The position numbers were made by a program, and so were the translations under genes. Of a stretch of 64,000 nt of DNA, positions 1 through 64,000 are shown piece by piece. Below the pieces are notes generated by a model. The model made no database searches. It saw nothing but the letters and a program-made list of their open reading frames with translations, and had not been told where the DNA came from. Each line of letters starts with the position of its first letter. The first letter of the stretch is position 1. Source of the stretch: an uncultured Bacilli bacterium (GTDB lineage Bacteria > Bacillota_I > Bacilli_A > RF39 > UBA660); contig CANRQG010000001.1 of the NCBI GenBank assembly GCA_947632735.1, positions 3,903 to 67,902 on the forward strand. The letters run 5' to 3'.

Positions 1-16
1 AAAAGAAAAAGATATA

Positions 17-2134
17 ATGATAGTAAAAAGAAATGGCAACTTAGAAAAATTTGACCCTGAAAGAATTAAAAAAGCTATAACCGCATCAGCTGAACGAGTA
101 ATGGTCGACTTAACCGATGAAGCAATAGAAGATGTTGTAGAACGCGTAAGAAAATTACTATTGACACAGACAAGTAACCCAACAGTTGAACAAGTACATA
201 GTTGTTGTGAAGCAGCCCTTGAACAAGTTAATCCACTTGCTGCTAAGAGTTATAGAGAATATAGAGACTATAAAAAAGATATAGTTCATATATTAGATAA
301 AGTTTATAAAAAAGCTCAAGTTATTACTTATATAGGTGATAAAGAATGCGCTAATATGGATAGTGCCTTAGTAACGACACAAAGATGTTTAATTTATAAT
401 AGCTTAAATAAAGAATTATATAAAAAATTCTTCTTAACTCCTGCTGAAATAGAGGCTTGTAAAGATGGTTATATTTATATTCACGATATGAGTGCTAGAC
501 GTGATACAATGAACTGCTGTTTATTTGATATGGCTAATGTTTTAAAAGATGGTTTTGAAATGAGTAATATTTGGTATACGGAACCTAAAACATTGGGAAC
601 GGCTTTTAATGTTATGGGCGATGTTATCAACAATACAACAGCTATGCAATATGGTGGTTTTACTGTACCAGAAGTAGATTCAGTATTAAAAAAATATGCT
701 AAAATGAGTTATGATAAATATTATGAAGAATATTTAGATATAAAGGGAAAAAAATATACTGAAGAAGCAAAAGAATATGCCTTAAAGAAAGTACAAAGAG
801 AATGTGAACAAGGCTACCAAGGTATTGAATATAAACTTAATACTGTAAGTTCTAGTAGAGGAGATTATCCATTTGTTACTTTTACCTTTGGTGTTGATAA
901 AGACCCTTTTGCTGTAATGATTAGTCAAACTATTTTAAATGTCCATAAAGAAGGGCAGGGTAAAAAAGGTTTTAAAAGACCAACATTATTCCCTAAACTA
1001 GTATTCTTATATGATAAAAAACTTCACGGAGAGGGTGGCAAGTTAAGAGATAGCTTCTTATGTGCAATTGAATGTAGTAAGAAAACAATGTATCCAGATT
1101 ATTTATCTTTAACAGGAGAAGGTTATGTTCCAGAAATGTATAAAAAATATGGAAGAATTGTAAGCCCAATGGGATGTCGTGCTTTCCTTTCACCTTGGTA
1201 TGAAAGAGGCGGAATGGAACCAGCCGATAAAGATGATAAGCCTGTTTTTATAGGAAGATTTAATATAGGAGCAATTTCTCTTCATTTACCAATGATACTT
1301 GCTAAAGCCCGTGAAGAGCAAAAAGATTTTTATGAAGTATTAGATTATTATCTAGAAATGATTAGAAAAATCCATATCCGTACTTACCGTTATTTAGCCA
1401 AGAGAAAAGCTTCTACTAATCCACTTTCTTATTGTCAGGGAGGCTTTTATGGTGGACATTTAAAACCAGAAGAAGCAATTGAACCAGTATTAAAATCATC
1501 TACAGCTTCCTTTGGAATTACAGCTTTAAATGAGCTTCAAGTTCTATATAATGGTAAGAGTATTGTTGAAGATGGTGCTTTTGCTTTAGAAGTTTTAAAA
1601 TATATTAATGATAAAACGGCTGAGTTTAAGAAAGAAGATAATATTTTATATGCCATTTACGGAACACCAGCTGAAAATCTATGTGGCTTACAAATAAAGC
1701 AATTTAGAAAGAAATATGGTGTTGTTGAAGGAGTTAGCTCCAGAGAATATGTTTCAAACAGTTTTCATTGTGGTGTTTGGGAAGATATTACAGGAATTGA
1801 AAAGCAAGACTTAGAAGAAAGATTTTGGGAACTTTGTAAAGGCGGCCGGATTCAGTATGTTAGATATAATTTAAACTATAATACTAAAGCCCTACTTACT
1901 TATGTCGAAAGAGCTATGGAAAAAGGTTTCTATGAGGGTGTTAACTTATCACTTGCTTACTGTAATCATTGTGGGCACGAAGAGCTAGATATGGATGTAT
2001 GTCCAAAATGTGGTAGTAGTGATTTAACAAAAATAGATAGAATGAATGGTTATTTATCTTATTCAAGAGTTCACGGCGATACTATGCTAAGTAATGCTAA
2101 GATGGTCGAAATATCCGAAAGGAAGTCTATGTAA
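17..2134 (+). CDS. nrdD: Anaerobic (class III) ribonucleoside-triphosphate reductase NrdD, copy 1. N-terminal ATP-cone, C-terminal Zn ribbon CxxC..CxxC followed by a glycyl-radical-like 'RMNGYL' motif.
   Basis: 705 aa ORF. ATP-cone-like N-terminus (VKRNGNLEKFDPERIKKAI), C-terminal CNHCG...CPKCG ribbon then RMNGYLS, matching the E. coli NrdD RRVCGYLG architecture. An activase gene lies immediately downstream. Confidence 0.85.
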   Translation: MIVKRNGNLEKFDPERIKKAITASAERVMVDLTDEAIEDVVERVRKLLLTQTSNPTVEQVHSCCEAALEQVNPLAAKSYREYRDYKKDIVHILDKVYKKAQVITYIGDKECANMDSALVTTQRCLIYNSLNKELYKKFFLTPAEIEACKDGYIYIHDMSARRDTMNCCLFDMANVLKDGFEMSNIWYTEPKTLGTAFNVMGDVINNTTAMQYGGFTVPEVDSVLKKYAKMSYDKYYEEYLDIKGKKYTEEAKEYALKKVQRECEQGYQGIEYKLNTVSSSRGDYPFVTFTFGVDKDPFAVMISQTILNVHKEGQGKKGFKRPTLFPKLVFLYDKKLHGEGGKLRDSFLCAIECSKKTMYPDYLSLTGEGYVPEMYKKYGRIVSPMGCRAFLSPWYERGGMEPADKDDKPVFIGRFNIGAISLHLPMILAKAREEQKDFYEVLDYYLEMIRKIHIRTYRYLAKRKASTNPLSYCQGGFYGGHLKPEEAIEPVLKSSTASFGITALNELQVLYNGKSIVEDGAFALEVLKYINDKTAEFKKEDNILYAIYGTPAENLCGLQIKQFRKKYGVVEGVSSREYVSNSFHCGVWEDITGIEKQDLEERFWELCKGGRIQYVRYNLNYNTKALLTYVERAMEKGFYEGVNLSLAYCNHCGHEELDMDVCPKCGSSDLTKIDRMNGYLSYSRVHGDTMLSNAKMVEISERKSM

Positions 2135-2135
2135 A

Positions 2136-2681
2136 ATGCGTTATCATAATATTACCAAAGCTGATATGCTTAATGGTGAGGGTCTAAGAGTAGTCCTTTG
2201 GTGTAGTGGTTGCTCTCACCATTGTATGGCTTGTCAAAATGCTATTACTTGGGATAAAAATGATGGCTTAAGCTTTGATGAAGAAGCTAAAAAAGAAATA
2301 TTTAGTGAATTAGAAAAAGAATGGTGTAGTGGTCTTACATTATCAGGTGGTGACCCTCTCTTCCTAGAAAGTAGAGAAGAAATAGCTAAATTAGTTAAAG
2401 AAGTAAGAGCCAAGTTTCCTAATAAAAGTATTTGGTGCTATACAGGCTATACTTGGGAAGAATTATTAAAACAAGCTAAAACTGATAAAAATTTACAAAC
2501 AATTTTAGATAACATCGATGTTTTACTTGATGGAGAATTTGTACTAAAATTAGCTTTAGAAAAACTACATTATGTAGGAAGTACTAATCAGTGTATAATT
2601 GATGTTAAGAAAAGTTTAAAAGAGAAAAAGAAGATTTTATATATAGATAATAGTAAAATTATAAAAGGAGAAGAAGTATGA
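2136..2681 (+). CDS. nrdG: Anaerobic RNR activating protein NrdG (radical SAM), copy 1
   Basis: N-terminus MRYHNITKADMLNGEGLRVVLWCSGCSHHCMACQN is the typical NrdG Cx3Cx2C-type cluster motif. Overlaps the nrdD end. Start chosen at the ATG in frame with the listed ORF (2094), with RBS gaaaggaag upstream. Confidence 0.85.
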   Translation: MRYHNITKADMLNGEGLRVVLWCSGCSHHCMACQNAITWDKNDGLSFDEEAKKEIFSELEKEWCSGLTLSGGDPLFLESREEIAKLVKEVRAKFPNKSIWCYTGYTWEELLKQAKTDKNLQTILDNIDVLLDGEFVLKLALEKLHYVGSTNQCIIDVKKSLKEKKKILYIDNSKIIKGEEV

Positions 2682-3133
2682 GACAAAGAGGTTTTGAAGT
2701 AGTAAAAGGTTATGAAGATAAGAAAATAAATTTACCAGTAAGAAAAACAGCCCATTCAGCAGGCTATGACGTAGAAGCAGCAGAAGATATAGTAATTCCA
2801 AAATATTATCCCGGCATAAAGCCAACCTTAATACCAACAGGTTTAAAAGCTTACTGTTTAGATGATGAATGCTACTTATTGTTAAATAGAAGTAGTGGAC
2901 CTAAAAAAGGCTTTGTTTTAGCTAATAGTGTTGGTTTAATTGATTCAGATTATTATGAAAATGAAGATAATGATGGCCACTTTTATTTCGCCTATTTTAA
3001 TTGTAGCGATAAAGACATTGAAGTTAAAAAAGGTGACGTCATAGGTCAAGTCGTTTTTACAAAATTTTTAGTAGTAGATGAAGACAATGCTACTGGTATT
3101 AGAACTGGTGGTTTTGGTTCAACTGATAAGTAA
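2678..3133 (+). CDS. dut: dUTP diphosphatase (trimeric dUTPase family)
   Basis: 151 aa with dUTPase motifs: ...RSSG..., GLIDSDY, C-terminal RTGGFGSTD. Coupled 4-nt overlap with nrdG. Confidence 0.7.
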   Translation: MRQRGFEVVKGYEDKKINLPVRKTAHSAGYDVEAAEDIVIPKYYPGIKPTLIPTGLKAYCLDDECYLLLNRSSGPKKGFVLANSVGLIDSDYYENEDNDGHFYFAYFNCSDKDIEVKKGDVIGQVVFTKFLVVDEDNATGIRTGGFGSTDK

Positions 3134-3458
3134 TTTTTAACAAAAAAGTAAAAAGTATTTTTTCACTTTTTTAAATTTTTAATAAAAATATTTTTTATAA
3201 AGCATTGAAAAATAAGGAAAATAATAAAAATAAAAAACCAAAAAATCAAAAAAATCAAAAATTTGATTTTTTATTTTTTTAATTTTTGTATAAAAATGTA
3301 AATTGTCGTAAATCGAACAAAAAAATTTTTTAGGCCTTTTCTTTATATATCAACAGATAGAAAAATTTTCTAAAAAAAAGCCAAAAAAACAGTATTGATT
3401 TTTAGAAAAATACCTCTTAAAATTGAATTAGAAAGTGAGAGGAAAGAGGTAAAAAATT

Positions 3459-5777
3459 ATGGCAGAAGTAAGCGAAATTTTAGAAAATTTAGTAGTAATA
3501 AAAAGAAGTGGTAAAAAAGTTGATTTTGATGGTAAAAAAATTGCTTTAGCCATAAAAAAGGGTTTTGATAGTGTTGAAATAGATACTGATGAAGAAGAAA
3601 AAGAAAAAAAATACTCTAGTAAAGACGTTCAAAAAATATATCAAGCTGTTTTAAAAAGACTAGAAAAAGAAGCTAAAAACAAAGATAAAATTCAAATTGA
3701 AGAAATTCAAGATTTAATAGAAGAAGAATTATCTAGTAAAGGTTATGAAGATGTTCATAAAAGCTTCTCAGAATATCGAGATAGAAGAAATGCTTCTCGT
3801 CAATCATTCTTTGCTGATAAGAAAACTCATAAGTTTTTAAAATCACTTGAAAATTTAGGCTTAAAATCAGCTAATGAAGAAGATGCTAAAAGAGAAAATG
3901 CTAACATTGATGGTAACTCACCAATGGGAACTATGCTTCAATATGGAGCAACCGTTTCTAAAGAATTTGCTAAAGCCTATTTAATGAAACCTGAATTTGC
4001 AAAAATGCACGATGAAGGTACTATTCATATTCACGATATGGACTTTCTAGCAATGGGAACAACAACCTGTTGTCAAATAGATTTATCAAGATTATTTAAA
4101 AATGGTTTTGATACAGGACACGGCTTTGTTAGACCTCCACAAGATATTAGCACTTATGGTTCATTAGCCGCTATCGTAATTCAAGCTAATCAAAATGACC
4201 AACACGGTGGTCAAGCAATACCAGCTCTTGATTATTACTTAGCACCAGGAGTTCTAAAAACATTTAAAAAACAATTTAAACAGACAATTTATGATTTTCT
4301 AGATTTAGAAGGTTTTCTAGAATATGTTAACTTTGATAGATTTGTAAGAGAAGTAGATAAATTAGAAAGTATTGAATTCCCTATAGAAACACTTACTGAT
4401 TATCAAAAAGCTTCAAGTAGAGTTCAAGAAGTATTTACTAAAGGTTATGAAAAAGCTTTACAAAAAACTGATAGAGCTACACAACAAGCAATGGAAGCCT
4501 TTATCCATAACTTAAATACTATGCATTCTAGAGCTGGAGCTCAAGTACCATTTTCATCAGTTAACTTTGGAACTGATACTTCACCTGAAGGAAGAATGGT
4601 AATTAAAAACTTCTTATTATCAGCAGATAGAGGTTTAGGAAAAGGTGAAACACCAATATTCCCAGTATCAATATTTAAAGTAAAAGAGGGAGTTAATTAC
4701 AATAAAGAAGATAAGAACTATGACTTATTTAGATTAGCTTGTAAAGTTTCAGCAAAGAGGCTTTTCCCTAACTTTTCATTTATTGATGCTCCATTTAATC
4801 TTCAATATTATAAGCCTGGTAATCCTGCAACAGAAATTGCCTATATGGGTTGCCGTACAAGAGTAATTGGTGATGTAACAGCACCTGATAATGAAGTAGT
4901 TGTAGGTCGTGGAAATCTTTCTTGGACAACAATTAATTTACCTCGACTTGGTATCAAATATGGAATTGCTCTTAAAGAAAGAGAAAAAGCTGATATTAAA
5001 GGCTTTTATGAAGAACTTGATAATTTAATGGAGACAGTAAAAGACCAATTACTTGAAAGATTTGAAGTTCAATGCAATAAACGTTGTTACAACTTCCCAT
5101 TCCTATTAGGACAGGGTGTATGGACTAATGGAGAAAAATTAAAACCTACAGATAGATTAAGAAAAGTTTGGAAACACGGTTCACTTTCTATTGGTTTTAT
5201 CGGCTTAGCTGAATGTTTAAAAGCTTTAACTGGTAAACATCACGGTGAAAGTGAAGAAAGCCAAAAATTAGGTTTAGAAATTATTAAATTTATGCGTAAA
5301 AAATGTGATGAATTTGCAGAAAGATACCATTTAAACTTTGCTTGTCTAGCAACCCCAGCTGAGGGCTTATCTGGTAGATTTACTGCTATAGATAAAGCCA
5401 TATATGGAAAGATTAAAGGTGTTACTGATAGAGAATATTATACTAACTCTTTCCACGTACCAGTATATTATCATATAAGTATTCACGATAAGCTATACAG
5501 AGAAGCTCCATATCACGCTCTAACGAATGGTGGACATATTTCTTACATAGAATTAGATGGTGATGCTGCTTCTAATGTTGATGCTTTTGAAAATGTTATT
5601 CATACAATGAAAAATGCTGGTATTGGCTATGGTGCCGTTAACCATCCAGTAGATAGAGACCCAGTATGTGGTTATGTTGGTGTCATAAATGATGTTTGTC
5701 CAGGATGTGGACGTAAGGAATTCGAAGGGGTTCCACTTGAAAAAGTAACTTCTATTGATAATAAATGTTGTGAATAG
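3459..5777 (+). CDS. nrdD: Anaerobic ribonucleotide reductase NrdD, copy 2. ATP-cone, catalytic core and Zn ribbon are present, but the C-terminal glycyl-radical domain is absent from this ORF.
   Basis: 772 aa. ATP-cone (VVIKRSGKKVDFDGKKIALAIKKGF) with a Glu/Lys-rich insertion. C-terminus ...DPVCGYVGVINDVCPGCGRKEFEG... ends at a TAG stop without an RVxGY glycyl motif. Confidence 0.8.
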   Translation: MAEVSEILENLVVIKRSGKKVDFDGKKIALAIKKGFDSVEIDTDEEEKEKKYSSKDVQKIYQAVLKRLEKEAKNKDKIQIEEIQDLIEEELSSKGYEDVHKSFSEYRDRRNASRQSFFADKKTHKFLKSLENLGLKSANEEDAKRENANIDGNSPMGTMLQYGATVSKEFAKAYLMKPEFAKMHDEGTIHIHDMDFLAMGTTTCCQIDLSRLFKNGFDTGHGFVRPPQDISTYGSLAAIVIQANQNDQHGGQAIPALDYYLAPGVLKTFKKQFKQTIYDFLDLEGFLEYVNFDRFVREVDKLESIEFPIETLTDYQKASSRVQEVFTKGYEKALQKTDRATQQAMEAFIHNLNTMHSRAGAQVPFSSVNFGTDTSPEGRMVIKNFLLSADRGLGKGETPIFPVSIFKVKEGVNYNKEDKNYDLFRLACKVSAKRLFPNFSFIDAPFNLQYYKPGNPATEIAYMGCRTRVIGDVTAPDNEVVVGRGNLSWTTINLPRLGIKYGIALKEREKADIKGFYEELDNLMETVKDQLLERFEVQCNKRCYNFPFLLGQGVWTNGEKLKPTDRLRKVWKHGSLSIGFIGLAECLKALTGKHHGESEESQKLGLEIIKFMRKKCDEFAERYHLNFACLATPAEGLSGRFTAIDKAIYGKIKGVTDREYYTNSFHVPVYYHISIHDKLYREAPYHALTNGGHISYIELDGDAASNVDAFENVIHTMKNAGIGYGAVNHPVDRDPVCGYVGVINDVCPGCGRKEFEGVPLEKVTSIDNKCCE

Positions 5778-5816
5778 TTAATTATAAATAAAAAAAGATT
5801 TAAGGAGGAAATATTT

Positions 5817-5990
5817 ATGGAAAAAATAATTGGAGAAGGACAAGGTTTTGAAAGAATTAGAAGAGTTACAGGTTATTTAGCAGGAGATGTTTCAAGATTC
5901 AATAATGGTAAAAGAGCTGAAGAAAGAGACCGTGTAAAACATAGCGGCTTAAATGAATTAAAAAAAGAAGACAAAAGCTGTGAAAATTAG
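5817..5990 (+). CDS. Stand-alone NrdD-type glycyl-radical domain ORF (57 aa), GrcA-like 'spare part' or split C-terminus of NrdD copy 2
   Basis: Not in the ORF track (under 60 aa). Translation MEKIIGEGQGFERIRRVTGYLAGDVSRFNNGKRAEERDRVKHSGLNELKKEDKSCEN contains RRVTGYL...RFNNGKR...RVKH, near-identical in pattern to the E. coli NrdD C-terminus (RRVCGYLGSPDARPFNAGKQEEVKRRVKH). It has its own RBS (taaggagg at 5801-5808) and overlaps the nrdG2 start by 11 nt. Confidence 0.6.
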   Translation: MEKIIGEGQGFERIRRVTGYLAGDVSRFNNGKRAEERDRVKHSGLNELKKEDKSCEN

Positions 5991-6531
5991 ATTAGCCGCT
6001 CAGTTGCAACCAGACTCAATTGTTGATGGCGAAGGCATAAGGACAGTTGTTTGGACCCAGGGTTGTCCACATAACTGTCCGGGTTGCCATAATCCAGGAA
6101 CACACGACTTCAATGGTGGTGCTTTAGTAGATGTAGAAGATATAATTGCTGAACTTAAAACCATTCAAAATCAAGATGGAATAACTTTATCTGGAGGAGA
6201 CCCAGTATGTCAAAGTGAAGCTTGTTCTGTAATTGCTAAAGCTGCTCATAATATGGGGTTAAACGTTTGGTGCTATACAGGCTACACCTATGAAAAGATG
6301 CTTCAAAATCCCGCACATCGTCAATTACTTGATAATATTGACGTCTTAGTGGATGGAAAGTTTATCTTAGCCGAGAAAAGCTATGATTTATACTTTAAAG
6401 GCTCTAGAAATCAAAGAATTATCGATGTTAAGAAAAGCTTAGAAGAAAATAAAGTAGTCTTAGTTGAAAAATATAAAGAAGAAAAAGATAACTCTAATCA
6501 TTATGAAAAACCAAGTTATTTATTCGTATAG
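5980..6531 (+). CDS. nrdG: Anaerobic RNR activating protein NrdG, copy 2
   Basis: GTG start. VDGEGIRTVVWTQGCPHNCPGCHNP radical-SAM cluster motif. About 45% identical pattern to copy 1. Confidence 0.8.
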   Translation: MKIRLAAQLQPDSIVDGEGIRTVVWTQGCPHNCPGCHNPGTHDFNGGALVDVEDIIAELKTIQNQDGITLSGGDPVCQSEACSVIAKAAHNMGLNVWCYTGYTYEKMLQNPAHRQLLDNIDVLVDGKFILAEKSYDLYFKGSRNQRIIDVKKSLEENKVVLVEKYKEEKDNSNHYEKPSYLFV

Positions 6532-6558
6532 AAGTACTAAAACTTCTTTTTTTTGCTT
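6529..6558 (+). terminator. Rho-independent terminator after nrdG2
   Basis: AGAAGT-ACTAAA-ACTTCT hairpin followed by a T8 run. Confidence 0.55.
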
Positions 6559-6567
6559 ATAAGGAAT

Positions 6568-6595
6568 TTGCTTCATTGAAAAAATGTGTTACAAT
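6568..6595 (+). promoter_or_regulatory. Sigma-A-type promoter for the XRE regulator gene
   Basis: TTGCTT (-35), 16-nt spacer, extended -10 TGtTACAAT. Confidence 0.5.
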
Positions 6596-6618
6596 AGTGC
6601 TAAGAGGTGAGAAAAATT

Positions 6619-6888
6619 ATGAAAAAAGATAAATATCCTATGGAAAAAGCTAAGATACTTCAAGACTTAGAATATGATTTAATTTGTGATTTTATTAGAA
6701 TTAGAAAAGAAAAACATTTATCACAACAAAAACTTGCTGATATGGCTGGTGTAATAAGAGAAAAAATCACTAAAATTGAAAATAGGCTTAATTCTCCACA
6801 AATTAATTCATTAATCGAAATTCTTCAACCAATAGGCTATACTATTAAAATAGCTCCAATTAGAAAGAAAAAAGAAGAAAAAAAATAA
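6619..6888 (+). CDS. XRE-family helix-turn-helix transcriptional regulator
   Basis: HTH_3-like segment LSQQKLADMAGVIREKITKIE. RBS agaggtga before the ATG at 6619. Confidence 0.6.
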   Translation: MKKDKYPMEKAKILQDLEYDLICDFIRIRKEKHLSQQKLADMAGVIREKITKIENRLNSPQINSLIEILQPIGYTIKIAPIRKKKEEKK

Positions 6889-6920
6889 AAAGCAGTTCAA
6901 ACGAATCTGCTTTTTTTTAC
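6889..6920. terminator. Bidirectional terminator between convergent genes
   Basis: AAAGCAG-ttcaaacgaat-CTGCTTTTTTTT; A/T runs on both sides. Confidence 0.5.
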
Positions 6921-9025
6921 TCTGAAATAACGAAGTTATAAGTAACCCCATTGCAACTTGTTACCTCGCTGCCAAATGTTATACAGTTACTAGGCGAATT
7001 ATCGTGACATCCTACAATTGAACCAGTACTCATACCAGTTTCCTTTTCCCCAACAATATTTACCTTAACACCTGGATAATTTTCCTCGAAGAACTTTTGA
7101 TAAATAGACTTTGCTTTTTCAAAAGAAGCGCTACCACCTATCTCATTAAGTACATTATTTAATCTTCTATCAATTTTATCGGTCATTTTTACACAAGGCT
7201 TCTCTTCTTCTTTACTACTACCACTACTGCTACTAGAACCACTAGAACTACTACTAGAGCTACCAGAACTACCAGGATTCTTTCCCTTACTAATAGTAAT
7301 CGTAATTGTCGTATTAGCTGATATTTCACTACCAGCACTAATTGATTGACTAATTACCGCATTCTCTTTAACAGAATTACTATACTTGTAAACAAACGAA
7401 TACTTTAAACCTAACTTATCTAATTTTTCCTCTGCTTGACTCTTCGTAAGACCATCTAAAGCTGGTACCTTAACTGCCTCTCCATCCGAAATAGTAACAA
7501 TAACAACATCATCATTCTTAATGACATCGCCTGTCTTATAAGAATAGCTTATTATTTCACCAATTTTAACAGTGCTACTAAATTCGTGCTTCTCTTCATA
7601 TTTTATTTCATACTTATCAGCCCATTCTCTAAACTCCTCATAAGAATTAAACTTCGGCATTTTTAAATTGCCCTTAGAAATAACTATCTTAATCGTCTCA
7701 CCCTGTTCTACTTTATCTCCCTTTTTGTAGTTAGCACTTATAACACTATTAGCTTTAACCTTTTCATCATACTTATCACTAAATTCTAATTTTAATCTAT
7801 TTTCTATTATCCATTCAGTAATCTCACTTACCTTCATCTTCATTAAATCAGGTACTTCAATCTCCTTACCCTTACTAAAAGTAACCTTAACCTTTTCATC
7901 GTCGATTTTAACACTACTTCCCGGCTTTTTATCCTGCTTCATTGCCAAGTTTCTCTTAATTTTCTCTGAAAAATCTCGGTCAAACTCATAATTAAGATGA
8001 TGCTGTTTCATATAAAACATAACTTCAAATTCCGTTTTATTTGTAAAATCAATTAACTTAACTTCTTCATAACCCAATTCTTCTCCATATGAGAATGTTA
8101 TCTTTAACTCTTCATCCCTTTTCAAATTACCAGCTTTACTTTGCTCAATTACCGTATCAACGGCCTTATCTGATTCCACAAATTCTACAGAAACATTTGA
8201 TAAATAATTTTTATTAACAAAATCTATAACCCTTTCAGTATCCCAAGAAACCATATTCGGAATTATAATCTCCTTACTAGGATTTGGTCCTTCACTAACA
8301 ACAACAGTTAATTCCTTTACTTTCTTAAGACTAGTCCCAGCCTCAACATCTTGAGTAATTATTTCATACTCATCAACCATATCACTATACTCATATTCCT
8401 GCTTTAAAGTTATTTTATTTTTTTCTGCCCATTTCACTACCTCGGTCAAATTTTCATTAGAAAAATCCTTCATTCCCGTCTTAACCGTAGCCTCACTACC
8501 ATTAAGACTTGTATAAATGCCTAAAGTAAAATAAAGACCTAATAATAAAGAAGCAAAAAATACTACTACCTTATTTCTACTCTTAAGTCCGATAGGAACA
8601 AAAAACAACGTAAATAGTATTATCAAAAGTAAACTACCTACATTTATAATATCTAACTCATCCTTATTTAAATATAAATGAAGTAAAAAGAAACCAACCC
8701 CTAAAAGTAAAACAAAACACAAGAAAAAGTTTACAAAAATACGACTTCCTTTTTTAGTCTCCATATGTTTATCCTCTTTAACATTATTTACTTCTTCTTT
8801 TATAACTTTATTCTTACCTGAAGACTTTTTTTCCACAAATTCTGTTGATAATTCATTTTCATCAAAAATATCTTTTTCTTTTTCCACCGGTTTATCTAAC
8901 TCTTTTTCCTTAGAAACATCTTCTAAAGCTGCCTTTTTCTTTTTACCACTATTTTTCTTACTTCTATATTCCGTTTGTCTAACCACATCGGTATTTTTCT
9001 TTTTTGCCAACTTTAACACCTCCAT
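6917..9025 (-). CDS. Membrane-anchored PASTA-repeat protein. Lys-rich cytoplasmic N-terminus, one TM, four to five PASTA-like domains, poly-Ser linker and an unknown Cys-containing C-terminal domain. No kinase or transpeptidase domain.
   Basis: Repeated ~65-aa units ending ...G..V..G..I.IxISKG (e.g. VKANSVISANYKKGDKVEQGETIKIVISKGN) typical of PASTA. TM segment FVNFFLCFVLLLGVGFFLLHLYL. Ser/Gly tract SSGSSSSSSSGSSSSSGSS. Confidence 0.5.
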   Translation of the reverse strand: MEVLKLAKKKNTDVVRQTEYRSKKNSGKKKKAALEDVSKEKELDKPVEKEKDIFDENELSTEFVEKKSSGKNKVIKEEVNNVKEDKHMETKKGSRIFVNFFLCFVLLLGVGFFLLHLYLNKDELDIINVGSLLLIILFTLFFVPIGLKSRNKVVVFFASLLLGLYFTLGIYTSLNGSEATVKTGMKDFSNENLTEVVKWAEKNKITLKQEYEYSDMVDEYEIITQDVEAGTSLKKVKELTVVVSEGPNPSKEIIIPNMVSWDTERVIDFVNKNYLSNVSVEFVESDKAVDTVIEQSKAGNLKRDEELKITFSYGEELGYEEVKLIDFTNKTEFEVMFYMKQHHLNYEFDRDFSEKIKRNLAMKQDKKPGSSVKIDDEKVKVTFSKGKEIEVPDLMKMKVSEITEWIIENRLKLEFSDKYDEKVKANSVISANYKKGDKVEQGETIKIVISKGNLKMPKFNSYEEFREWADKYEIKYEEKHEFSSTVKIGEIISYSYKTGDVIKNDDVVIVTISDGEAVKVPALDGLTKSQAEEKLDKLGLKYSFVYKYSNSVKENAVISQSISAGSEISANTTITITISKGKNPGSSGSSSSSSSGSSSSSGSSKEEEKPCVKMTDKIDRRLNNVLNEIGGSASFEKAKSIYQKFFEENYPGVKVNIVGEKETGMSTGSIVGCHDNSPSNCITFGSEVTSCNGVTYNFVISE

Positions 9026-9248
9026 TATTATTTAATTATATAATAAATAAAGAAAAATATAAATAATTACTCTCTGTGCCATTGTAAAAATATGTCTATT
9101 TACTTCGAAAAAAGCTAAGTATTCGAAAAAATTACTCCTGCTAAGCAAAAAATTAACTTTTCTAAAAATAAAACCCAACTTTATTTTACTAATAGTCTAT
9201 CTTCTGTTATAATTAAATAAGAAAAAGAGAGAAAGAGGAATAGAAAAA

Positions 9249-11552
9249 ATGGAAAATATAAAAAAAAATATAAATATTTTAGTTGCGAGCTTTTTACTTT
9301 TTCAGCCTCTGCTAGATTTAGTAACAGGTCTTAATATTCATATTCTTAATTTTCCTATCACTATAGGAATAATATTAAAATTTTTATTTATGCTTAGCTT
9401 AGCCTTAATTTGCTTAATCGTTTATAAAAAGAAAAAATTACTAATACCTTATACAATTATAGGTCTTTACTTTGTCTTTTTCCTTATTGGTAAAATAATC
9501 TATCCCACTAATTTATTTAAAGAAGCTCAAGAATTAATAAAAATCTTTTACTTTCCTATTATCTTGATTACTCTTTATTCTATAAAAGATGAAATTAAAA
9601 TTAGTAAGATGACACTTTTTACTATGCTAATGACTTACTTAGTTTGCATCTTTATACCAACCATCTTCCACGCCGGTTATAAAACTTATGAAATAACTAA
9701 AGCTGGTACTTTAGGCTTTTACAATTCCGCAAATGAAATAAGTGGCATTATTTCTTTACTTACACCTATAATGTTTATTATTCTTTTAAAAAAGAAAAAT
9801 ATCTTTTCTTTATTAGGTTTAATTCTCTATCTAGCTGTTATTTTAATGATGGGAACCAAAACACCACTTTTAGTTCTTATAATAACGATATTCTTCTCCC
9901 TAATTTACTTATGGGTAAAAAGTATTCGTGAAAAGACTTATAAAATAATTGGTATTTCTCTTATTGTCTTAACCATTTTCTCCTTAGCTTTAGTCTTCAT
10001 AGTTCCTAAAAGCAATTTTTATAAAAATATAAAAACTCACTTAGATTATCTAGAATTAGATAATGTCTTTGAAGTCTTTGAAGAAGAAAAATTTGTTGAC
10101 CACTTTATTTTTAGTGAACGCCTTACTTTCTTAGCTAGAAAAAATAAAGTTTATGACAAAGCTCCATTATATCAAAAAATATTTGGAATAGGTGCTTATC
10201 AAAAAAATAAAAAATTAAAAATGATTGAAATGGATTATTTTGATATTTTATATTCTAATGGTTTAATTGGCTTCATAATCTTTTTCAGTATCTTCTTATA
10301 TGTAATTATTAAAGTCTTAAGAAATAGCCTTAAAATCAATTATCAAAGTTATATGCTATACTTAAGCTTTGCCTTTATTATCCTGTTAAGCTTTTTTACA
10401 GGTCATATTATAACTGGACCATCAGTAAGTCTTTTATCCGCTATAATTATTCTTTCCCTAAATAAAAGAAAGAAAAAAGACCTACTATTTGCGGGTGTTA
10501 ATCTAGAAATAGGGGGTATTGAAAAAGCCCAAATAAATTTATTAGACAATATTAATTATAAAAAATATAACGTTACTTTAGTCTTAGAAGAAAAAAAAGG
10601 CAAGCTCTTAAAAGACCTAAATAAAAATGTTACTCTAAGAGAAGTAAAAGTAAGTACTAATAATCATTTTTTAGTAAGAAAAATAGCCAATTATTTACGT
10701 AAATTAATTTTTGAAATCTATAGTTATCAAAATTATGATTTTAGTTGTTGTTACACAACATATAGCTATAGTTCTAACAAGTTAGCAAAAATATCTTCAT
10801 CTAATAATGCCTTATATGTCCATAGTAATTATAAAGATGTCTATGATACTGATGAAGAAGTACAAGAATTTTTTGACTCAAGAAAAGTTGCCGACTTTAA
10901 CCATATTATTTTTGTTTCCAATGAAGCAGCTACTTACTTTTTAAGTCTATATCCAAGTTTAAAAGATAAAGTAAAAGTCTTTAATAATTTTATTAATACT
11001 AAAAAAATAATCGAAGATAGCTTAAAAGAAATAAATCTTTCTCATCCTAAAGATAAAAAATTATTAGTATTTGTAGGTAGACTTGATGACTCATCAAAAA
11101 AATTAGCTCGAGCAATTAACTTAGTTAAACAATTAAATGATATTGAATTATGGATAATAGGCTCTGGTCCTGATGAAAATATGTATCAAGATTTAGTTAA
11201 AAAATTAAACTTAACAGAAAAAATTGCTTTTCTAGGTCCTAAGTCTAATCCTTATCCTTATATGAATGAAGCCGATTACTTACTTTTAACTTCTGATTAT
11301 GAAGGTTTCCCAGTTGTTTACCTAGAGGGTATTACTTTAAAAAAGCCTTTCATTACTACAATTGATGTTAGTGATGAAGAAATAAATATCGGTAAAGATT
11401 ATGCTTATATTATTCCTAAAGATGAAGACAAAATGGTTAAAGAAGTAAAAAAGATTTTAACTAAAAAGAAAAAAATTAAAGAAATTAATCTTGATAAAAT
11501 TCAAAAGCAAAGAATAAAAAAACTAGAGCACATTTTTGATGAGGTGGTTTAA
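9249..11552 (+). CDS. Fusion protein: multi-TM Wzy/O-antigen-ligase-like polymerase domain (N-terminus) plus a family-4 (GT-B) glycosyltransferase domain (C-terminus)
   Basis: About 400 aa of 10+ hydrophobic helices, then NLEIGGIEKA...EGFPVVYLEGI, typical of the GT4 EX7E region. Confidence 0.5.
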   Translation: MENIKKNINILVASFLLFQPLLDLVTGLNIHILNFPITIGIILKFLFMLSLALICLIVYKKKKLLIPYTIIGLYFVFFLIGKIIYPTNLFKEAQELIKIFYFPIILITLYSIKDEIKISKMTLFTMLMTYLVCIFIPTIFHAGYKTYEITKAGTLGFYNSANEISGIISLLTPIMFIILLKKKNIFSLLGLILYLAVILMMGTKTPLLVLIITIFFSLIYLWVKSIREKTYKIIGISLIVLTIFSLALVFIVPKSNFYKNIKTHLDYLELDNVFEVFEEEKFVDHFIFSERLTFLARKNKVYDKAPLYQKIFGIGAYQKNKKLKMIEMDYFDILYSNGLIGFIIFFSIFLYVIIKVLRNSLKINYQSYMLYLSFAFIILLSFFTGHIITGPSVSLLSAIIILSLNKRKKKDLLFAGVNLEIGGIEKAQINLLDNINYKKYNVTLVLEEKKGKLLKDLNKNVTLREVKVSTNNHFLVRKIANYLRKLIFEIYSYQNYDFSCCYTTYSYSSNKLAKISSSNNALYVHSNYKDVYDTDEEVQEFFDSRKVADFNHIIFVSNEAATYFLSLYPSLKDKVKVFNNFINTKKIIEDSLKEINLSHPKDKKLLVFVGRLDDSSKKLARAINLVKQLNDIELWIIGSGPDENMYQDLVKKLNLTEKIAFLGPKSNPYPYMNEADYLLLTSDYEGFPVVYLEGITLKKPFITTIDVSDEEINIGKDYAYIIPKDEDKMVKEVKKILTKKKKIKEINLDKIQKQRIKKLEHIFDEVV

Positions 11553-12469
11553 TGCCTAAGTTTAGTATTATTATTCCTGTATATAATGTTGAAAAATATT
11601 TAAAAAGATGCCTAGAAAGCGTTAGACAACAAACTTTTTCTGATTTTGAAGTAATAATTATAAATGATGGTTCTACTGATAAAAGCCTTTCGGTAGCGAA
11701 AAAATATCCTTATCAAATAATAACTACGGAAAATAAAGGCTTATCAAGTGCCAGAAACTTAGGCATAAAAAAAGCTAAAGGAGATTATCTTCTATTTTTA
11801 GATAGTGATGATTTTTTAGAAAAAGATTTATTAAAAGAATTAAATAATAATCTTTTTGATAGTCCAGATATAGTAAGATTCCAAGTTCAAACAGTTACGG
11901 ATACCAAAGAAAAAGTTAAGTATGAAGAAAAAGAGTTTCAAACAACTTCCGGAACCAAAGCTTTTAGTTTAATAGTTAGTAGCCACTTTGTAGAAAATGC
12001 TTGGTGTTATGCCTATAAAAGAGCTTACTTTTTAAAAGAAAAATTTAAATTTAAAGAAGGTACCCTTCACGAAGACTACGGTTTAATTCCTCTAGTCATA
12101 ATAAAAGCAAACCGTGTAAAATCAATTTCTTACATCGGCTATAATTATTATGAGCGAACCGGAAGTATAATGAATAATAGTGATTACAAACGAACAAAGA
12201 AAAAAGTAGAAGACTTTTATAATCACTATCTTTATCTAGAAAAAGAAATTAATAAGACTAACTTAGATAGTACTATATTTAAAAGTTTTATCGCTAACAG
12301 CTTAATCTTAAAAATTTGTGAGTTAAAAAAAGAAGACTACCAAATCTATAGAAAAAAGCTTGTGAAAGATAAAGTCTATTCTAATATTTTAAAAGATACA
12401 ATTCCAAGAAAAATTAAATATTTCTTTTTAAAGATTAGTCCAAAGATATATTATAAATTATTTAAATAG
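11552..12469 (+). CDS. Family-2 glycosyltransferase (GT-A)
   Basis: FSIIIPVYNVEKYL...IIINDGSTD...LDSDD motifs. Confidence 0.7.
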   Translation: MPKFSIIIPVYNVEKYLKRCLESVRQQTFSDFEVIIINDGSTDKSLSVAKKYPYQIITTENKGLSSARNLGIKKAKGDYLLFLDSDDFLEKDLLKELNNNLFDSPDIVRFQVQTVTDTKEKVKYEEKEFQTTSGTKAFSLIVSSHFVENAWCYAYKRAYFLKEKFKFKEGTLHEDYGLIPLVIIKANRVKSISYIGYNYYERTGSIMNNSDYKRTKKKVEDFYNHYLYLEKEINKTNLDSTIFKSFIANSLILKICELKKEDYQIYRKKLVKDKVYSNILKDTIPRKIKYFFLKISPKIYYKLFK

Positions 12470-12480
12470 CGGGTGTTGGT

Positions 12481-13431
12481 ATGAAGTTAAAAAAAGAAAA
12501 AATCTCATTAGTTATACCGTGTTATAACGAGGAAGAATCTCTTCCTATTCTTTACAAAGAACTTAATAAGTTAGCAAAAGAAATGAACTATGTCAATTTT
12601 GAATTTTTATTTATTGATGATGGTAGTAAAGATAATACTCTAAAAACTATAAAAAATTTTTCCAAGAAAGATAATAGAGTAGAGTTTATTTCTTTTTCTA
12701 GAAACTTTGGCAAAGAAGCTGGGATATATGCTGGACTTGAAAAGTCAACGGGTGATTTTGTTGCCGTAATAGATGCTGATTTGCAAGACCCACCCCAAAT
12801 GCTTAAAGAAATGTATAAAACAATAAAAGAAGAAAACTATGAATGTGTTGCCTTATATACTAAATCTCATAAGGACTACTCATTATTAAGAAAATTCTTT
12901 ACAAAATGTTGGTATATTTTAATTGGAAAAATGTCTTCTACCAAACAAGTTTCTGGGGCTAGAGATTTTCGTTTAATGAAAAGAAAAATGGTAGAAGCTA
13001 TTTTACAAATGCCAGAATATAATCGTTATTCCAAAGGTATCTTTAGCTTTGTCGGTTTTAATACTAAATGGATAAGCTTTGAAACCGGAAAAAGAGCTGC
13101 TGGTAAATCAAAGTTTAGCTTTTTCAAATTATTTAAATATGCTCTAGAAGGAATTTTAGCCTTCTCAACTAAACCTTTAGTTCTTTCCGCTTTAATAGGT
13201 CTATTTTTCTGTTTCATAGCTTTTATTGCTATTATTGTAATTATTTGTAAGACTTTAATTTATGGTGACCCTGTTAGTGGCTGGCCATCACTTGCCTGTA
13301 TAATTATTTTTGTAAGTGGCATCCAACTTTTCTTCTTTGGAATTATGGGTATGTATTTATCTAAAATTTATTTAGAAGTGAAAAAAAGACCTTTATATAT
13401 AATTAATGAAGAAAGTAAAAAAAGAAGGTAA
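12481..13431 (+). CDS. GtrB/DPM1-like polyprenyl-phosphate sugar synthase (GT2 with C-terminal TM pair)
   Basis: ISLVIPCYNEEESL...DDGSKD...DADLQDPP, and two C-terminal TM helices. Confidence 0.7.
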   Translation: MKLKKEKISLVIPCYNEEESLPILYKELNKLAKEMNYVNFEFLFIDDGSKDNTLKTIKNFSKKDNRVEFISFSRNFGKEAGIYAGLEKSTGDFVAVIDADLQDPPQMLKEMYKTIKEENYECVALYTKSHKDYSLLRKFFTKCWYILIGKMSSTKQVSGARDFRLMKRKMVEAILQMPEYNRYSKGIFSFVGFNTKWISFETGKRAAGKSKFSFFKLFKYALEGILAFSTKPLVLSALIGLFFCFIAFIAIIVIICKTLIYGDPVSGWPSLACIIIFVSGIQLFFFGIMGMYLSKIYLEVKKRPLYIINEESKKRR

Positions 13432-13436
13432 TATTT

Positions 13437-14381
13437 ATGCAAAAAAATGATATAAGTATAATTGTTCCAATTTATAATGCTGAAAAAACTATCGAAAGAT
13501 GTTTAAATTCTTTACTATCTCAAACAAAAAAAGAACTAGAATTTATTCTTATAAATGATGGTTCAACTGATGAAACAGAAAAAATAATTAAAAACTTTTC
13601 TGATAAAAGAATAAAATATTTTAAAAATAAAAATCAGGGAATAGGTAAGAGTAGAAATTTTGGCTTAGCACAAGCAACTGGTAAATATATATTATTCGTT
13701 GATAGTGATGATTATATTGCTAAAGATATGTGTGAAAAATTATTTGAAAAATGTGAAAATAATAATCTAGATATTTGTATATGCGATTATTACAAAGAAT
13801 TTGAAGATGGTTCTAAAGAAAAAGTTTTCTTAGGAGACTTTTCTATTTCTTCTTTAAAAGAAAATCCTGATATTATAACTGAGCATTTAAATCCCTGGGC
13901 TAAACTATATAATAGAAAAATGCTAATAGATAATAAAATTAAGTTTGTTGAAAACTTAAAATACGAAGATGCTCCTTTTGTAATTGAAGCTTTTTGTTGT
14001 GCTAAAAGAATAGGCAAAGTAAATGAATTTTTAAGCTATTATCTGGTTCATAATAATAGTGAAACAACAATAAGAGATGAAAGATGCTTTGATATATTAA
14101 AAATAGTTGCTAAAATAAGAAAGTATACTAAAGATAAAACTTATCTAAAAGAAAAAATAGATAAATTAACAGTTAGAATTATTACTAATTATACTATTCA
14201 ACAAAGAATGCAAACTGATAAAAAATTAGCTCGAAAATTTATTGATGAAGCATTTACTTATTTAAAAAAAGAAATTCCTAACTATAAAAATAATAAATAT
14301 TATGAAAATAGAGGCTTCTTACGAAGAAGTATTGAAAAAAACAAAACATTAACACAAATTTATTGTAGTTTATATAGATAA
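13437..14381 (+). CDS. Family-2 glycosyltransferase
   Basis: ISIIVPIYNAEKTI...INDGSTD...VDSDD. Confidence 0.7.
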   Translation: MQKNDISIIVPIYNAEKTIERCLNSLLSQTKKELEFILINDGSTDETEKIIKNFSDKRIKYFKNKNQGIGKSRNFGLAQATGKYILFVDSDDYIAKDMCEKLFEKCENNNLDICICDYYKEFEDGSKEKVFLGDFSISSLKENPDIITEHLNPWAKLYNRKMLIDNKIKFVENLKYEDAPFVIEAFCCAKRIGKVNEFLSYYLVHNNSETTIRDERCFDILKIVAKIRKYTKDKTYLKEKIDKLTVRIITNYTIQQRMQTDKKLARKFIDEAFTYLKKEIPNYKNNKYYENRGFLRRSIEKNKTLTQIYCSLYR

Positions 14382-14425
14382 AATATGATAAAATAAAAGA
14401 CGATGTAGAATTAATGTAGTATGAG

Positions 14426-15466
14426 GTGAATGATGTGTTTTTAGTCTCAATTGATATAGAATATAGATATAACATAATAAATAAAATAAAAAAATCTAAT
14501 AAAAATATTAAAACATCTATTTTTACAATTGATAATATCAATTACTATAATTATAAAAAATATGATTACGTTATTACTCAGTATAATCCAAAATTAATTG
14601 ACTATTTTCTTAAACTTGGTAAAAAGATAGTTATATGTTCTTTTGATGAAGAATTAATAAAAGAAGAATACAGAAATAATTCTAAAATATTTATATGTAA
14701 CACTAAAAAAGAAGTAATCGATTTTGTTTTAACTGAATACACTGCGAATAATTATCAAAATAATAAAGTATATAAATGTCTAAAAGCCTTTATATATCTA
14801 GCAATATTTCTCGTTTTTGCTTTTTTCCTTTATAAAAGACTCTATGTCTGTAAAGGAGCGCCTACTAGTAAAAAAGTCTCAAATGAAATAGATTTAAAAA
14901 AAGAAAATTATGTCTTTTTGGGTGATTCAATAACTGATTATTATAATTTAGATAAATACTATGGTGACCTACCTGTTGTTAATAGCGGAATAAGTGGTAA
15001 CGAATATCACGATTTATTAGATAACTTGGACCAACGAGTTTTCAAATATAACCCAACTAAAGTCTTCATTTTAATAGGTACAAACGATATTGCTTATACA
15101 GATGTTAGTAATGAAGAATTAACCGATAAGATTATCGAAATTTGTGATAAAATTCAAGAAGAAAGGTCTAAAACAGAAATATATGTTGAGTCAATTTATC
15201 CTGTAAATAAAAATATGGATAATAATGGTATGGTTTCTAAAAGAACTAATTCCCGAATAAGAAAAGTAAACAAACTATTAGAAGAAAAAGTTAAAGAAAA
15301 TAATTATAAATATATAGATATGTATGATATCTTAAAAGATTCTGAAGGTAATCTAAACCCAAGATACACTTATGATGGCTTGCATATTTCAGAAGATGGT
15401 TATAAAGAAATAACTAAAGAAATAAAAAAGATAATATATAATGGTAGCGAAGGAAAGGAATGTTAA
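14426..15466 (+). CDS. Membrane-anchored SGNH/GDSL hydrolase-like protein (possible polysaccharide O-acetyl esterase or transferase partner)
   Basis: TM helix, then FLGDSITD (Ser block), GTNDI, DGLHISEDGY (DxxH block). GTG start. Confidence 0.55.
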   Translation: MNDVFLVSIDIEYRYNIINKIKKSNKNIKTSIFTIDNINYYNYKKYDYVITQYNPKLIDYFLKLGKKIVICSFDEELIKEEYRNNSKIFICNTKKEVIDFVLTEYTANNYQNNKVYKCLKAFIYLAIFLVFAFFLYKRLYVCKGAPTSKKVSNEIDLKKENYVFLGDSITDYYNLDKYYGDLPVVNSGISGNEYHDLLDNLDQRVFKYNPTKVFILIGTNDIAYTDVSNEELTDKIIEICDKIQEERSKTEIYVESIYPVNKNMDNNGMVSKRTNSRIRKVNKLLEEKVKENNYKYIDMYDILKDSEGNLNPRYTYDGLHISEDGYKEITKEIKKIIYNGSEGKEC

Positions 15467-15468
15467 CT

Positions 15469-16431
15469 ATGAAAGAAACAGCTATTTTATATATAGTTAT
15501 TCCCTGCTACAATGAAGAAGAAGTTTTACAAGAAACAACAAAACAATTAAGACAAAAACTTAAGTCCTTAATTGATAAAAAAATAATCTCTTCAAAAAGT
15601 AAAGTTATGTATGTCGATGACGGCTCAAAAGATAATACTTGGAATATTATAAAAACAATTGCTAGAGAAGAAAAAAATTTTACCGGTATCAGCTTATCTA
15701 AAAATAAAGGTCAACAAAATGCTTTACTAGCAGGCCTAATGACAGCAAGAACATATGCTGATGTCGTTATAAGTATGGATGCTGATTTGCAAGATGATAT
15801 TAATACTATCGATGAAATGTTAGAAAAATATAAAGCTGGCAATGACATCGTTTATGCCGTAAGAAATAAAAGAACAAAAGATAGTTTCTTTAAAAGAACT
15901 AGTGCCCAATTTTTCTATAAGTTTATGAATTTTTTAGGTGCTGAATGCATTTATAATCACGCTGATTATCGACTAACTTCTAAAAGAGTCTTAGATGAGT
16001 TATCAAAATTTAAAGAAACTAATCTATTTCTAAGAGGCATATTTCCCTCAATTGGTTTTAAAACCGCTATTGTCTATTATGAAAGAAAAAAAAGATATGC
16101 CGGTAAATCTAAGTATTCTTTAAAGAAAATGTTTAATTTTGCTTGGGAGGGAATAACTTCCTTTAGTATCAAGCCACTAAGATTTATTTGTGTCTTAGGC
16201 TTTCTAATTTTATTTACAAGTCTAGGCATAATAATTTATTCCATTATTAGAAAAATAACTGGTAATACAGTTGATGGCTGGACTTTTTTATCTATATCTA
16301 TCTGGTTTATCGGAAGCTTACAGATGATAAGTATTGGTATTATAGGTGAATATATCGGTAAAATATATAGCGAGACCAAACAAAGACCACGATACATCAT
16401 ATTAGAAAATTTAGAGGATAAAGAAAATTAG
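15469..16431 (+). CDS. GtrB/DPM1-like polyprenyl-phosphate sugar synthase (second paralog)
   Basis: LYIVIPCYNEEE...DDGSKD...DADLQDD, C-terminal TM pair. Paralog of the 12481 gene. Confidence 0.7.
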   Translation: MKETAILYIVIPCYNEEEVLQETTKQLRQKLKSLIDKKIISSKSKVMYVDDGSKDNTWNIIKTIAREEKNFTGISLSKNKGQQNALLAGLMTARTYADVVISMDADLQDDINTIDEMLEKYKAGNDIVYAVRNKRTKDSFFKRTSAQFFYKFMNFLGAECIYNHADYRLTSKRVLDELSKFKETNLFLRGIFPSIGFKTAIVYYERKKRYAGKSKYSLKKMFNFAWEGITSFSIKPLRFICVLGFLILFTSLGIIIYSIIRKITGNTVDGWTFLSISIWFIGSLQMISIGIIGEYIGKIYSETKQRPRYIILENLEDKEN

Positions 16432-16493
16432 TAGCTAAACTATGGAAAAATATTAGAAAATTAGATATAATTAGTAAAGAAAGTAGGTTAACT

Positions 16494-17237
16494 ATGGAAA
16501 AAAATATAGCAATTAAAGTAACAAATGTTTCTAAAACATTTAAGCTTTACTATGATAAAGCTCATACCTTAAAAGAAAAAATCCTTTTTTTCTCCAAAAA
16601 AAATAAAAGTAAAAATGATATTTTAGAAGTCTTAAAAAATATAAATTTAACAATAGAAAAAGGTGAAAGTGTTGCCTTAATAGGAACAAATGGTAGTGGC
16701 AAATCAACACTTTTAAAATTAATGACAAAAATTATCTATCCAAACAAAGGTAAAATTACAACTAATGGTAAATTAACTTCTTTGCTTGAACTTGGAGCTG
16801 GCTTTCACGACGACTTTACAGGAAGAGAAAATATCTATTTTAATGCTTCGATTTTCGGTTTAACCAAAGAAGAAATAGATGCTAAAATCGATGAAATAAT
16901 TAGTTTTTCAGAATTAGGAGAGTTCATTGATAATCCTGTTAGAACTTACTCATCAGGAATGTATATGCGACTTGCTTTTTCTGTTGCGATTAATGTTCAA
17001 GCCGAAATACTTCTTATCGATGAAATATTAGCAGTTGGTGACCAGCACTTCCAAGATAAATGCTTTAATAAATTAAAAGAATTAAAAGCATCAGGCAAAA
17101 CTATCGTAATAGTAACGCATAATATGAATCAAGTTAAAATGTTTTGTGATAGGGCAGTTTGGCTATATAAAGGTGAAATCAGAAAAGATGGCAATGTAGA
17201 AGATGTTTTGAACGAATATTTGAAAGTATGTGGGTGA
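16494..17237 (+). CDS. ABC transporter ATP-binding protein, TagH/Wzt-like polysaccharide or teichoic-acid exporter
   Basis: Walker A GTNGSGKST, signature YSSGMYMRLAF, Walker B LLIDE. Confidence 0.8.
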   Translation: MEKNIAIKVTNVSKTFKLYYDKAHTLKEKILFFSKKNKSKNDILEVLKNINLTIEKGESVALIGTNGSGKSTLLKLMTKIIYPNKGKITTNGKLTSLLELGAGFHDDFTGRENIYFNASIFGLTKEEIDAKIDEIISFSELGEFIDNPVRTYSSGMYMRLAFSVAINVQAEILLIDEILAVGDQHFQDKCFNKLKELKASGKTIVIVTHNMNQVKMFCDRAVWLYKGEIRKDGNVEDVLNEYLKVCG

Positions 17238-17241
17238 TTAG

Positions 17242-18015
17242 ATGAATATTTTTAAAGAATTATACAATTATCGAGAGTTATTAAAAACAAATATCAAAAA
17301 AGAAATACGAGGTAAGTATAAAGGCTCTTGGCTTGGTGTTTTATGGACTTTTCTAAATCCTTTACTAATGCTTGCTGTATATGCCTTTGTTTTTCCCTAT
17401 ATTTTAAGAGTCAATGTTGAAAACTATACCATCTTTATGATTGTCGCCTTAATACCTTGGAACTTTTTCACCGTAGCAATTCAATCGGGTACAGGCTGTG
17501 TTGTTGCTAATGGTAACATTTTAAAGAAAGTTTATTTTCCAAGAGAAATAATACCTATATCTATAACTACTAGTCAATTAATTAACTTTTTAATTACGTG
17601 TATTATTATGTTTATTTTTATCTTATTTAGTGGGGTAGGTTTTTCTATTCATTTATTGTTATTACCTGTCCTTATATTAATACAATATATTATCACCTTA
17701 GCTTTTACTTTCATCCTATCAGCAATAACCGTTTTTGTTCACGATGTTGACCACTTCGTTAGTGTCTTTTTAACACTAGGATTTTATGCTACACCAATTG
17801 TTTATCAAGCTAGTATGTTGCCCCAAAAATTTCAATGGGCTATGAAAGTTAATCCTATGGCAGAATTAGTTGAAGCTTATAGAGATATTCTTTATTATCA
17901 CGAGTTTCCTAACTTCCACTTATTAATTGTATGGGGAATTTTAAGTGTCATTTTCCTAGTATTAGGTTATGCTATATTTAAAAAATTGGAAAAATCATTT
18001 GTCGAAGAACTATAA
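17242..18015 (+). CDS. ABC-2 type permease, TagG/Wzm-like
   Basis: Six-TM ABC-2 permease pattern immediately downstream of the ATPase. Confidence 0.75.
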   Translation: MNIFKELYNYRELLKTNIKKEIRGKYKGSWLGVLWTFLNPLLMLAVYAFVFPYILRVNVENYTIFMIVALIPWNFFTVAIQSGTGCVVANGNILKKVYFPREIIPISITTSQLINFLITCIIMFIFILFSGVGFSIHLLLLPVLILIQYIITLAFTFILSAITVFVHDVDHFVSVFLTLGFYATPIVYQASMLPQKFQWAMKVNPMAELVEAYRDILYYHEFPNFHLLIVWGILSVIFLVLGYAIFKKLEKSFVEEL

Positions 18016-18045
18016 AAAGCAAACAAAGAGATAGCGAGGTAATTT

Positions 18046-19143
18046 ATGCAAAAAAATAATGATATCCTTATTTCAGTAATTATACCAGTATATAATACAG
18101 CTAAGTATTTAAAAAAATGTCTAGATTCAGTATATGCCGCAATAGATGAAAACTGCGAAGTAATTATCATAAATGATGGCTCAACTGATAATTCAGAAAA
18201 AACAATAAAACAATATTTGAAAACTCTATCAAACAAAAAGTATAAAGAAAACACTATTTATTTATATAAAGAAAATAAAGGCTTGTCAGATACTAAAAAC
18301 GTAGGAATAAAAAAGGCTAGAGGAAAATTTATCAGTGTTGTTGATTCCGATGATAGAATAAATAAATATTTTTATAGAGATGCTAGAGAATACTTAAATG
18401 ACTATGATGTAATTATCTATGACTTATATACTGATTATGAAGATGATCCAAAATTTAATCACATTATTAGAGCGGCCAGAGAAGATCTTATTTATTCTGA
18501 AAGATCAAAATTTATTCACGGAGCAATGCAAGGGTCTTCGTGTAACAAAATTATAAAAAAAGATTTATATAAATATGAGTTTCCTGTTGGAAAACAATAT
18601 GAAGATGTAGCTGTAACCCCTTTTATTCTTATGGAAGCAAAAAAGATAAGGTATATTCCTAATCCATATTACATTTATCTACAGCGTAAAAATTCTATTG
18701 TTTCAAGTAATAAACTTGATGAAGCCTATTTTAAAATTTGTGCCAACATAAATGATGTATTTACTACTAATAAATTAAAATATCAAAATTATCAAGAATT
18801 AATCTATGAATTTTACTTACTAAGAATAATTGATATGCTTGACTATTCCTTAAGAAAGAAAAAAGGTAAAGTAAAAGAAATAATTACTGATTATATTAAA
18901 GATAATAAATATGTCATAAATGAAGTTTATAATAGCCTTAAAGATGAAAGTGACTTTCCAGATATTTTGACTAAAAATCAAAAAAGATTTGAATTAGAAT
19001 TATTTAAAGCTTTACATAATGATGACGTAAAAAGAAGTATAAAATTACTAAAAAGAAGAAGATTTGTAAACTACTTTAGAACTGTTTTTGGCTCTTTTAA
19101 AAATCTAATTAAAGTTATATTTGGAGGTGCTTATGGTGAATAA
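18046..19143 (+). CDS. Family-2 glycosyltransferase
   Basis: ISVIIPVYNTAKYL...IINDGSTD...VDSDD. Confidence 0.7.
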   Translation: MQKNNDILISVIIPVYNTAKYLKKCLDSVYAAIDENCEVIIINDGSTDNSEKTIKQYLKTLSNKKYKENTIYLYKENKGLSDTKNVGIKKARGKFISVVDSDDRINKYFYRDAREYLNDYDVIIYDLYTDYEDDPKFNHIIRAAREDLIYSERSKFIHGAMQGSSCNKIIKKDLYKYEFPVGKQYEDVAVTPFILMEAKKIRYIPNPYYIYLQRKNSIVSSNKLDEAYFKICANINDVFTTNKLKYQNYQELIYEFYLLRIIDMLDYSLRKKKGKVKEIITDYIKDNKYVINEVYNSLKDESDFPDILTKNQKRFELELFKALHNDDVKRSIKLLKRRRFVNYFRTVFGSFKNLIKVIFGGAYGE

Positions 19144-19879
19144 TAAGAAATATATCCACTACTGTTGGTTTGGTGGAAATAAAATGCCTAGAAAATTTAA
19201 AAAGTATATAAAAACTTGGAAGAAATATCTACCTGACTATGAAATAATGGAATGGAATGAGAAAAATTTTGATATTAATTTTTGTGACTTTGTAAAAAAA
19301 GCTTATGATAATAAAAAATGGGCTTTCGTTTCTGATGTTACTAGACTTTATGCCTTATATAACTATGGTGGAATATATTTTGATACTGATATTGAAGTTA
19401 CTAAAAAATTTGATGATATTCTAGAAAATGAAATATGGTTAGGTAGAGAAACTAACGAGTATCTAGCAACAGCTATGATAGGAGCTAAGGAAGCTAAAAA
19501 TAAGCACATTAAAAATCTTTTAGATGTTTATAAAAAAGCAAAATTTAATGCCGACGATTTATATAGTATAACTAGTCCAAAAGTTTTAACAAATTATTTT
19601 GCCAAATTAGGTTTAAAAAACTCCTCAGAAAATCAAGTACTAAAAGATGATATTCACATATATGCTAGAGACTATTTTAATCCTAAAAGTTATGATGGAC
19701 TAGATGAACAATTTAGTGAGAATACTTGTATGATTCATCATTTCGATGGTTCTTGGACTTCTCTAGATGAAAAAATTGCCATTTGGTTTGTTAGGCACCA
19801 TTTAGGCTCTTTAGCTAAACCAACTTTTAAAATATTTGCTTTCGCTAGAAAAGTAAAAGCAAAAATAATAAAGAAATAA
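19133..19879 (+). CDS. DXD-motif glycosyltransferase (GT32 / Gly_transf_sug-like)
   Basis: IHYCWFGG...VSDVTRLYALYNYGGIYFDTDIEV; RBS ggagg before the ATG at 19133. Confidence 0.55.
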   Translation: MVNNKKYIHYCWFGGNKMPRKFKKYIKTWKKYLPDYEIMEWNEKNFDINFCDFVKKAYDNKKWAFVSDVTRLYALYNYGGIYFDTDIEVTKKFDDILENEIWLGRETNEYLATAMIGAKEAKNKHIKNLLDVYKKAKFNADDLYSITSPKVLTNYFAKLGLKNSSENQVLKDDIHIYARDYFNPKSYDGLDEQFSENTCMIHHFDGSWTSLDEKIAIWFVRHHLGSLAKPTFKIFAFARKVKAKIIKK

Positions 19880-19900
19880 TTTAAAGACGGGTGATATTAT

Positions 19901-21274
19901 TTGAAAAAATATAATATACTTTTTGCTAGCCATCCAGATTATTCTGGTAATTCCAAAGCTTTATATGAATATATGAAAGCTAATTTTCCTGAGTCCAATT
20001 TGTATTGGGTTATCTATGATGATAGTAACTACGATTTACTAAAGAAAAACAATGTTGAATGCTACGTTTACGGTAGTGCTGAATTTACAAAATTGTTTGA
20101 GACAATTGATATTGTCTTCTTTACTCACGATGAATTAATTGATATGAAAAGACCTAATCAAGTATTTATATTTCTACTCCACGGCTGTGCAGGAAAAAAA
20201 TTCGGCTATCTTTTAGAAAAAGAGCAAAGAGCTCCTCAAGACGAGAAGTTCTTAGAATTAATGAAAAACAATATTGATTATGTTATGAGTCCTTCTGAGC
20301 TATGGAATATTTTATTACACTATGGTTTTGATATAGCTTATGAAAAAATTATTCAAAAAGGTATGCCACGAATTGATTATATTCATTCTACTGATGGTAA
20401 AGCAAATTTAAAAAAATGTGGTATAGATGTTTATTCATACGATAAAGTTTTTATGTATTTACCAACTTTTAGAAATGGTTTAGGAAGAGAAAATGATGGC
20501 TATTTTTCAGATAATATTTTAAATATAGATAAATATGAAGAAGATAAATTAGAACAATTTTTAGAAGATAATAACTATCTTTTCATTGTAAAATATCACC
20601 CTTATGAAACCAATAAAAAAGATATAACTAATTTTAAAAACATCGTTGTTTTAGATGATTCTATTATGACTAAAAACTTAATAACATTAACAGAAATTAT
20701 CAATGGTGTTGATTTAATAGTTACCGATTATTCTTCTGCCTTTAGCGAATTTTTAATTTTAGATAGACCTGTTTGCTTTTTACAAAATGATATTAAGATG
20801 TTTAAGAAAAATAGAGGAATAACTTTTGACAATGTTAAATTTTGGAGTCCTGGACCTTTTATAAAGAATTTTAATGATTTTAAAATAGAAACAAAGAAAT
20901 TAATAGAAGATAAAAGTTATTATCAAGAAGAAAGACAAAACTATGTCAACATTAATTTTTCAACCAACACTAAAAACTGCTCATCAGATATTGTTGATTA
21001 CCTATTTAAGAAAAAAAATATTGATAAGGTAATGACTAAGAAAAGAGATGTTGTTGACTCTAAGTTATTACAGTTATATGATGAAAATTTAAAATTAAAA
21101 AATATCATTGAAAAGAATGAATGGAATAGACTACAGGAAGAAAATAAAATGCTTGATAGTGAATTAAGAGATTTAAAAGATAGAGTATATAAAAGTGAAA
21201 CTAAATTAAAAGAAATATACTCATATAGATTATGGAAAGTATTTGAAAAAATTCAAAAAATTATCCATCGATAA
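19901..21274 (+). CDS. CDP-glycerol glycerophosphotransferase family protein (TagB/TagF-like) with a C-terminal coiled-coil
   Basis: Family pattern ...MYLPTFR... and ...VTDYSSAFSEFLILDRP; TTG start. Confidence 0.6.
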   Translation: MKKYNILFASHPDYSGNSKALYEYMKANFPESNLYWVIYDDSNYDLLKKNNVECYVYGSAEFTKLFETIDIVFFTHDELIDMKRPNQVFIFLLHGCAGKKFGYLLEKEQRAPQDEKFLELMKNNIDYVMSPSELWNILLHYGFDIAYEKIIQKGMPRIDYIHSTDGKANLKKCGIDVYSYDKVFMYLPTFRNGLGRENDGYFSDNILNIDKYEEDKLEQFLEDNNYLFIVKYHPYETNKKDITNFKNIVVLDDSIMTKNLITLTEIINGVDLIVTDYSSAFSEFLILDRPVCFLQNDIKMFKKNRGITFDNVKFWSPGPFIKNFNDFKIETKKLIEDKSYYQEERQNYVNINFSTNTKNCSSDIVDYLFKKKNIDKVMTKKRDVVDSKLLQLYDENLKLKNIIEKNEWNRLQEENKMLDSELRDLKDRVYKSETKLKEIYSYRLWKVFEKIQKIIHR

Positions 21275-21289
21275 TACTTAAAGTAAGTG

Positions 21290-21412
21290 TGGTTAAAAGT
21301 ATTTTTACAAAATCCTAAAGAATATGTTATTTCTTATTTATATACTACAATTGGTTATTGGGATATGAATAAATCTGCTTTTTTCGTCTACACTCAAGGC
21401 CAGGTCTAGAAA
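21290..21412 (+). pseudogene. Remnant of a paralog of the downstream GT-C-like membrane protein gene
   Basis: Translates to ...NPKEYVISYLYTTIGYWDMNKSAFFVYTQGQV*. This resembles residues ...HPSIAVEAYLISTLGYWYPGVSYNSVCFGIVED of the 21459 ORF. Confidence 0.35.
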
Positions 21413-21458
21413 AAAGAGATAAAGGCTATAAGTAAGATAATAATTAATGGGGGATGTT

Positions 21459-23234
21459 ATGAAAAGTTTACAAAAATATCTAAAAAATACAAAAATATTA
21501 AATATCTTAATGGCTCTAATATGCTATATTTCTATATGCTCATTAGGGATACTTAAAGCCTATGATACAATATCTTGGCTCATTTTAGTCATTCTAATTT
21601 TACTATTTTCTAAAACTAATTTAGAAAACAAAGTTATGAAAAAAGAAATTATAATCTTATCTATTATTTTTTCCTTTATAACAGTGTTTGGTAATGTCGT
21701 AAATAATTCAATATATAATATTGATAGCAGTGTCTTTAGAGAGTTTTTTCACCTTACCAATGTTGTCCATTTAATAGGTGCTTTTAATTTAATATTTGTT
21801 GTTTTAACAAATTTATTACCAAAATTATATAATTATTCAGCTACTACTAAGAAAAGTATCTTTAAAAATAATAAAATAATTTTTATTAGTTGTCTTCTCA
21901 TAATGCTTCTTTGCTGGCTTCCATATTTTTTAAGCTTTTATCCTGGCAACTTATCACCTGATTCTATAACTGAGTTAACTACTGTTATAAATAATTTTAC
22001 AAACGCATCAGACCATCATCCAATAATTCATATGATTTTTATTGCCATACCATATAAATTAATGTTTTCACTTACAAAGAATATGATAATAAGTATTGCT
22101 TTTTCAACCATTATCCAAATGCTAGTAATGGCTTCTATCTTTTCCTCATTAATTGTCTTTTTACATAATAGAAAAGTAAAAGATAAGCTACTAATATTTA
22201 TACTTATTTATTATGCTATACTTCCTGTTTTTGGCTATTATAGTGTTGTAATGTGGAAAGATGTAATTTTCTCTGGACTAGTATTATTACTTATAATGGA
22301 ATTAATTAAAATAATAGAAAAAGATAATAAAAATAATCTTCATTTTCATCAGCTAATACCTTTTATTATTGTTTCAATTCTTTGCATCTTTTTTAGAAGT
22401 AACGCTATTTATATGTACTTCTTACTAGTCATTTTTACTTTTATTTTTATGAAAAAACATATAAAGATATTTATAGGAGCTTTTTGTATCGTTTTCTCAG
22501 TATATTATATTATAAAAGGACCAGTATTTAATGCTTTAAATATTACTAAGTCATCCTCATCTGAATATATAGCTATACCAATGCAACAAATTGGTAGAAT
22601 GGCTTATAAAAAAGTTAATTTTACAAATAAAGAGAAGAAAAAATTAGAAAAAATAATGAGCATTGAAGACTTGGCTAAAGCTTATAACCCAATAACATCT
22701 GATGGTATTAAATTCAATAGCAATTATAACGCCAAAGCCTTTGACGAGAATAAAGGAAAATACTTTAAGTTATGGCTAAATCTAGTCAAAAAACATCCAA
22801 GTATTGCGGTTGAAGCTTATCTTATTAGTACACTAGGATATTGGTATCCAGGCGTTTCTTATAATAGTGTCTGCTTTGGTATTGTTGAAGATAATATTTA
22901 TGGTCTAAAAAATCGCCCAAAATTGGGAAATGATGTTTTAAATGTTTTATATAAATTAGAAAGTAGAGATACCCCAATTTTAAATATAGAGTGGAGTATA
23001 GGACTTTGCTTTTGGCTAATTCTCATTTTCTCCCTTTTAGCTTGTAAAAAAATTGATAAGAAATCTTTATACTTATATGTTCCTATTTTTGGTCTATGGT
23101 TAACAATGATGGTTGCGGCTCCAGTATATGCTGAATTTAGATATGTATATAGTGCCTTTATCTGCCTACCACTATTTATGGTAATACCATATCTTAATCT
23201 AAAAAAATATGATATAATGAAAACAAGGAGTTAG
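21459..23234 (+). CDS. Large polytopic membrane protein, possible GT-C-fold polyprenyl-phosphate-sugar-dependent glycosyltransferase (GtrC/YfhO-like partner of the downstream GtrB-like synthase)
   Basis: 590 aa, more than 12 predicted TM helices, no soluble catalytic motif, positioned directly upstream of a GtrB-like gene. Confidence 0.35.
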   Translation: MKSLQKYLKNTKILNILMALICYISICSLGILKAYDTISWLILVILILLFSKTNLENKVMKKEIIILSIIFSFITVFGNVVNNSIYNIDSSVFREFFHLTNVVHLIGAFNLIFVVLTNLLPKLYNYSATTKKSIFKNNKIIFISCLLIMLLCWLPYFLSFYPGNLSPDSITELTTVINNFTNASDHHPIIHMIFIAIPYKLMFSLTKNMIISIAFSTIIQMLVMASIFSSLIVFLHNRKVKDKLLIFILIYYAILPVFGYYSVVMWKDVIFSGLVLLLIMELIKIIEKDNKNNLHFHQLIPFIIVSILCIFFRSNAIYMYFLLVIFTFIFMKKHIKIFIGAFCIVFSVYYIIKGPVFNALNITKSSSSEYIAIPMQQIGRMAYKKVNFTNKEKKKLEKIMSIEDLAKAYNPITSDGIKFNSNYNAKAFDENKGKYFKLWLNLVKKHPSIAVEAYLISTLGYWYPGVSYNSVCFGIVEDNIYGLKNRPKLGNDVLNVLYKLESRDTPILNIEWSIGLCFWLILIFSLLACKKIDKKSLYLYVPIFGLWLTMMVAAPVYAEFRYVYSAFICLPLFMVIPYLNLKKYDIMKTRS

Positions 23235-23237
23235 AAG

Positions 23238-24176
23238 ATGAAAAAAGAAGATAAGAAAATAGCGGTTTTGATACCGTGCTATAATGAAGCAAAGACAATA
23301 GAAAAAGTCGTAAAAGATTATAAAAAGGTTTTACCTGAAGCCGATATTTATGTCTACGATAATAATAGCACAGACGGTACTGATGAAATTGCTAAAAAAG
23401 TCGGTGCAATTGTTAGATATGAGTACAGACAGGGAAAAGGTAATGTAATAAGAAGTATGTTTAAAGACATTGATGCTGATTGTTACCTTATGATAGATGG
23501 TGATGATACTTATCCTAAAGAAAATGCTAGAGAAATGTGTGAGCTTGTTCTAAATAAAGGTGCCGATATGGTAATAGGTGATAGATTATCTTCTACTTAT
23601 TTTACAGAAAATAAAAGACTATTTCATAATATGGGAAATAAAGTTGTTAGAACATTAATCAATTCACTATTTAAAGGTCATATAAATGATATTATGACCG
23701 GCTACAGAGCCTTTAGTTATGAATTTGTTAAAACCTTTCCAATATTATCTAAAGGTTTTGAAATAGAAAATGAAATGACTATCCACGCTCTTGACAAAAA
23801 TATGCATATTGAAGAAATACCTGTTCAGTACAGAGATAGACCGTCAGGGTCAGAGTCAAAATTAAATACTTATAGTGATGGTTTTAAAGTTTTAAAAACT
23901 ATTGCCAGATTATTCAAAGAATATAAACCAATGATATTCTTTGGAATAATAAGTTTATTATTTTTTATAATATCAATATGTTTTGGTGTACCTGTCTTTC
24001 ACGATTATTTTAAAACAGGTATAGTCGAAAGATTTCCTACTTTAATTTTTGCGGGTTTTATGTTAATGGTTTCCCTAATAACTTTATCCTGTGGAATTAT
24101 CCTAGAAGTAGTCGCAAAAAAACATCGTCAATTGTTTGAATTAGTATTAGTTAATACAAAACGAAAAGAAGATTAA
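23238..24176 (+). CDS. GtrB/DPM1-like polyprenyl-phosphate sugar synthase (third paralog)
   Basis: IAVLIPCYNEAKTI...DNNSTDGTDE...IDGDDTYP, C-terminal TM pair. Confidence 0.7.
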   Translation: MKKEDKKIAVLIPCYNEAKTIEKVVKDYKKVLPEADIYVYDNNSTDGTDEIAKKVGAIVRYEYRQGKGNVIRSMFKDIDADCYLMIDGDDTYPKENAREMCELVLNKGADMVIGDRLSSTYFTENKRLFHNMGNKVVRTLINSLFKGHINDIMTGYRAFSYEFVKTFPILSKGFEIENEMTIHALDKNMHIEEIPVQYRDRPSGSESKLNTYSDGFKVLKTIARLFKEYKPMIFFGIISLLFFIISICFGVPVFHDYFKTGIVERFPTLIFAGFMLMVSLITLSCGIILEVVAKKHRQLFELVLVNTKRKED

Positions 24177-24216
24177 AAAAACTTGGTTCATAACTTCCAA
24201 GTTTTTTTTCTCTTCA
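24177..24216. terminator. Bidirectional terminator
   Basis: AACTTGG-ttcataactt-CCAAGTT with a T8 run. Confidence 0.5.
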
Positions 24217-25338
24217 TTAGAAATTAGCGACATAATTAGAAATTCTCTGCGAAAGTTTTTGATATGCTTTTGTTTTGGTAACCACTTTAGCAAGTACTTG
24301 CCTAATATACTCAACAATTGCGGATAATATAAAGACTACTATAGAAAAACAAAACATCTCTGGAATAACACTTATATTCCCAGCAATAGGTAATCTATTA
24401 AATATGTATTGAACTAAAAAGTTGTTTTCGTGAACTAGATATATTCCAAATGTTAAAGAACTAACTTTATTTATAAATTTACTCTTAAAATTAAATGTTT
24501 CAAATAATAGTAGATATAGTATGCTTTCTATTATTATTACTGGTGAAATATAATCAATTAACTTTAAACCGAATAGATACCTTATATAGTCTAATATTTC
24601 TAAATTAGAAGTAGAAAAGTAATCAGATATAATTTTAGGTATAATGGACATAAATAAAGAGAAAATAAATAAGACTATAATAATAAATTGATATTTATTT
24701 TTAGAATAGCGTTTAAAATGATAATTATCTTTTAACTTATATTTACCAAAGTATGCTCCGATAATATAAAGCATAACGAAAGTTTGAATAGTATAACCAT
24801 TATTAACTAACGTTTGATTTAAAGTTACCGTTGGAACAACTGATAACATAATAAATAGTAAAATAGCTAGATACTTATGCTGTTTTTGACTTAAAACTTG
24901 TATTAATTTGTTTAAAAAAGGTGACAGCAAATATAAAAATAAATACATATTTATAAACCAATAAAATTCGCCGTGACCATAATTAAAATTAAAGGGTTGA
25001 AAGAAAAATAACATTTCCGTTATAGAAATTTTTGCCATACCAGTTGCTCCAAAAATAATAGCGTATAATAATTTATAAAACCACGTTATTAATATTAATG
25101 ATATAACTTTTTTAACTTTAAATTTTTTATTGTACTGAAAGTACCCGGATACTAAAACAAACGAGTTTACGTGTATTGACATAATTATATAGATAAAATG
25201 TATAAAAGTATTTAAACTACCCGTTGTTTTATTTAATAAACTACCGTGAAAAATAAAGTGCCACATTATAATCAAAAACATTGACACAATACGCATTAAT
25301 TCAAAATTAGAGTTTCTCTCAAGTTTTTTTTCTTTCAT
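24217..25338 (-). CDS. Acyltransferase family 3 (OatA/WecH-like membrane O-acyltransferase)
   Basis: Begins NFELMRIVSMFLIIMWHF, the canonical Acyl_transf_3 start. Ten TM helices. Confidence 0.7.
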   Translation of the reverse strand: MKEKKLERNSNFELMRIVSMFLIIMWHFIFHGSLLNKTTGSLNTFIHFIYIIMSIHVNSFVLVSGYFQYNKKFKVKKVISLILITWFYKLLYAIIFGATGMAKISITEMLFFFQPFNFNYGHGEFYWFINMYLFLYLLSPFLNKLIQVLSQKQHKYLAILLFIMLSVVPTVTLNQTLVNNGYTIQTFVMLYIIGAYFGKYKLKDNYHFKRYSKNKYQFIIIVLFIFSLFMSIIPKIISDYFSTSNLEILDYIRYLFGLKLIDYISPVIIIESILYLLLFETFNFKSKFINKVSSLTFGIYLVHENNFLVQYIFNRLPIAGNISVIPEMFCFSIVVFILSAIVEYIRQVLAKVVTKTKAYQKLSQRISNYVANF

Positions 25339-25484
25339 AAATATCCCCCTGAATGATTATGACTTTATATAAGTATAACATAATTTTAAAAATTAACAAA
25401 GAAATTATCTTTTTTTCTTGACTAGTATTTTTATAAAAAAATGTTTATAATAGAAATGAAAAGAAAAAACAAGAGGTGATTAAT

Positions 25485-26411
25485 ATGCGCAAATGTGTAA
25501 TAATTATGAACCCAGCTAGTGGCAAAAAAAGAAAAGTTAATAATTATAAAGACTTTTATGACATTTTACGAAAGTATGGCTATGATGCAGAAATAATTTA
25601 TACTAAAGCCAAAAATGACGCTACTAGAATTATTAAAGAACTAGATGATGATATCGATTTAGTAATTAGTGCTGGTGGTGATGGCACACTAAATGAAATA
25701 GTAACAGGTAATTCAAGCCGTCTAAAAAAATTATTATTAGCTGATTTACCTATGGGAACTACAAATGATGTTGGAAAAATGTATGGCTTAAATAAAAGTG
25801 TTTATCAAAATCTAGAAAAAATTTTAAAAGGTCGTCCAAAAGATATTGATGTTTGTTATATAAATAATACACCTTTTATTTATGTTGCTTGTTTAGGTGA
25901 CTACATTGATATGGCTTATAATACCCCACGTGAACTAAAAAAGAAATACGGTAAGGTAGCCTATATTATGTATGGTTTAAAGCAACTACGAAATAAAATT
26001 AATTGCTATGATGTAAGATATAAAGTAGATGGACAAACCTATGAGGGAAAATATTCCTTTATCTTTATAACAAATTCCTCAAGAGTAGCCGGAGTACCAG
26101 ATATTTATTATGACATAAAGCTTGATGATAATATGTTTGAAGTTGCCTTAGCAGATGTTAAGACTAAAAAGGATATGTTAAAAATGCTTGTCCTAGTTAA
26201 TACAATGGATGTTAAAGATATTCCAGGAATTACTTACTACCAAACTGCTAATTTTGAAATTGAATTTTTAACAGGTCCAAAAACCTCTTGGTGTATTGAC
26301 GGTGAAGAGTATAGGACAACAACCAAAAAGTTTCGTTTTAAAGTAAAGCAAAATATGAAAATGCTTATGCCAAAAGAAAGAATAAAAAAATTATTTCGCT
26401 ATGAAGATTAA
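25485..26411 (+). CDS. Diacylglycerol/lipid kinase family protein (DagK/YegS-like)
   Basis: CVIIMNPASGKK...GGDGTLNE catalytic-domain motifs. Confidence 0.7.
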   Translation: MRKCVIIMNPASGKKRKVNNYKDFYDILRKYGYDAEIIYTKAKNDATRIIKELDDDIDLVISAGGDGTLNEIVTGNSSRLKKLLLADLPMGTTNDVGKMYGLNKSVYQNLEKILKGRPKDIDVCYINNTPFIYVACLGDYIDMAYNTPRELKKKYGKVAYIMYGLKQLRNKINCYDVRYKVDGQTYEGKYSFIFITNSSRVAGVPDIYYDIKLDDNMFEVALADVKTKKDMLKMLVLVNTMDVKDIPGITYYQTANFEIEFLTGPKTSWCIDGEEYRTTTKKFRFKVKQNMKMLMPKERIKKLFRYED

Positions 26412-26450
26412 AAATATGAAAATTTTAAAAAATTCATATTTTTTTAATTT
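26411..26450 (+). terminator. Rho-independent terminator
   Basis: AAAAATATGAA-aattttaaaaaa-TTCATATTTTTTT. Confidence 0.5.
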
Positions 26451-26507
26451 AAAAGCAAATTTTTTGATAATAATATAGTAAAGAAAAAAATATTAAGGTG
26501 GTGGTGT

Positions 26508-27359
26508 ATGAATTCACAATTTTTAACTTCTAAATATGATATCGTTTTTAAAACTATTTTTTGTGATGAAGATAATCATTTTTTAATGACGAAGCTTCTT
26601 GAAGATATTTTAAAGATTAAAGTCAAAACAATAACGTTTTTAAATAAAGAGTTAGAAGTAAAGTTTCTTAAAGAAAGGCGTAAGATAGTTGACTCTCTAG
26701 TATTAGTTAATGATAAACTTTATGTTCAATTGGAAGTAAATTCTTCTATGGGAAAAGAAATATATTCAAGAAATTTTTGCTTTTTTTCTAATATAATCTC
26801 AACTAAGACAGTAAAAGCTGAAAATTATAGTTTAGACGAAGAGTTTATTCATATTGATTTAAGTTATCGTCTAGGTAAAAAAAGAAAAGTAATAGAAGAG
26901 TATAAAGTAAGAAATAAAGAAGCTATGAGAAATTATGTAGAGAATGTAAAATTAATAGAAATAAATATGGACAAAATTTTAAACATTTGGTATACTAAAG
27001 ATGAAAAACAAATAGAGAAGTATAAATATTTAATAATGTTATGCTTGAATAGAAAGAATTTAGAAAAACTAAGTAATAAATATAAAGGAGATAAGTATAT
27101 AATGAAATATCAAGAAAAAGTTACAAAATTAAATGAGAATGAACAATTTAGAAGATTAGTAAGTTATGAAGAAGACTTTAAGTTTCGAGAAAATACAGCT
27201 TACATAAATGGCGAGAAAAAGGGCCAGAAAAAGGGCATTAAACAGGGAATAGAAAAAGTTGCCCAAAATATGTTAAAAGATGGCTGTAGTGTTTCCTCAG
27301 TTGCGAAGTATACTAACTTATCAGAAAAAACTATCTCTGAGTTGCAATATTCTAAGTAA
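26508..27359 (+). CDS. Rpn-family recombination-promoting nuclease / putative transposase (PD-(D/E)XK, YhgA-like)
   Basis: N-terminus SKYDIVFKTIFCDEDNHFLMTKLLEDIL matches the characteristic D(I/P)VFK..F family start. C-terminal HTH-like tail. Confidence 0.45.
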   Translation: MNSQFLTSKYDIVFKTIFCDEDNHFLMTKLLEDILKIKVKTITFLNKELEVKFLKERRKIVDSLVLVNDKLYVQLEVNSSMGKEIYSRNFCFFSNIISTKTVKAENYSLDEEFIHIDLSYRLGKKRKVIEEYKVRNKEAMRNYVENVKLIEINMDKILNIWYTKDEKQIEKYKYLIMLCLNRKNLEKLSNKYKGDKYIMKYQEKVTKLNENEQFRRLVSYEEDFKFRENTAYINGEKKGQKKGIKQGIEKVAQNMLKDGCSVSSVAKYTNLSEKTISELQYSK

Positions 27360-27415
27360 TTTGATTTGTTAAAAAGGAAAAAAACACTTATAATAATACT
27401 AGGAGTTGATTTAAA

Positions 27416-28642
27416 GTGAATTTTTTAGAAATTAGTGAAAAAGAGTATCAAGCATTTTGGGAAAATCATCCTCTAAAAACCTTTTTGTCCGCAATAGAAA
27501 TAAGTAAATTGCGTGAAAAAAGTCATTGGGAAACCTACTATGTTGGCGTCAAAAACAAAAATAAACTAATTGCCGCTACAATGCTTTTTGGTAGAAAAAG
27601 TCATTTTAATAGATATGAATTTTACTCACCAAGAGGCTACTTACTTGATTTTAATGATTTAAACTTAGTGACTTTTTTTACTGAAGAATTAAAAAAATAT
27701 CTAAAAAAGAAAAAAGCCTATGTCTTTAGAGTTGACCCCTATCTAATTTATAAAGAAAGAGATATCGACGGTAATATAGTTGAAAATGGCATTGATAATT
27801 CTAAAGTAGTTGACCACCTAGAAAAAATAGGCTTTAAGAAAGTTCCAACTAAAGAAATGGAACAAGTAGGCTGGATGTTTTCTTTAGACTTAGCTGGCAA
27901 AACAGAAGAAGAAATTTTAAAAGAAATGAAACCTAATACTAGAAATACTATCCGTAAAACTGAAAAAATAGGTATTACCATTAAAGAATTAAAATACAAC
28001 GAATTACCTAGATTTCAAAATATTATGGAAGAAACAGGTAAAAGAAAAGACTTTGCAGTAAGAAAGTTAGACTATTTTCAAACAATGTATGAACTTTTTC
28101 ATAAAAAGGGTGAAGTTAAATATTACATAACAGAATTAGATTTAAAAAAATATCAAACTAATTTGCAAAAAGAAAAACAAGAAAAAGAAGAAAAACTACT
28201 TAGTTTAAGTGATGCTAAATACAATGATGGTCAAAAGAAAAACCTGAATCAAGAAATAGCTTCTTTAGAAAAAAGAATAAGAGAAGCTAATGAGATTAGA
28301 AAGAAAACTAACCAAGATGTAATCACTTTATCTGGCTCAATGTTTATGTTGATAAAACCAGAAGTAATTTACTTATCAAGTGGTAACTATGAAGAATATA
28401 TGAATTATAATTCCCAATATTTAATTCAATGGGAATTAATAAAGTATGGTATAAAGAATGGCTTTAAAAAACATAATTTTTATGGAATACCAGCTAATAT
28501 AAATGAACACCCTAAAGATTATGGCATTTATGAATTTAAAAGAGGCTTTAACGGCTATGTAGAAGAATTAATTGGTGAATTTGCTTTACCTATTTCTTGG
28601 CATTACAATTTATTTAAAATAATTCATAAAATAAAAAAATGA
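27416..28642 (+). CDS. FemAB-family peptidoglycan interpeptide-bridge aminoacyltransferase
   Basis: 408 aa with a central coiled-coil insertion. Start FLEISEKEYQAFWENHPLKTF is typical of FemX/FemA. Confidence 0.7.
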   Translation: MNFLEISEKEYQAFWENHPLKTFLSAIEISKLREKSHWETYYVGVKNKNKLIAATMLFGRKSHFNRYEFYSPRGYLLDFNDLNLVTFFTEELKKYLKKKKAYVFRVDPYLIYKERDIDGNIVENGIDNSKVVDHLEKIGFKKVPTKEMEQVGWMFSLDLAGKTEEEILKEMKPNTRNTIRKTEKIGITIKELKYNELPRFQNIMEETGKRKDFAVRKLDYFQTMYELFHKKGEVKYYITELDLKKYQTNLQKEKQEKEEKLLSLSDAKYNDGQKKNLNQEIASLEKRIREANEIRKKTNQDVITLSGSMFMLIKPEVIYLSSGNYEEYMNYNSQYLIQWELIKYGIKNGFKKHNFYGIPANINEHPKDYGIYEFKRGFNGYVEELIGEFALPISWHYNLFKIIHKIKK

Positions 28643-28646
28643 AAAG

Positions 28647-28961
28647 ATGGTAACTATGAAAATAATCACAATATGCGGTAGTATGCGATATACCAAGGAA
28701 ATGCTTTCCGTAGCGGAAAAAATAGAACTCGAAGGAAATGTCGTTTTATTACCTTTATATAATTCTTTTCAAAAGAAAAAAATCTATACTAAAGCTCAAT
28801 ATAAAGTATTAGAAGCCGTTCATAAAGAAAGAATTAAATTAGCCGAAACCATACTTGTCGTAAATATTGATAATTACATTGGTGAAAGTACCAACAAAGA
28901 AATAGAATTTGCTAAAAAATTAGGAAAAGAAATCATTTATTATACAGATTTAGAAAAATAA
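28647..28961 (+). CDS. Small hypothetical protein, possibly nucleoside 2-deoxyribosyltransferase-like
   Basis: ICGSMRY...VVLLP pattern only; weak. Confidence 0.25.
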   Translation: MVTMKIITICGSMRYTKEMLSVAEKIELEGNVVLLPLYNSFQKKKIYTKAQYKVLEAVHKERIKLAETILVVNIDNYIGESTNKEIEFAKKLGKEIIYYTDLEK

Positions 28962-28970
28962 TTTCTTTTT

Positions 28971-29030
28971 TTCTTGACATAAATTCTTCTATAATATAAT
29001 ATGAATATATGAACAATTATTCATATTATA
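28971..29030 (+). promoter_or_regulatory. Promoter plus ArsR/SmtB-type 12-2-12 operator upstream of the arsR-like gene
   Basis: TTGACA -35. ATATATGAACAATTATTCATATTAT fits the aATAxxTGAACAxxTATTCAxxTATt consensus of metal-sensing ArsR/SmtB operators. Confidence 0.5.
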
Positions 29031-29086
29031 TGGATGCTAGTCTGAAAAATTGTTTTTATGACTATAGTACCTAAAGAGAGGAAAGT

Positions 29087-29392
29087 GTGATTATAATGAA
29101 AATGCATAGTAAAGAACTGCTATATGGTTTAAGTGAATTTTATAAAATATTTGGTGACGAAACAAGATTACGTATCTTAGATGTTTTACTTAATAAGCCC
29201 TTATGTGTAAATGAAATAAGTGAAGCCCTAGATGTTTCCCAATCAGCTATTTCCCATCAATTAAAGAATTTGCGTTCATCAAACCTAGTTAAAACCGAAA
29301 AAATAGGTAAAAATGTTTATTATGCAATAAGTGATGAACATATAAAAGTAATTTTAAAGTATGGATTAGAACATATTTCTGAGGTGATGTAG
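29087..29392 (+). CDS. ArsR/SmtB-family metalloregulatory repressor (CadC/CzrA-like)
   Basis: LSEFYKIFGDETRLRILDVL...CVNEISEALDVSQSAISHQLKNLR. Confidence 0.8.
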   Translation: MIIMKMHSKELLYGLSEFYKIFGDETRLRILDVLLNKPLCVNEISEALDVSQSAISHQLKNLRSSNLVKTEKIGKNVYYAISDEHIKVILKYGLEHISEVM

Positions 29393-29393
29393 G

Positions 29394-31208
29394 ATGTTAA
29401 GAATATTTAATTTTACTTTTTATAAAATTTTATTAAGTCTAACACTATTTATCATATCTTTCTTTTTACCTAGTTATCTAAAAATAATTAGTTTAGTTTT
29501 ATCATACATAATAATTAGTTATGAAATATATATAGAAGCTTATTCAAATTTAAAAAAGAAAGAATTATTTGATGAAAACTTTTTAATGATAATCGCAACG
29601 CTTGGAGCCTTTATAATAAAAAGCTATGAAGAAGCTGTTATGGTAATGTTTCTCTTCGAAGTAGGTGAGTACTTAGCTGATTTAGCAATTAGTAAGAGTA
29701 AAAAATCACTCCTTAATTTACTAAATTTAAAAAAAGATACAATTACTAGAATAAATAATGGTAAAGAAGAAGTAATTCCTTTAAAAGAAGCTCAGATAAA
29801 AGATATCTTTATCGTAAAACCCGGAGAAAGAATAGCTCTAGATGGCAAAGTAGTAGAAGGAAACAGCTTCATCGATACATCTAGCTTAACCGGAGAGACA
29901 ACCCCTAAAAGAGTTGCCGAAAATGACTTTGTCCTAAGTGGCTCTATCAATGAAACATCCCTTCTTAAAATAGAGGCAACCACCACCTCCCAAACCTCAA
30001 CCGCAGCTAGAATAATGAAACTATTAGAAGAAGTAGACGAAACCAAAAGTAAAACAGAAACATTGCTGACAAAGTTTTCTAAAATTTATACACCTGTAAT
30101 AGTTTCCTTAGCCTTAATAATTGGCCTTGTTTTCTCCGTTATAACTCACGACTATAATACTTGGATATATCGTGCCCTAGTCTTTTTAGTCACAGCTTGT
30201 CCATGTGCCTTAGTTATCTCAATACCATTAGCTTATTTTTGTGGTATCGGAACTGCTAGTAGGAAAGGCATTATCATTAAAGGTAGTAAAGAGCTCGATA
30301 ATTTGAATGCCATTTCTTATTTATTTCTTGATAAAACAGGTACCCTTACTAAAGGAAATTTTCAAGTAACCAAAGTAAAAACCAAAGACCTTTCCAAACA
30401 AGAACTATTAGAGTATGCTGCCTCAGCCGAAAAAAATTCTATCCACCCCATCGCGGTAGCCATAAAAAATTATAATAAAGAAAAAACCTTTTCCATAAAG
30501 AACTTTACAGAAATAAGCGGTGAAGGTATCTCTTGTACTATTAAAAATAAAAGTATTTTAGTAGGTAATAAAAAGCTAATGGAAAGTAGAAAAATAAAAG
30601 TAGAAGATATAAATGAAGTAGGAACCATTATCTATGTAGCTATTGATAATAAATATGAAGGCTATATCATTATCTCTGATGAAATAAAAAAATCAGCTTT
30701 ACATATTGCCGAATTAAAGAACTACTTTAAAGATATAATCATCTTATCTGGTGATAAAAAAGAGTCAGTTAAAAGTGTTGCTGAAAAACTCCAAATAACT
30801 ACTTACTATGGCGAATTACTTCCCGAAGATAAACTAAATTATCTTAAAAAATATCAGAAAAAAGCTCCCTGTATGTTTGTTGGTGACGGTATTAACGATG
30901 CTCTAGTTATGAAAGCAAGCACCGTCAGTGTCTCTATGGGGATTAAGGGAAGTGATGCTTCCATTGAAACAAGTGATATTGTCCTTATGAATGATGATTT
31001 AAGAACCCTACAAGTAGCGCTCAATATTGCTAAAAACACTAAGAAAAAAGTTATTCAAAATATCATTTTTTCTCTAAGTGTAAAATTCATTGTTCTATTA
31101 TTAGCCTTTTTAGGAATAAGCACAATTTGGATGGCTGTTTTTGCTGATGTCGGTGTAACATTCTTAGTTATAATTAATGTGCTATTTCTATTTATAAAGA
31201 ATTATTAA
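29394..31208 (+). CDS. Heavy-metal (Cd/Zn/Co-type) translocating P1B-type ATPase lacking an N-terminal metal-binding domain
   Basis: CPC motif (ACPCALV), DKTGTLT, GDGINDA. Confidence 0.8.
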   Translation: MLRIFNFTFYKILLSLTLFIISFFLPSYLKIISLVLSYIIISYEIYIEAYSNLKKKELFDENFLMIIATLGAFIIKSYEEAVMVMFLFEVGEYLADLAISKSKKSLLNLLNLKKDTITRINNGKEEVIPLKEAQIKDIFIVKPGERIALDGKVVEGNSFIDTSSLTGETTPKRVAENDFVLSGSINETSLLKIEATTTSQTSTAARIMKLLEEVDETKSKTETLLTKFSKIYTPVIVSLALIIGLVFSVITHDYNTWIYRALVFLVTACPCALVISIPLAYFCGIGTASRKGIIIKGSKELDNLNAISYLFLDKTGTLTKGNFQVTKVKTKDLSKQELLEYAASAEKNSIHPIAVAIKNYNKEKTFSIKNFTEISGEGISCTIKNKSILVGNKKLMESRKIKVEDINEVGTIIYVAIDNKYEGYIIISDEIKKSALHIAELKNYFKDIIILSGDKKESVKSVAEKLQITTYYGELLPEDKLNYLKKYQKKAPCMFVGDGINDALVMKASTVSVSMGIKGSDASIETSDIVLMNDDLRTLQVALNIAKNTKKKVIQNIIFSLSVKFIVLLLAFLGISTIWMAVFADVGVTFLVIINVLFLFIKNY

Positions 31209-31237
31209 TTGTTATATACTATAAATAGGAGGTATTT

Positions 31238-32443
31238 ATGAAGAAAAAGATTTTCCTTACTTTACTAATAATACTCATTATACTATTAGTTATTTTCACG
31301 GGCTTTAAACTTTTTAAAAATTGGCAAATAAAAAATGCCGTTATCAAAGTAGACCTCCAAGATAATCTAAATATTGAAGTTTATTCAAAAATAAAACTTT
31401 CAGACTTAATAAAAAATATCAATGGTAAACTAGAAAAAAATATTACTATTCCAACAACTAAACTAGGAGACCAAGAAATAACCTTTAATTATACCAATGA
31501 AGATAATATAAAAGTTCCTTACACTTTTAGTATCAAAGTAGTAGATACAACTAAACCAATTATTAGTATGCCAAGCTCTTTAACTTTAACAGTTGGGGAT
31601 GATACTGACTTAGCTAAAGAACTCTTTTGTGGTGATAACTACGATGATAATCCCAAGTGCACTATTGAAGGAGAATATAATACTGAAATTGCTGGAAGTT
31701 ATCCCGTTACCTTTAAAGCCGAAGATAGTAGCGCCAATATAACTTCTTACGACTTTACAGTATATGTAAAAGAAAAAGAACAAAACACCACTCCTAGTGA
31801 ACCACAAGAACCAGCGACAACTTCCTTTCAAGACATAATTAATGAATATAAAACTGCAAAAACAAAAATAGGTATCGACGTTTCTCATTGGCAGGGAGAT
31901 ATCGACTTTTCTGCCGTAAAAGAGGCCGGAGTAGAATTTGCCTTCATTCGCGTAGGAACAGCTAAAGGCATTAAAGGAAAATACTATCTAGATGACAAAT
32001 TTAAAAGAAATATCACAGGTTTTAATAAAGAAAAAATCCCTGTAGGTGTCTACTTTTATTCTTATGCTGACAGTAAAGAAGCCGCTATAAAAGAGGCTAA
32101 ATGGGTAATTAAACAAATAAAAAAATATGATATAGACCTTCCTGTAGTCTTTGATTGGGAAAACTGGAGCATCTACCAAGAATTTAATTTAAGCTTTTAT
32201 CATCTAACAGAAATGGCTAACGCCTTTATCAAAACAATTGAAGCATCTGGCTATAATGCCACCCTCTATAGCAGCAAAAACTATCTAGAAAACATTTGGT
32301 ATGATATAAATCATCCTGTGTGGTTGGCACATTACACCAAAGAAACTAATTATGCCGGTAGTTACAAGTATTGGCAAATGTGTAATAACGGAAAAGTCTC
32401 AGGAATTGCCGATAACTTAGTAGATATAGATATAATGTACTAA
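31238..32443 (+). CDS. GH25 muramidase (lysozyme) with N-terminal Ig-like domain(s)
   Basis: IGIDVSHWQGDIDFSAVKEAGVEFAFIRVG GH25 signature. N-terminal TM/signal. Confidence 0.7.
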   Translation: MKKKIFLTLLIILIILLVIFTGFKLFKNWQIKNAVIKVDLQDNLNIEVYSKIKLSDLIKNINGKLEKNITIPTTKLGDQEITFNYTNEDNIKVPYTFSIKVVDTTKPIISMPSSLTLTVGDDTDLAKELFCGDNYDDNPKCTIEGEYNTEIAGSYPVTFKAEDSSANITSYDFTVYVKEKEQNTTPSEPQEPATTSFQDIINEYKTAKTKIGIDVSHWQGDIDFSAVKEAGVEFAFIRVGTAKGIKGKYYLDDKFKRNITGFNKEKIPVGVYFYSYADSKEAAIKEAKWVIKQIKKYDIDLPVVFDWENWSIYQEFNLSFYHLTEMANAFIKTIEASGYNATLYSSKNYLENIWYDINHPVWLAHYTKETNYAGSYKYWQMCNNGKVSGIADNLVDIDIMY

Positions 32444-33117
32444 TACTTTAAAACCTTTACTACCAAATTCCCGCTCTTGGTCCTTTTCAAAATACCACTA
32501 TACTTAAATTTACCATATCCTTTTATACTGAAAACATCATTTTCCTTAAGCCTATATGCTGAAATTTTGCATAAATCATAATTTACAAGAACTTCCTTAT
32601 TCTTAAATAGTTTCTCAATTTGGCTACGACTAGTATGTATAATACTAGAAATTACCGTATCAATTCTTTCACTAGAGACAATAACTTCTAAAGGAATAAA
32701 ATCTCTCTCATAATCTTTTAATAAAGCTAAGTCTCTTTCAACTAGTTTGATAGATACATTGCCCACTCTTAAGAAATTACTCTCAAAATAATTTTGCATT
32801 AATTTTAACAAATACACATAATACTTATCATTTATAATTAAAATATCTCCAAACATCTCTTTAGAAATATTAAGCGCAAAAATACTTCCTAAAATTGCCT
32901 GATGCCTAAGAGGTGTTTTTGAAACTATCTCGTAGAGAACAACCTCTGGTTCCTTATCCACGTAAAAAATATTTTTTTCACTATCTTTATACGGATAATA
33001 GACTTTATAATTATCCTTTTTTAGCTTACCTCTTAAAATTCTTTGCTCCCTCTCATCAAGAAAATAAGTACTTAGGCCTCTTCTAAGTCTCTCGAGATAT
33101 TTTTCCATTACAAACAT
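32440..33117 (-). CDS. YlmH-like RNA-binding protein (S4-like domain; division/ribosome-associated)
   Basis: Length and C-terminal S4-like segment; weak similarity. Confidence 0.4.
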   Translation of the reverse strand: MFVMEKYLERLRRGLSTYFLDEREQRILRGKLKKDNYKVYYPYKDSEKNIFYVDKEPEVVLYEIVSKTPLRHQAILGSIFALNISKEMFGDILIINDKYYVYLLKLMQNYFESNFLRVGNVSIKLVERDLALLKDYERDFIPLEVIVSSERIDTVISSIIHTSRSQIEKLFKNKEVLVNYDLCKISAYRLKENDVFSIKGYGKFKYSGILKRTKSGNLVVKVLKY

Positions 33118-33179
33118 AACTATTCCTCTTTCACATAATAGTATAACTAAATTTAACCAAAAGAAAAAGACTAATGTCT

Positions 33180-33614
33180 CTATAAAAACTTTTTTAGTTT
33201 CTCAACAGCCTTCTCCTGCATTCCAATATATTCCTCTATTAAAGCAACAATTCTTTTATCAGCTTCCTTATTATTAAGAAGTTTTCTACCTTCAATTATG
33301 CCCATATTTGTTCCCTGTAATAATAATTCCGCTAACTTCGATGTTGAACTATCTGTAATCGTCTTCATTTGTACCGTATACCAGGTCATAACTTTATTAG
33401 CTTTTGAAGTCTCGTGCGGCTCCTTAGAACTATAATCAGGATAAATCTCCTCAATTTTCTCAGAAATTTTCCTATACTCATCATATTGCTTTTCCAAAAT
33501 ATCTCGAAATACCTTTTCATCAACCTTTTCAGTAACACATTTAATAGCGTCCATTCCCATAAAACAGCCCTTACTTAGTTCATCCAAGACATCAGCATTT
33601 TTTGTAATTTTCAT
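33180..33614 (-). CDS. Hypothetical protein (144 aa)
   Basis: ORF with coding-like composition, no recognised motif. Confidence 0.3.
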   Translation of the reverse strand: MKITKNADVLDELSKGCFMGMDAIKCVTEKVDEKVFRDILEKQYDEYRKISEKIEEIYPDYSSKEPHETSKANKVMTWYTVQMKTITDSSTSKLAELLLQGTNMGIIEGRKLLNNKEADKRIVALIEEYIGMQEKAVEKLKKFL

Positions 33615-33701
33615 AAAATTCCTCCCTTAATAGTCTTTGTCAAATAAAGAAAACTATACCAACTTTTTCAAATAAAAAACACTAACTAAATTAGTGCCAC
33701 T

Positions 33702-33992
33702 TTATAATTCTTTTCTAATAATATTCTCAATATTTAAAACTTCATTGTCTTTATTTACAAAGTTTATTTCAAAGCCACATTCTTTAGCGATATTAACTAA
33801 AGTCTTAAAATCAGGTTCTCTATATCCTGTCTCATAACCACTTATCGTTGTATTAGAAATATTACATCTCTTAGCTAATTCCAGTTGTGAAAGACCAGCC
33901 ATTTTTCTCATCGTTTTAATAAACTTACTTATCATATCATCACCTGAAAACATTTTCGCATAATGCGTAATATTTTTCTTGACTTTTCGCAA
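33702..33992 (-). CDS. XRE-family HTH transcriptional regulator
   Basis: LSQLELAKRCNISNTTISGYETG HTH. Confidence 0.6.
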   Translation of the reverse strand: MRKVKKNITHYAKMFSGDDMISKFIKTMRKMAGLSQLELAKRCNISNTTISGYETGYREPDFKTLVNIAKECGFEINFVNKDNEVLNIENIIRKEL

Positions 33993-34035
33993 ATCGCGTA
34001 TTAATATCTAATTAGGTATGCTAAACGCGTAATAG
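33950..34035. promoter_or_regulatory. Divergent promoter region with three (A/C)GCGTA(A/T)TA repeats overlapping a consensus promoter
   Basis: TTGACT at 33979-33984, 17-nt spacer, TAATAT at 34002-34007. gcgtaata at 33965-33972, cgcgtatta at 33995-34003, cgcgtaata at 34026-34034. CGCAT-a-ATGCG palindrome. Confidence 0.45.
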
Positions 34036-34053
34036 CAGTGATGGGGTGGTCTA

Positions 34054-34734
34054 ATGAAAAATAGTAAGATATATCTAATAATTTTTGTTAGTATGCTTTT
34101 GGGTATATTAATATCCATAAACTTTTCCTATGCTTTAGCTGAAAGTCTTATTGATAGTAAAAATGTTTATTATGAAGATAACTCTAGTTTAGGCTTTACC
34201 AATGTCCAAGATGCGATAGACGGTACTTGTCTAAAGTTTGACAATGCGCTTTCTAATTTAAAACAAGAACTAATAAACCAAACATATCCTATTGGAAGTA
34301 TTTATATCAGTACAACGCTTAAAACTATAGAAGAAGTGAACAGTAAAATAGGAGGCGAATGGGAGGTTTATGCCAAAGGACAAACTTTGGTTGGAATAGA
34401 TACAAATCAAAAGGAGTTTAATAGCGTTGAAAAAATAGGAGGAGAAAAGACTCATACCCTAACAATAGAAGAGATGCCAAGCCATACTCATATTCAAAAT
34501 GCTCATAGTCATATTGTTATGCAAGACTTAACAGGTGGAGCTGTAGGTTTATATCCTGGCAGTATGCAAGAAGATAGCTTGATTATTAAGCCTGAATCTT
34601 GGCAAATTGGTCTACGTTCTCAGACTCTAATCACAGGAAACACAACCGCCACCAACCAAACAACCGGTGGCAGTAAAGAACATAATAACCTTCAACCCTA
34701 CATTGTTGTTTATATGTATAAAAGAATAAAATAA
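34054..34734 (+). CDS. Phage tail-collar domain protein (MdpB / 'microcystin-dependent protein' family), signal-anchored
   Basis: GGEKTHTLTIEEMPSHTH plus NLQPYIVVYMYKRI are hallmark tail-collar motifs. Confidence 0.55.
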   Translation: MKNSKIYLIIFVSMLLGILISINFSYALAESLIDSKNVYYEDNSSLGFTNVQDAIDGTCLKFDNALSNLKQELINQTYPIGSIYISTTLKTIEEVNSKIGGEWEVYAKGQTLVGIDTNQKEFNSVEKIGGEKTHTLTIEEMPSHTHIQNAHSHIVMQDLTGGAVGLYPGSMQEDSLIIKPESWQIGLRSQTLITGNTTATNQTTGGSKEHNNLQPYIVVYMYKRIK

Positions 34735-34744
34735 CTAGAAAGTA

Positions 34745-34775
34745 GCTAACACTTTCTTTTTTTTTAAAATATGTT
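34745..34775 (+). terminator. Rho-independent terminator
   Basis: GAAAGT-agctaaca-CTTTC with a T9 run. Confidence 0.5.
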
Positions 34776-34808
34776 ATAATTTAATTGATAAAAGAGGGTG
34801 TTTAAAAA

Positions 34809-35987
34809 ATGCTAAAGTTTGATTTTTTCACTTATACCAAAAATTACATTACTAAGAATGATTTAGCTGACTTACTTGATAAAAAAACAGAGATTTTACA
34901 AAAGTTTAATACTAGTAATATGATAGGGTGGACTAAATATCCTAGTAATGAAACAATTGAAAAATTAATTGAAACTAGTAATAAAATAAAAGCTAGCTCC
35001 AATTGTCTAGTCGTACTAGGAATTGGCGGCTCCTTTCTAGGAAGTTATGCTTTTCATAATGCCTTTAAAAAATATTTTAATGACTCTAGTTTTGAAATAA
35101 TATATGCAGGGACTAATCTTTCAAGTAATTATTTAAATGATTTAATAGACTATATAAAAAATAAAGAAATTACTCTAAATGTCATTAGTAAAAGTGGTAC
35201 CACCTTAGAAGTGATGTTAGCGTATAAAGTCTTAAAAAATCTTTTAGAAGAAAAATATTCTAAAGAAGAAGCTCAAAAAAGAATTTTCATAACTACTAGT
35301 GAAGATAATGACTTATCTAAAGAAGTAGAAGAAGAAAATCTCTTTCTAATACCTGATGATATTGGAGGTCGTTATTCTTTTATAACTCCAGCTCATCTTT
35401 TACCATTATCTCTAAATTACGATATAAGAAACATCCTCGATGCTTACTTTGAAGGACTAACCTTAATTGATGAAGCTTATACTTATGCCTGCATTAGACA
35501 TCTTCTCTTTAAAAAAGGCTTTTATGTTGAAAATTTTTCAATTTATGAAGAAAGTCTTTCTGCTTTTACTGAATGGCTAAAACAATTATTTGCGGAAACT
35601 GAAGGTAAAAACTCTAAAGGCATTTTACCAATATCCACTATAAATACTAGAGATTTACATTCTCTAGGCCAATTCATTCAAGATGGAAATAAAATTCTCT
35701 TTGAAACCTTTATCAAAATAGCTAAATCTTCTTCCTTAACCATAAATAATAAAGAGTTACATATAATTAATAACATAGTAGAAGATTCTGTTATAAAAGC
35801 TCATAGTAAAGGTAATGTTGCCTGTAACATTATTGAATTAGATTACCTATCTCAAGAAAACATTGCTAAATTATTAGCTTTCTTTGAACTAAGCGCTGCC
35901 TATAGTGCTTACTTATTTGAAGTAGAGCCCTTTAATCAACCAGGTGTTGAAATCTATAAAAAAGAAGTTAAAGAAAATCTAAACTAA
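34809..35987 (+). CDS. pgi: Glucose-6-phosphate isomerase (short bacterial/archaeal-type)
   Basis: VVLGIGGSFLGS and DIGGRYSFITPAHLLP sugar-isomerase motifs. Confidence 0.55.
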   Translation: MLKFDFFTYTKNYITKNDLADLLDKKTEILQKFNTSNMIGWTKYPSNETIEKLIETSNKIKASSNCLVVLGIGGSFLGSYAFHNAFKKYFNDSSFEIIYAGTNLSSNYLNDLIDYIKNKEITLNVISKSGTTLEVMLAYKVLKNLLEEKYSKEEAQKRIFITTSEDNDLSKEVEEENLFLIPDDIGGRYSFITPAHLLPLSLNYDIRNILDAYFEGLTLIDEAYTYACIRHLLFKKGFYVENFSIYEESLSAFTEWLKQLFAETEGKNSKGILPISTINTRDLHSLGQFIQDGNKILFETFIKIAKSSSLTINNKELHIINNIVEDSVIKAHSKGNVACNIIELDYLSQENIAKLLAFFELSAAYSAYLFEVEPFNQPGVEIYKKEVKENLN

Positions 35988-36015
35988 TTACTTCTAAAAA
36001 TTATCTAAAAAGGAA

Positions 36016-36648
36016 ATGCTTATGAAAAAAAATCTTAAAATAACTATTAGTATCTTTATATTTTGCTTTATTTTAATCCTTATTTTTGTTATGTCTAATA
36101 AAAGTAAAAATTTTGATAATATGATTTATAACTTTATAATCTCTTTTCGTTCTCCTTTTTTAGATAACTACTTTAAATTTATTACTCGTTTTGGTAATAC
36201 CAATACCATAATAATTATCCTTCTTCTTTTTATCCTTCTTTTTAGAGATAAAAAAAGCTTTCTTTTAACTATAAGTACTACTTCTTGTGTAATAGTAAAC
36301 TCCCTAGTAAAACAGCTTATTAGAAGAAAGCGCCCTAATATTTTACGCTTAATAAAACAGGGTGGTTATTCCTTTCCAAGCGGTCACGCTATGATATCTA
36401 TTTGTCTGTATGGTTACTTACTATACTTAGTTAATAAAAATATTAAAAACAAAATAGTTCGTCTTCTTTCAAATATCTTCTTAATAATACTCATCTTTTC
36501 TTTAGGAATTAGTAGAATTTATGTCGGTGTCCATTTCGCGACCGATGTAATTGCCGGCTATTTACTAGGCCTAGTTATATTACTAGTAGTAATTAATTAT
36601 CCTAATAAATCTAAGGAGCTAAGATATGTTAAAAATAATAGTAACTAA
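36016..36648 (+). CDS. PAP2-family phosphatase (undecaprenyl-pyrophosphate / PgpB-like)
   Basis: KRPN...PSGHA...SRIYVGVHFATDV tripartite PAP2 motif. Confidence 0.7.
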   Translation: MLMKKNLKITISIFIFCFILILIFVMSNKSKNFDNMIYNFIISFRSPFLDNYFKFITRFGNTNTIIIILLLFILLFRDKKSFLLTISTTSCVIVNSLVKQLIRRKRPNILRLIKQGGYSFPSGHAMISICLYGYLLYLVNKNIKNKIVRLLSNIFLIILIFSLGISRIYVGVHFATDVIAGYLLGLVILLVVINYPNKSKELRYVKNNSN

Positions 36649-37264
36649 TTTTGAAAATCTAATTAATGAAGAAGAAGCTATTTCTACTAATACGATGCTT
36701 TTAATAGATAACTTAAGAAGAAAAAACTACCATCTTTTAGTCACAACCCATCGTGATTTTAGAGATGTCCTTTCCTATAATAAATCATATCCATTTATAG
36801 ATTATATTATTTCCTTATCAGGCTCCATTATTTTTGATGTCAATAAAAATAAAATTATTAGTAAGAAAAATATCTCTTCTAAAGAGCTAAAACAAATAGA
36901 AAAATTATTTCCTAAAAAAGACTTAGAACTATCTTCTTATGAAGACAAAATCTATCAAATAAAAATAAAAAACACTTCTCTTTTAGCTAATCTAGAAACT
37001 CTTACTGCCATCAATATTGATAGAGATTTATTTCTTACTTCTAATAAAATAAATATGAGGCAAGCTTTAGAAAAGATAATTCAAAATAAAAAATATTCTC
37101 TATCCGTAATTGCTTATGACATAGCTGACTATAGTTTATTTCCCCTTAGCTCTGAAAATTATATTTTAAAAAAAGCTGATAAAAATCTAAAAAAATTGCT
37201 AAAAAGAGAAAAAAATTATATTATAGAAGAAAATATTGAAGAAATTCTTTCTAAGTTTCTTTAA
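36626..37264 (+). CDS. Hypothetical protein, HAD/Cof-like topology but with a degenerate motif I
   Basis: Weak; VTNFENL appears in place of DxDGTL. Confidence 0.2.
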   Translation: MLKIIVTNFENLINEEEAISTNTMLLIDNLRRKNYHLLVTTHRDFRDVLSYNKSYPFIDYIISLSGSIIFDVNKNKIISKKNISSKELKQIEKLFPKKDLELSSYEDKIYQIKIKNTSLLANLETLTAINIDRDLFLTSNKINMRQALEKIIQNKKYSLSVIAYDIADYSLFPLSSENYILKKADKNLKKLLKREKNYIIEENIEEILSKFL

Positions 37265-37282
37265 TCAACTAGGAGGCCTTTT

Positions 37283-38905
37283 ATGGGTGATAAGAAAAAA
37301 ATATTCATAATCATAATCTCAATACTAATAATCATTCTAATTACTTATTTTAGTTACACAAATAAGAAAGAATTAGCTAAAGGTACTAAAGATATTGATT
37401 GGATAAGTGAAAACGTTGAATTAGTTAAAGATAAATCATTAGGAAAAAATATCTACAAAGTCTATAAAAATAGTGATATATCTATTTATAATTTAAAATA
37501 TCAAAAAGTTATTACTAAAAAAATTAAAGCTTTATTTCAAAATAGTAAAGATGAAATTTTAATTATTTATAACCCATATGGGACTAATTCCTTAAGTGTT
37601 AATGTCTTATTTAAAGATAACTCTTTTGAACAACTAAAGTATGAAATAACTTCTAAAAGTCAAACTTTTTCTAGAAAAATAACTTCTAAGAATAAAAATA
37701 ATATGTATGAGCTTATCGGTCTATATCCTGGCGAAAGTAATAAAATAAAATTAACTATTAAAGAAGATTCTAAAACCAAAGCATATGACTTTAAAATAGA
37801 TTTAGAAGATATTGAAATAAACGCAACTAAGAAATTACAAGTAGAAAATGGAAGTAGTACTACTAAACAAAATTCTGACTTTTTCATTATGCTAGGTAAT
37901 GAAACAGACTATCAAAATTACATAGCTTTATACGATAATAACGGTATTATTAGAAGTGAAATTCCTATCAAAGAAAAAACTGCTAAAGACTTAATAATAA
38001 AAGATAAATATATGTACTTTAATATATCTAAAACCGAAATAATCAAATTAAGTAATACGGGAGAAATAACTAATATCTATAAAACTTCTAAATATCGAAT
38101 AGAAAGTAATTATCAAATTTATAATGATGACTTATACTTTTTCGCAACAGATATAACTAAAAATACCGAGAAAAATATTTTATTAAAAATTAATACAAAT
38201 ACTAACGAAGTAACTGAAGTTTTATCCTTAGATAAAATCTTTGAAGAATACATTCCACTATGTGCTAAAGAAGAAAATAAACCCCTTGATTACTTAAATA
38301 TTAATTCCTTTACCATAATAGATAATAACCTTTTTATAAGTAGTAAAGAAACATCTTCAATTATAAAAATAAATAACATTTTTGAAGAACCACAAATAGA
38401 GTATATTATTAGTAATGACTTATTTTGGCAAGAAACACCTTTTAATAACTTAGTCTTAACGAAAAAAAATGACTTTAAAATTCACGTTGGTCAAAATAGT
38501 TTTCAAATTCTAAAAAGTGATGAGAAAAGTATTTATTACGTAGTCCTTTTAGATAGTAATTATGGTAATTCACCTACTAGAAAAGACTTTGATTATAGTA
38601 CTATTGATATTAAAAATACTAATTCTTATCAAGGTGATAATTCTTACTACTATGTTTATAAAGTTGATGAAACAAATAAAGACTTTGAACTAATTGATAG
38701 TATGCCTTTAGAATATTCTCCACTTTATGGTAATTGTCAAAAACTATCAAACTATAATATCTTAGTAAATAATGCCTCTAAAGGAATATTCTCAGAATAC
38801 GATAAAGACCATAACTTAATTAGAAAATATACTGCTAAAGTAAATAAAAACTATATTGAAAAAATAATCAAACTATCTTTTGAAAACTATTGGTTTTCTT
38901 CTTAA
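37283..38905 (+). CDS. Membrane-anchored extracellular hypothetical protein (540 aa)
   Basis: N-terminal TM, then a beta-rich Asn/Tyr-rich domain. No motif recognised. Confidence 0.3.
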   Translation: MGDKKKIFIIIISILIIILITYFSYTNKKELAKGTKDIDWISENVELVKDKSLGKNIYKVYKNSDISIYNLKYQKVITKKIKALFQNSKDEILIIYNPYGTNSLSVNVLFKDNSFEQLKYEITSKSQTFSRKITSKNKNNMYELIGLYPGESNKIKLTIKEDSKTKAYDFKIDLEDIEINATKKLQVENGSSTTKQNSDFFIMLGNETDYQNYIALYDNNGIIRSEIPIKEKTAKDLIIKDKYMYFNISKTEIIKLSNTGEITNIYKTSKYRIESNYQIYNDDLYFFATDITKNTEKNILLKINTNTNEVTEVLSLDKIFEEYIPLCAKEENKPLDYLNINSFTIIDNNLFISSKETSSIIKINNIFEEPQIEYIISNDLFWQETPFNNLVLTKKNDFKIHVGQNSFQILKSDEKSIYYVVLLDSNYGNSPTRKDFDYSTIDIKNTNSYQGDNSYYYVYKVDETNKDFELIDSMPLEYSPLYGNCQKLSNYNILVNNASKGIFSEYDKDHNLIRKYTAKVNKNYIEKIIKLSFENYWFSS

Positions 38906-38916
38906 ATGGTGATTTT

Positions 38917-39765
38917 ATGAAATTAATTGTAAAAAATGAAGCAACTCTCTTAGCCTATCTATATGAAAATCTCCCTATGTCAAAGAAAAAAATAAAAAAG
39001 TATTTAACTCTAGGCTCTATTTTCATTAATAATACTAAAGTCCAAAAATATGATTATAAGCTATATCCTGGTATGACTATTTTTATAGATACCAAAGCTA
39101 AAAAGAAACATACTCTTCCTTTTGATATTATCTATGAAGATAATCATATTATAGTTATTAATAAACCTAGTGGTCTTTTAACTATCGCAACAGCTAAAGA
39201 AAAAGAAAAAACACTTTATCATATTCTAAGAGAATACCTAATTCAAAATAAAATATCTAAAAATCTTTTTATTGTCCATCGTCTTGATAAAGATACAAGT
39301 GGCCTAGTAATTTTTGCGAAAGATGAAAAAACTAAAAATCTGCTTCAAGATAACTGGAATGAATTAGTCCTGCTCCGGGAATATTGTGCGGTGATTTATG
39401 GCAACCTCCAAGAGAAAAAAGGCCGTATAGAACAAAATTTACTAGAAACAAAAACAAATCTTGTTTACATTTCTAAAAATAAAGATGGAAAAAAAGCTAT
39501 TACTGACTATGAAGTTCTAAAAGAAAATGCTAATTACACACTTTTAGATATAAAAATTCATACCGGTCGAAAAAATCAAATCCGTGTAGCTTTCAGTAGC
39601 TTAAATCATCCTATTGTTGGAGATAAAAAATATGGTCTAAAAGAAAAAAATATTCCTAGACTCTATCTTCACGCTAATAGATTAAAACTATATTACCCTT
39701 ATCTAAAAAAAGAACTTCTTTTTGAAATACCTATTCCTAAAGAATTTAAAAATCTAGTTAAATAA
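38917..39765 (+). CDS. RluA-family pseudouridine synthase
   Basis: HRLDKDTSGLVIFAKD catalytic-Asp motif; N-terminal S4-like region. Confidence 0.75.
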   Translation: MKLIVKNEATLLAYLYENLPMSKKKIKKYLTLGSIFINNTKVQKYDYKLYPGMTIFIDTKAKKKHTLPFDIIYEDNHIIVINKPSGLLTIATAKEKEKTLYHILREYLIQNKISKNLFIVHRLDKDTSGLVIFAKDEKTKNLLQDNWNELVLLREYCAVIYGNLQEKKGRIEQNLLETKTNLVYISKNKDGKKAITDYEVLKENANYTLLDIKIHTGRKNQIRVAFSSLNHPIVGDKKYGLKEKNIPRLYLHANRLKLYYPYLKKELLFEIPIPKEFKNLVK

Positions 39766-39776
39766 AGGAGAAATAA

Positions 39777-40955
39777 ATGAAAAAGAAACTTATCATTTTA
39801 TTAGTAATAATACTCTTAGGCTTTCTTGGCTTTGCCATTTATAAAAGTTATTTTCTAAGAGAAAAACCAAAAAGTACCGCTAAAAAGAAAACTGAAGAAA
39901 AAATTCCTGATGATGTCTTAGAAAAATATAAATCACTACTTTTTGAAGATTATTATGAAGATGCTTTAAAAGTAGTAAATAAAATGTCTTTAGAAGAAAA
40001 AGTAGGCCAAATCTTCCTAGTAAGATATGACGTTAATAAAGTAGTTGAAGAAAAGTCTTATTATCCAGGAGGTTACATTTTATTTGCTAAAGACTTTGAA
40101 AATCATACTAAAGAAAGTATTAAAGAAGAAATAGATAATGACCAAAATCTAAGTAAATACCCACTGATAATTGCGGTTGACGAAGAGGGAGGAACCGTTA
40201 CTAGAGTTAGTCGCTATGAAGAACTTCGTGAATCAAAATTTCCATCACCTCAAGAAATATATAACGAAGGTGGTTATGAATTACTAAAAGAAATTGAAAA
40301 AGAAAAAGCTAATTTATTATTAAGTTTAGGCATCAATACTAATTTAGCTCCTGTAGCGGATGTTTCTACTGACCCAAATGACTTTATTTATGAAAGAAGC
40401 TTTGGTAAAAATGCTGAAGAAACAGCTGAATATATAAAGAAAATGGTTGAATATAGTAATGAAAATCATATTAATTCAACTCTAAAACACTTCCCAGGTT
40501 ATGGAAATAATGTTGATACCCATACTGGAGTAGCGATAGATGAAAGATCTTATGAAAACTTTGTAGAAAACGACTTTCTCCCATTCAAAGCTGGAATAGA
40601 AGCTAAAGTTCCTAGCATTCTTGTAAGTCATAACATTGTCGAACAAATAGACCAGGACTATCCATCATCTTTAAGTGCTAAAGTTATAGGTGAATTAAGA
40701 AATACCTTAGGCTTTAGTGGAATTATTATGACAGATGACCTAGCTATGGATGCCGTAAAATCTTATGTTGAAGATTCATCTGCTGCCACTCTTGCTTTAC
40801 AAGCCGGAAATGATATGATAATTACTAGTGACTTTATAACAATGTATAATGAAGTGCTAAATGCTGTAAAAGATGGTATAATAGATGAAAATATTTTAAA
40901 TGAAGCCGTAATAAGAGTAACTGCTTGGAAATACTATTCACATCTTTATTACTAA
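39777..40955 (+). CDS. GH3 beta-N-acetylhexosaminidase-like (NagZ-like), membrane-anchored
   Basis: KHFPGYG...VDTHTG and ...MTDDLAMDAV motifs of the GH3 N-terminal domain. Confidence 0.7.
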   Translation: MKKKLIILLVIILLGFLGFAIYKSYFLREKPKSTAKKKTEEKIPDDVLEKYKSLLFEDYYEDALKVVNKMSLEEKVGQIFLVRYDVNKVVEEKSYYPGGYILFAKDFENHTKESIKEEIDNDQNLSKYPLIIAVDEEGGTVTRVSRYEELRESKFPSPQEIYNEGGYELLKEIEKEKANLLLSLGINTNLAPVADVSTDPNDFIYERSFGKNAEETAEYIKKMVEYSNENHINSTLKHFPGYGNNVDTHTGVAIDERSYENFVENDFLPFKAGIEAKVPSILVSHNIVEQIDQDYPSSLSAKVIGELRNTLGFSGIIMTDDLAMDAVKSYVEDSSAATLALQAGNDMIITSDFITMYNEVLNAVKDGIIDENILNEAVIRVTAWKYYSHLYY

Positions 40956-40981
40956 AAATAAAAAAGAAAAGGAATGATACA

Positions 40982-42364
40982 ATGAATGATAAAAATTTAT
41001 TTACAAATTATCAAAAATACTTAAACAAAGAAGTAACCCTAGAAGGCTGGATAAAGAACCATCGTAAACAAAAAGAATTTGGTTTTATATCTTTCTCTGA
41101 CGGTACTTACTTTACTCAAATTCAAATAGTTTATGACAATAACTTAGATAACTTTGAAGAAATTACCAAGTTTCATATCGGAAGTTCTATCCAAGTAACA
41201 GGAACGGTTGTCAAGTCACCAAAAGAAAATCAACCATTTGAAATACAAGCTAGTAGTATATGCCTACTTGGTGATTGTCCTGAAGATTATCCAATTCAAC
41301 CTAAAAAACATAGTCGTGAATTTTTAAGAGAACAAGCCTATCTTCGTCCAAGAACAAATCTTTTTCAAGCTGTTTTCCAAATACGTAGCAAAGCTGCCTT
41401 CGCTATTCACGAATACTTTCAAAAAAGAGATTATGTTTACTTCCACGCTCCATTAATTACCGCAAGTGATTGTGAAGGAGCAGGGGAGATGTTCCACGTA
41501 ACAACCTTCGATTTAGAAAATGTTCCCAAAAATAAAGATGGTTCAGTTGACTATTCCAAAGACTTCTTTACTAAAGCCGCTTCTTTAACTGTTTCAGGAC
41601 AACTACAAGCAGAAACATTTGCTTTAGCTTATAAAAATGTCTATACCTTTGGACCTACCTTTAGAGCAGAAAATTCTAATACTAAGACACACGCTTCAGA
41701 ATTTTGGATGATAGAACCTGAAATAGCCTTTTGTGATTTAGAAAAAGATATGGATATTATGGAAGATATGCTTAAATACGTTGTAAAATATGTCCTAGAT
41801 AATTGCCGAGTAGAACTCGAATTTTTAGATAGTTTTGTAGAAAAAGGTCTTATTGAAAAATTGCAAAATCTAGTTAAAAAGAAAGCTATTCGTATAACCC
41901 ATTATCAAGCTATTAAAGAGTTAAAAGAATCAGGCAAAAACTTCGAATTTACTCCTGAATATGGTGAAGACTTAGCTCGAGAACACGAAAAATATTTAAC
42001 TGAAGAAAAATATAATGCTCCTGTTTTTGTCTATAACTGGCCTAAAGATATCAAAGCCTTTTATATGCGTTTGAATGATGACAACAAAACTGTCGCAGCC
42101 GTTGACTTACTAGTCCCAGGTTCCGGTGAATTGATGGGTGGTTCTCAAAGAGAAGAAAGATATGATATTCTTTTAAATCGTATGCAAGAAATGAATACAG
42201 GAGTTGAAGAACTAGATTGGTACTTAAAACTAAGAATATATGGAGGTTGCGTTCATTCCGGCTTTGGTATGGGCTTTGAAAGACTAATTATGTATTTAAC
42301 TGGTGTAGAAAATATAAGAGATGTTATTCCATATCCAAGAACACCAGGTAATTGCGAATTTTAA
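40982..42364 (+). CDS. asnS: Asparagine--tRNA ligase
   Basis: N-terminal OB-fold segment, class II motifs (FRAE..., GGSQREER, GFGMGFERL). Confidence 0.85.
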   Translation: MNDKNLFTNYQKYLNKEVTLEGWIKNHRKQKEFGFISFSDGTYFTQIQIVYDNNLDNFEEITKFHIGSSIQVTGTVVKSPKENQPFEIQASSICLLGDCPEDYPIQPKKHSREFLREQAYLRPRTNLFQAVFQIRSKAAFAIHEYFQKRDYVYFHAPLITASDCEGAGEMFHVTTFDLENVPKNKDGSVDYSKDFFTKAASLTVSGQLQAETFALAYKNVYTFGPTFRAENSNTKTHASEFWMIEPEIAFCDLEKDMDIMEDMLKYVVKYVLDNCRVELEFLDSFVEKGLIEKLQNLVKKKAIRITHYQAIKELKESGKNFEFTPEYGEDLAREHEKYLTEEKYNAPVFVYNWPKDIKAFYMRLNDDNKTVAAVDLLVPGSGELMGGSQREERYDILLNRMQEMNTGVEELDWYLKLRIYGGCVHSGFGMGFERLIMYLTGVENIRDVIPYPRTPGNCEF

Positions 42365-42390
42365 GAGAGGAAACTCTCTTTTTTTTGCTA
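42364..42390 (+). terminator. Rho-independent terminator after asnS
   Basis: AGAGAG-gaaa-CTCTCT with a T8 run. Confidence 0.55.
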
Positions 42391-42466
42391 GCAAAATGAA
42401 AATAGTATGCGAGCACATAGATTATAAAAAATGGTATATGCTAATTATATGTAAGGTGATAGCACT

Positions 42467-42628
42467 ATGAAAGATATAATTTATATACGAATAGATAAAG
42501 AGATAAAGCAAAAATTAGATATGCTAGCTTTAAAAGATAATAGAAGCTTAAATAATTATATTGTTACACTTTTAACAAAATTTGTTGAGAATAAAGAAAA
42601 AGATTTAAAAGAATTATTAGAAAATTAG
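42467..42628 (+). CDS. Small ribbon-helix-helix (CopG/Arc-like) protein, 53 aa
   Basis: Not in the ORF track. MKDIIYIRIDKEIKQKLDMLALKDNRSLNNYIVTLLTKFVENKEKDLKELLEN has the beta-strand/helix/helix pattern and the RSLN motif of RHH antitoxin/repressors. Confidence 0.45.
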   Translation: MKDIIYIRIDKEIKQKLDMLALKDNRSLNNYIVTLLTKFVENKEKDLKELLEN

Positions 42629-42646
42629 TAATAGAAGGCTGATAAA

Positions 42647-44158
42647 ATGAAAAAGAAAATTAAAGATTTTCATAAATATATGGTTGGATGCATTATTGAA
42701 ATAATCATAGTAGGAAGTATCTCTGTTTATGCAGTGACTACTATAATTGATAGTAAAGAAGTTAGTTATGATAAGAAAAATAGTAGTGGTAGTTATGATA
42801 ATGTCCAGGATTCAATAGATGAGCTATATCAAAGATATAAAGATTTATCAGGTGAACAAGATACTATTTATACTGAAGAGATTTTAAATGGGGCAGACCC
42901 AGTATTAGGAGATGAAATGATACCAGTAACACTCGACAGTAAAGGAAATGTAAAGTACGCTAGTCTTTACACACCGTGGTATTCTTACGAAGAAAAGAAG
43001 TGGGCGAATGCTGTTATATTGGTAAAGAATCCAAGTAAACAATATAAAACAGGCGATACTATTTTAGAAAAAGACATAGAAAGCTACTTTGTGTGGATAC
43101 CTAGATATAAATACAGGATATGGGATTTAGGAAATTATACAAGTTTGTTTAGTTTAGATGGTAGAAGTGGTACAACTAAATTAACTGATAATTCAACAGG
43201 AAAAACTGATTTATCAAGTTTAAGAAATATTGCAGGAAATGCTCGATTAATTGATATAGTATTTGAAAATAAAAACACTACGCCATCTACTACATTAGCA
43301 GTTGGTTCATATTATACGCATCCCGCCTTTACCAATTTTGGGGTAAGTGGTTTATGGGTAGGAAAATTTGAAACTGGTGGAGATTCTAACAAAATTATTG
43401 TAAAGCCAGAAACTGAACCCTGGAAAAATGAAACAGTAGGAACATATTGGAACACTTTATTCAATTATAAAAATATATTAGGTGCACATAATGACAATTT
43501 AGATCCTCATATGATGAAAAATACAGAATGGGGGGCAGTGACTTATCTTTCACATTCTATATATGGACTAGGCGGTGAGATAAATATTAATAATAATTCT
43601 GATTGTAAAACGGGTTATTCCGCAACAGGAAAAACAAATCAAAATACTTTTAGAGGAGAATTGGGAAACACTGAGGATACAACACAACCCTATAACACGC
43701 CAACAGGATATTTAGCAAGTTCAACAGGAAATATAACCGGTGTGTATGATATGAGTGGTGGAAGTAATGAGTATATGGCAGCTTATATAGAAGAATATGG
43801 TGTTTTGAGTAAAAATTCAGTATCTAGTGGCTTAACGACAACTGATTTAGCTAAGACAAAATATTTTGATAAATATTCAAAAAACAGTACTACAACTTCA
43901 TATAATTTAAGGATTATAGGAGATGCAACAGGAGAACTAGGACCTTTTTATCTCTACTATGCTACAGATAGTGATCAGCGTCAATTTAATGGCTGGTATT
44001 CTGATTTTTCGTTTTTTATAGATCCTAGTAATCCCTGGTTTGTCAGAGGTGGTGGATGGATGAGCGATGGTTTTGCAGCTGGACAGTTCTATTTCTATTC
44101 AAGTACTGGTGGAAAATCATCAATAACTGGTGTACGGTTATGCTTGTCAGTATCATAA
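42647..44158 (+). CDS. Signal-anchored surface protein with a C-terminal FGE-sulfatase (formylglycine-generating-enzyme-like / DUF323) domain
   Basis: C-terminus ...WFVRGGGWMSDGFAAGQFYFY...ITGVRLCL resembles the RGGSW...GFR end of FGE-sulfatase domains. The N-terminal ~60 aa are paralogous to the tail-collar protein at 34054. Confidence 0.45.
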   Translation: MKKKIKDFHKYMVGCIIEIIIVGSISVYAVTTIIDSKEVSYDKKNSSGSYDNVQDSIDELYQRYKDLSGEQDTIYTEEILNGADPVLGDEMIPVTLDSKGNVKYASLYTPWYSYEEKKWANAVILVKNPSKQYKTGDTILEKDIESYFVWIPRYKYRIWDLGNYTSLFSLDGRSGTTKLTDNSTGKTDLSSLRNIAGNARLIDIVFENKNTTPSTTLAVGSYYTHPAFTNFGVSGLWVGKFETGGDSNKIIVKPETEPWKNETVGTYWNTLFNYKNILGAHNDNLDPHMMKNTEWGAVTYLSHSIYGLGGEININNNSDCKTGYSATGKTNQNTFRGELGNTEDTTQPYNTPTGYLASSTGNITGVYDMSGGSNEYMAAYIEEYGVLSKNSVSSGLTTTDLAKTKYFDKYSKNSTTTSYNLRIIGDATGELGPFYLYYATDSDQRQFNGWYSDFSFFIDPSNPWFVRGGGWMSDGFAAGQFYFYSSTGGKSSITGVRLCLSVS

Positions 44159-44273
44159 ATTTATGCTTTTTAAAATTAATATCAAAATAACTAGACACCA
44201 ACTTTACAGTAAATAGTTTTACATATCAAGATAATTCTGCTATAATAACTTACTAGTTAGGAGTTAGTCTGTT

Positions 44274-45071
44274 ATGGAAGTACTTGATAAAATTAGTGAA
44301 ATAGGAGCAGTTAGACCAACTAATGAAGATGCTTGCCTTTACATTACTCATCCTAAAAATAAAAAATATAAATTACTTGCTGTAGCTGATGGTATGGGTG
44401 GTAAAAAATATGGAGAACTTGCCTCTAATTATACAATTGAAAGTATAAAAAAATGGTTTTTACGCAAAAATATTTCTAGTTTAAATGATGATAAGAAGTT
44501 AATCTCGTCAACTACTAGACTAATTAAAAAAATTAATAAAGAACTAATAGAAAAATATGGAGAAAACGTTCTAGGAACTACTTTAACACTAGCTATTATA
44601 AATAAAGAAAATACTCATATATTTAATGTAGGTGACTCTAGATGCTACTCCTATAAAGAAAATAAACTTCTTCAAATAACAGAAGATGACTCCGACGTTT
44701 GGATGTACTACAAATATGGAAATGTATTAAAAGAAGATTTACGTTACTTTGCTATGAGTAACTTAATTAATGCCTGTATTGGCTTAAACAATACTCTTTG
44801 TAATATCACAACTATAACTATTTCTAACGATTACGAATTACTTCTATTATTAACTGATGGAGTGACCGATTTACTTACTGATAAAAAAATAACAAAAATT
44901 ATTAAAAAAACTTCCTCTAAAGATATTTTAAAAAAGATTATTTATGAAGCCGTTTACGTAAATCAAAAATTGTCTATTCCAACAAGATTAAAAAGAAAAT
45001 ACTTAGCTAATTTTATTGTCCCCTTTACAGGAAGAGACAATGCTAGTGGCGTAATTTATATTAAAAAATAA
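44274..45071 (+). CDS. PP2C-family Ser/Thr phosphatase (Stp/PrpC-like) with no adjacent kinase
   Basis: RPTNEDA, ADGMGG, GDSR, TEDDS and LLLTDGVTD motifs. Confidence 0.7.
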   Translation: MEVLDKISEIGAVRPTNEDACLYITHPKNKKYKLLAVADGMGGKKYGELASNYTIESIKKWFLRKNISSLNDDKKLISSTTRLIKKINKELIEKYGENVLGTTLTLAIINKENTHIFNVGDSRCYSYKENKLLQITEDDSDVWMYYKYGNVLKEDLRYFAMSNLINACIGLNNTLCNITTITISNDYELLLLLTDGVTDLLTDKKITKIIKKTSSKDILKKIIYEAVYVNQKLSIPTRLKRKYLANFIVPFTGRDNASGVIYIKK

Positions 45072-45124
45072 TTTTTAGTATAAATTACTTTTTTTATTCC
45101 ATTATAATAATGGGAGGCAAAAGA

Positions 45125-45772
45125 ATGAAAAAAATATTATTAGTATTATTATGTCTATTTACTTTAACAGCTTGTGGCACTAAAATGAATACCCCGACAG
45201 CAAAAGTAGAAGAGTTCCTAAGTAAATATCAAAAAATGGATACAGAAGTATTAAATCAATTAGATACCATTATACAAGAAGAAAGTAGTATGTCTGAAAG
45301 TCAAAAAAAAGACTATCAAGCTCTTTTAGAAAAACAATATCAAAATTTGTCTTATAAAATTAAAGATGAAAAAATAAAAGACTCAACCGCAACCGTCGAT
45401 GTTGAAATAGAAGTTTACGACTATGCAACTTCCATTAGAAAATCAAGAGAATATTATAAAGACCATCGTGACGAGTTTGAAAAGACAAAAGATACTATCA
45501 ATGAAGAAGGCATTCTTGACAATGATGGTAACAATACTACTGATAAAGAAGAAAATAATACTGATGCCAGTACAACTAATGATTCTTCTGAGAATGGACT
45601 AATAGATACTATAAGTGAATTTATTGATTATAAAATAAAACAATTACAAAATGTCACAGAAAAAGTTAAATATGACTTAACCTTTAATCTTACTAAAGAA
45701 AACGGTAAATGGGAACTTGATGATATAAGTGATATTGATATTGAAAAAATTCACGGACTTTACGAAGAATAA
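45125..45772 (+). CDS. Lipoprotein (hypothetical)
   Basis: Lipobox LTLTAC after an MKKILLVLLCLF signal. Confidence 0.4.
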   Translation: MKKILLVLLCLFTLTACGTKMNTPTAKVEEFLSKYQKMDTEVLNQLDTIIQEESSMSESQKKDYQALLEKQYQNLSYKIKDEKIKDSTATVDVEIEVYDYATSIRKSREYYKDHRDEFEKTKDTINEEGILDNDGNNTTDKEENNTDASTTNDSSENGLIDTISEFIDYKIKQLQNVTEKVKYDLTFNLTKENGKWELDDISDIDIEKIHGLYEE

Positions 45773-45852
45773 AAAATTATTAAAAATATGGAAAAGTAAC
45801 TTTTATTTTCCATATTTTTTTGATATAATTTACTAGAATAGAGGGTGATTGT

Positions 45853-47799
45853 ATGCTAGGAACAATAAAAGAAATTATCGATAATAGCGTTATAATTAAA
45901 CTTAATATTGATATTAATGAACAGCCAAACCTTATTAATATTCACGTTGTCTTTGATGATGGCTCATCTAGAAAAGTAGTAGGTGAGATAGCTAACGTTA
46001 ACCAAAATGAAATGGTTGTTAATATTGTAGGTGAAATTGATAATAATAGCTTTATCCCAGGGTCTAGTTCCAAGCCATCTTTTAAATCATCCATTCGAAT
46101 AATTGATGCCAGCGAGTTAGAACTTCTCCTTGGCCCTCAAGAAGTAGCTCCAGGAAAAACTAATTTTGGTACCAGTAATGTTTATTCAGGTTATAAAATA
46201 AATGTTGAAGTAAATGAATTTTTCAATACTCACTTTGCCATTTTAGGAAATAGTGGTGCCGGAAAAAGCTGTACCGTTGCATCCATCTTGCAAAAATTGT
46301 TCACTAGTAGTAAAACTCCACCAATAAATTCCAATCTTTTCTTCTTTGATGCTTATGGTGAATATACCAATGCCTTTAGTAAGCTCCACGAAGTAAACCC
46401 TCTTTTAAACTACAAATCATATACAACCAACACTATTGAACCAGAATGTGAAATACTTCGCATTCCACCTTGGCTACTTGATGTAGATGATTTAGCTTTA
46501 CTTTTAGATGTAACAACTCCAACTCAAATACCAATGATCGAAAAAACACTTAAATTAGTACCTATCTTAACAGGTAGTAGTGAAAATGTTATAAAAAGAA
46601 AAAATGATATAATTGCTAGAGCTCTACAAGACATTCTATTATCTGGAAATGATTCAACTAAAATACGTGACCAAGTAATAGGTGTATTAACAAAATTTAA
46701 TACTCCAACATTAAATCTAGAAACACAAATTGTTCAACCAGGTTATACTAGAACTTTTAAACAATGCTTATTCGTTGATAAAAGTGGAAAAATGCAAGAA
46801 ATGGAATTAGTCGTAGAATTTGTTCGTGGCTATATTCTTGAAGTAGCTGAAGAAATTCCTAAAGAAGAGCTAAATCCATACTATACTTTATCAGATTTAG
46901 AGTTAGCAATGGAATTTGCTTTAATTAGTGAAGGTATTTTAAAAAGTGATAAAGTCTTTGATTATGCTAATATTATTAGTGTTAGACTTCATTCCCTAGC
47001 AACGGGTGATTATAAATCATATTTTGAATATCCAACCTTTGTAAATAAAGACCAGTATATTGAAGACTTAATGACTAATGAAAATAATCAAAAATGTCAA
47101 ATAATAAACTTTAATATTAACTATGTTGATGACCGTCTAGCTAAAGTTTTTACTAAAATCTTATCAAGAATGCTTTTCTTAAAATCAAGTACTACAAAAC
47201 CACGTGGTAGTAGAGCTTTCCATATAATTATTGAAGAGGCCCATCGTTATGTTCAACACGATAGTGATGTTGAAATTTTAGGTTATAATATCTTTGAAAG
47301 AATCACAAAAGAGGGTCGTAAATATGGAACTTTCTTAGCCTTAATCACTCAAAGGCCAAGTGAATTATCTGATACTTGTATTTCTCAATGTGCAAACTTT
47401 GTCGTATTAAGAACTCTTCACCCCGTTGATTTAAAATATATTAAAGAAATGGTTCCTAACGTTTCTTCAGAAATTGTTTTACAATTAAAAAATCTTAAAC
47501 CAGGTAACTGCATAGCCTTTGGTTCAGCCTTTAAAGTTCCTATTCCTATGTATATAGATTTACCAAACCCTCGTCCTTTAAGTAATAATGTTAACTTAAA
47601 TGACATTTGGTATCGCCAAATCTCTTCTCCTGGTGCTAAAGAAATTCAACCTGGTATAAATCCTGGCATAAATCCCGGTATAAATCAAAGCATAACCCCA
47701 GGTATAAATGGTATGGTAAACCCCGTTGCTTATCAGCAAGTCCCTCAAGCTCCAGTAGCTAGTACTCCTCAAGTACCAAATGGACAACCAATTAGTTAG
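45853..47799 (+). CDS. HerA/DUF87-like P-loop ATPase with an N-terminal barrel domain and a C-terminal Pro/Gly-rich (PGIN)n low-complexity tail
   Basis: Walker A ILGNSGAGKSCT, Walker B-like FHIIIEEAHRY, N-terminal HAS-barrel-like segment. Tail PGINPGINPGINQSITPGINGMVNP. Confidence 0.5.
   Translation: MLGTIKEIIDNSVIIKLNIDINEQPNLINIHVVFDDGSSRKVVGEIANVNQNEMVVNIVGEIDNNSFIPGSSSKPSFKSSIRIIDASELELLLGPQEVAPGKTNFGTSNVYSGYKINVEVNEFFNTHFAILGNSGAGKSCTVASILQKLFTSSKTPPINSNLFFFDAYGEYTNAFSKLHEVNPLLNYKSYTTNTIEPECEILRIPPWLLDVDDLALLLDVTTPTQIPMIEKTLKLVPILTGSSENVIKRKNDIIARALQDILLSGNDSTKIRDQVIGVLTKFNTPTLNLETQIVQPGYTRTFKQCLFVDKSGKMQEMELVVEFVRGYILEVAEEIPKEELNPYYTLSDLELAMEFALISEGILKSDKVFDYANIISVRLHSLATGDYKSYFEYPTFVNKDQYIEDLMTNENNQKCQIINFNINYVDDRLAKVFTKILSRMLFLKSSTTKPRGSRAFHIIIEEAHRYVQHDSDVEILGYNIFERITKEGRKYGTFLALITQRPSELSDTCISQCANFVVLRTLHPVDLKYIKEMVPNVSSEIVLQLKNLKPGNCIAFGSAFKVPIPMYIDLPNPRPLSNNVNLNDIWYRQISSPGAKEIQPGINPGINPGINQSITPGINGMVNPVAYQQVPQAPVASTPQVPNGQPIS
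47650..47709 (+). repeat. Five imperfect 12-bp tandem repeats (cctggtataaat) encoding (PGIN)n
   Basis: Read directly: cctggtataaat / cctggcataaat / cccggtataaat / caaagcataacc / ccaggtataaat. Confidence 0.7.
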
Positions 47800-48052
47800 T
47801 AAAAGCTAAAAAAATCATTTTGCTCTATTGATTAAAATAAATAGATATATTATAATGTAATTGTAGTGAAATGATTTAATAGAACAAATATAAGTAAAAA
47901 AAAATAGTAAATGCGGTAGACTACCGTAAATTGGTTTTTAGTTAATAAAACTTTATCTGAAATAAAATACACAAATATAAATACTTGAACAATGTTTTAT
48001 CTATAAAACGTTTTGTTCAAATAAATAGATAATAATTTGGAGGTAATTAATT

Positions 48053-48493
48053 ATGGCTTTAGATAAATTAAAAGGTTTATTCGGTGGCGATGATACAGAA
48101 GAAAAAGATGTTTCACCTGATGAAGAATACTACACAACTACAAGAGAAGAGTTTCATACCGCTAATGGTGATGCTGAAAGTAAGATGATGCTTTTAGAAC
48201 CAAGAGCTTATTCTGAAAGTCAACAAATCGCTGATTATTTAAAAAATCGTAGTGCTGTCGTTGTAAACTTAAAAAGAGTAACACCTGATGTTGCCAAAAG
48301 AATTGTTGATTTTTTATATGGCTGCATTTATGCTATTGGTGGTGATTTGCAAAAACTAGGTGGTGGAATTTTCCTATGTACACCAAATAATGTCAATGTA
48401 GAAGGTAAAATAAGTGAAGATGCCACTACTCAAAGTAAACAAAACCGTAGTAAAAAAGAAAAAGTAGAAGAAGATGAAGAAGATTTCTTTTAA
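48053..48493 (+). CDS. sepF: Cell division protein SepF
   Basis: [30 protein letters not shown]...[25 protein letters not shown] matches the SepF core. Confidence 0.8.
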
Positions 48494-48520
48494 AATTTAG
48501 CCTATTTCTGAGGTGATTAT

Positions 48521-48958
48521 ATGGAAAAATTTAGTTATGAAGCTAATGGATATAATCGTTCTGAAGTTAATCAATTTGTAAGTGATGTTATAAAACAAAC
48601 AGAAGGTATAGTCGCAAGATGTAAAGAACAAAGAAGTGATATAGAAAAATTAAAGTCTGAATTAGAACATTATAAAAATCTTGAACGAACTTTAAACTTA
48701 GCTCTTATTAAAGCAGAAGAAACAGCTGATAGTATTAAAAGAGTTGCGAGAGAAGAATCAGAAATGATTGTTACTGATGCTAAACATAATGCTTCACGTA
48801 TAGTTAATGAAGCCTTACTTAAGGCTGAAAAAATTCAGGCTAAAAATGATACCTTAGAACAGAATATGAAAATATTTAAAAGAAAACTAAAACTTATTAT
48901 AGAACAGCAACTAGCTGTTGTAGATGAAATAGAAGTATTAGAACTAGACCCTAAATAG
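48521..48958 (+). CDS. DivIVA-domain protein
   Basis: FSYEANGYNRSEVNQFVSDV matches the DivIVA N-terminal motif; coiled-coil remainder. Confidence 0.65.
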   Translation: MEKFSYEANGYNRSEVNQFVSDVIKQTEGIVARCKEQRSDIEKLKSELEHYKNLERTLNLALIKAEETADSIKRVAREESEMIVTDAKHNASRIVNEALLKAEKIQAKNDTLEQNMKIFKRKLKLIIEQQLAVVDEIEVLELDPK

Positions 48959-49034
48959 GTCTTTTCTTCTCTTATAAGCATATATTTAAATAAAAAATAA
49001 TTGTCAAATAAGTAATAATATGATATATTACTAA

Positions 49035-49257
49035 CGAAAGCAAGTGCGAAAGACGGAATATTTTGGAATTTAAAGAGAGCTTGTGTTTGGTGTAAACAAG
49101 TAAGGAAGAAATATTTAGATCACTTTCAAGTTGCGATTTATGGATAAGATAAATACGATTAAACACGTTATAGTTTACAAAAGATAAGTTATTACTTATG
49201 AATTAAGGTGGTACCACGAACTATTCGTCCTTACTAGGATGAATGGTTTTTATTTTT
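49035..49257 (+). promoter_or_regulatory. T-box riboswitch leader (probable Ile specifier AUC) with terminator and antiterminator
   Basis: AATTAAGGTGGTACCACG at 49201-49218 matches the T-box consensus AATTAGGGTGGTACCGCG 16/18. Terminator AUUCGUCC-uuacua-GGAUGAAU plus a U-run at 49223-49257. AGAGAG distal motif and a ...uagAUCAc... candidate specifier upstream. Promoter TTGTCA at 49001. Confidence 0.6.
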
Positions 49258-49271
49258 TGAAAGGAGAATTT

Positions 49272-50222
49272 ATGTTAATAAATATAATTTTATTGATATT
49301 GGGGTTCGTAATTTTAATAAAAGGTGCCGACTTCTTTGTTGATGGAGCTAGCTCAGTTGCCCAAAACTTTAAAGTGTCAAAGATGTTAATAGGTTTAACT
49401 ATTGTAGCTTTTGGTACCTCTCTTCCTGAGTTCGCTGTTAGTGTAAAATCCATACTCTTAAAAAGCGGCGATTTAGTTTTAGGCAATGTAATAGGTAGTA
49501 ATATCTTAAATATTTTACTTATTTTAGGCTTATCAGCAATGTTTCATCCACTTACTGTAAAAAATAATACTGTAAAAAAAGAACTTCCGATAGCAATGCT
49601 AATTACTGTTCTTTTCGCTATTTTATTATCTGATAATATTTTTAATACAAAGGTTTTTAATGAATTCACAAGAAGTGATGGCCTTATTTTACTCTTATTC
49701 TTTACCGTATTTATCTATTATCTTATAAGTATGCTTCGTAATAAAGTTGCAAACTCTGAAAGTAAATCACCTTTGTCTTTACAAAAAGCCATTGCTTTTA
49801 CAGTTCTAGGTATCATTGCTATTATGTTTGGTAGTAGTATGGTCGTTAATCATTCTACACAACTAGCCCGTCTTTTAGGCGTAAGTGAAAGAATGATAGC
49901 TTTAACTATCGTTGCCCTAGGAACTTCTTTACCAGAGTTAGTAACATCCTTGACGGCTACAAAAAAAGGCGAATATGATATCGCTATCGGAAACGTTGTT
50001 GGAAGTAACATTTTCAATATTGGTATTGTTATTGGACTACCGATAGCCTTATTTGGTGGAGTCTCAAACATAACCTTTAGCTATATTGATATTGTTACTA
50101 TGATTTTATCAGCTATACTTTTATTTATGTTTTCCTTTAATGATTATAAAATATCTAAAAAAGAGGGACTCATCTTTCTTTTACTATTCATTAGCTACTA
50201 TGGCTATGTAATTTTCGCTTAG
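49272..50222 (+). CDS. Ca2+/cation antiporter (CaCA/YrbG family), copy 1
   Basis: Two alpha-repeat motifs GTSLPEL and GNVIGSNIFNI. RBS aaggag. Confidence 0.75.
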   Translation: MLINIILLILGFVILIKGADFFVDGASSVAQNFKVSKMLIGLTIVAFGTSLPEFAVSVKSILLKSGDLVLGNVIGSNILNILLILGLSAMFHPLTVKNNTVKKELPIAMLITVLFAILLSDNIFNTKVFNEFTRSDGLILLLFFTVFIYYLISMLRNKVANSESKSPLSLQKAIAFTVLGIIAIMFGSSMVVNHSTQLARLLGVSERMIALTIVALGTSLPELVTSLTATKKGEYDIAIGNVVGSNIFNIGIVIGLPIALFGGVSNITFSYIDIVTMILSAILLFMFSFNDYKISKKEGLIFLLLFISYYGYVIFA

Positions 50223-50230
50223 GAGGAATT

Positions 50231-51184
50231 ATGCTTTTAAAAACAACACTCCTTATTATAGGATTTATTATTTTAATAAAAGGTGCTGACATTTTAATTG
50301 ATGGAGCAAGTTCCATTGCGACCAAATTCAAAGTATCCAAACTCTTAATAGGACTTACCATAGTCAATTTAGGAACAGGGGCTCCTGAGTTAGCCATAGG
50401 TTTTAAAGCCATTCTCTCCGGAAATGGCGATATCGTCTTAGGTAATGTAATAGGCAGTAATATCTTAAATATTCTCCTGATAGTTGGTGTATCATCATTA
50501 TTTAGAAGTATCACCGTTAGAAGTAGTACCGTAAAAAAAGAATTACCAATTGCCCTTTTAATAACTCTCCTTTTTTCACTTCTTATTTCTGATAATCTTT
50601 TTGATTCAAGTATGGTAAATAGTTTTACTAGACGTGAGGGAATAATCCTTATTCTCTTCTTCTCGATATTTATTTATTATTTATTTACGATGTATCATAA
50701 TAAAATTGATGAAGACCAAGAAACTATATCTGTTTTTTCCAATAAAAGAAGTATCATTTATATAATATTAGGAATAATTTGTGTTATTTTAGGTAGTAAC
50801 TTAGTAGTAGATAACGCTGTTAGTCTAGCTCAAAAAATAGGTATTTCTGAAAGAATAATTGCTCTAACCATCATAGCTTTAGGCACATCTCTTCCAGAAT
50901 TAGTAACGTCAATAACTGCTACTAAAAAAGGTGAATTTGATATAGCCATAGGTAATATTGTAGGAAGTAATATCTATAACATCGGACTTGTCCTAGGTTT
51001 ACCAGTTGCATTGTTTGGAACTATCACAAACATAACTGTTAATTATATTGACGTTGCTACAATGATTTTATCAGCTATATTACTTTATATGTTTTCTTTT
51101 AATGATTACAAAATTACTAAAAAAGAAGGTATTGTCTTTCTCTTCTTATTCGCAATTTACTATGCATATATAATTTTTTTCTAA
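50231..51184 (+). CDS. Ca2+/cation antiporter (CaCA/YrbG family), copy 2 (tandem paralog)
   Basis: Same architecture; about 55% identical pattern to copy 1. Confidence 0.75.
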   Translation: MLLKTTLLIIGFIILIKGADILIDGASSIATKFKVSKLLIGLTIVNLGTGAPELAIGFKAILSGNGDIVLGNVIGSNILNILLIVGVSSLFRSITVRSSTVKKELPIALLITLLFSLLISDNLFDSSMVNSFTRREGIILILFFSIFIYYLFTMYHNKIDEDQETISVFSNKRSIIYIILGIICVILGSNLVVDNAVSLAQKIGISERIIALTIIALGTSLPELVTSITATKKGEFDIAIGNIVGSNIYNIGLVLGLPVALFGTITNITVNYIDVATMILSAILLYMFSFNDYKITKKEGIVFLFLFAIYYAYIIFF

Positions 51185-51203
51185 ATGAAAGTAGGTGTAT
51201 TTT

Positions 51204-54200
51204 ATGAAATTTAAAAAATTAGAACAAGGAAAAATCAATGAAATTGAAGAAAAATTTACTAAAGAATGGGATAAAGTAGATATTTACACAAAAACTGTGG
51301 AAAACAGAAAAAATAATGATACTTTTGTCTTTTATGATGGTCCAGCAACCGCTAACGGTATGCCAGGAATTCATCACACTTTAGCTAAACTTTTAAAAGA
51401 CACTATCTGTAAATATAAAACTATGCAGGGTTATAAAGTTATTAGAAAAGTAGGGTGGGATACCCACGGTTTACCAGTAGAAGTTCAAGTCGAAAAAGAA
51501 TTGAATTTTACTAGTAAAAATGATATTGAAGAGTACGGCATAAAAGAATTTAACCAAAAATGTCGTGAAAGTGTTTGGAAAAATGAAGAATACTTTACTA
51601 AATTTACCAAGCAAATGGGCCAGTTCATTGACCTAGAACATCCTTATATTACTTATAATAATGACTATATCGAAACAGAATGGTGGATTTTAAAGAAAAT
51701 CTTTGATGATGGCTATATTTATAATGGTCTAAAAATAGTTCCTTGGTGCCCAAGATGCGGTACCGGTCTTGCTTCCCACGAAGTAGCTCAAGGCTATAAA
51801 GAAATATCCGTTAATACCGTTTATGTCCCATTCAAATTAAAAAACGAAGAAAATACTTACTTCCTAGTTTGGACAACTACTCCCTGGACACTAATCTCTA
51901 ATGTCGCTTTATGTGTAAACCCTAATGAGACATATGTCAAATGTGCGTCAAAACGTTATAACTTCATTGTTGTAAAAGCCTTAGCTGACTCTATTCTAGG
52001 AACCGACTATGAAGTAGTAGAAGAGTATAAAGGTAAAGATTTAGAATTTGTTGAGTATGAACAATTAATGCCTTTTCTAAAGACCGACAAAAAAGGCTTC
52101 TATGTAACTTGTGACAATTACGTAACAACAGAAGATGGTACTGGTATTGTTCATATAGCTCCAGCTTTTGGTCAAGATGACTATGAAGTGGGCTTAAAAT
52201 ATAATTTACCTGTTTTAAACCCTGTAGGTGAAGATGGCTGCTACACAGAAGGTCCGTGGAAAGGTCGTTTAGTTGTTGACCCTGAATTAGAACTTGACAT
52301 AATTAAATACTTAGCCAGTGAAGATAAACTCTTTAAAAAACAAAAGATAAATCACGATTATCCACATTGTTGGAGATGTAAAACACCACTAGTTTATTAT
52401 TCAAAACCATCTCTATATATAAAAACTACAGCTAAAAAAGATGAAATTATCGCTGAAAATAAAAAAATCGCTTGGCATCCCGATTATGTCGGTGAAAAAA
52501 GATTTGAAAACTGGCTTCAAAATATGAATGATTGGGCTATTTCTCGTAACCGTTATTGGGGTTGTCCAATTCCTCTTTGGAAATGTGAATGTGGCAATGA
52601 AATAATGATAGGCTCTCGTGAAGAATTAAAGAACTTAGCCATAGAAGAAGTAAAAGATGACTTAGATTTACATCGCCCATATGTAGATGATATTCATATT
52701 GAATGTCCAAAATGTCATAAGAAAATGACTAGAATTCCTGATGTCATTGATTGCTGGTTTGACTCTGGTTCAATGCCTTTTGCACAGTATCATTACCCAT
52801 TTGAAAATAAAGAACTTTTTGAAAGCCAATTCCCAGCTGATTTTATAGCCGAGGGAATAGACCAAACAAGAGGTTGGTTCTATGCTCTTTTAGTAATCTC
52901 TACCTTTATTACCGGCCAAACACCATATAAAAATGTTTTAGTAAACGATTTATTACTAGATAAATATGGTCAAAAAATGCATAAGTCTCGTGGTAATACC
53001 GTAAGTCCCTTTGAAATTATGGAAAAATATGGCGCTGATACCGTAAGATTTTATATGCTATACGCATCTCCTGTTTGGACTCCTTTAAAATTTGATGAAG
53101 ACGGTGTCAAAGAAATTTATTCAAAATATATCTCCACTTTTAAAAATGCCTATTCATTCTTCGAAATGTATGCTAATGCCGATGATATAGACCCAAGAAC
53201 CTATAATATTCCTGTAAAAAACCGTCCTTTAATTGACCGTTGGCTAATTTCTAAATTAAATAAATTAATAAAAGAAGTAAATAATGCTTTCTTAGAATAT
53301 GATTTAAATAAAGTTGCCAAATTAATAGTGCCATTTTTAAATGATGACTTATCTAATTGGTATATTAGAAGTAATAGAAGACGTTTTTGGGATAGTGAAT
53401 TAACTGAATCTAAAAAATGTGTTTATCTAACTACCTATGAAGTATTAATTGAATTATGCAAATTATGTGCTCCATTAACGCCATTCTTAACTGAAGAAAT
53501 ATATCAAAAATTAACAAATGAAAAATCCGTTCATCTAGCTAATTATCCAATTGAAAATGACGATTTAATCGATGAGGCAACTGAAGAAAAAATGGACTTA
53601 GTAAGAGACATTTGCTCCCTAGGACGTTTTGCTAGAGAAGAAGCTAATATCAAAGTACGTCAACCAATAAGTAGCCTAATCTTACCAAAAAGTGATGAAC
53701 TTATCATCGGTAATTTACTACCAATTATCAAAGAAGAATTAAACGTCAAAGAAATCGTCTTCAAAGAAGATATGAGTGATTATCTAGAATATGTTGTAAA
53801 ACCAAACTTTAAAGTACTAGGAAAAACACTAGGTCCAAGAATTAAACTACTTCAAGAAGTATTAAATAATTTATCCAGCAAAGATGTTGCCAAAATATCT
53901 GAAGATGGTTTAACAATTAGTCTTGGTGGTGATGATTACACAATTACCGAAGATATGGTACTTATAACTCTAAAACAAAAAGAAGGCTATGCTTCAACAT
54001 CTAATAACAAAACTTGCGTTGTTCTAGATACAGAATTAACAGAAGATTTAATATTAGAAGGCTTAGCCCGTGAATTTGTTCGTAAAGTTCAATCCCTTCG
54101 TAAAGAAGCTGACTTCGTAATAACTGACCATATCAAAGTTTACTATAATGGCTCTGATAAAATAAAAAAGATGCTAGAAAAATATCAAGATTATGTTATG

Positions 54201-54299
54201 AATGAAGTCCTAGGTGATGAACTAATAGAAGATAAAAAACTAGACAATATGGAATCTTTAAATGATGAAAAAGCTTCTATTAAAGTCGAAAAAATCTAA
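51204..54299 (+). CDS. ileS: Isoleucine--tRNA ligase, type 2 (eukaryote-like, ~1030 aa form)
   Basis: HIGH-region variant (PGIHH), CP1 editing domain, KMSKS-equivalent KMHKSRGN, long C-terminal extension without the type-1 Zn finger. Confidence 0.85.
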   Translation: MKFKKLEQGKINEIEEKFTKEWDKVDIYTKTVENRKNNDTFVFYDGPATANGMPGIHHTLAKLLKDTICKYKTMQGYKVIRKVGWDTHGLPVEVQVEKELNFTSKNDIEEYGIKEFNQKCRESVWKNEEYFTKFTKQMGQFIDLEHPYITYNNDYIETEWWILKKIFDDGYIYNGLKIVPWCPRCGTGLASHEVAQGYKEISVNTVYVPFKLKNEENTYFLVWTTTPWTLISNVALCVNPNETYVKCASKRYNFIVVKALADSILGTDYEVVEEYKGKDLEFVEYEQLMPFLKTDKKGFYVTCDNYVTTEDGTGIVHIAPAFGQDDYEVGLKYNLPVLNPVGEDGCYTEGPWKGRLVVDPELELDIIKYLASEDKLFKKQKINHDYPHCWRCKTPLVYYSKPSLYIKTTAKKDEIIAENKKIAWHPDYVGEKRFENWLQNMNDWAISRNRYWGCPIPLWKCECGNEIMIGSREELKNLAIEEVKDDLDLHRPYVDDIHIECPKCHKKMTRIPDVIDCWFDSGSMPFAQYHYPFENKELFESQFPADFIAEGIDQTRGWFYALLVISTFITGQTPYKNVLVNDLLLDKYGQKMHKSRGNTVSPFEIMEKYGADTVRFYMLYASPVWTPLKFDEDGVKEIYSKYISTFKNAYSFFEMYANADDIDPRTYNIPVKNRPLIDRWLISKLNKLIKEVNNAFLEYDLNKVAKLIVPFLNDDLSNWYIRSNRRRFWDSELTESKKCVYLTTYEVLIELCKLCAPLTPFLTEEIYQKLTNEKSVHLANYPIENDDLIDEATEEKMDLVRDICSLGRFAREEANIKVRQPISSLILPKSDELIIGNLLPIIKEELNVKEIVFKEDMSDYLEYVVKPNFKVLGKTLGPRIKLLQEVLNNLSSKDVAKISEDGLTISLGGDDYTITEDMVLITLKQKEGYASTSNNKTCVVLDTELTEDLILEGLAREFVRKVQSLRKEADFVITDHIKVYYNGSDKIKKMLEKYQDYVMNEVLGDELIEDKKLDNMESLNDEKASIKVEKI

Positions 54300-54317
54300 A
54301 AAAATGTAACTGTCAAG

Positions 54318-54350
54318 AAAAGAAAGAATATCCTAAATTCTTTCTTTTCT
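54318..54350 (+). terminator. Rho-independent terminator after ileS
   Basis: GAAAGAA-tatcctaaa-TTCTTTC with a T-run. Confidence 0.5.
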
Positions 54351-54391
54351 AGCTTAAATATAGTAAAATAAAAGAGAAAAGAGTGTTGTCT

Positions 54392-54664
54392 ATGGATATT
54401 GATTTTTCAAAAATAAATGATATATATGGAAAAGATATTTTATATTCCTGTGGAGAAAACTTTGATGATTTAGTAGAAAATATCACTATATTAAAAAAAC
54501 TAGGTATTGAAAATATCTATGAAGTAGTAGAACGCTATCCCTTACTATTTTTAGACGATTCCAAAGATTTTAGCTCTAAAATAAATAATTTTTTCCTACA
54601 CCTTGGTACAAACTATAAAGAAATACTTGAAAATAATATGACTTTATGGGAGGAACTATTATGA
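54392..54664 (+). CDS. Small mTERF-like repeat protein
   Basis: LKKLGIENIYEVVERYPLLFLDDSKDF resembles an mTERF repeat unit (...LG.s...i..iv.r.P.ll..s.e...). Confidence 0.3.
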   Translation: MDIDFSKINDIYGKDILYSCGENFDDLVENITILKKLGIENIYEVVERYPLLFLDDSKDFSSKINNFFLHLGTNYKEILENNMTLWEELL

Positions 54665-56376
54665 ATGAATATGACCTAGTAAAACTTTTTTTAAAATATC
54701 ATATTGACTATGAAAGTCTAAAAGAAATAACTATTACTAATGATATTAACAATTTAGAAGAAATATTAAGATATCTAATTAATGAAAAAAAGATAAGTCC
54801 CAAAAATTTAGCCAAATCTCCCAGCATTTTTAATACCAAAAGTATCACAATAAAAGATAACTTTTCCTTCTTAGAAGAAGTAAATTTAAAAAAAGCCCTA
54901 AGTAATTGTCTCCACGTTTTAAATACCAATAATGACAAATTAAAAGAAACCTATTACTATGTCCTAGAAAATTACGGTCCAAGTTATCTTGAAAAAATAA
55001 CTTCTATTTTAAGTGTTCCTGTTGAAAGAATTAAATTAATCGAATTATCTTTTAGTGATACTTTATCTAAAGAAAACATCCTAAGTGCCGCTACTAGTAA
55101 ATTTGATATATTCGATTTAACCAAAATAATTAATACCTGCATAAATGAAAAAATAAAAATACTACCAACTGTTTTTCTAAGAAATTCCGATGAAATAAAA
55201 GCTCTTTCAACCATCTGTCATCAGAAAAAAGTATCTCTAAATACTACTATGTTTCATCGTAGTCCTGATGAAGTAGAACAAATTATAAACTTTTGCCAAG
55301 AAAATTCTCTTGCTATACTAGGAGCTTACTTCTTAAGAAAACCTGATGAAGTAGAAGAAATAATTAATATTACCAAAAATATTTCCGACAAGCCTCTTAG
55401 TCTAGCTTTCAATAGAACTCCTAGTGAAGTAAAAGATATTATCAAAATCTGCCAAGAAGAACAAACACCTCTTACTTCCAATATGTTTTTACGTACTCCC
55501 GACGAAGTCAAAAAAATAATTAAACTATGTCAAAAAGAAAATATTCCCCTAACAGGTAGCCATTTCCAACAACCTTACCAAGACTTTGAAGATATCCTTG
55601 GCTATTGTCAAGAAAATAATCTTAATCTAACAGCGTCAATGCTTTTTCGTAAAAAAGACGAAATATCTTCCATTAGAAGTTTTTGCAACGAAAAAAATCT
55701 TCCTATCTATGAAACTATGTATAAAAGAACACCTAGTGAAGTAGAAGAAATTTTTAATTACTGTTCAAAAAATAATCTTTCCATAACACCAAATCTCTTT
55801 AGAAAAAAGCCCCACGAAACCACAACCATCATAACTACTTGTAAAAATTTAAAACTACCACCATCATCAGTAGTATTTAAAAGAACCCCTGATGAAATAA
55901 TTGATATAACTAGTATCTTTTTAAAATATTTTAAAACCCTTCCGATAAAAAATGCCTTTAATCAAAAACCAAAAGAAGTAGAAGATATAATAAAACTTTG
56001 CCTTAGCAAAAATATCGCAATAACAGGTACTCTTTTTCAAAAAAAAGCCCCAAGTATCAAAGATTCTATTGATTACTTAGAAAAAAATTACGGAGAAAAA
56101 TATTTAAAACCACTAATTATTATCAAAGACAAAAACCATCTAGCTAAAGTTTTTCCTCTCCTTGATAGCTTAGGCGTTCTAGATATCGTCATAAATAGTC
56201 CCAGTATTTTAACATTAACCGAAGAAGAAATAAAAGATAGAATTGCTTTTTTAGATAGAATAAATGAAAATATCGTTGTAGGAGAAACCTTTAATTCCCT
56301 TTTTGGCTTATCTAGAAAAAATTATCTTCTCCGAGTAGAAAAAGAAAATAATAAAGAAGGAGCCTTAACACTATGA
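54661..56376 (+). CDS. Tandem-repeat protein built of ~36-aa units (F.R.PDEV..II..C.....L.), mTERF-like
   Basis: At least 10 consecutive units, e.g. FLRNSDEIKALSTICHQKKVSLNTTM / FHRSPDEVEQIINFCQENSLAILGAY / FLRKPDEVEEIINITKN... / FNRTPSEVKDIIKICQEEQTPLTSNM / FLRTPDEVKKIIKLCQKENIPLTGSH. Confidence 0.35.
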   Translation: MNEYDLVKLFLKYHIDYESLKEITITNDINNLEEILRYLINEKKISPKNLAKSPSIFNTKSITIKDNFSFLEEVNLKKALSNCLHVLNTNNDKLKETYYYVLENYGPSYLEKITSILSVPVERIKLIELSFSDTLSKENILSAATSKFDIFDLTKIINTCINEKIKILPTVFLRNSDEIKALSTICHQKKVSLNTTMFHRSPDEVEQIINFCQENSLAILGAYFLRKPDEVEEIINITKNISDKPLSLAFNRTPSEVKDIIKICQEEQTPLTSNMFLRTPDEVKKIIKLCQKENIPLTGSHFQQPYQDFEDILGYCQENNLNLTASMLFRKKDEISSIRSFCNEKNLPIYETMYKRTPSEVEEIFNYCSKNNLSITPNLFRKKPHETTTIITTCKNLKLPPSSVVFKRTPDEIIDITSIFLKYFKTLPIKNAFNQKPKEVEDIIKLCLSKNIAITGTLFQKKAPSIKDSIDYLEKNYGEKYLKPLIIIKDKNHLAKVFPLLDSLGVLDIVINSPSILTLTEEEIKDRIAFLDRINENIVVGETFNSLFGLSRKNYLLRVEKENNKEGALTL

Positions 56377-56804
56377 AAGATCCGGAGTTTATTGCCTTAA
56401 GAAATAAATTCTTCTTAAATGTCCTAATCGCAACTATTTTCATAATACCTATAACTATCCTTATCTTTAATAAATTTTCAAATCCCAAACCAGAACTTTT
56501 AAAAAACATTGAACAAGAAAAGAACTTAATCATATTTCTAACTGAAAACAATTGTCAAAAATGCCATTCACTTAAAAATACCCTAAATAATAATAACATT
56601 TCTTACTTTGAACTAAACAAAGATAAAGATTCTTATTTTGAAGAAATTATGTTGAAAATAGAAATGCCTTCTAATTATGCCTTAGCTCCTGGTATTATTT
56701 ATATCGAAAAAGGTAAAATGCTCGCTAACAAAGTTGAACTAAAAAACAGTAATGACCTTGAGACCTTTCTTTCTAGCCTCAATTTAATAAAAGGAAGTGA
56801 TTAA
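56373..56804 (+). CDS. Membrane-anchored thioredoxin-fold-like protein (CxxC)
   Basis: N-terminal TM, CQKC motif; weak. Confidence 0.3.
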   Translation: MKDPEFIALRNKFFLNVLIATIFIIPITILIFNKFSNPKPELLKNIEQEKNLIIFLTENNCQKCHSLKNTLNNNNISYFELNKDKDSYFEEIMLKIEMPSNYALAPGIIYIEKGKMLANKVELKNSNDLETFLSSLNLIKGSD

Positions 56805-56806
56805 TT

Positions 56807-57547
56807 ATGTCTAAAGTAGCCTTAGTAACAGGAAGTAATAGAGGAATTGGTAAAAGCTGTATAATTGAATTTGCTAAAAAAGGAGTAGATGTCGTTATAA
56901 ACTATTGCCATCATCAAGAAGAATCTTTAGAATTAGAAAAATATCTTAACGAAAATTATGATGTTAAAACCCTAGTTATAAAATGTGATGTCTCCAAAGA
57001 AGATGAAGTAGAAGATATGTTTAGTAAAATTCTTGATACCTTCGGTGGACTAGATATTCTAGTTAATAATGCCGCTATTTGTCGTGATAATTTACTATTT
57101 GATAAATCAGTAAAAGATTTTAAAAGAATACTAGATGTCAACTTAGTTGGCACCTTTCTTTGCAGTAAATATGCCTCTAAAATTATGCTAGCTAAAAAAA
57201 GTGGTAAAATAATAAATATCTCTTCAACTAATGCCCTAGATACCTACTACCCAGAAAGTGCAGATTATGATGCGTCCAAAGCTGGAATTATTTCCTTAAC
57301 CCATAACTTTGCTTTAGAGTTAGCGCCATTTATAAACGTCAATTGCGTCTGTCCAGGCTGGGTAAAAACAGCAATGAATAAAAATTTAACCTATGAACAA
57401 ATAAATAAAGAAAAGAAAAAAATCTTACTAAATAGGTTTGCTGAAGTTGAAGACATTAGTAAAGTTGTTATTTTCCTAGCTAGCTCCAAAGCTAATTATA
57501 TCAATGATACTATAATTAGAGTCGACGGTGGTAAATACAATGATTAA
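56807..57547 (+). CDS. SDR-family oxidoreductase (FabG-like)
   Basis: ALVTGSNRGIGK Rossmann motif, NNAA, YxxxK (YDASKAG). Confidence 0.75.
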   Translation: MSKVALVTGSNRGIGKSCIIEFAKKGVDVVINYCHHQEESLELEKYLNENYDVKTLVIKCDVSKEDEVEDMFSKILDTFGGLDILVNNAAICRDNLLFDKSVKDFKRILDVNLVGTFLCSKYASKIMLAKKSGKIINISSTNALDTYYPESADYDASKAGIISLTHNFALELAPFINVNCVCPGWVKTAMNKNLTYEQINKEKKKILLNRFAEVEDISKVVIFLASSKANYINDTIIRVDGGKYND

Positions 57548-57574
57548 TAATTTATAATGAAAGAAGATGACTAA

Positions 57575-58804
57575 ATGAAAGATATAGAAAAACTAGTAAA
57601 TGACAGTGAAAAAATGTGTTTAGAGCAATTTCAAAAAATCGATGATATATGCTTTTATAATAGTAAAAAAGTTCTTGCTAGTTTTAAGAAAAATAATGTT
57701 ACCGAAAGTGCCTTTAATGAAACAACTGGATATGGCTATAACGATTTAGGAAGAGATATAATAGAAAAAGTTTTTAAAGATGTTTTGGGTGCCGAAGATG
57801 CTTTAGTAAGAAATCAATTTATCTCTGGAAGTCACGCTCTTAACGTCTGCTTTTTCGCTCTTTTGCGTCCTAATGACTTACTACTAAGTATTACTGGTAA
57901 GCCCTACGATACACTCGATGAAGTAATTGGTATAAGAGAAAATGCTAGTTCCTTAAAAAGTTTTGGTGTCAAATACAAAGAAATAGATTTAATAAATGAT
58001 GACTTTAACTATGAAGAAATAAAAAAAGTTTTAACTACTGAAAAAGTAAAAGTAATAGAAATACAACGTAGTAAAGGATATTCCACTAGAAAAAGTATTT
58101 CCCTAACCAAGCTAGAAAAAGTTATATCCTTTATCAAAAATATTTCTCCAGATGTTATTATTATGGTTGACAACTGTTACTGTGAATTTGTTACTACTAA
58201 AGAACCTACCGAAGTAGGAGCTGATATTATGGTTGGCTCATTAATTAAAAACCTAGGTGGTGGCATAGCTTCAAATGGAGCCTATATAGCTGGTAAAACT
58301 GACTTAATCACCCTTTGTGCCGAACGTTTAACCTTACCAGGTGAGGGTAGAGAAGTTGGTCCATCACTTGGTGCTAACAAACAAATTTTACAGGGCTTAT
58401 ATTTTGCTCCATCCGTAGTCGCCGCTGCCTTAAAAACAGCCGTTTTAACATCTAAAGTAATGGAAGAATTAAATTACGAAGTTGAACCTAAATTTTCTGA
58501 GGATAGAATCGATATCGTCCAAAATATCATTTTTAAAGATAAAGATAAATTAATAGAATTTACAAGAGGCATTCAAAATGGTTCTGCCATTGATTCAAAT
58601 GCCCTTGTCGAAGCATCAGCTATGCCCGGTTATGATGACGATATTATAATGGCCAGTGGCTCATTTACCCAGGGCTCATCTATCGAATTATCCTGTGATG
58701 GCCCTATAAGAGAACCATATATTGCCTATATGCAAGGTTCCTTGACCTATCCGTATGGCAAGTTAGGTCTAATAACGGCCTTAAAAAGATTACTAACTAA
58801 ATAA
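57575..58804 (+). CDS. Methionine gamma-lyase family protein (YnbB / 'aluminium-resistance' PLP-dependent family)
   Basis: N-terminal ...CFYNSKKVL...NETTGYGYNDLGRD... is characteristic of the Met_gamma_lyase family. Confidence 0.65.
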   Translation: MKDIEKLVNDSEKMCLEQFQKIDDICFYNSKKVLASFKKNNVTESAFNETTGYGYNDLGRDIIEKVFKDVLGAEDALVRNQFISGSHALNVCFFALLRPNDLLLSITGKPYDTLDEVIGIRENASSLKSFGVKYKEIDLINDDFNYEEIKKVLTTEKVKVIEIQRSKGYSTRKSISLTKLEKVISFIKNISPDVIIMVDNCYCEFVTTKEPTEVGADIMVGSLIKNLGGGIASNGAYIAGKTDLITLCAERLTLPGEGREVGPSLGANKQILQGLYFAPSVVAAALKTAVLTSKVMEELNYEVEPKFSEDRIDIVQNIIFKDKDKLIEFTRGIQNGSAIDSNALVEASAMPGYDDDIIMASGSFTQGSSIELSCDGPIREPYIAYMQGSLTYPYGKLGLITALKRLLTK

Positions 58805-58858
58805 TAAATGTAATATATCAAAAACTTCTTCATATAATTAAATGAATGGAGGAGTCGT

Positions 58859-59365
58859 ATGATAAATAAACAAAATTTATGGTTTTTAACATTATTTACA
58901 TTAATATTAGTCCTTAGTATTTACTATGTAACAATGCCCAATGATTTATTAGTAGAAGCCATAAAAAAAGAACCAAAAACAGAAACTAAAGCCGAAGCCA
59001 AAGATACTATTGAAGAAGTATCCAGTTTAGTCGCAATGCGAGTTAGCCTAGAAGAAGAAAGACAAACCGTAATGGACGAGCTACAAGAAAAGTTAACAAA
59101 TGATGAAACAACTAGTGAAGAAAAAAATAACGCTTATGAACAACTAAAATACCTAAATGAAGTTCAGGGAAAAGAAGAAGCAATTGAAAAGAAAATAAAA
59201 AAAGAATATAATCTTGATTGCTTTGTCAAAATAGACAATAATAATGCCAATTGTGTTTGTGTATCATCAAAGCACGACAATACCTTAGCAAATAACATCA
59301 TGCGTCTTATACAAGAAAATTATAAAAATAAAATGTACACAACCGTTAAATTCCAAAAATCTTAA
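58859..59365 (+). CDS. SpoIIIAH-like protein
   Basis: N-terminus MINKQNLWFLTLFTLILVLSIYYV resembles B. subtilis SpoIIIAH MLKKQTVWLLTML...LSVYYI. Acidic linker and C-terminal domain. Confidence 0.45.
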   Translation: MINKQNLWFLTLFTLILVLSIYYVTMPNDLLVEAIKKEPKTETKAEAKDTIEEVSSLVAMRVSLEEERQTVMDELQEKLTNDETTSEEKNNAYEQLKYLNEVQGKEEAIEKKIKKEYNLDCFVKIDNNNANCVCVSSKHDNTLANNIMRLIQENYKNKMYTTVKFQKS

Positions 59366-59427
59366 AATAGGTAAAAACATACAACTAATTTTTAACTTTT
59401 CATACAATACTTTAGGTGATAAGAAAA

Positions 59428-59634
59428 ATGGCAAATAATATATTAACGCCTCGTGAACGAAAAATCTTTGAGCTTTTAATAGATAATATGAGTACAAAAC
59501 AAATAGCTTTAGAACTAGGTATTAGTGAAAAGACGGTTCGTAATCATATATCAAACGTTATGCAAAAACTTGGAGTTAATGGTCGAGCAGGAGCTGTTGT
59601 TGAATTGTTAAAACTTAAAGAATTATCCATCTAA
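59428..59634 (+). CDS. gerE: GerE-like LuxR-type HTH transcriptional regulator
   Basis: LTPRERKIFELL...TKQIALELGISEKTVRNHISNVMQKLGVNGRAGAVVELLKL; near-identical motif string to B. subtilis GerE (ISEKTVRNHISNAMQKLGV). Confidence 0.75.
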   Translation: MANNILTPRERKIFELLIDNMSTKQIALELGISEKTVRNHISNVMQKLGVNGRAGAVVELLKLKELSI

Positions 59635-59662
59635 AACGTACTAAAAAAGTGCGTTTTTTCAT
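59635..59662 (+). terminator. Rho-independent terminator after gerE
   Basis: AACGTAC-taaaaaa-GTGCGTT with a T6 run. Confidence 0.45.
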
Positions 59663-59682
59663 ATACTTTTTTAGGTGATAAA

Positions 59683-60627
59683 ATGCTTAGAACAAGAGCC
59701 TTAAAAAAAATATTCATAACAACACTTTCAATGTTTATTTTATTAACTGTTTTTTCTTTACCAACATTTAAAAAAGAAACTGTTTTAAGGACAAATCTTG
59801 AAGTAGAAGAAAAAACTACTCTAAAAACCAATAGTATCTATCTATTAAATAAAGATAATTATTTAGTAAAAACCAAAATATTTATAGAAGCAACTGATAA
59901 AGAAGATAAGATTAGAGAAATCCTTAATAATTTAATTATAAAAAAAAATAATAAATTACCAACTGGCTTAAGTGGCACTATTCCAAGTGAAACTACTGTT
60001 CAAGAAGTAATTGTTAATAAGGATATAGTTACTATTGATTTTTCTAAAGAAATATTAAAAGTACAAGAATCTTTAGAAAAGCAAATGATTACTTCAATAG
60101 TTTATAGTCTTTTAGAATTAAAAGACCTAAAAGGTGTAATTGTTCTAGTTAATGGTAATACATTACTAGAATATCCTAATTCTAAAGAAAAGCTTCCATC
60201 TATCTTAGATAAGAAAATTGGTATTAATAATAAATATTTATTAACATCCCGGGATAATATCTCTAAAGTTGTTATCTATTACTTAGAAGATATAGAAGAA
60301 AATCTTTACTACGTGCCTGTTACAAAATACATAAATGATAACCGTGACAAGATAAAAATTATAATTGAAGAGTTAACTACCAATTATATTTATGAGCCTA
60401 ATCTTATGAGTTTTTTAGATAATAAAGTTGAACTACTTGATTATCACGAAGAAAATGATGTCTTATTTCTAAACTTCAATGATTATTTATATAATAGTAA
60501 AGATAAAATTTTAGAAGAAGTTTTATATAGTATTGCTTATTCTGTCTTTGACAATTATAACGTTAATATGGTTATGTTTGAAGTTAATGAAAAAGAAGTA
60601 AAATATATTTCAAAAAAAGACATTTAA
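59683..60627 (+). CDS. GerM-like protein with two GerMN domains (sporulation/germination)
   Basis: Signal/lipoprotein-like N-terminus. Segment ...IREILNNLI...LPTGLSGTIPSETTVQEVIVNKDIVTIDFSKE fits the GerMN pattern. Confidence 0.45.
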   Translation: MLRTRALKKIFITTLSMFILLTVFSLPTFKKETVLRTNLEVEEKTTLKTNSIYLLNKDNYLVKTKIFIEATDKEDKIREILNNLIIKKNNKLPTGLSGTIPSETTVQEVIVNKDIVTIDFSKEILKVQESLEKQMITSIVYSLLELKDLKGVIVLVNGNTLLEYPNSKEKLPSILDKKIGINNKYLLTSRDNISKVVIYYLEDIEENLYYVPVTKYINDNRDKIKIIIEELTTNYIYEPNLMSFLDNKVELLDYHEENDVLFLNFNDYLYNSKDKILEEVLYSIAYSVFDNYNVNMVMFEVNEKEVKYISKKDI

Positions 60628-60668
60628 AAAACGTACTCTATCGTGAAGTACGTTTCTATTTTTTACTT
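60628..60668 (+). terminator. Rho-independent terminator
   Basis: AAACGTACT-ctatcgtga-AGTACGTTT then ctatttttt. Confidence 0.55.
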
Positions 60669-60692
60669 GAATTTTTTCAAGTATAAATCATA

Positions 60693-60769
60693 TGGTGTCC
60701 GCGAGGCGACTCGAACGCCTGACCGATCGCTTAGAAGGCGATTGCTCTATCCAGCTGAGCTACGCAGAC
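60693..60769 (-). tRNA. tRNA-Arg (anticodon UCU)
   Basis: The reverse complement GTCTGCGTAGCTCAGCTGGATAGAGCAATCGCCTTCTAAGCGATCGGTCAGGCGTTCGAGTCGCCTCGCGGACACCA folds as a cloverleaf. Acceptor stem GUCUGCG/CGCGGAC, anticodon loop CUUCUAA, encoded CCA. A consensus promoter TTGAAA-17-TATAAT lies on the minus strand at about 60792-60820. Confidence 0.85.
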
Positions 60770-60871
60770 ATATTTCAACTGACAACTAGAATTATACAAT
60801 AAAAAAGCTTATATTTCAAGTGCTTTCAAACAAATAAAGCATTTTTCTTGTAAAAAATGCTTTATCCTAAG

Positions 60872-60929
60872 TATTATTTTGTTTGTGTTTTTTCTTAGTC
60901 TTTATCAATATCACGCAATTATTGATTTA
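60872..60929. repeat. Copy A of a ~55-bp imperfect direct repeat (ttattttgtttg ... agtctttatca ... tatcacgc ... ttgatt)
   Basis: Directly comparable with copy B at 63243-63306; blocks of 12, 11, 8 and 6 identical nt in the same order. Confidence 0.6.
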
Positions 60930-60937
60930 TGTCTATT

Positions 60938-61627
60938 TTAAACTTCAATGTCAACGCCATTCATAGCGTCATATATTTCAGCAGATTTCTCACTAAATTT
61001 GAAAACTCTACCATAACCATAGTAAGAGAAAGTGTAATCTTGACTATCTACTAACCAAGCTGTTTTCATAGCGTGTTGGTAGCTAGCGTAAACGTGACCA
61101 CCCATTGCTACTCTATAAGTTTGTGTCAATTTCATATCACTCGCATCGTGTAATTTAAAGGAACAGCCAAGTCCATTACTTTCTTTTTTGTATTCATCAA
61201 TTAAAGAAGATTCAACACTTGATTCTATGACTGTAAAAGGAGAGTTTTTTAAAGTAGTATTTTCAAAATAAGCGCCCATAACATCATAAGATCTAACAGT
61301 TGGAAGACCTTTCCACTCATAGTAAACATTTATCAAACAGTTTGATGAACAAGATTTAGCAATACTAAGTATTCTACCAGAATCTTCAATAAAGTCGCCT
61401 CTTGTAAGATTTGGTTTGAATTCCACAACTTTCTTTTCAACTGGATGAGAGAAAATATCATCACTTTTTAAATCATCATATAACTCTTTAGTGACATATT
61501 TTTGAAAGCCTTCATAGTACATTTCTGAGATAAAATCATATTCTTTTTTAGTTAAACTTACACCATTTTCATTTGTGTAATATTTTTCTTCTGCCAAGAC
61601 AAATGTTGGAATAATTAAAATAGACAT
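60938..61627 (-). CDS. Secreted hypothetical protein (229 aa)
   Basis: Short N-terminal signal-like segment, several Cys, no recognised motif. Co-oriented with and downstream of the HTH-membrane gene. Confidence 0.35.
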   Translation of the reverse strand: MSILIIPTFVLAEEKYYTNENGVSLTKKEYDFISEMYYEGFQKYVTKELYDDLKSDDIFSHPVEKKVVEFKPNLTRGDFIEDSGRILSIAKSCSSNCLINVYYEWKGLPTVRSYDVMGAYFENTTLKNSPFTVIESSVESSLIDEYKKESNGLGCSFKLHDASDMKLTQTYRVAMGGHVYASYQHAMKTAWLVDSQDYTFSYYGYGRVFKFSEKSAEIYDAMNGVDIEV

Positions 61628-61733
61628 TAAAATTAAAAAACATAAATTTCTCTTTTTTATCTAAAATCCCTCCTTTCTATTATAATTGTATCAAACTTTT
61701 AAAAATTAAAGGTAGAACTTAACAAGTTCTACC

Positions 61734-63077
61734 TCACTCAATAAAGATTTCTAGGTATTTAAATATTATGTCAGCTAAGATTTGATAGTTTTCACTTTTA
61801 TTAGCAAAATCGCTATCACTTATAATAATTTCATTTTTTAAATCATCGTTTTCATAAATATTTAACAAGATTATATTTGAATTTAGTTTCCAATTGCATT
61901 CATAAACAAATTCATTTTGAATTGCATAAATATTTAATGTATTATTTTTCTCAAAGAAACTTATATTTACCTCAGCACCATTACTTAAATAATTTTTTGT
62001 ATAAACTTTAATAAAGCTATTATCCTCCAAAGTAAAATTCTTCTTAATCATCTTTATTAATAAATCTTTATTTTCTAAATAACCTAAAATTTTCTCATAA
62101 TTGTCTTTCGTTTTTGAATCATCTTTTTTATTTGTAACTTCTACATTGTCTTCACTTTCATTTTTATTAGCATTCTCATTATCAGTAATAATATTACTAT
62201 CTTTTATTGTTGATTTTTCTTTTGACTTTTCTTCCTTCTCTTCCTTTTCACTACTTTTCTCCTCAGAATTATCGCTTTTTTCTTTAATTTTTCCAACAGC
62301 ATTCCCTAAATGATTATTATCCATAAGGAATTTTAACTTTGAAGAGAAAATAGAATTGTTTGAAAAATAATTAGTTACTTTTAAGTGTAATTTTTCTTTT
62401 TCGTCATCATTATATATTATCTCTAAATAAAGACTATCTTTTAATTTATCTACTTCATTAAATTTAAAATACAAATTATAACCGTAATAATCAATAAGTA
62501 AAAAGTCACTATCTTTAGTAGAATAAATTAAATTACTTTTGCCATTTTTTGAATAATACAAATTTAACTTTTTAATTTTCACATTTTTGTCATCATAAAC
62601 TAGTTTACCAGATTGAAAATAAATTTTTTGCTTAGTTACAATCAAAATACCATTAGATTGTGAGAAAATTTTTCCTTTACTATTAACATTATAAAACTTT
62701 ATTGAATTATATGAATTTATAAAATAGTATATAAAGAAAAATAAAATTAATAAAACTGCAACAACAATATTTATCAAAATCATATTTCTTATTTTTTTGC
62801 TTTTCGAAATATTTTCATCAACCATTTTCAAAGTAACTTCTTTTAATTTTTCAGGTGTCTTTTCATTTTTTCTTTCACCAGTTAAAAGTTCATCAACAGT
62901 AACATCAAATATTTTGCTAAGAATTACTAAAGTAGAAGAATCTGGTATAGAAATTGCACATTCCCATTTACTAACTGCTTGTCTAGAAATAGGAATCATT
63001 TTTGCTAGTTGATATTGACTTAAATTTTTCTCAGTTCTTAATTGCTTTATAAATTGACCTGTTTTACCTGCATCCAT
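61734..63077 (-). CDS. Membrane-tethered XRE-family HTH regulator: cytoplasmic HTH, one TM, large extracellular domain with an acidic/Lys-rich low-complexity linker
   Basis: N-terminal FIKQLRTEKNLSQYQLAKMIPISRQAVSKWE HTH_3, then the IVVAVLLILFFFIYYFI TM, then ~330 aa extracytoplasmic. Confidence 0.55.
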   Translation of the reverse strand: MDAGKTGQFIKQLRTEKNLSQYQLAKMIPISRQAVSKWECAISIPDSSTLVILSKIFDVTVDELLTGERKNEKTPEKLKEVTLKMVDENISKSKKIRNMILINIVVAVLLILFFFIYYFINSYNSIKFYNVNSKGKIFSQSNGILIVTKQKIYFQSGKLVYDDKNVKIKKLNLYYSKNGKSNLIYSTKDSDFLLIDYYGYNLYFKFNEVDKLKDSLYLEIIYNDDEKEKLHLKVTNYFSNNSIFSSKLKFLMDNNHLGNAVGKIKEKSDNSEEKSSEKEEKEEKSKEKSTIKDSNIITDNENANKNESEDNVEVTNKKDDSKTKDNYEKILGYLENKDLLIKMIKKNFTLEDNSFIKVYTKNYLSNGAEVNISFFEKNNTLNIYAIQNEFVYECNWKLNSNIILLNIYENDDLKNEIIISDSDFANKSENYQILADIIFKYLEIFIE

Positions 63078-63203
63078 AATATTTTTTCACCTCCTTCTTA
63101 TTCTTAAATAATTATAACATTTTTTGTTAATTTATAGAATACAAATATAAACATATTTTAGCTCTAAAACAACAAAAAAACCGAAAAAAGTTTTCAGTTT
63201 TCA

Positions 63204-63361
63204 TTGTTCTTTATGGCAAAATATGGTAATATGTAATTGGGATTTATTTTGTTTGAAAATTTGTTTTTTTCAATAAGTCTTTATCATATATCACGCGTTT
63301 GATTAAGAATTAAAAAATAAAATAAAATCCTAAAGGGAAGACACAAATCTTCCTTTTTTTT
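63204..63361 (+). ncRNA. Candidate short transcript or leader: promoter (TTGTTC, 18-nt spacer, TGgTAATAT), repeat copy B, intrinsic terminator (GGGAAGA-cacaaa-TCTTCC-T9)
   Basis: Promoter and terminator are both readable on the + strand about 130 nt apart with no ORF between them. Could be an sRNA or a terminator/attenuator in the leader of the exporter gene. Confidence 0.3.
63243..63306. repeat. Copy B of the ~55-bp direct repeat
   Basis: See copy A. Confidence 0.6.
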
Positions 63362-63444
63362 GCAATTTTTTACAATTTTTTGCAAAAAAAATAAAAATTT
63401 GTCAAAATAATGGAAATAATATAAATGGAGGTGAGAGAAACAGC

Positions 63445-64000
63445 TTGGCGATAAAAATAGTTTTGCAAGATGGTATTAAAGATTGTGGCATCTGTTGTTT
63501 ACTATCTATCATTAGATACTATGGGGGAGATGTATCTAAAGAATATTTAAGAGAAATAACAGACACTACCAAGGATGGAGTTTCATTATATCAACTGTTA
63601 AATGGTGCTTCAAAATTAGGCTTTACTGCTACTGGCGTGAAAGGTGAAATAACAAAAATAAATGCAAATAACTTACCCTGCATTGCCCACGTAATAGTAA
63701 ATAAAAATTATAAACACTTTGTAGTGATATATAAAATTGACTCAAAAAATAAGCAAGTTACTTTAATGGACCCTGCAAAGGGTAAAAAAATAATCTCTTT
63801 TTCTGAATTTAATCTATTATCGAGTGGTCATTTCCTTTTCCTAACACCAACCAAAAAACTACCGATAATAAAAAGAAAAAGAATTTTATTAAAAATAATC
63901 ATAAATGCTTTGAAGACAAGTCATATTAAAGCAATAATATTTATAAATTTAACTATAATATACTTTATTTTAGTTATAGTCACTTCTTTCCACTTCAAAT
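63445..64000 (+). CDS. ABC-type bacteriocin/peptide exporter, N-terminal C39 peptidase domain (partial, continues beyond the window)
   Basis: TTG start after RBS ggaggtga. QDGIKDCGICCLLSIIRYYG...ITKINANNLPCIAHV is the double-glycine-leader peptidase C39 signature with catalytic Cys. Confidence 0.75.
   Translation, partial: MAIKIVLQDGIKDCGICCLLSIIRYYGGDVSKEYLREITDTTKDGVSLYQLLNGASKLGFTATGVKGEITKINANNLPCIAHVIVNKNYKHFVVIYKIDSKNKQVTLMDPAKGKKIISFSEFNLLSSGHFLFLTPTKKLPIIKRKRILLKIIINALKTSHIKAIIFINLTIIYFILVIVTSFHFK

What the first reader, a model, noticed from the sequence alone, without database searches (positions are those of the whole stretch)
54392..56376. Two adjacent bacterial proteins built from mTERF-like ~36-aa tandem repeats
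- The 576-aa ORF contains at least 10 consecutive units of the form F(L/H/N)R.P(D/S)EV(E/K).II..C(Q)E(N)…L.
- The DNA shows the corresponding ~108-bp tandem periodicity (e.g. cctgatgaagtagaacaaattataaac… / cctgatgaagtagaagaaataattaat… / cccgacgaagtcaaaaaaataattaaa…).
- The upstream 91-aa ORF carries one similar unit (LKKLGIENIYEVVERYPLLFLDDSKDF).
- The unit resembles mitochondrial transcription termination factor (mTERF) repeats, which are nucleic-acid-binding solenoids rarely reported in bacteria.
- The genes sit immediately downstream of ileS behind a terminator.
Basis: partly seen in the sequence, partly recalled or inferred. Interest (0 to 1): 0.6.

Follow-up and report, generated by a model that had tools for sequence, protein, structure and literature searches.

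The report
Bacterial mTERF-like repeat protein pair
Just after ileS, an uncultured gut Bacilli genome carries two overlapping genes: a 571-residue helical solenoid (mTERF-type ends around twelve 26-residue TALE-like units) and a 90-residue acidic mini-mTERF partner, which together are most likely a modular nucleic-acid-binding system of a kind reported only once before in bacteria.

Summary
The repeats are real, but the period is 26 aa (78 nt), not ~36 aa (108 nt). There are 12 consecutive units plus one partial unit. The true genes are 54392-54664 (90 aa) and 54661-56376 (571 aa), joined by a 4-nt overlap.

The central units have two helices and no detectable sequence relative in the PDB. Their variation concentrates at positions 3 and 7, which flank the inter-helix turn.

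Arrays change by whole units between strains. One allele of this very gene lacks exactly 5 units, and a human-gut relative has alleles of 3 to 18 units.

The pair is an accessory cassette, present in 5 and absent in 17 syntenic relatives. The small partner sits next to the large gene in either gene order.

Best reading: a modular nucleic-acid-binding solenoid with a partner protein. It is a new architectural variant of the prokaryotic mTERF-like idea published as pTERF in 2024. Binding itself is inferred, not shown.

The parts
54316..54350 (+). Terminator-like hairpin after ileS: a perfect 14-bp stem with a 7-nt loop and a U-rich 3' arm, but no separate U-tract.
   Evidence: MFE -15.4 kcal/mol, z = -5.46, and 0 of 200 shuffles fold as well. 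The consensus scan missed it because the stem has fewer than 3 G-C pairs.
54392..54664 (+). Small gene: a 90-aa acidic protein (pI 4.3, net charge -10), all-helical, with a mini-mTERF fold. It is the conserved partner of the large gene.
54661..56376 (+). Large gene: a 571-aa alpha-solenoid. Its start overlaps the small gene's stop by ATGA, and its stop overlaps the next gene's start by ATGA.
   Evidence: AlphaFold mean pLDDT 91.1, all-helical. Family size: 470 representative clusters at E <= 1e-3.
54661..55092 (+). N-terminal cap: three to four three-helix motifs of ~30 aa of mTERF type, with the conserved blocks IEKCPSILY, CLHILS, NYG and SILSVP.
   Evidence: Secondary structure. Alignment A2. 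Profile against PDB: the top 11 hits are all mTERF.
55093..55170 (+). Partial transitional unit (long helix only) that links the cap to the array.
   Evidence: HMM positions 10-26 match aa 159-175.
55171..56109 (+). Array of 12 tandem units of 26 aa (one is 27 aa). Each unit is a 5-residue helix, a turn, a 13-residue helix and an extended linker. Phe2, Ile12 and Cys16 are conserved. Positions 3 and 7 are hypervariable.
56110..56373 (+). C-terminal cap: about two three-helix mTERF-type motifs, a small hairpin and a terminal helix.
   Evidence: Alignment A7. Profile against PDB: all 11 hits are mTERF, MTERF4 E 6.5e-4.
56373..56804 (+). Neighbour, not part of the cassette: a 143-aa membrane-anchored thioredoxin/glutaredoxin-like protein (CxxC). 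It belongs to the conserved backbone ileS-trx-SDR-Met-gamma-lyase and its start overlaps the large gene's stop.
   Evidence: weak thioredoxin-fold matches; it is present directly after ileS in relatives that lack the cassette.

Best explanation
Proposed mechanism:
- The 571-aa protein is a cytoplasmic superhelical alpha-solenoid. Both ends are genuine, distant mTERF motifs. The centre is an array of 12-13 shortened two-helix units of 26 aa.
- By analogy with MTERF1, TALEs and the tested bacterial pTERF1/2, it most likely wraps a nucleic-acid duplex, probably dsDNA, with roughly one unit per base (pair).
- Sequence would be read through the hypervariable residue at unit position 3, helped by position 7. 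Position 3 sits between the invariant Phe2 and the conserved Arg/Lys4, at the turn between the short and long helices. This is topologically where the TALE RVD loop lies.
- Specificity would change by gain, loss and shuffling of whole units.
- The 90-aa acidic mini-mTERF protein is made from the same message and acts with the large protein, for example as an end cap, or as a regulator that occupies the binding groove.

Shown versus inferred: the fold, the homology of the caps, the unit anatomy, the pattern of variation and the gene linkage are shown. Nucleic-acid binding, the one-unit-per-base code, the role of the partner and the biological purpose are inferred.
For: Fold and homology:
- Confident model, pLDDT 91, all-helical.
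- Three independent sequence profiles (whole protein, N-cap, C-cap) retrieve almost exclusively mTERF proteins from 177,635 PDB sequences.

Modularity:
- The period is 26 aa. Related subtypes with 28-, 29- and 30-aa units share the same caps.
- Position 3 is among the four most variable positions in 9 of 9 proteins or groups tested, and position 7 comes second.
- In one human-gut species, unit pairs differ in amino acid at codon 3 in 80% of pairs and at codon 7 in 68%. Codons 1, 2, 12, 16, 19, 21, 24 and 25 never change amino acid, although 24-50% of pairs carry synonymous differences at codons 1, 16 and 19.

Array turnover:
- P0002 is a 441-aa allele of this very gene, 438/441 identical, with one in-frame deletion of 130 aa, which is exactly 5 units.
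- Alleles of 3, 9, 10, 11, 14, 17 and 18 units occur in loci whose flanks are 96-99.7% identical.
- The same-locus gene in a sister species is 40% identical, against 87% for IleS.

Partner:
- A small-family gene lies next to 47 of 79 complete large genes, upstream in 40 and downstream in 7. Where gene calls are available the two genes overlap by 4 nt or, in one locus, 8 nt.
- Its own model matches mTERF folds.

Precedent: pTERF1 and pTERF2, tandem mTERF-like proteins from gut Bacillota MAGs, bind specific dsDNA with nM affinity (PMC11417379).
Against: - No binding data exist for this family.
- The protein is not markedly basic: pI 7.8 overall and 8.6 for the array, while relatives range from 5.1 to 9.1.
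- The unit consensus is rich in Glu.
- The central units have no sequence similarity to any known nucleic-acid-binding repeat.
- I had no model coordinates, so I could not check that positions 3 and 7 face the superhelix axis.
- The similarity to TALEs is geometric and TM-scores are low (0.2-0.4).
- No candidate target sequence was identified.
- Gene neighbourhoods are ordinary housekeeping genes and give no functional pointer.
Confidence: 0.5

Rival explanations
1. RNA-directed factor of the MTERF3/MTERF4 type. In this reading the solenoid binds structured RNA (rRNA or tRNA) or recruits an RNA-modifying enzyme, and acts in ribosome biogenesis or RNA maturation rather than on DNA.
Against: A conserved RNA target fits poorly with strain-level alleles of 3 to 18 units, a 5-unit deletion allele, presence in only 5 of 22 syntenic relatives and 40% identity to the same-locus gene in a sister species. 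In small, gene-dense genomes such neighbours are expected by chance.
Confidence: 0.15
2. A protein-binding scaffold, or a fast-evolving recognition module of a conflict system (for example a sensor or decoy for phage proteins), with no nucleic-acid binding. In this reading the solenoid surface binds proteins, as HEAT, ARM or TPR arrays do.
For: The protein has near-neutral to acidic charge in many relatives. It shows extreme allelic turnover, tandem paralogue arrays (six family ORFs in L004, four in L030) and patchy presence, all of which are typical of conflict genes. The site after ileS holds other accessory ORFs in relatives.
Against: There is no match to defence families (PADLOC), phage families, phage genomes or plasmids. 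No effector or enzymatic domain is present. The only structural relatives are nucleic-acid binders, and no HEAT, ARM or TPR fold scores comparably. Variation is focused on one or two residues per unit at an inter-helix turn, rather than spread over a surface.
Confidence: 0.25
3. It is simply a member of the already published pTERF family, and so already known.
For: It shares the habitat and phylum (gut Bacillota MAGs), the same idea of tandem mTERF-like repeats, and a variable unit number. Some loci found here come from the same ruminant MAG collection (the RGIG isolates).
Against: pTERF1 is catalogued with a 35-aa period and three helices per unit, and mTERF motifs are annotated within its repeats. 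Here the units are 26 aa with two helices, and no mTERF model matches them. None of 65 relatives of at least 300 aa (among the listed best 150 and the first-search hits) has a 35-aa period. The pTERF section read mentions no partner gene.
Confidence: 0.25
4. Artefact: a low-complexity, AT-rich ORF with chance periodicity, not a functional gene.
For: The genome is 28% G+C. The repeats attract many spurious short Pfam hits.
Against: Hundreds of conserved homologues share the caps. Scaffold codons show purifying selection. The structure prediction is confident. Coupling to the partner gene is conserved.
Confidence: 0.01

Closest known systems
Eukaryotic mTERF family (MTERF1-4; Pfam PF02536, SMART SM00733)
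   Same: The caps of the large protein, and the whole small protein, consist of ~30-aa three-helix motifs with the P/H-x-I-L signature. Profiles of both caps retrieve mTERF proteins from the PDB. Both models match mTERF folds best.
   Different: The proteins are bacterial and cytoplasmic. No PF02536 match was seen (none at E <= 10 for this protein; not among the 25 most-matched families in 50 relatives). Most of the protein is a tandem array of shortened two-helix 26-aa units that mTERFs lack. Unit number varies between strains. A separate mini-mTERF partner gene is present.
pTERF, prokaryotic mTERF-like proteins (Nucleic Acids Res 2024;52:10464, PMC11417379)
   Same: These are tandem-repeat, mTERF-like helical proteins from gut Bacillota MAGs with a variable unit number. 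They were proposed, and for pTERF1/2 shown, to bind specific dsDNA.
   Different: pTERF has a 35-aa period and three helices per unit, with mTERF motifs annotated inside the repeats. Here the period is 26 aa with two helices per unit, and the mTERF signal lies only in the caps. The pTERF section read mentions neither a partner gene nor allelic unit shuffling.
TALE and TALE-like proteins (AvrBs3/PthXo1, dHax3, BurrH/BAT)
   Different: There is no significant sequence similarity. The units are 26 aa rather than 33-35 aa and much more diverged from each other. The caps are mTERF-type. There is no secretion signal or eukaryotic effector domain. The host is a gut Bacilli rather than a plant pathogen or endosymbiont.

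Membership tests
mTERF (PF02536 / SM00733) | Match to the family's curated profile at or above threshold. | tested here: not met
   No PF02536 hit for either protein even at E <= 10. PF02536 is not among the 25 families most often matched by 50 relatives.
mTERF (PF02536 / SM00733) | Detectable sequence homology to bona fide mTERF proteins. | tested here: met
   This holds for the caps of the large protein only. Whole-protein profile: all 5 hits are mTERF, best E 5.3e-4. N-cap profile: the top 11 hits are all mTERF, best E 1.6e-4. C-cap profile: all 11 hits are mTERF, best E 6.5e-4. It is not met for the central units or for the small protein.
mTERF (PF02536 / SM00733) | Motif of ~30 aa made of two alpha-helices plus a short third helix, stacked into a superhelix. 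| tested here: met
mTERF (PF02536 / SM00733) | Binds nucleic acid (dsDNA or rRNA). | not testable with these tools
   This needs EMSA, SELEX or CLIP.
pTERF (PMC11417379) | Tandem units of ~35 aa, three helices each, 3-11 units. | tested here: not met
   The period is 26 aa and 78 nt, with two helices per unit. Periods in the family are 26, 28, 29 or 30 aa and never 35. The pTERF period comes from the catalogue ID TR_35_C32_2.
pTERF (PMC11417379) | Sequence homology to pTERF1 (MBQ3414883.1). | not testable with these tools
   The sequence is not in the text held. Supplementary Table S11 was truncated.
TALE / TALE-like | 33-35-aa repeats with an RVD at positions 12-13, and sequence similarity to the TAL repeat. 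| tested here: not met
   The units are 26 aa. TALEs appear only as non-significant sequence hits (E 0.04-0.3), and none appears for the array profile.
TALE / TALE-like | Two-helix units forming a superhelix, with one hypervariable site per unit at the inter-helix loop. | tested here: inconclusive
   There is a fold match, and hypervariable position 3 lies at the helix-turn boundary. Orientation towards the superhelix axis could not be checked without coordinates.

The most novel reading that the evidence does not exclude
This is a previously undescribed natural class of programmable nucleic-acid-binding repeat. It would be the shortest helical unit known to me for that role (26 aa, against 30-38 aa for mTERF, TALE, PPR, PUF and OPR, from my own recollection). 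One or two specificity residues per unit (positions 3 and 7) would read the target. The array is framed by ancestral mTERF caps and works with a dedicated mini-mTERF partner. Gut Bacilli would re-target it between strains by shuffling units. It would also be bacterial evidence that mTERF motifs are not a eukaryotic invention.
Probability: 0.3. Interest if true: 0.8.

Novelty: new variant of a known kind. Interest (0 to 1): 0.6.

Why it matters
- Recent literature still describes mTERF proteins as absent from prokaryotes (PMC12977773). Only one study, on pTERF in 2024, claims a bacterial counterpart. This locus adds a second, architecturally distinct bacterial lineage. Its caps are detectably homologous to mTERF by sequence, which bears on where the mTERF fold came from.
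- The central array is a compact 26-aa module. It has a clear scaffold, one or two hypervariable positions, and natural alleles that differ by whole units. That is the raw material that made TALEs and PPRs engineerable.
- If binding follows a code, this would be a smaller building block for designer DNA or RNA binders.
- The conserved acidic partner protein would point to a built-in regulator, which neither TALEs nor the pTERF section I read are described as having.

Tried and rejected
- Tandem Repeats Finder on the DNA found nothing, because the units are too diverged.
- Pfam and NCBIfam gave only spurious short repeated matches (FAD_binding_4, SAP_new25, Ribosomal_S10 and others). Each covers about 17-25 residues of a unit and reflects a common 'EEI..ICKENNI' helix pattern. 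I rejected them.
- PADLOC, PHROGs and phage genomes gave nothing real. The one plasmid hit, in Microcystis, lies on the strand opposite the annotated gene, so I rejected it.
- The first genome-contig scan, with the large protein as query, found no relative. The alignment A1 was too diverged to seed a scan. An IleS query then gave the syntenic relatives.
- The afdb50 Foldseek library was unavailable.
- The small protein showed no mTERF signal in two sequence profiles against the PDB. Profile-profile comparison with the large family gave only a weak hint (E 1.1e-3, probability 21%).
- The pTERF1 sequence could not be obtained from the paper's supplements.
- A charge argument for DNA binding was inconclusive, since family pI ranges from 5.1 to 9.1.
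- The neighbourhood survey found only lineage-specific housekeeping contexts: holA/addB, ileS/trx, mutL/miaA and relA.
- The accessory ORFs at the same site after ileS in L007, L031 and L042 carry no informative domains.

Full report
**What is there.**
- Downstream of ileS (51195-54299) lies a perfect 14-bp hairpin at 54316-54350 (-15 kcal/mol, z = -5.5).
- Three genes with overlapping stop and start codons follow. The first is a 90-aa ORF at 54392-54664. The second is a large ORF whose real start, judged from every homologue, is the ATG at 54661 (571 aa, ending at 56376). The third is a 143-aa thioredoxin-like membrane protein at 56373-56804.
- The window has 28% G+C and the cassette has 27%.
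- IleS is 76-89% identical to that of many uncultured 'Bacilli / Tenericutes / Erysipelotrichaceae' MAGs from rabbit, human (Hadza) and ruminant guts. The window also carries sporulation genes.

**Checking the observation.**
The period is 26 aa, not ~36 aa.
- At the DNA level, in-frame self-identity peaks at lags 78, 156, 234, 312 and 390 (0.44-0.46, against 0.308 +/- 0.025 elsewhere). Lag 108 is at background.
- Tandem Repeats Finder sees nothing, because the units are only about 35-45% identical.

**Fold and family.**
- Neither protein matches any Pfam or NCBIfam model, and PF02536 is absent even at E <= 10. The weak hits are short, repeated and spurious.
- A word-seeded search found 13 unnamed metagenomic homologues. 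An exhaustive profile search found 470 representative clusters, 123 of them at E <= 1e-30.
- The alignment shows a conserved N-terminal cap of about 150 aa and a C-terminal cap of about 85 aa, around a repeat region of variable length.
- AlphaFold gives a confident all-helical solenoid (pLDDT 91.1). The caps are ~30-aa three-helix motifs. Each central unit is a 5-residue helix, a 2-residue turn, a 13-residue helix and a 6-residue linker.
- Sequence profiles give independent support:
  - The whole-protein profile retrieves only mTERF proteins from 177,635 PDB sequences (best E 5.3e-4).
  - The N-cap profile returns mTERFs as its top 11 hits (best E 1.6e-4).
  - The C-cap profile returns 11 hits, all mTERF (best E 6.5e-4).
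  - A profile of the central array retrieves nothing meaningful.
- The caps are therefore distant but real mTERF homologues. The central units are a new repeat type at the sequence level, with TALE-like geometry.

**The small protein.**
- It belongs to a family of at least 165 clusters, all 90-94 aa, unnamed and without Pfam domains. It is strongly acidic (pI ~4.2).
- Sequence evidence for this assignment is lacking. There is only a weak profile-profile hint towards the large protein's N-cap (E 1.1e-3, probability 21%).
- It is genetically tied to the large gene. A small-family gene lies next to 47 of 79 complete large genes, upstream in 40 and downstream in 7. Where gene calls are available the two overlap by 4 nt or, in L087, 8 nt. 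Linkage that survives a change of gene order argues for a physical or functional partnership.

**Population and evolutionary behaviour.**
- Close relatives share the backbone Na/Ca-exchanger - ileS - trx143 - SDR - Met-gamma-lyase. The cassette sits between ileS and trx143 in 5 loci: L005 (99% identical to the window), L019, L021, L034 and L036. It is absent from that exact site in 17. Three further relatives carry other unannotated ORFs there.
- L030 and L035 instead carry large paralogues of 809-1115 aa after ileS, three to four in tandem in L030. L004 has six family ORFs in a row.
- Other lineages carry members at other fixed sites: holA/addB, mutL/miaA, relA, and rRNA methyltransferase/pseudouridine synthase.
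- The large protein evolves fast. In the sister species L034, IleS is 87% identical, the small protein 77% and the large protein 40%.
- Arrays change by whole units. P0002 is 438/441 identical to the window protein and lacks exactly 130 aa, which is 5 units.
- In a human-gut relative, loci with 96-99.7% identical flanks carry alleles of 366, 522, 548, 574, 652, 730 and 756 aa. These correspond to 3, 9, 10, 11, 14, 17 and 18 units, with unit orders such as ABC, ADBBBDEFC and GHIJKLMNOPBBBC.
- Within units, position 3 is among the four most variable positions in all nine proteins or groups examined, and position 7 comes next.
- At the codon level in the gut strain group, amino acids differ at codon 3 in 80% of unit pairs and at codon 7 in 68%. 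Codons 1, 2, 12, 16, 19, 21, 24 and 25 never change amino acid, although 24-50% of pairs carry synonymous differences at codons 1, 16 and 19.
- In the model, position 3 ends the short helix, the conserved Arg/Lys4 and Thr5 form the turn, and position 7 is in the first turn of the long helix. This is the topological place of the TALE RVD loop. That last comparison is my inference.

**Mechanism.**
- The best-supported reading is a modular nucleic-acid-binding solenoid, with dsDNA most likely. mTERF caps would nucleate or terminate the superhelix, and each 26-aa unit would contribute one recognition position.
- The acidic partner would act with it as a cap or regulator.
- The precedent is pTERF1/2, tandem mTERF-like proteins from gut Bacillota MAGs that bind specific dsDNA at nM affinity (PMC11417379).
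- Arguments against: no binding data exist, the charge is not basic, no coordinates were available to check residue orientation, and no target is known.
- The main rivals are an RNA or ribosome-biogenesis role like MTERF3/4, and a protein-recognition or conflict module. The RNA role is disfavoured by the allelic turnover and patchy presence. The conflict role is compatible with the turnover but unsupported by PADLOC, PHROGs, phage or plasmid searches.

**Comparison with what is known.**
- The family fails the formal Pfam test for mTERF. It passes homology to solved mTERFs and the fold test, for the caps only.
- It differs from pTERF in period (26 against 35 aa) and in helices per unit (2 against 3). 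It also has a partner gene, which the pTERF section I read does not mention. Direct homology to pTERF1 could not be tested.
- It resembles TALEs in geometry and in how variation is distributed, but not in sequence.
- Literature from 2026 still states that mTERFs are absent from prokaryotes.
- I therefore rate it a new variant of a known kind. It is moderately to highly interesting. The key claim, programmable nucleic-acid binding, is testable by SELEX on the 571-aa and 441-aa alleles.

Noticed in passing
L103, L146, L161, L163, L152, L141, L122 (large gene starting at ~7905-7998, or 6016 in L146): Human-gut metagenome contigs with 96-99.7% identical flanks carry alleles of one family member with 3, 9, 10, 11, 14, 17 or 18 units (366-756 aa). 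Unit orders are shuffled, and one near-identical unit is expanded up to tenfold.
   Followed up: yes
P0002 versus window 54661-56376: A 441-aa allele of the window's own gene, from another sample, is 438/441 identical and has one in-frame deletion of exactly five units (aa 230-359).
   Followed up: yes
L004 112-7335; L030 13510-23094: Tandem paralogue arrays occur in relatives. L004 has six family ORFs in a row, including two ~150-aa mini versions made of one unit plus the C-cap. L030 has four large paralogues (809-1115 aa) after ileS without a small partner.
   Followed up: partly
P0011-P0013, P0039, P0047 (29 aa); P0021, P0042 (28 aa); P0074, P0079, P0149 (30 aa): Family members with the same caps carry central units of 28, 29 or 30 aa and a different consensus (for example ELFTSEVLAHAKLEDIIKIINSEEFRKYP). 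The cap scaffold therefore hosts several unit types.
   Followed up: partly
window 56373-56804: A 143-aa protein with an N-terminal membrane helix and a CxxC thioredoxin/glutaredoxin-like domain. Its start overlaps the large gene's stop by 4 nt. In relatives that lack the cassette it follows ileS directly.
   Followed up: partly
L007 13178-17960; L031 13096-14387; L042 13211-14092: In other relatives the same ileS-trx143 junction holds different unannotated ORFs, one with a LysM domain. The site therefore looks like a hotspot for accessory genes.
   Followed up: partly
window 49239-51184: Two tandem Na+/Ca2+-exchanger paralogues lie immediately upstream of ileS. Only ~10 nt separate the second from the ileS start, so there is no room for a T-box leader, and Rfam finds none.
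   Followed up: no
window 58859-60627: Sporulation-related genes (SpoIIIAH-like, a GerE-type regulator, a GerM/Germane-domain protein) occur in a 28% G+C lineage that related records label as Tenericutes or Mollicutes. The relative with a complete chromosome has only ~1.3 Mb (L081).
   Followed up: no
L086 5138-8242: In one relative the pair sits in a tight operon between a SAM-dependent methyltransferase (PF10672) and a pseudouridine synthase, with the small gene downstream of the large one.
   Followed up: partly
window 60696-60769 (-): This is the only Rfam match in the 64-kb window: a single tRNA gene on the minus strand. Nearly all long ORFs are on the plus strand.
   Followed up: no

What the first reader, a model, noticed from the sequence alone, without database searches (positions are those of the whole stretch)
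60872..63306. ~55-bp imperfect direct repeats bracket a two-gene cassette next to tRNA-Arg and a bacteriocin-type exporter
- Copy A (60872-60929) and copy B (63243-63306) share ordered identical blocks (ttattttgtttg / agtctttatca / tatcacgc / ttgatt).
- They flank the minus-strand cassette encoding a membrane-tethered XRE regulator and a secreted protein.
- Copy A sits just upstream of the tRNA-Arg promoter.
- Copy B lies inside a promoter-to-terminator unit (63204-63361) preceding the C39 ABC exporter. That leader also carries a 10-bp-stem palindrome (ttttttgcaa…ttgcaaaaaa, 63355-63389) and a second promoter (TTGTCA 63399-63404).
- Possible readings: insertion footprint of a small island at a tRNA-proximal site, a shared regulator-binding region, or a small RNA gene with a pseudo-copy.
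Basis: seen in the sequence. Interest (0 to 1): 0.5.

Follow-up and report, generated by a model that had tools for sequence, protein, structure and literature searches.

The report
Small RNA matching neighbour operon's tail
The two repeats are real and kept by selection: one forms the body of a conserved ~120-nt small RNA gene, and the other sits in the 3' untranslated tail of the neighbouring regulator operon on the opposite strand, so the two RNAs should pair, which looks like a local antisense control loop rather than an island insertion scar.

Summary
The repeat is real. Its alignment score is 49, against 24.7±3.5 for shuffles and at most 46 for 3000 real segment pairs.

It is not an insertion footprint. 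The two-gene cassette encodes a membrane-tethered XRE regulator and a secreted beta-sandwich protein (SEC). The cassette and both repeat copies are present in every relative recovered whose contig reaches those positions, although the proteins are only 45-70% identical. There is no recombinase, no tRNA-derived att site and no compositional anomaly.

Copy B is the body of a promoter-to-terminator unit at 63204-63361 (+). That unit is ~90% identical between species, while its flanks are 31-57% identical. It has no conserved ORF and no Rfam match.

Copy A always lies between the SEC stop codon and the operon terminator, on the minus strand. The two transcripts would therefore be complementary over ~60 nt. 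The predicted net binding energy is -17 to -27 kcal/mol in four lineages. The only GC-rich hexamers, UCACGC and GCGUGA, fall in predicted hairpin loops. The A and B tails co-evolve within lineages (best of 120 permutations).

Best reading (0.45): a new small RNA that pairs with the 3'UTR of the divergent XRE-SEC operon. The principle is that of the par DRa/DRb repeats. Main rival (0.25): paired DNA operators for the XRE protein. No expression or binding data exist.

The parts
63204..63232 (+). Promoter of the small RNA: TTGTTC (63204-63209), 17-nt spacer, extended -10 TGgTAATAT (63224-63232)
   Evidence: Read. The same TTGTT(C/A)-17-TGnTAxxAT architecture appears in L014, L005, L042, L043 and L010. 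This stretch is 76-78% identical between species, against 31-57% for the XRE-proximal intergenic DNA. The -35 matches the consensus at only 3 of 6 positions, so the generic scan did not list it.
63239..63332 (+). Body of the putative ~120-nt small RNA; contains repeat copy B (63243-63306)
   Evidence: ~90% identical between window, L014 and L005. The RNAalifold consensus has a 17-bp closing stem plus an internal hairpin. The MFE z-score is -3.9. Covariance model R1 finds it in window, L005, L014, L042 and L043 only. There is no conserved ORF and no Rfam family.
63287..63299 (+). 13-nt apical loop UAUAUCACGCGUU carrying the GC-rich hexamer UCACGC (63291-63296); proposed nucleation site
   Evidence: The loop is present in the MFE and the consensus folds. 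ATCACGCGTT is invariant in all five copy-B lineages; the first loop positions vary.
63333..63361 (+). Intrinsic terminator of the small RNA (GGGAAGA-cacaaa-TCTTCC followed by T8)
   Evidence: Seen and folded. The stem is kept in L014 and L005 with a different loop, and replaced by GAGGA/TCCTC in L042.
63111..63119 (-). Likely extended -10 (TGTTATAAT) of the XRE-SEC operon promoter, about 40 nt upstream of the ATG; copy B lies upstream of it and so is not in this mRNA
   Evidence: Read. TGnTATAAT lies at the same relative position in L042, L043 and L010. This is inference from sequence only.
61734..63077 (-). XRE-TM: membrane-tethered HTH_3 regulator (447 aa). It has an HTH at residues 1-66, a TM helix, an extracellular beta domain, a disordered K/E/S linker and a C-terminal alpha/beta domain
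   Evidence: Pfam HTH_3, E=4e-13. Only the HTH matches solved structures (C-proteins, P22 c2, SinR, ImmR). More than 270 homologues were found.
60938..61660 (-). SEC: secreted beta-sandwich protein of unknown function. The listed ORF is 60938-61627. Relatives start 11 codons earlier, where the window has ATA (61660-61658) 7 nt after GGAGGG
   Evidence: ORF. There is no Pfam family. The AF2 model has pLDDT 90, with only weak beta-sandwich adhesin or pilin matches (TM<=0.35). It is always paired with XRE-TM in all 28 genome loci recovered.
60872..60929 (-). Repeat copy A, transcribed as the 3'UTR of the XRE-SEC mRNA. GCGUGA (60916-60911) sits in a predicted hairpin loop (AUCAAUA / UAUUGAU stem)
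   Evidence: Folds are. Copy A lies between the stop codon and the terminator in window, L005, L014, L043, L050 and L010. Mean pairwise identity across lineages is 75%, against 56% for the adjacent DNA and 58% for shuffles. It is the best duplex target of the small RNA in the 64 kb, at -44.8 kcal/mol against a background of -13.9±4.
60836..60863 (-). Intrinsic terminator hairpin of the XRE-SEC operon (AAAGCAUUUUU...AAAAAUGCUUU), immediately 3' of copy A
   Evidence: Folded. Analogous hairpins with different sequences occur in every lineage.
60693..60769 (-). tRNA-Arg(tct). This is context only. Its own promoter is TTGAAA-17-TATAAT at 60819-60791
   Evidence: ARAGORN, Rfam and the promoter scan. 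The gene is in the opposite orientation in L005, L010 and L014.
63445..64000 (+). Start of the C39-peptidase ABC exporter (context). Downstream, beyond the window, lie an accessory protein, two double-glycine-leader peptides, and then rpsU and yqeY
   Evidence: Pfam Peptidase_C39, E=6e-35. The rest comes from L001, a contig whose overlap with the window was compared only at the repeat copies and the XRE-TM/SEC proteins, which are identical.

Best explanation
Copy B is the core of a previously undescribed ~120-nt small RNA gene. It has an extended -10 promoter, a structured non-coding body and an intrinsic terminator, and it is transcribed divergently from the operon that encodes a membrane-tethered XRE regulator and its secreted partner protein (SEC). 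Copy A is a homologous ~55-70-nt segment kept in that operon's 3'UTR, between the SEC stop codon and the operon terminator.

The two DNA direct repeats are transcribed in opposite directions, so the two RNAs are complementary.

Inferred mechanism. Contact starts between the GC-rich loop UCACGC(G) of the small RNA and the loop (U)GCGUGA of the 3'UTR hairpin. Pairing then spreads over ~60 nt and opens the small RNA's closing stem. The resulting duplex, just upstream of the protective terminator hairpin, is expected to be a substrate for a double-strand-specific RNase. That would lower the XRE-SEC mRNA level, as RatA does for txpA and SR4 does for bsrG. It could also titrate the small RNA.

What is shown: the repeat, its conservation, its position, the conserved promoter and terminator, the predicted structures, the complementarity and the co-evolution. 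What is inferred: that both RNAs are made, that they pair in vivo, and what the pairing does.
For: 1. The repeat is significant.

2. The copy-B unit behaves like an RNA gene.
- The body is ~90% identical between species whose XRE proteins are 52-54% identical, while the flanks are 31-57% identical.
- The promoter and terminator are conserved, and the terminator stem is replaced compensatorily in L042.
- The fold z-score is -3.9.
- There is no conserved ORF.
- In L042 the unit is followed by other genes rather than the ABC exporter, so it travels with XRE-SEC.

3. Copy A lies inside the 3'UTR, before the terminator, in all 6 lineages where that region is available. It is conserved above background: 75% against 56-58%.

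4. Complementarity.
- Copy A is the best target of the small RNA in the 64 kb, at -44.8 kcal/mol against -13.9±4.
- The cofold net ddG is -17 to -27 kcal/mol in four lineages, against -0.5 to -4 for shuffled controls.

5. GCGUGA is in a predicted hairpin loop in window, L005 and L043, but not in L014 or L010. UCACGC is in a 13-nt loop of the small RNA.

6. The L043-type copy A changed its stem sequence to AUAAGUCAAA/UUUGACUUAU but kept a hairpin. L051 carries an A-to-G change in that stem that is G.U-compatible. L045 and L047 carry GCGUGG, which is still G.U-compatible with the small RNA.

7. The A and B tails share lineage-specific indels and substitutions. The true lineage pairing is the best of 120 permutations by both alignment score and duplex energy.

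8. Precedents.
- Pairing at 3' ends drives RNase III-dependent decay in txpA/RatA (PMC4147584).
- The SR4 RNA promotes degradation of bsrG mRNA (PMC3834814).
Against: - There are no expression data. The promoter's -35 is weak (3 of 6) and the transcripts are inferred only.
- Complementarity follows automatically from any direct repeat transcribed in opposite directions, so the duplex energies are not independent evidence.
- Co-evolution of A and B could reflect gene conversion.
- In L043-type lineages the central heptamers of copy A differ from copy B by A/T transversions that break core pairing. About 7 of 20 pairs are lost.
- L014's 3'UTR hairpin is not predicted.
- L010's copy B core has diverged (ACTCGGGAAAC), so the system is not uniform.
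- The core contains tandem heptamers (TGATAWA TGATAAA) that could equally be protein-binding sites.
- Only five to six lineages are available, and the small RNA is too conserved to show real covariation. The only pairs predicted to change on both sides are 2 of 40, and both are in the terminator.
Confidence: 0.45

Rival explanations
1. Both copies are DNA operators for the membrane-tethered XRE regulator encoded between them, or for another DNA-binding protein. One site lies in the divergent promoter region and one at the end of its own operon, about 2.4 kb apart. They would allow cooperative binding or looping, as phage lambda CI does between OL and OR around cI-rexAB (from my own knowledge, not checked here). 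The outcome would be autoregulation of the operon and of the neighbouring transcription unit.
For: - A Cro/CI-type HTH_3 domain is encoded between the sites. Its fold matches P22 c2, C-proteins, SinR and ImmR.
- The core is a tandem heptamer: TGATATA TGATAAA in the window and TGATAAA TGATAAA in L042 and L043. It is preceded by an invariant GCG. From my own knowledge, SinR-type XRE proteins bind 7-mers in various orientations.
- GCGTGA is the most conserved element in all copy A and copy B sequences except L010's copy B and the GCGTGG variant in L045/L047.
- The spacing of 2379 bp is close to the lambda OL-OR distance.
Against: - Conservation of copy B is not focal. The whole 95-nt body is about 90% conserved, including the 3' third that is absent from copy A, together with a promoter and a terminator.
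- The heptamers are poorly kept in A copies: TGAATTT TGATTTT in L043, TGAATAT CGATAAA in L014, and a one-base deletion in window and L005.
- There is no dyad symmetry.
- Matched lineage-specific indels in the low-complexity tails are not expected for operators.
- Distant XRE-SEC modules keep invariant HTH residues (Q21, R32, Q33, S36, W38, E39). By inspection, with no formal motif search, I saw no such motif or repeat pair near them.
- An operator at +40 to +60 inside a 120-nt gene would be unusual.
Confidence: 0.25
2. The copy-B unit is not a free-standing small RNA. It is the 5' leader and attenuator of the bacteriocin ABC-exporter operon. The 3'UTR of the XRE-SEC mRNA (copy A) would be the trans-acting partner, pairing with the nascent leader to change termination at 63333-63361. 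That would couple exporter and bacteriocin expression to XRE-SEC transcription.
For: - In window and L014 no convincing promoter lies between the terminator and the ABC start codon. The candidate TTGTCA has a 15-nt spacer, and this region is only 56% conserved.
- The unit is directly upstream of and co-oriented with the ABC operon in window, L008, L045, L047 and L014.
- From my own knowledge, antisense-driven attenuation is known for plasmids such as pT181 and pIP501.
Against: - In L042 the same unit is followed by unrelated genes with their own TTGACA promoter.
- In L005 an IS1595 separates it from the ABC exporter.
- No alternative antiterminator pairing was found, and the terminator stays intact in the predicted heterodimer.
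Confidence: 0.12
3. Copy A is a functionless relic of an old segmental duplication or insertion event. It stays similar to the selected copy B only through occasional gene conversion. This covers the first reader's 'footprint' reading.
For: - The A and B tails show concerted evolution, which gene conversion would produce.
- The XRE-SEC module sits in different genomic contexts in distant lineages, so it has moved during evolution.
Against: - There is no recombinase, no tRNA-derived att site and no compositional anomaly, and the cassette was present in every relative recovered.
- A-type and B-type signatures are each orthologously conserved across lineages: AATAAT(T)GCGTGA for A against AATCAAACGCGTGA for B. 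The copies have therefore been kept distinct, not homogenised.
- The longest identical runs are 12-20 nt, which is short for RecA-dependent conversion (my own knowledge).
- Copy A is conserved above its neighbours.
- Copy A changes preserve a hairpin.
Confidence: 0.1

Closest known systems
par (Fst) type I toxin-antitoxin locus of Enterococcus faecalis pAD1: RNA I / RNA II with direct repeats DRa and DRb
   Same: DNA direct repeats are transcribed in opposite directions, which gives complementary RNA segments. The interaction is proposed to begin at complementary hairpin loops and then spread. The interaction sequences vary between homologues while the partners still match (PMC7472228, PMC4147584).
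   Different: par is a compact convergent pair that shares a bidirectional terminator. Its repeats sit at the 5' ends and mask the toxin's ribosome-binding site, and the target encodes a ~33-aa toxin. Here the genes are divergent and the repeats are 2.4 kb apart. The target site is a 3'UTR of a regulator plus secreted-protein operon. No small toxin ORF is conserved.
txpA/RatA and bsrG/SR4 of Bacillus subtilis (antisense RNAs acting at mRNA 3' ends)
   Same: RatA pairs with the 3' end of the txpA mRNA, and RNase III-dependent decay follows. SR4 promotes bsrG mRNA degradation, and its contact with the target starts loop-to-loop (PMC4147584, PMC3834814). This is the outcome I infer here.
   Different: txpA/RatA is cis-encoded on converging, overlapping transcripts, so its complementarity is perfect (PMC4147584). 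As far as I know the same holds for bsrG/SR4. Here the small RNA is encoded 2.4 kb from its target, and complementarity comes from a diverged duplication (about 80% over ~55 nt, with indels).
Phage lambda CI with operators OL and OR flanking cI-rexA-rexB (DNA looping by a Cro/CI-type repressor)
   Same: An HTH_3-type regulator operon is bracketed by two related DNA sites about 2.3-2.4 kb apart. This is the model behind the main rival explanation (my own knowledge).
   Different: Lambda operators are 17-bp dyads present in triplets and overlapping promoters. Here each copy is a 55-70-bp non-palindromic segment. One copy lies inside a transcribed non-coding unit and the other inside a 3'UTR. No binding has been tested.
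tRNA-linked genomic islands or integrative elements bounded by att direct repeats
   Same: Direct repeats bracket a gene cassette next to a tRNA gene.
   Different: There is no integrase. The repeat is not derived from the tRNA. The cassette and the repeats are ancient and were present in all relatives recovered. The tRNA orientation differs between lineages.
Transmembrane one-component transcription regulators (TTRs)
   Same: XRE-TM has a cytoplasmic DNA-binding domain, one TM helix and extracytoplasmic domains, which is the general architecture described for TTRs (PMC10269533).
   Different: That paper does not mention XRE or HTH_3 (0 occurrences). No TTR that I know of is coupled to a divergent small RNA complementary to its own 3'UTR.

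Membership tests
tRNA-linked genomic island / integrative element with attL-attR | Integrase or other site-specific recombinase within or next to the bracketed segment | tested here: not met
   Only two genes lie between the repeats: HTH_3-TM and a protein with no Pfam family. The neighbours are GerM, the tRNA and the C39 ABC exporter.
tRNA-linked genomic island / integrative element with attL-attR | Direct repeat derived from the tRNA gene (usually its 3' end) | tested here: not met
   Copy A is more than 100 nt from the tRNA and is separated from it by a terminator and the tRNA promoter. Neither copy contains tRNA sequence. The tRNA is inverted in L005, L010 and L014 relative to the window.
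tRNA-linked genomic island / integrative element with attL-attR | Presence/absence polymorphism among relatives; atypical composition | tested here: not met
   The cassette was present in every relative recovered from this clade, across lineages whose proteins are 45-70% identical. Both repeat copies are seen wherever the contig reaches both positions. Relatives were recovered by homology to the cassette proteins, so an empty site could not have been found. GC is 21-31% inside the cassette and 23-33% outside. There are no phage matches.
Independent bacterial small RNA gene | Conserved promoter and intrinsic terminator bounding a short non-coding, structured sequence | tested here: met
   See for conservation and architecture, for the fold (z = -3.9), for the covariance-model hits in 5 lineages, and for the absence of a conserved ORF.
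Independent bacterial small RNA gene | Detected transcript of the predicted size | not testable with these tools
   No transcriptome data are available. All source organisms are uncultured gut MAGs.
Any described RNA family (Rfam 15) | Match to a curated covariance model | tested here: not met
   An E-value-mode cmscan of 58000-64000 returned only the tRNA.
par-like / type I toxin-antitoxin antisense pair | Two RNAs made from opposite strands across direct repeats, giving complementarity well above background | tested here: inconclusive
   The geometry and complementarity are met: duplex energy is -44.8 kcal/mol against -13.9±4, and ddG is -17 to -27 kcal/mol. Partner co-evolution is met. Transcription of both strands is inferred only.
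par-like / type I toxin-antitoxin antisense pair | Small hydrophobic toxin ORF as target; convergent genes sharing a terminator | tested here: not met
   There is no conserved small ORF in or around the unit. The genes are divergent and 2.4 kb apart, and each has its own terminator.
Operator pair of a Cro/CI (XRE) regulator | HTH_3 regulator encoded at the locus | tested here: met
   Pfam HTH_3, E=4e-13. Structural matches to P22 c2, SinR and C-proteins.
Operator pair of a Cro/CI (XRE) regulator | Symmetric or tandem half-sites conserved in both copies; same motif at orthologous promoters | tested here: inconclusive
   Tandem heptamers are clear in B copies but degenerate in A copies. No dyad is present. 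By inspection, with no formal motif search, no shared motif was seen upstream of 24 distant orthologues.
Operator pair of a Cro/CI (XRE) regulator | Specific protein-DNA binding | not testable with these tools
   This requires EMSA or footprinting.
Quorum-regulated class II bacteriocin promoters (LytTR response-regulator repeats) | Histidine kinase and LytTR regulator genes in the locus; about 9-bp repeats 12 bp apart upstream of each operon | tested here: not met
   No kinase or LytTR gene lies between the tRNA-Arg and rpsU. The repeated unit is 55-70 bp and occurs once at each end of the XRE-SEC operon.

The most novel reading that the evidence does not exclude
The locus could be a new kind of self-contained signalling module in uncultured gut Bacilli. 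A membrane-tethered XRE sensor and its secreted partner protein form strain-specific matched alleles. These would be wired by RNA rather than by a kinase cascade. A divergent small RNA and the operon's own 3'UTR would titrate each other, and in the window lineage the same small RNA unit would double as the leader that gates read-through into the bacteriocin exporter operon. Bacteriocin export would then be set by an RNA-RNA comparison of sensor-operon output against leader output.
Probability: 0.12. Interest if true: 0.7.

Novelty: new variant of a known kind. Interest (0 to 1): 0.42.

Why it matters
If the pairing is real, this is a clean natural case of a chromosomal regulator operon controlled through its 3'UTR by a neighbouring small RNA. 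The complementarity would come from a maintained DNA direct repeat. To my knowledge that principle has so far been documented mainly for the par family of type I toxin-antitoxin loci.

It would also add a new small RNA family with no Rfam model, found in uncultured, AT-rich gut Bacilli.

It sits beside a bacteriocin export locus and inside a module whose sensor domain and secreted partner are hypervariable between strains. It could therefore explain how strain-specific signalling is connected to bacteriocin production without a two-component system.

If the sites are instead DNA operators, the locus would be an example of long-range operator pairing by a membrane-anchored XRE regulator.

Either way, the finding removes a false lead, namely the idea of a tRNA-linked island.

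Tried and rejected
- **The repeat finder.** The ungapped search missed the A/B pair. A gapped local alignment was needed.
- **Rfam.** It returned only the tRNA.
- **Metagenome scan 1.** The invariant 23-mer TATCACGCGTTTGATTAAGAATT gave 0 hits.
- **Metagenome scan 2.** GTCTTTATCAN{3,4}ATCACGCG gave 61 hits, mostly soil contigs. That is about the chance expectation, and none matched covariance model R1. The clade is therefore absent from that collection.
- **Viral contigs and phage genomes.** No match.
- **Covariance model R1 against 28 more distant XRE-SEC loci.** No homologue of the small RNA was found, and copy A is not hit on either strand. The idea that copy A is a second or pseudo small RNA gene is rejected.
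- **Analogous upstream/downstream repeats in 24 distant XRE-SEC modules.** None was convincing. L020 and L025 gave only low-complexity AT matches.
- **Shared operator upstream of distant XRE genes.** Nothing was recognisable on inspection.
- **Small ORF or peptide in the small RNA.** Frames and lengths are not conserved.
- **Function of SEC and the XRE ectodomains from structure.** There were only weak generic beta-sandwich hits for SEC, and only HTH hits for XRE-TM.
- **cre and Fur-box resemblance of the core.** Considered by eye and rejected because the consensus match is poor.
- **Strain-level recombination break points at the repeats.** Rejected. The divergent segment runs from XRE residue ~352 to SEC residue ~171, not from repeat to repeat.

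Full report
**1. The observation**

A gapped local alignment of the two intergenic regions joins 60874-60916 to 63244-63296. The exact blocks are TTATTTTGTTTG and AGTCTTTATCA[T]ATATCACGC, and the score is 49.
- Dinucleotide shuffles give 24.7±3.5, and 0 of 1000 reach 49.
- Of 3000 random pairs of real segments from the same AT-rich window (28% GC), none reaches 49 and the maximum is 46.
- The 20/21-nt core occurs nowhere else in the 64 kb.
- The 12-mer on its own is unremarkable.

- tRNA-Arg(tct) lies at 60693-60769 on the minus strand.
- A 229-aa protein with no Pfam family lies at 60938-61627 on the minus strand. I call it SEC.
- A 447-aa protein with an HTH_3 domain and a TM helix lies at 61734-63077 on the minus strand. 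I call it XRE-TM.
- A C39-peptidase ABC exporter starts at 63445 on the plus strand.

**2. Wider context**

Contigs carrying the identical SEC protein, with identical repeat copies and XRE-TM, extend past the window (L001-L004). They show the following gene order:
- the ABC exporter;
- a 138-aa accessory protein;
- a 54-aa double-glycine-leader peptide;
- a second double-glycine-leader peptide;
- rpsU and yqeY.

The window therefore ends in a class II bacteriocin export locus. The organism is an uncultured, spore-forming gut member of the Bacilli. SpoIIIAH, GerE and GerM lie just upstream, and the related MAGs come from rabbit and human gut.

**3. Comparative evidence against an insertion footprint**

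Homologues of XRE-TM and SEC, together with a genome scan using a SEC alignment, recovered the locus in several other lineages.

| Lineage (loci) | XRE-TM identity to window | SEC identity to window |
|---|---|---|
| L008, L045, L047 (same species) | 89% (L008 allele) | 86-88% |
| L005 | 52% | ~68% |
| L014 | 54% | 63% |
| L042/L050, L043, L044, L051 | 50-55% | 67-69% |
| L010 | 45% | 70% |

A further 25 genome loci belong to more distant lineages.
- The XRE-TM + SEC pair is found together in all 28 genome loci. It is an old two-gene module, not a recent cargo.
- Repeat copies are present in window, L005 and L014, with A-versus-B alignment z-scores of 8.5-10.7, and more weakly in L010 (z = 4.1). 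L043 has both copies. L042 has B, and L050 from the same lineage has A. L051 has A.
- No recombinase gene is present.
- The repeat carries no tRNA sequence.
- GC content is not anomalous.
- The tRNA gene, with its own promoter, is in the opposite orientation in L005, L010 and L014.
- No phage or viral contig matches.

I reject the island-footprint reading. One limit remains. Relatives were recovered through the cassette proteins themselves, so I could not have found a relative with an empty site.

**4. What copy B is**

The XRE-ABC intergenic regions of window, L014 and L005 were aligned and conservation measured segment by segment.

| Segment (window coordinates) | Identity between lineages |
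|---|---|
| XRE-proximal part | 31-57% |
| 63201-63237 (promoter) | 76-78% |
| 63238-63332 (body) | ~90% |
| Terminator and downstream | 24-68% |

Other features of the unit:
- The conserved block starts with TTGTT(C/A), a 17-nt spacer and TGnTAxxAT. This is an extended -10 promoter on the plus strand, seen in six lineages.
- The block ends with an intrinsic terminator. Its stem is kept in L014 and L005, and it is replaced compensatorily in L042, where GGAAGA/UCUUCC becomes GAGGA/UCCUC.
- The RNA folds better than shuffles, with z = -3.9.
- The consensus structure has a 17-bp closing stem, an internal hairpin with the 13-nt loop UAUAUCACGCGUU, and then the terminator.
- No ORF is conserved, and Rfam has no matching family.
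- A covariance model built from four lineages finds the unit only in this clade. It does not hit copy A on either strand.
- In L042 the unit is followed by unrelated genes, and in L005 an IS1595 separates it from the ABC gene. The unit therefore belongs with XRE-SEC, not with the exporter.

I conclude that copy B is the body of a small RNA gene of about 120 nt. I infer this from sequence, and no transcript has been observed.

**5. What copy A is**

- In every lineage where the region is available, copy A lies between the SEC stop codon and the operon's terminator hairpin. It is therefore inside the 3'UTR of the minus-strand mRNA.
- Its core is 75% identical on average between lineages. The adjacent terminator region is 56% identical and shuffles give 58%. 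Copy A is therefore maintained by selection.
- The XRE promoter appears to be a proximal TGTTATAAT at 63119-63111. Copy B would then lie outside the XRE mRNA.

**6. Relation between the two copies**

The repeats are direct on the DNA but are transcribed in opposite directions, so the RNAs are complementary.
- Copy A is the best duplex partner of the small RNA in the 64 kb, apart from the small RNA's own antisense strand. The energy is -44.8 kcal/mol, against a background of -13.9±4 and a next-best site of -30.
- With both RNAs allowed to fold fully, heterodimer formation is still favoured by -17 to -27 kcal/mol in four lineages. Shuffled partners give -0.5 to -4 kcal/mol. Both terminators stay intact in the predicted dimer.
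- The only GC-rich hexamers in these ~22% GC RNAs are UCACGC in the small RNA and GCGUGA in the 3'UTR. The first sits in the 13-nt apical loop. The second sits in a predicted hairpin loop in window, L005 and L043. This is the classic geometry for a kissing-loop start.
- Copy A of L043, L050 and L051 has a different stem sequence (AUAAGUCAAA/UUUGACUUAU) but still forms a hairpin around GCGUGA.
- L051 has an A-to-G change in that stem that keeps pairing as G.U.
- The window-species variants L045 and L047 have GCGUGG, which still pairs with the small RNA as G.U.
- The A-rich tails of A and B share lineage-specific states: CAAACAAAAU in both window copies, AAACAAAAC in both L014 copies, and an extra AUCCAAAC segment in both L043 copies.
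- Over five lineages, the true A-B pairing gives the best total of all 120 permutations, by alignment score and by duplex energy.
- Own-lineage duplexes are the best or equal best in the full-length comparison as well.

**7. Best explanation and its limits**

I think the most likely reading is an antisense pair created by a maintained direct repeat. A divergently transcribed small RNA would pair with the 3'UTR of the XRE-SEC mRNA just upstream of its protective terminator hairpin. Two precedents exist.
- The expected outcome is duplex-dependent decay of the mRNA, as for txpA/RatA and bsrG/SR4 (PMC4147584, PMC3834814).

Against this reading:
- There are no expression data.
- Complementarity is automatic for such a geometry.
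- Concerted evolution could be gene conversion.
- L043-type A copies lose central pairing through A/T transversions.
- L014's 3'UTR hairpin is not predicted.
- L010's copy B core has diverged.
- The small RNA is too conserved to give real covariation.

**8. Rival explanations**

(a) DNA operators for XRE-TM.
- The protein has a Cro/CI-type HTH whose fold matches P22 c2, SinR and C-proteins.
- The core contains tandem heptamers preceded by an invariant GCG.
- The 2.4-kb spacing recalls lambda OL-OR.
- Against it: the conservation is gene-like rather than focal, the heptamers are degenerate in A copies, there is no dyad, and I saw no similar motif by inspection at 24 distant orthologous promoters although the HTH residues are invariant.

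(b) The unit is the attenuating leader of the ABC operon, and the 3'UTR acts on it in trans.
- This is plausible in window and L014, where no good promoter lies between the terminator and the ABC start.
- It does not fit L042 or L005.

(c) Copy A is a functionless relic kept similar by gene conversion.
- It is disfavoured because A-type and B-type signatures are each orthologously conserved and copy A is conserved above background.

**9. Novelty and score**

- The small RNA has no Rfam family and occurs only in uncultured gut Bacilli.
- The mechanism class is known.
- The arrangement is a new variant: a chromosomal regulator operon whose 3'UTR matches a divergent neighbouring small RNA through a 2.4-kb-spaced direct repeat.
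- Everything rests on sequence analysis, so I score interest at about 0.4.

Noticed in passing
window 60938-61450 (SEC codons ~61-171) and 61800-62025 (XRE-TM residues ~352-425); compared with L045, L047, L008: Between strains whose flanks are 99-100% identical, the middle of SEC and the last beta-sheet domain of XRE-TM are only 87-90% identical at the nucleotide level. dS is 0.2-0.4 and dN/dS is 0.2-0.6. The HTH, the TM helix and all intergenic DNA, including both repeats, are essentially unchanged. This looks like matched, pherotype-like alleles of a sensor ectodomain and its secreted partner. The break points are not at the repeats.
   Followed up: partly
window 60693-60819 vs L005:10268-10344, L010:2597-2673, L014:10868-10944: The tRNA-Arg(tct) gene, together with its TTGAAA-17-TATAAT promoter, is inverted in the window lineage relative to three related lineages. 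There it is convergent with SEC instead of co-directional.
   Followed up: partly
window 61625-61673 (minus strand): Orthologues of SEC start with ATG followed by a K-rich signal-peptide n-region (MKKNL...). In the window the equivalent codon is ATA (61660-61658), 7 nt after a GGAGGG ribosome-binding site. The next ATG (61627) would give a protein without a proper signal peptide. This is either a rare ATA start or a start-codon mutation.
   Followed up: partly
L001:905-1065 (minus strand of L001; downstream of the window): A second double-glycine-leader peptide (…ENLDDEKLEQITGG|TSTISGTILNAFKG…CPLE) follows the 54-aa bacteriocin precursor. It has no ATG, GTG or TTG start after the preceding stop codon. 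An ATA lies at the expected position, so this is a second possible ATA start in the locus.
   Followed up: no
L005:6381-7436: An IS1595-family transposase is inserted between the small RNA terminator and the ABC exporter in one related lineage. It uncouples the two.
   Followed up: no
window 63343-63402: The palindrome TTTTTTGCAA-N14-TTGCAAAAAA lies downstream of the small RNA terminator. L014 has a different short palindrome (TTTTTTCGAAAAAA) at the same place. Its function is unknown, and the sequence is not conserved.
   Followed up: partly
L028:846-2780 and 8754-10714; L018:10001-10684 and 14329-15174: Some distant genomes carry two XRE-TM/SEC modules (L028) or a second SEC paralogue (L018) within 10 kb. 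This suggests that the module family expands by duplication.
   Followed up: no
window 61734-63077 (XRE-TM residues 242-322): A ~80-residue K/E/S/N-rich segment predicted to be disordered (pLDDT below 50) links the two extracellular domains. It is specific to the long-form (437-462 aa) clade that also carries the repeats. The widespread 379-aa form is shorter, and its match to the window protein covers only the N-terminal ~55%.
   Followed up: no
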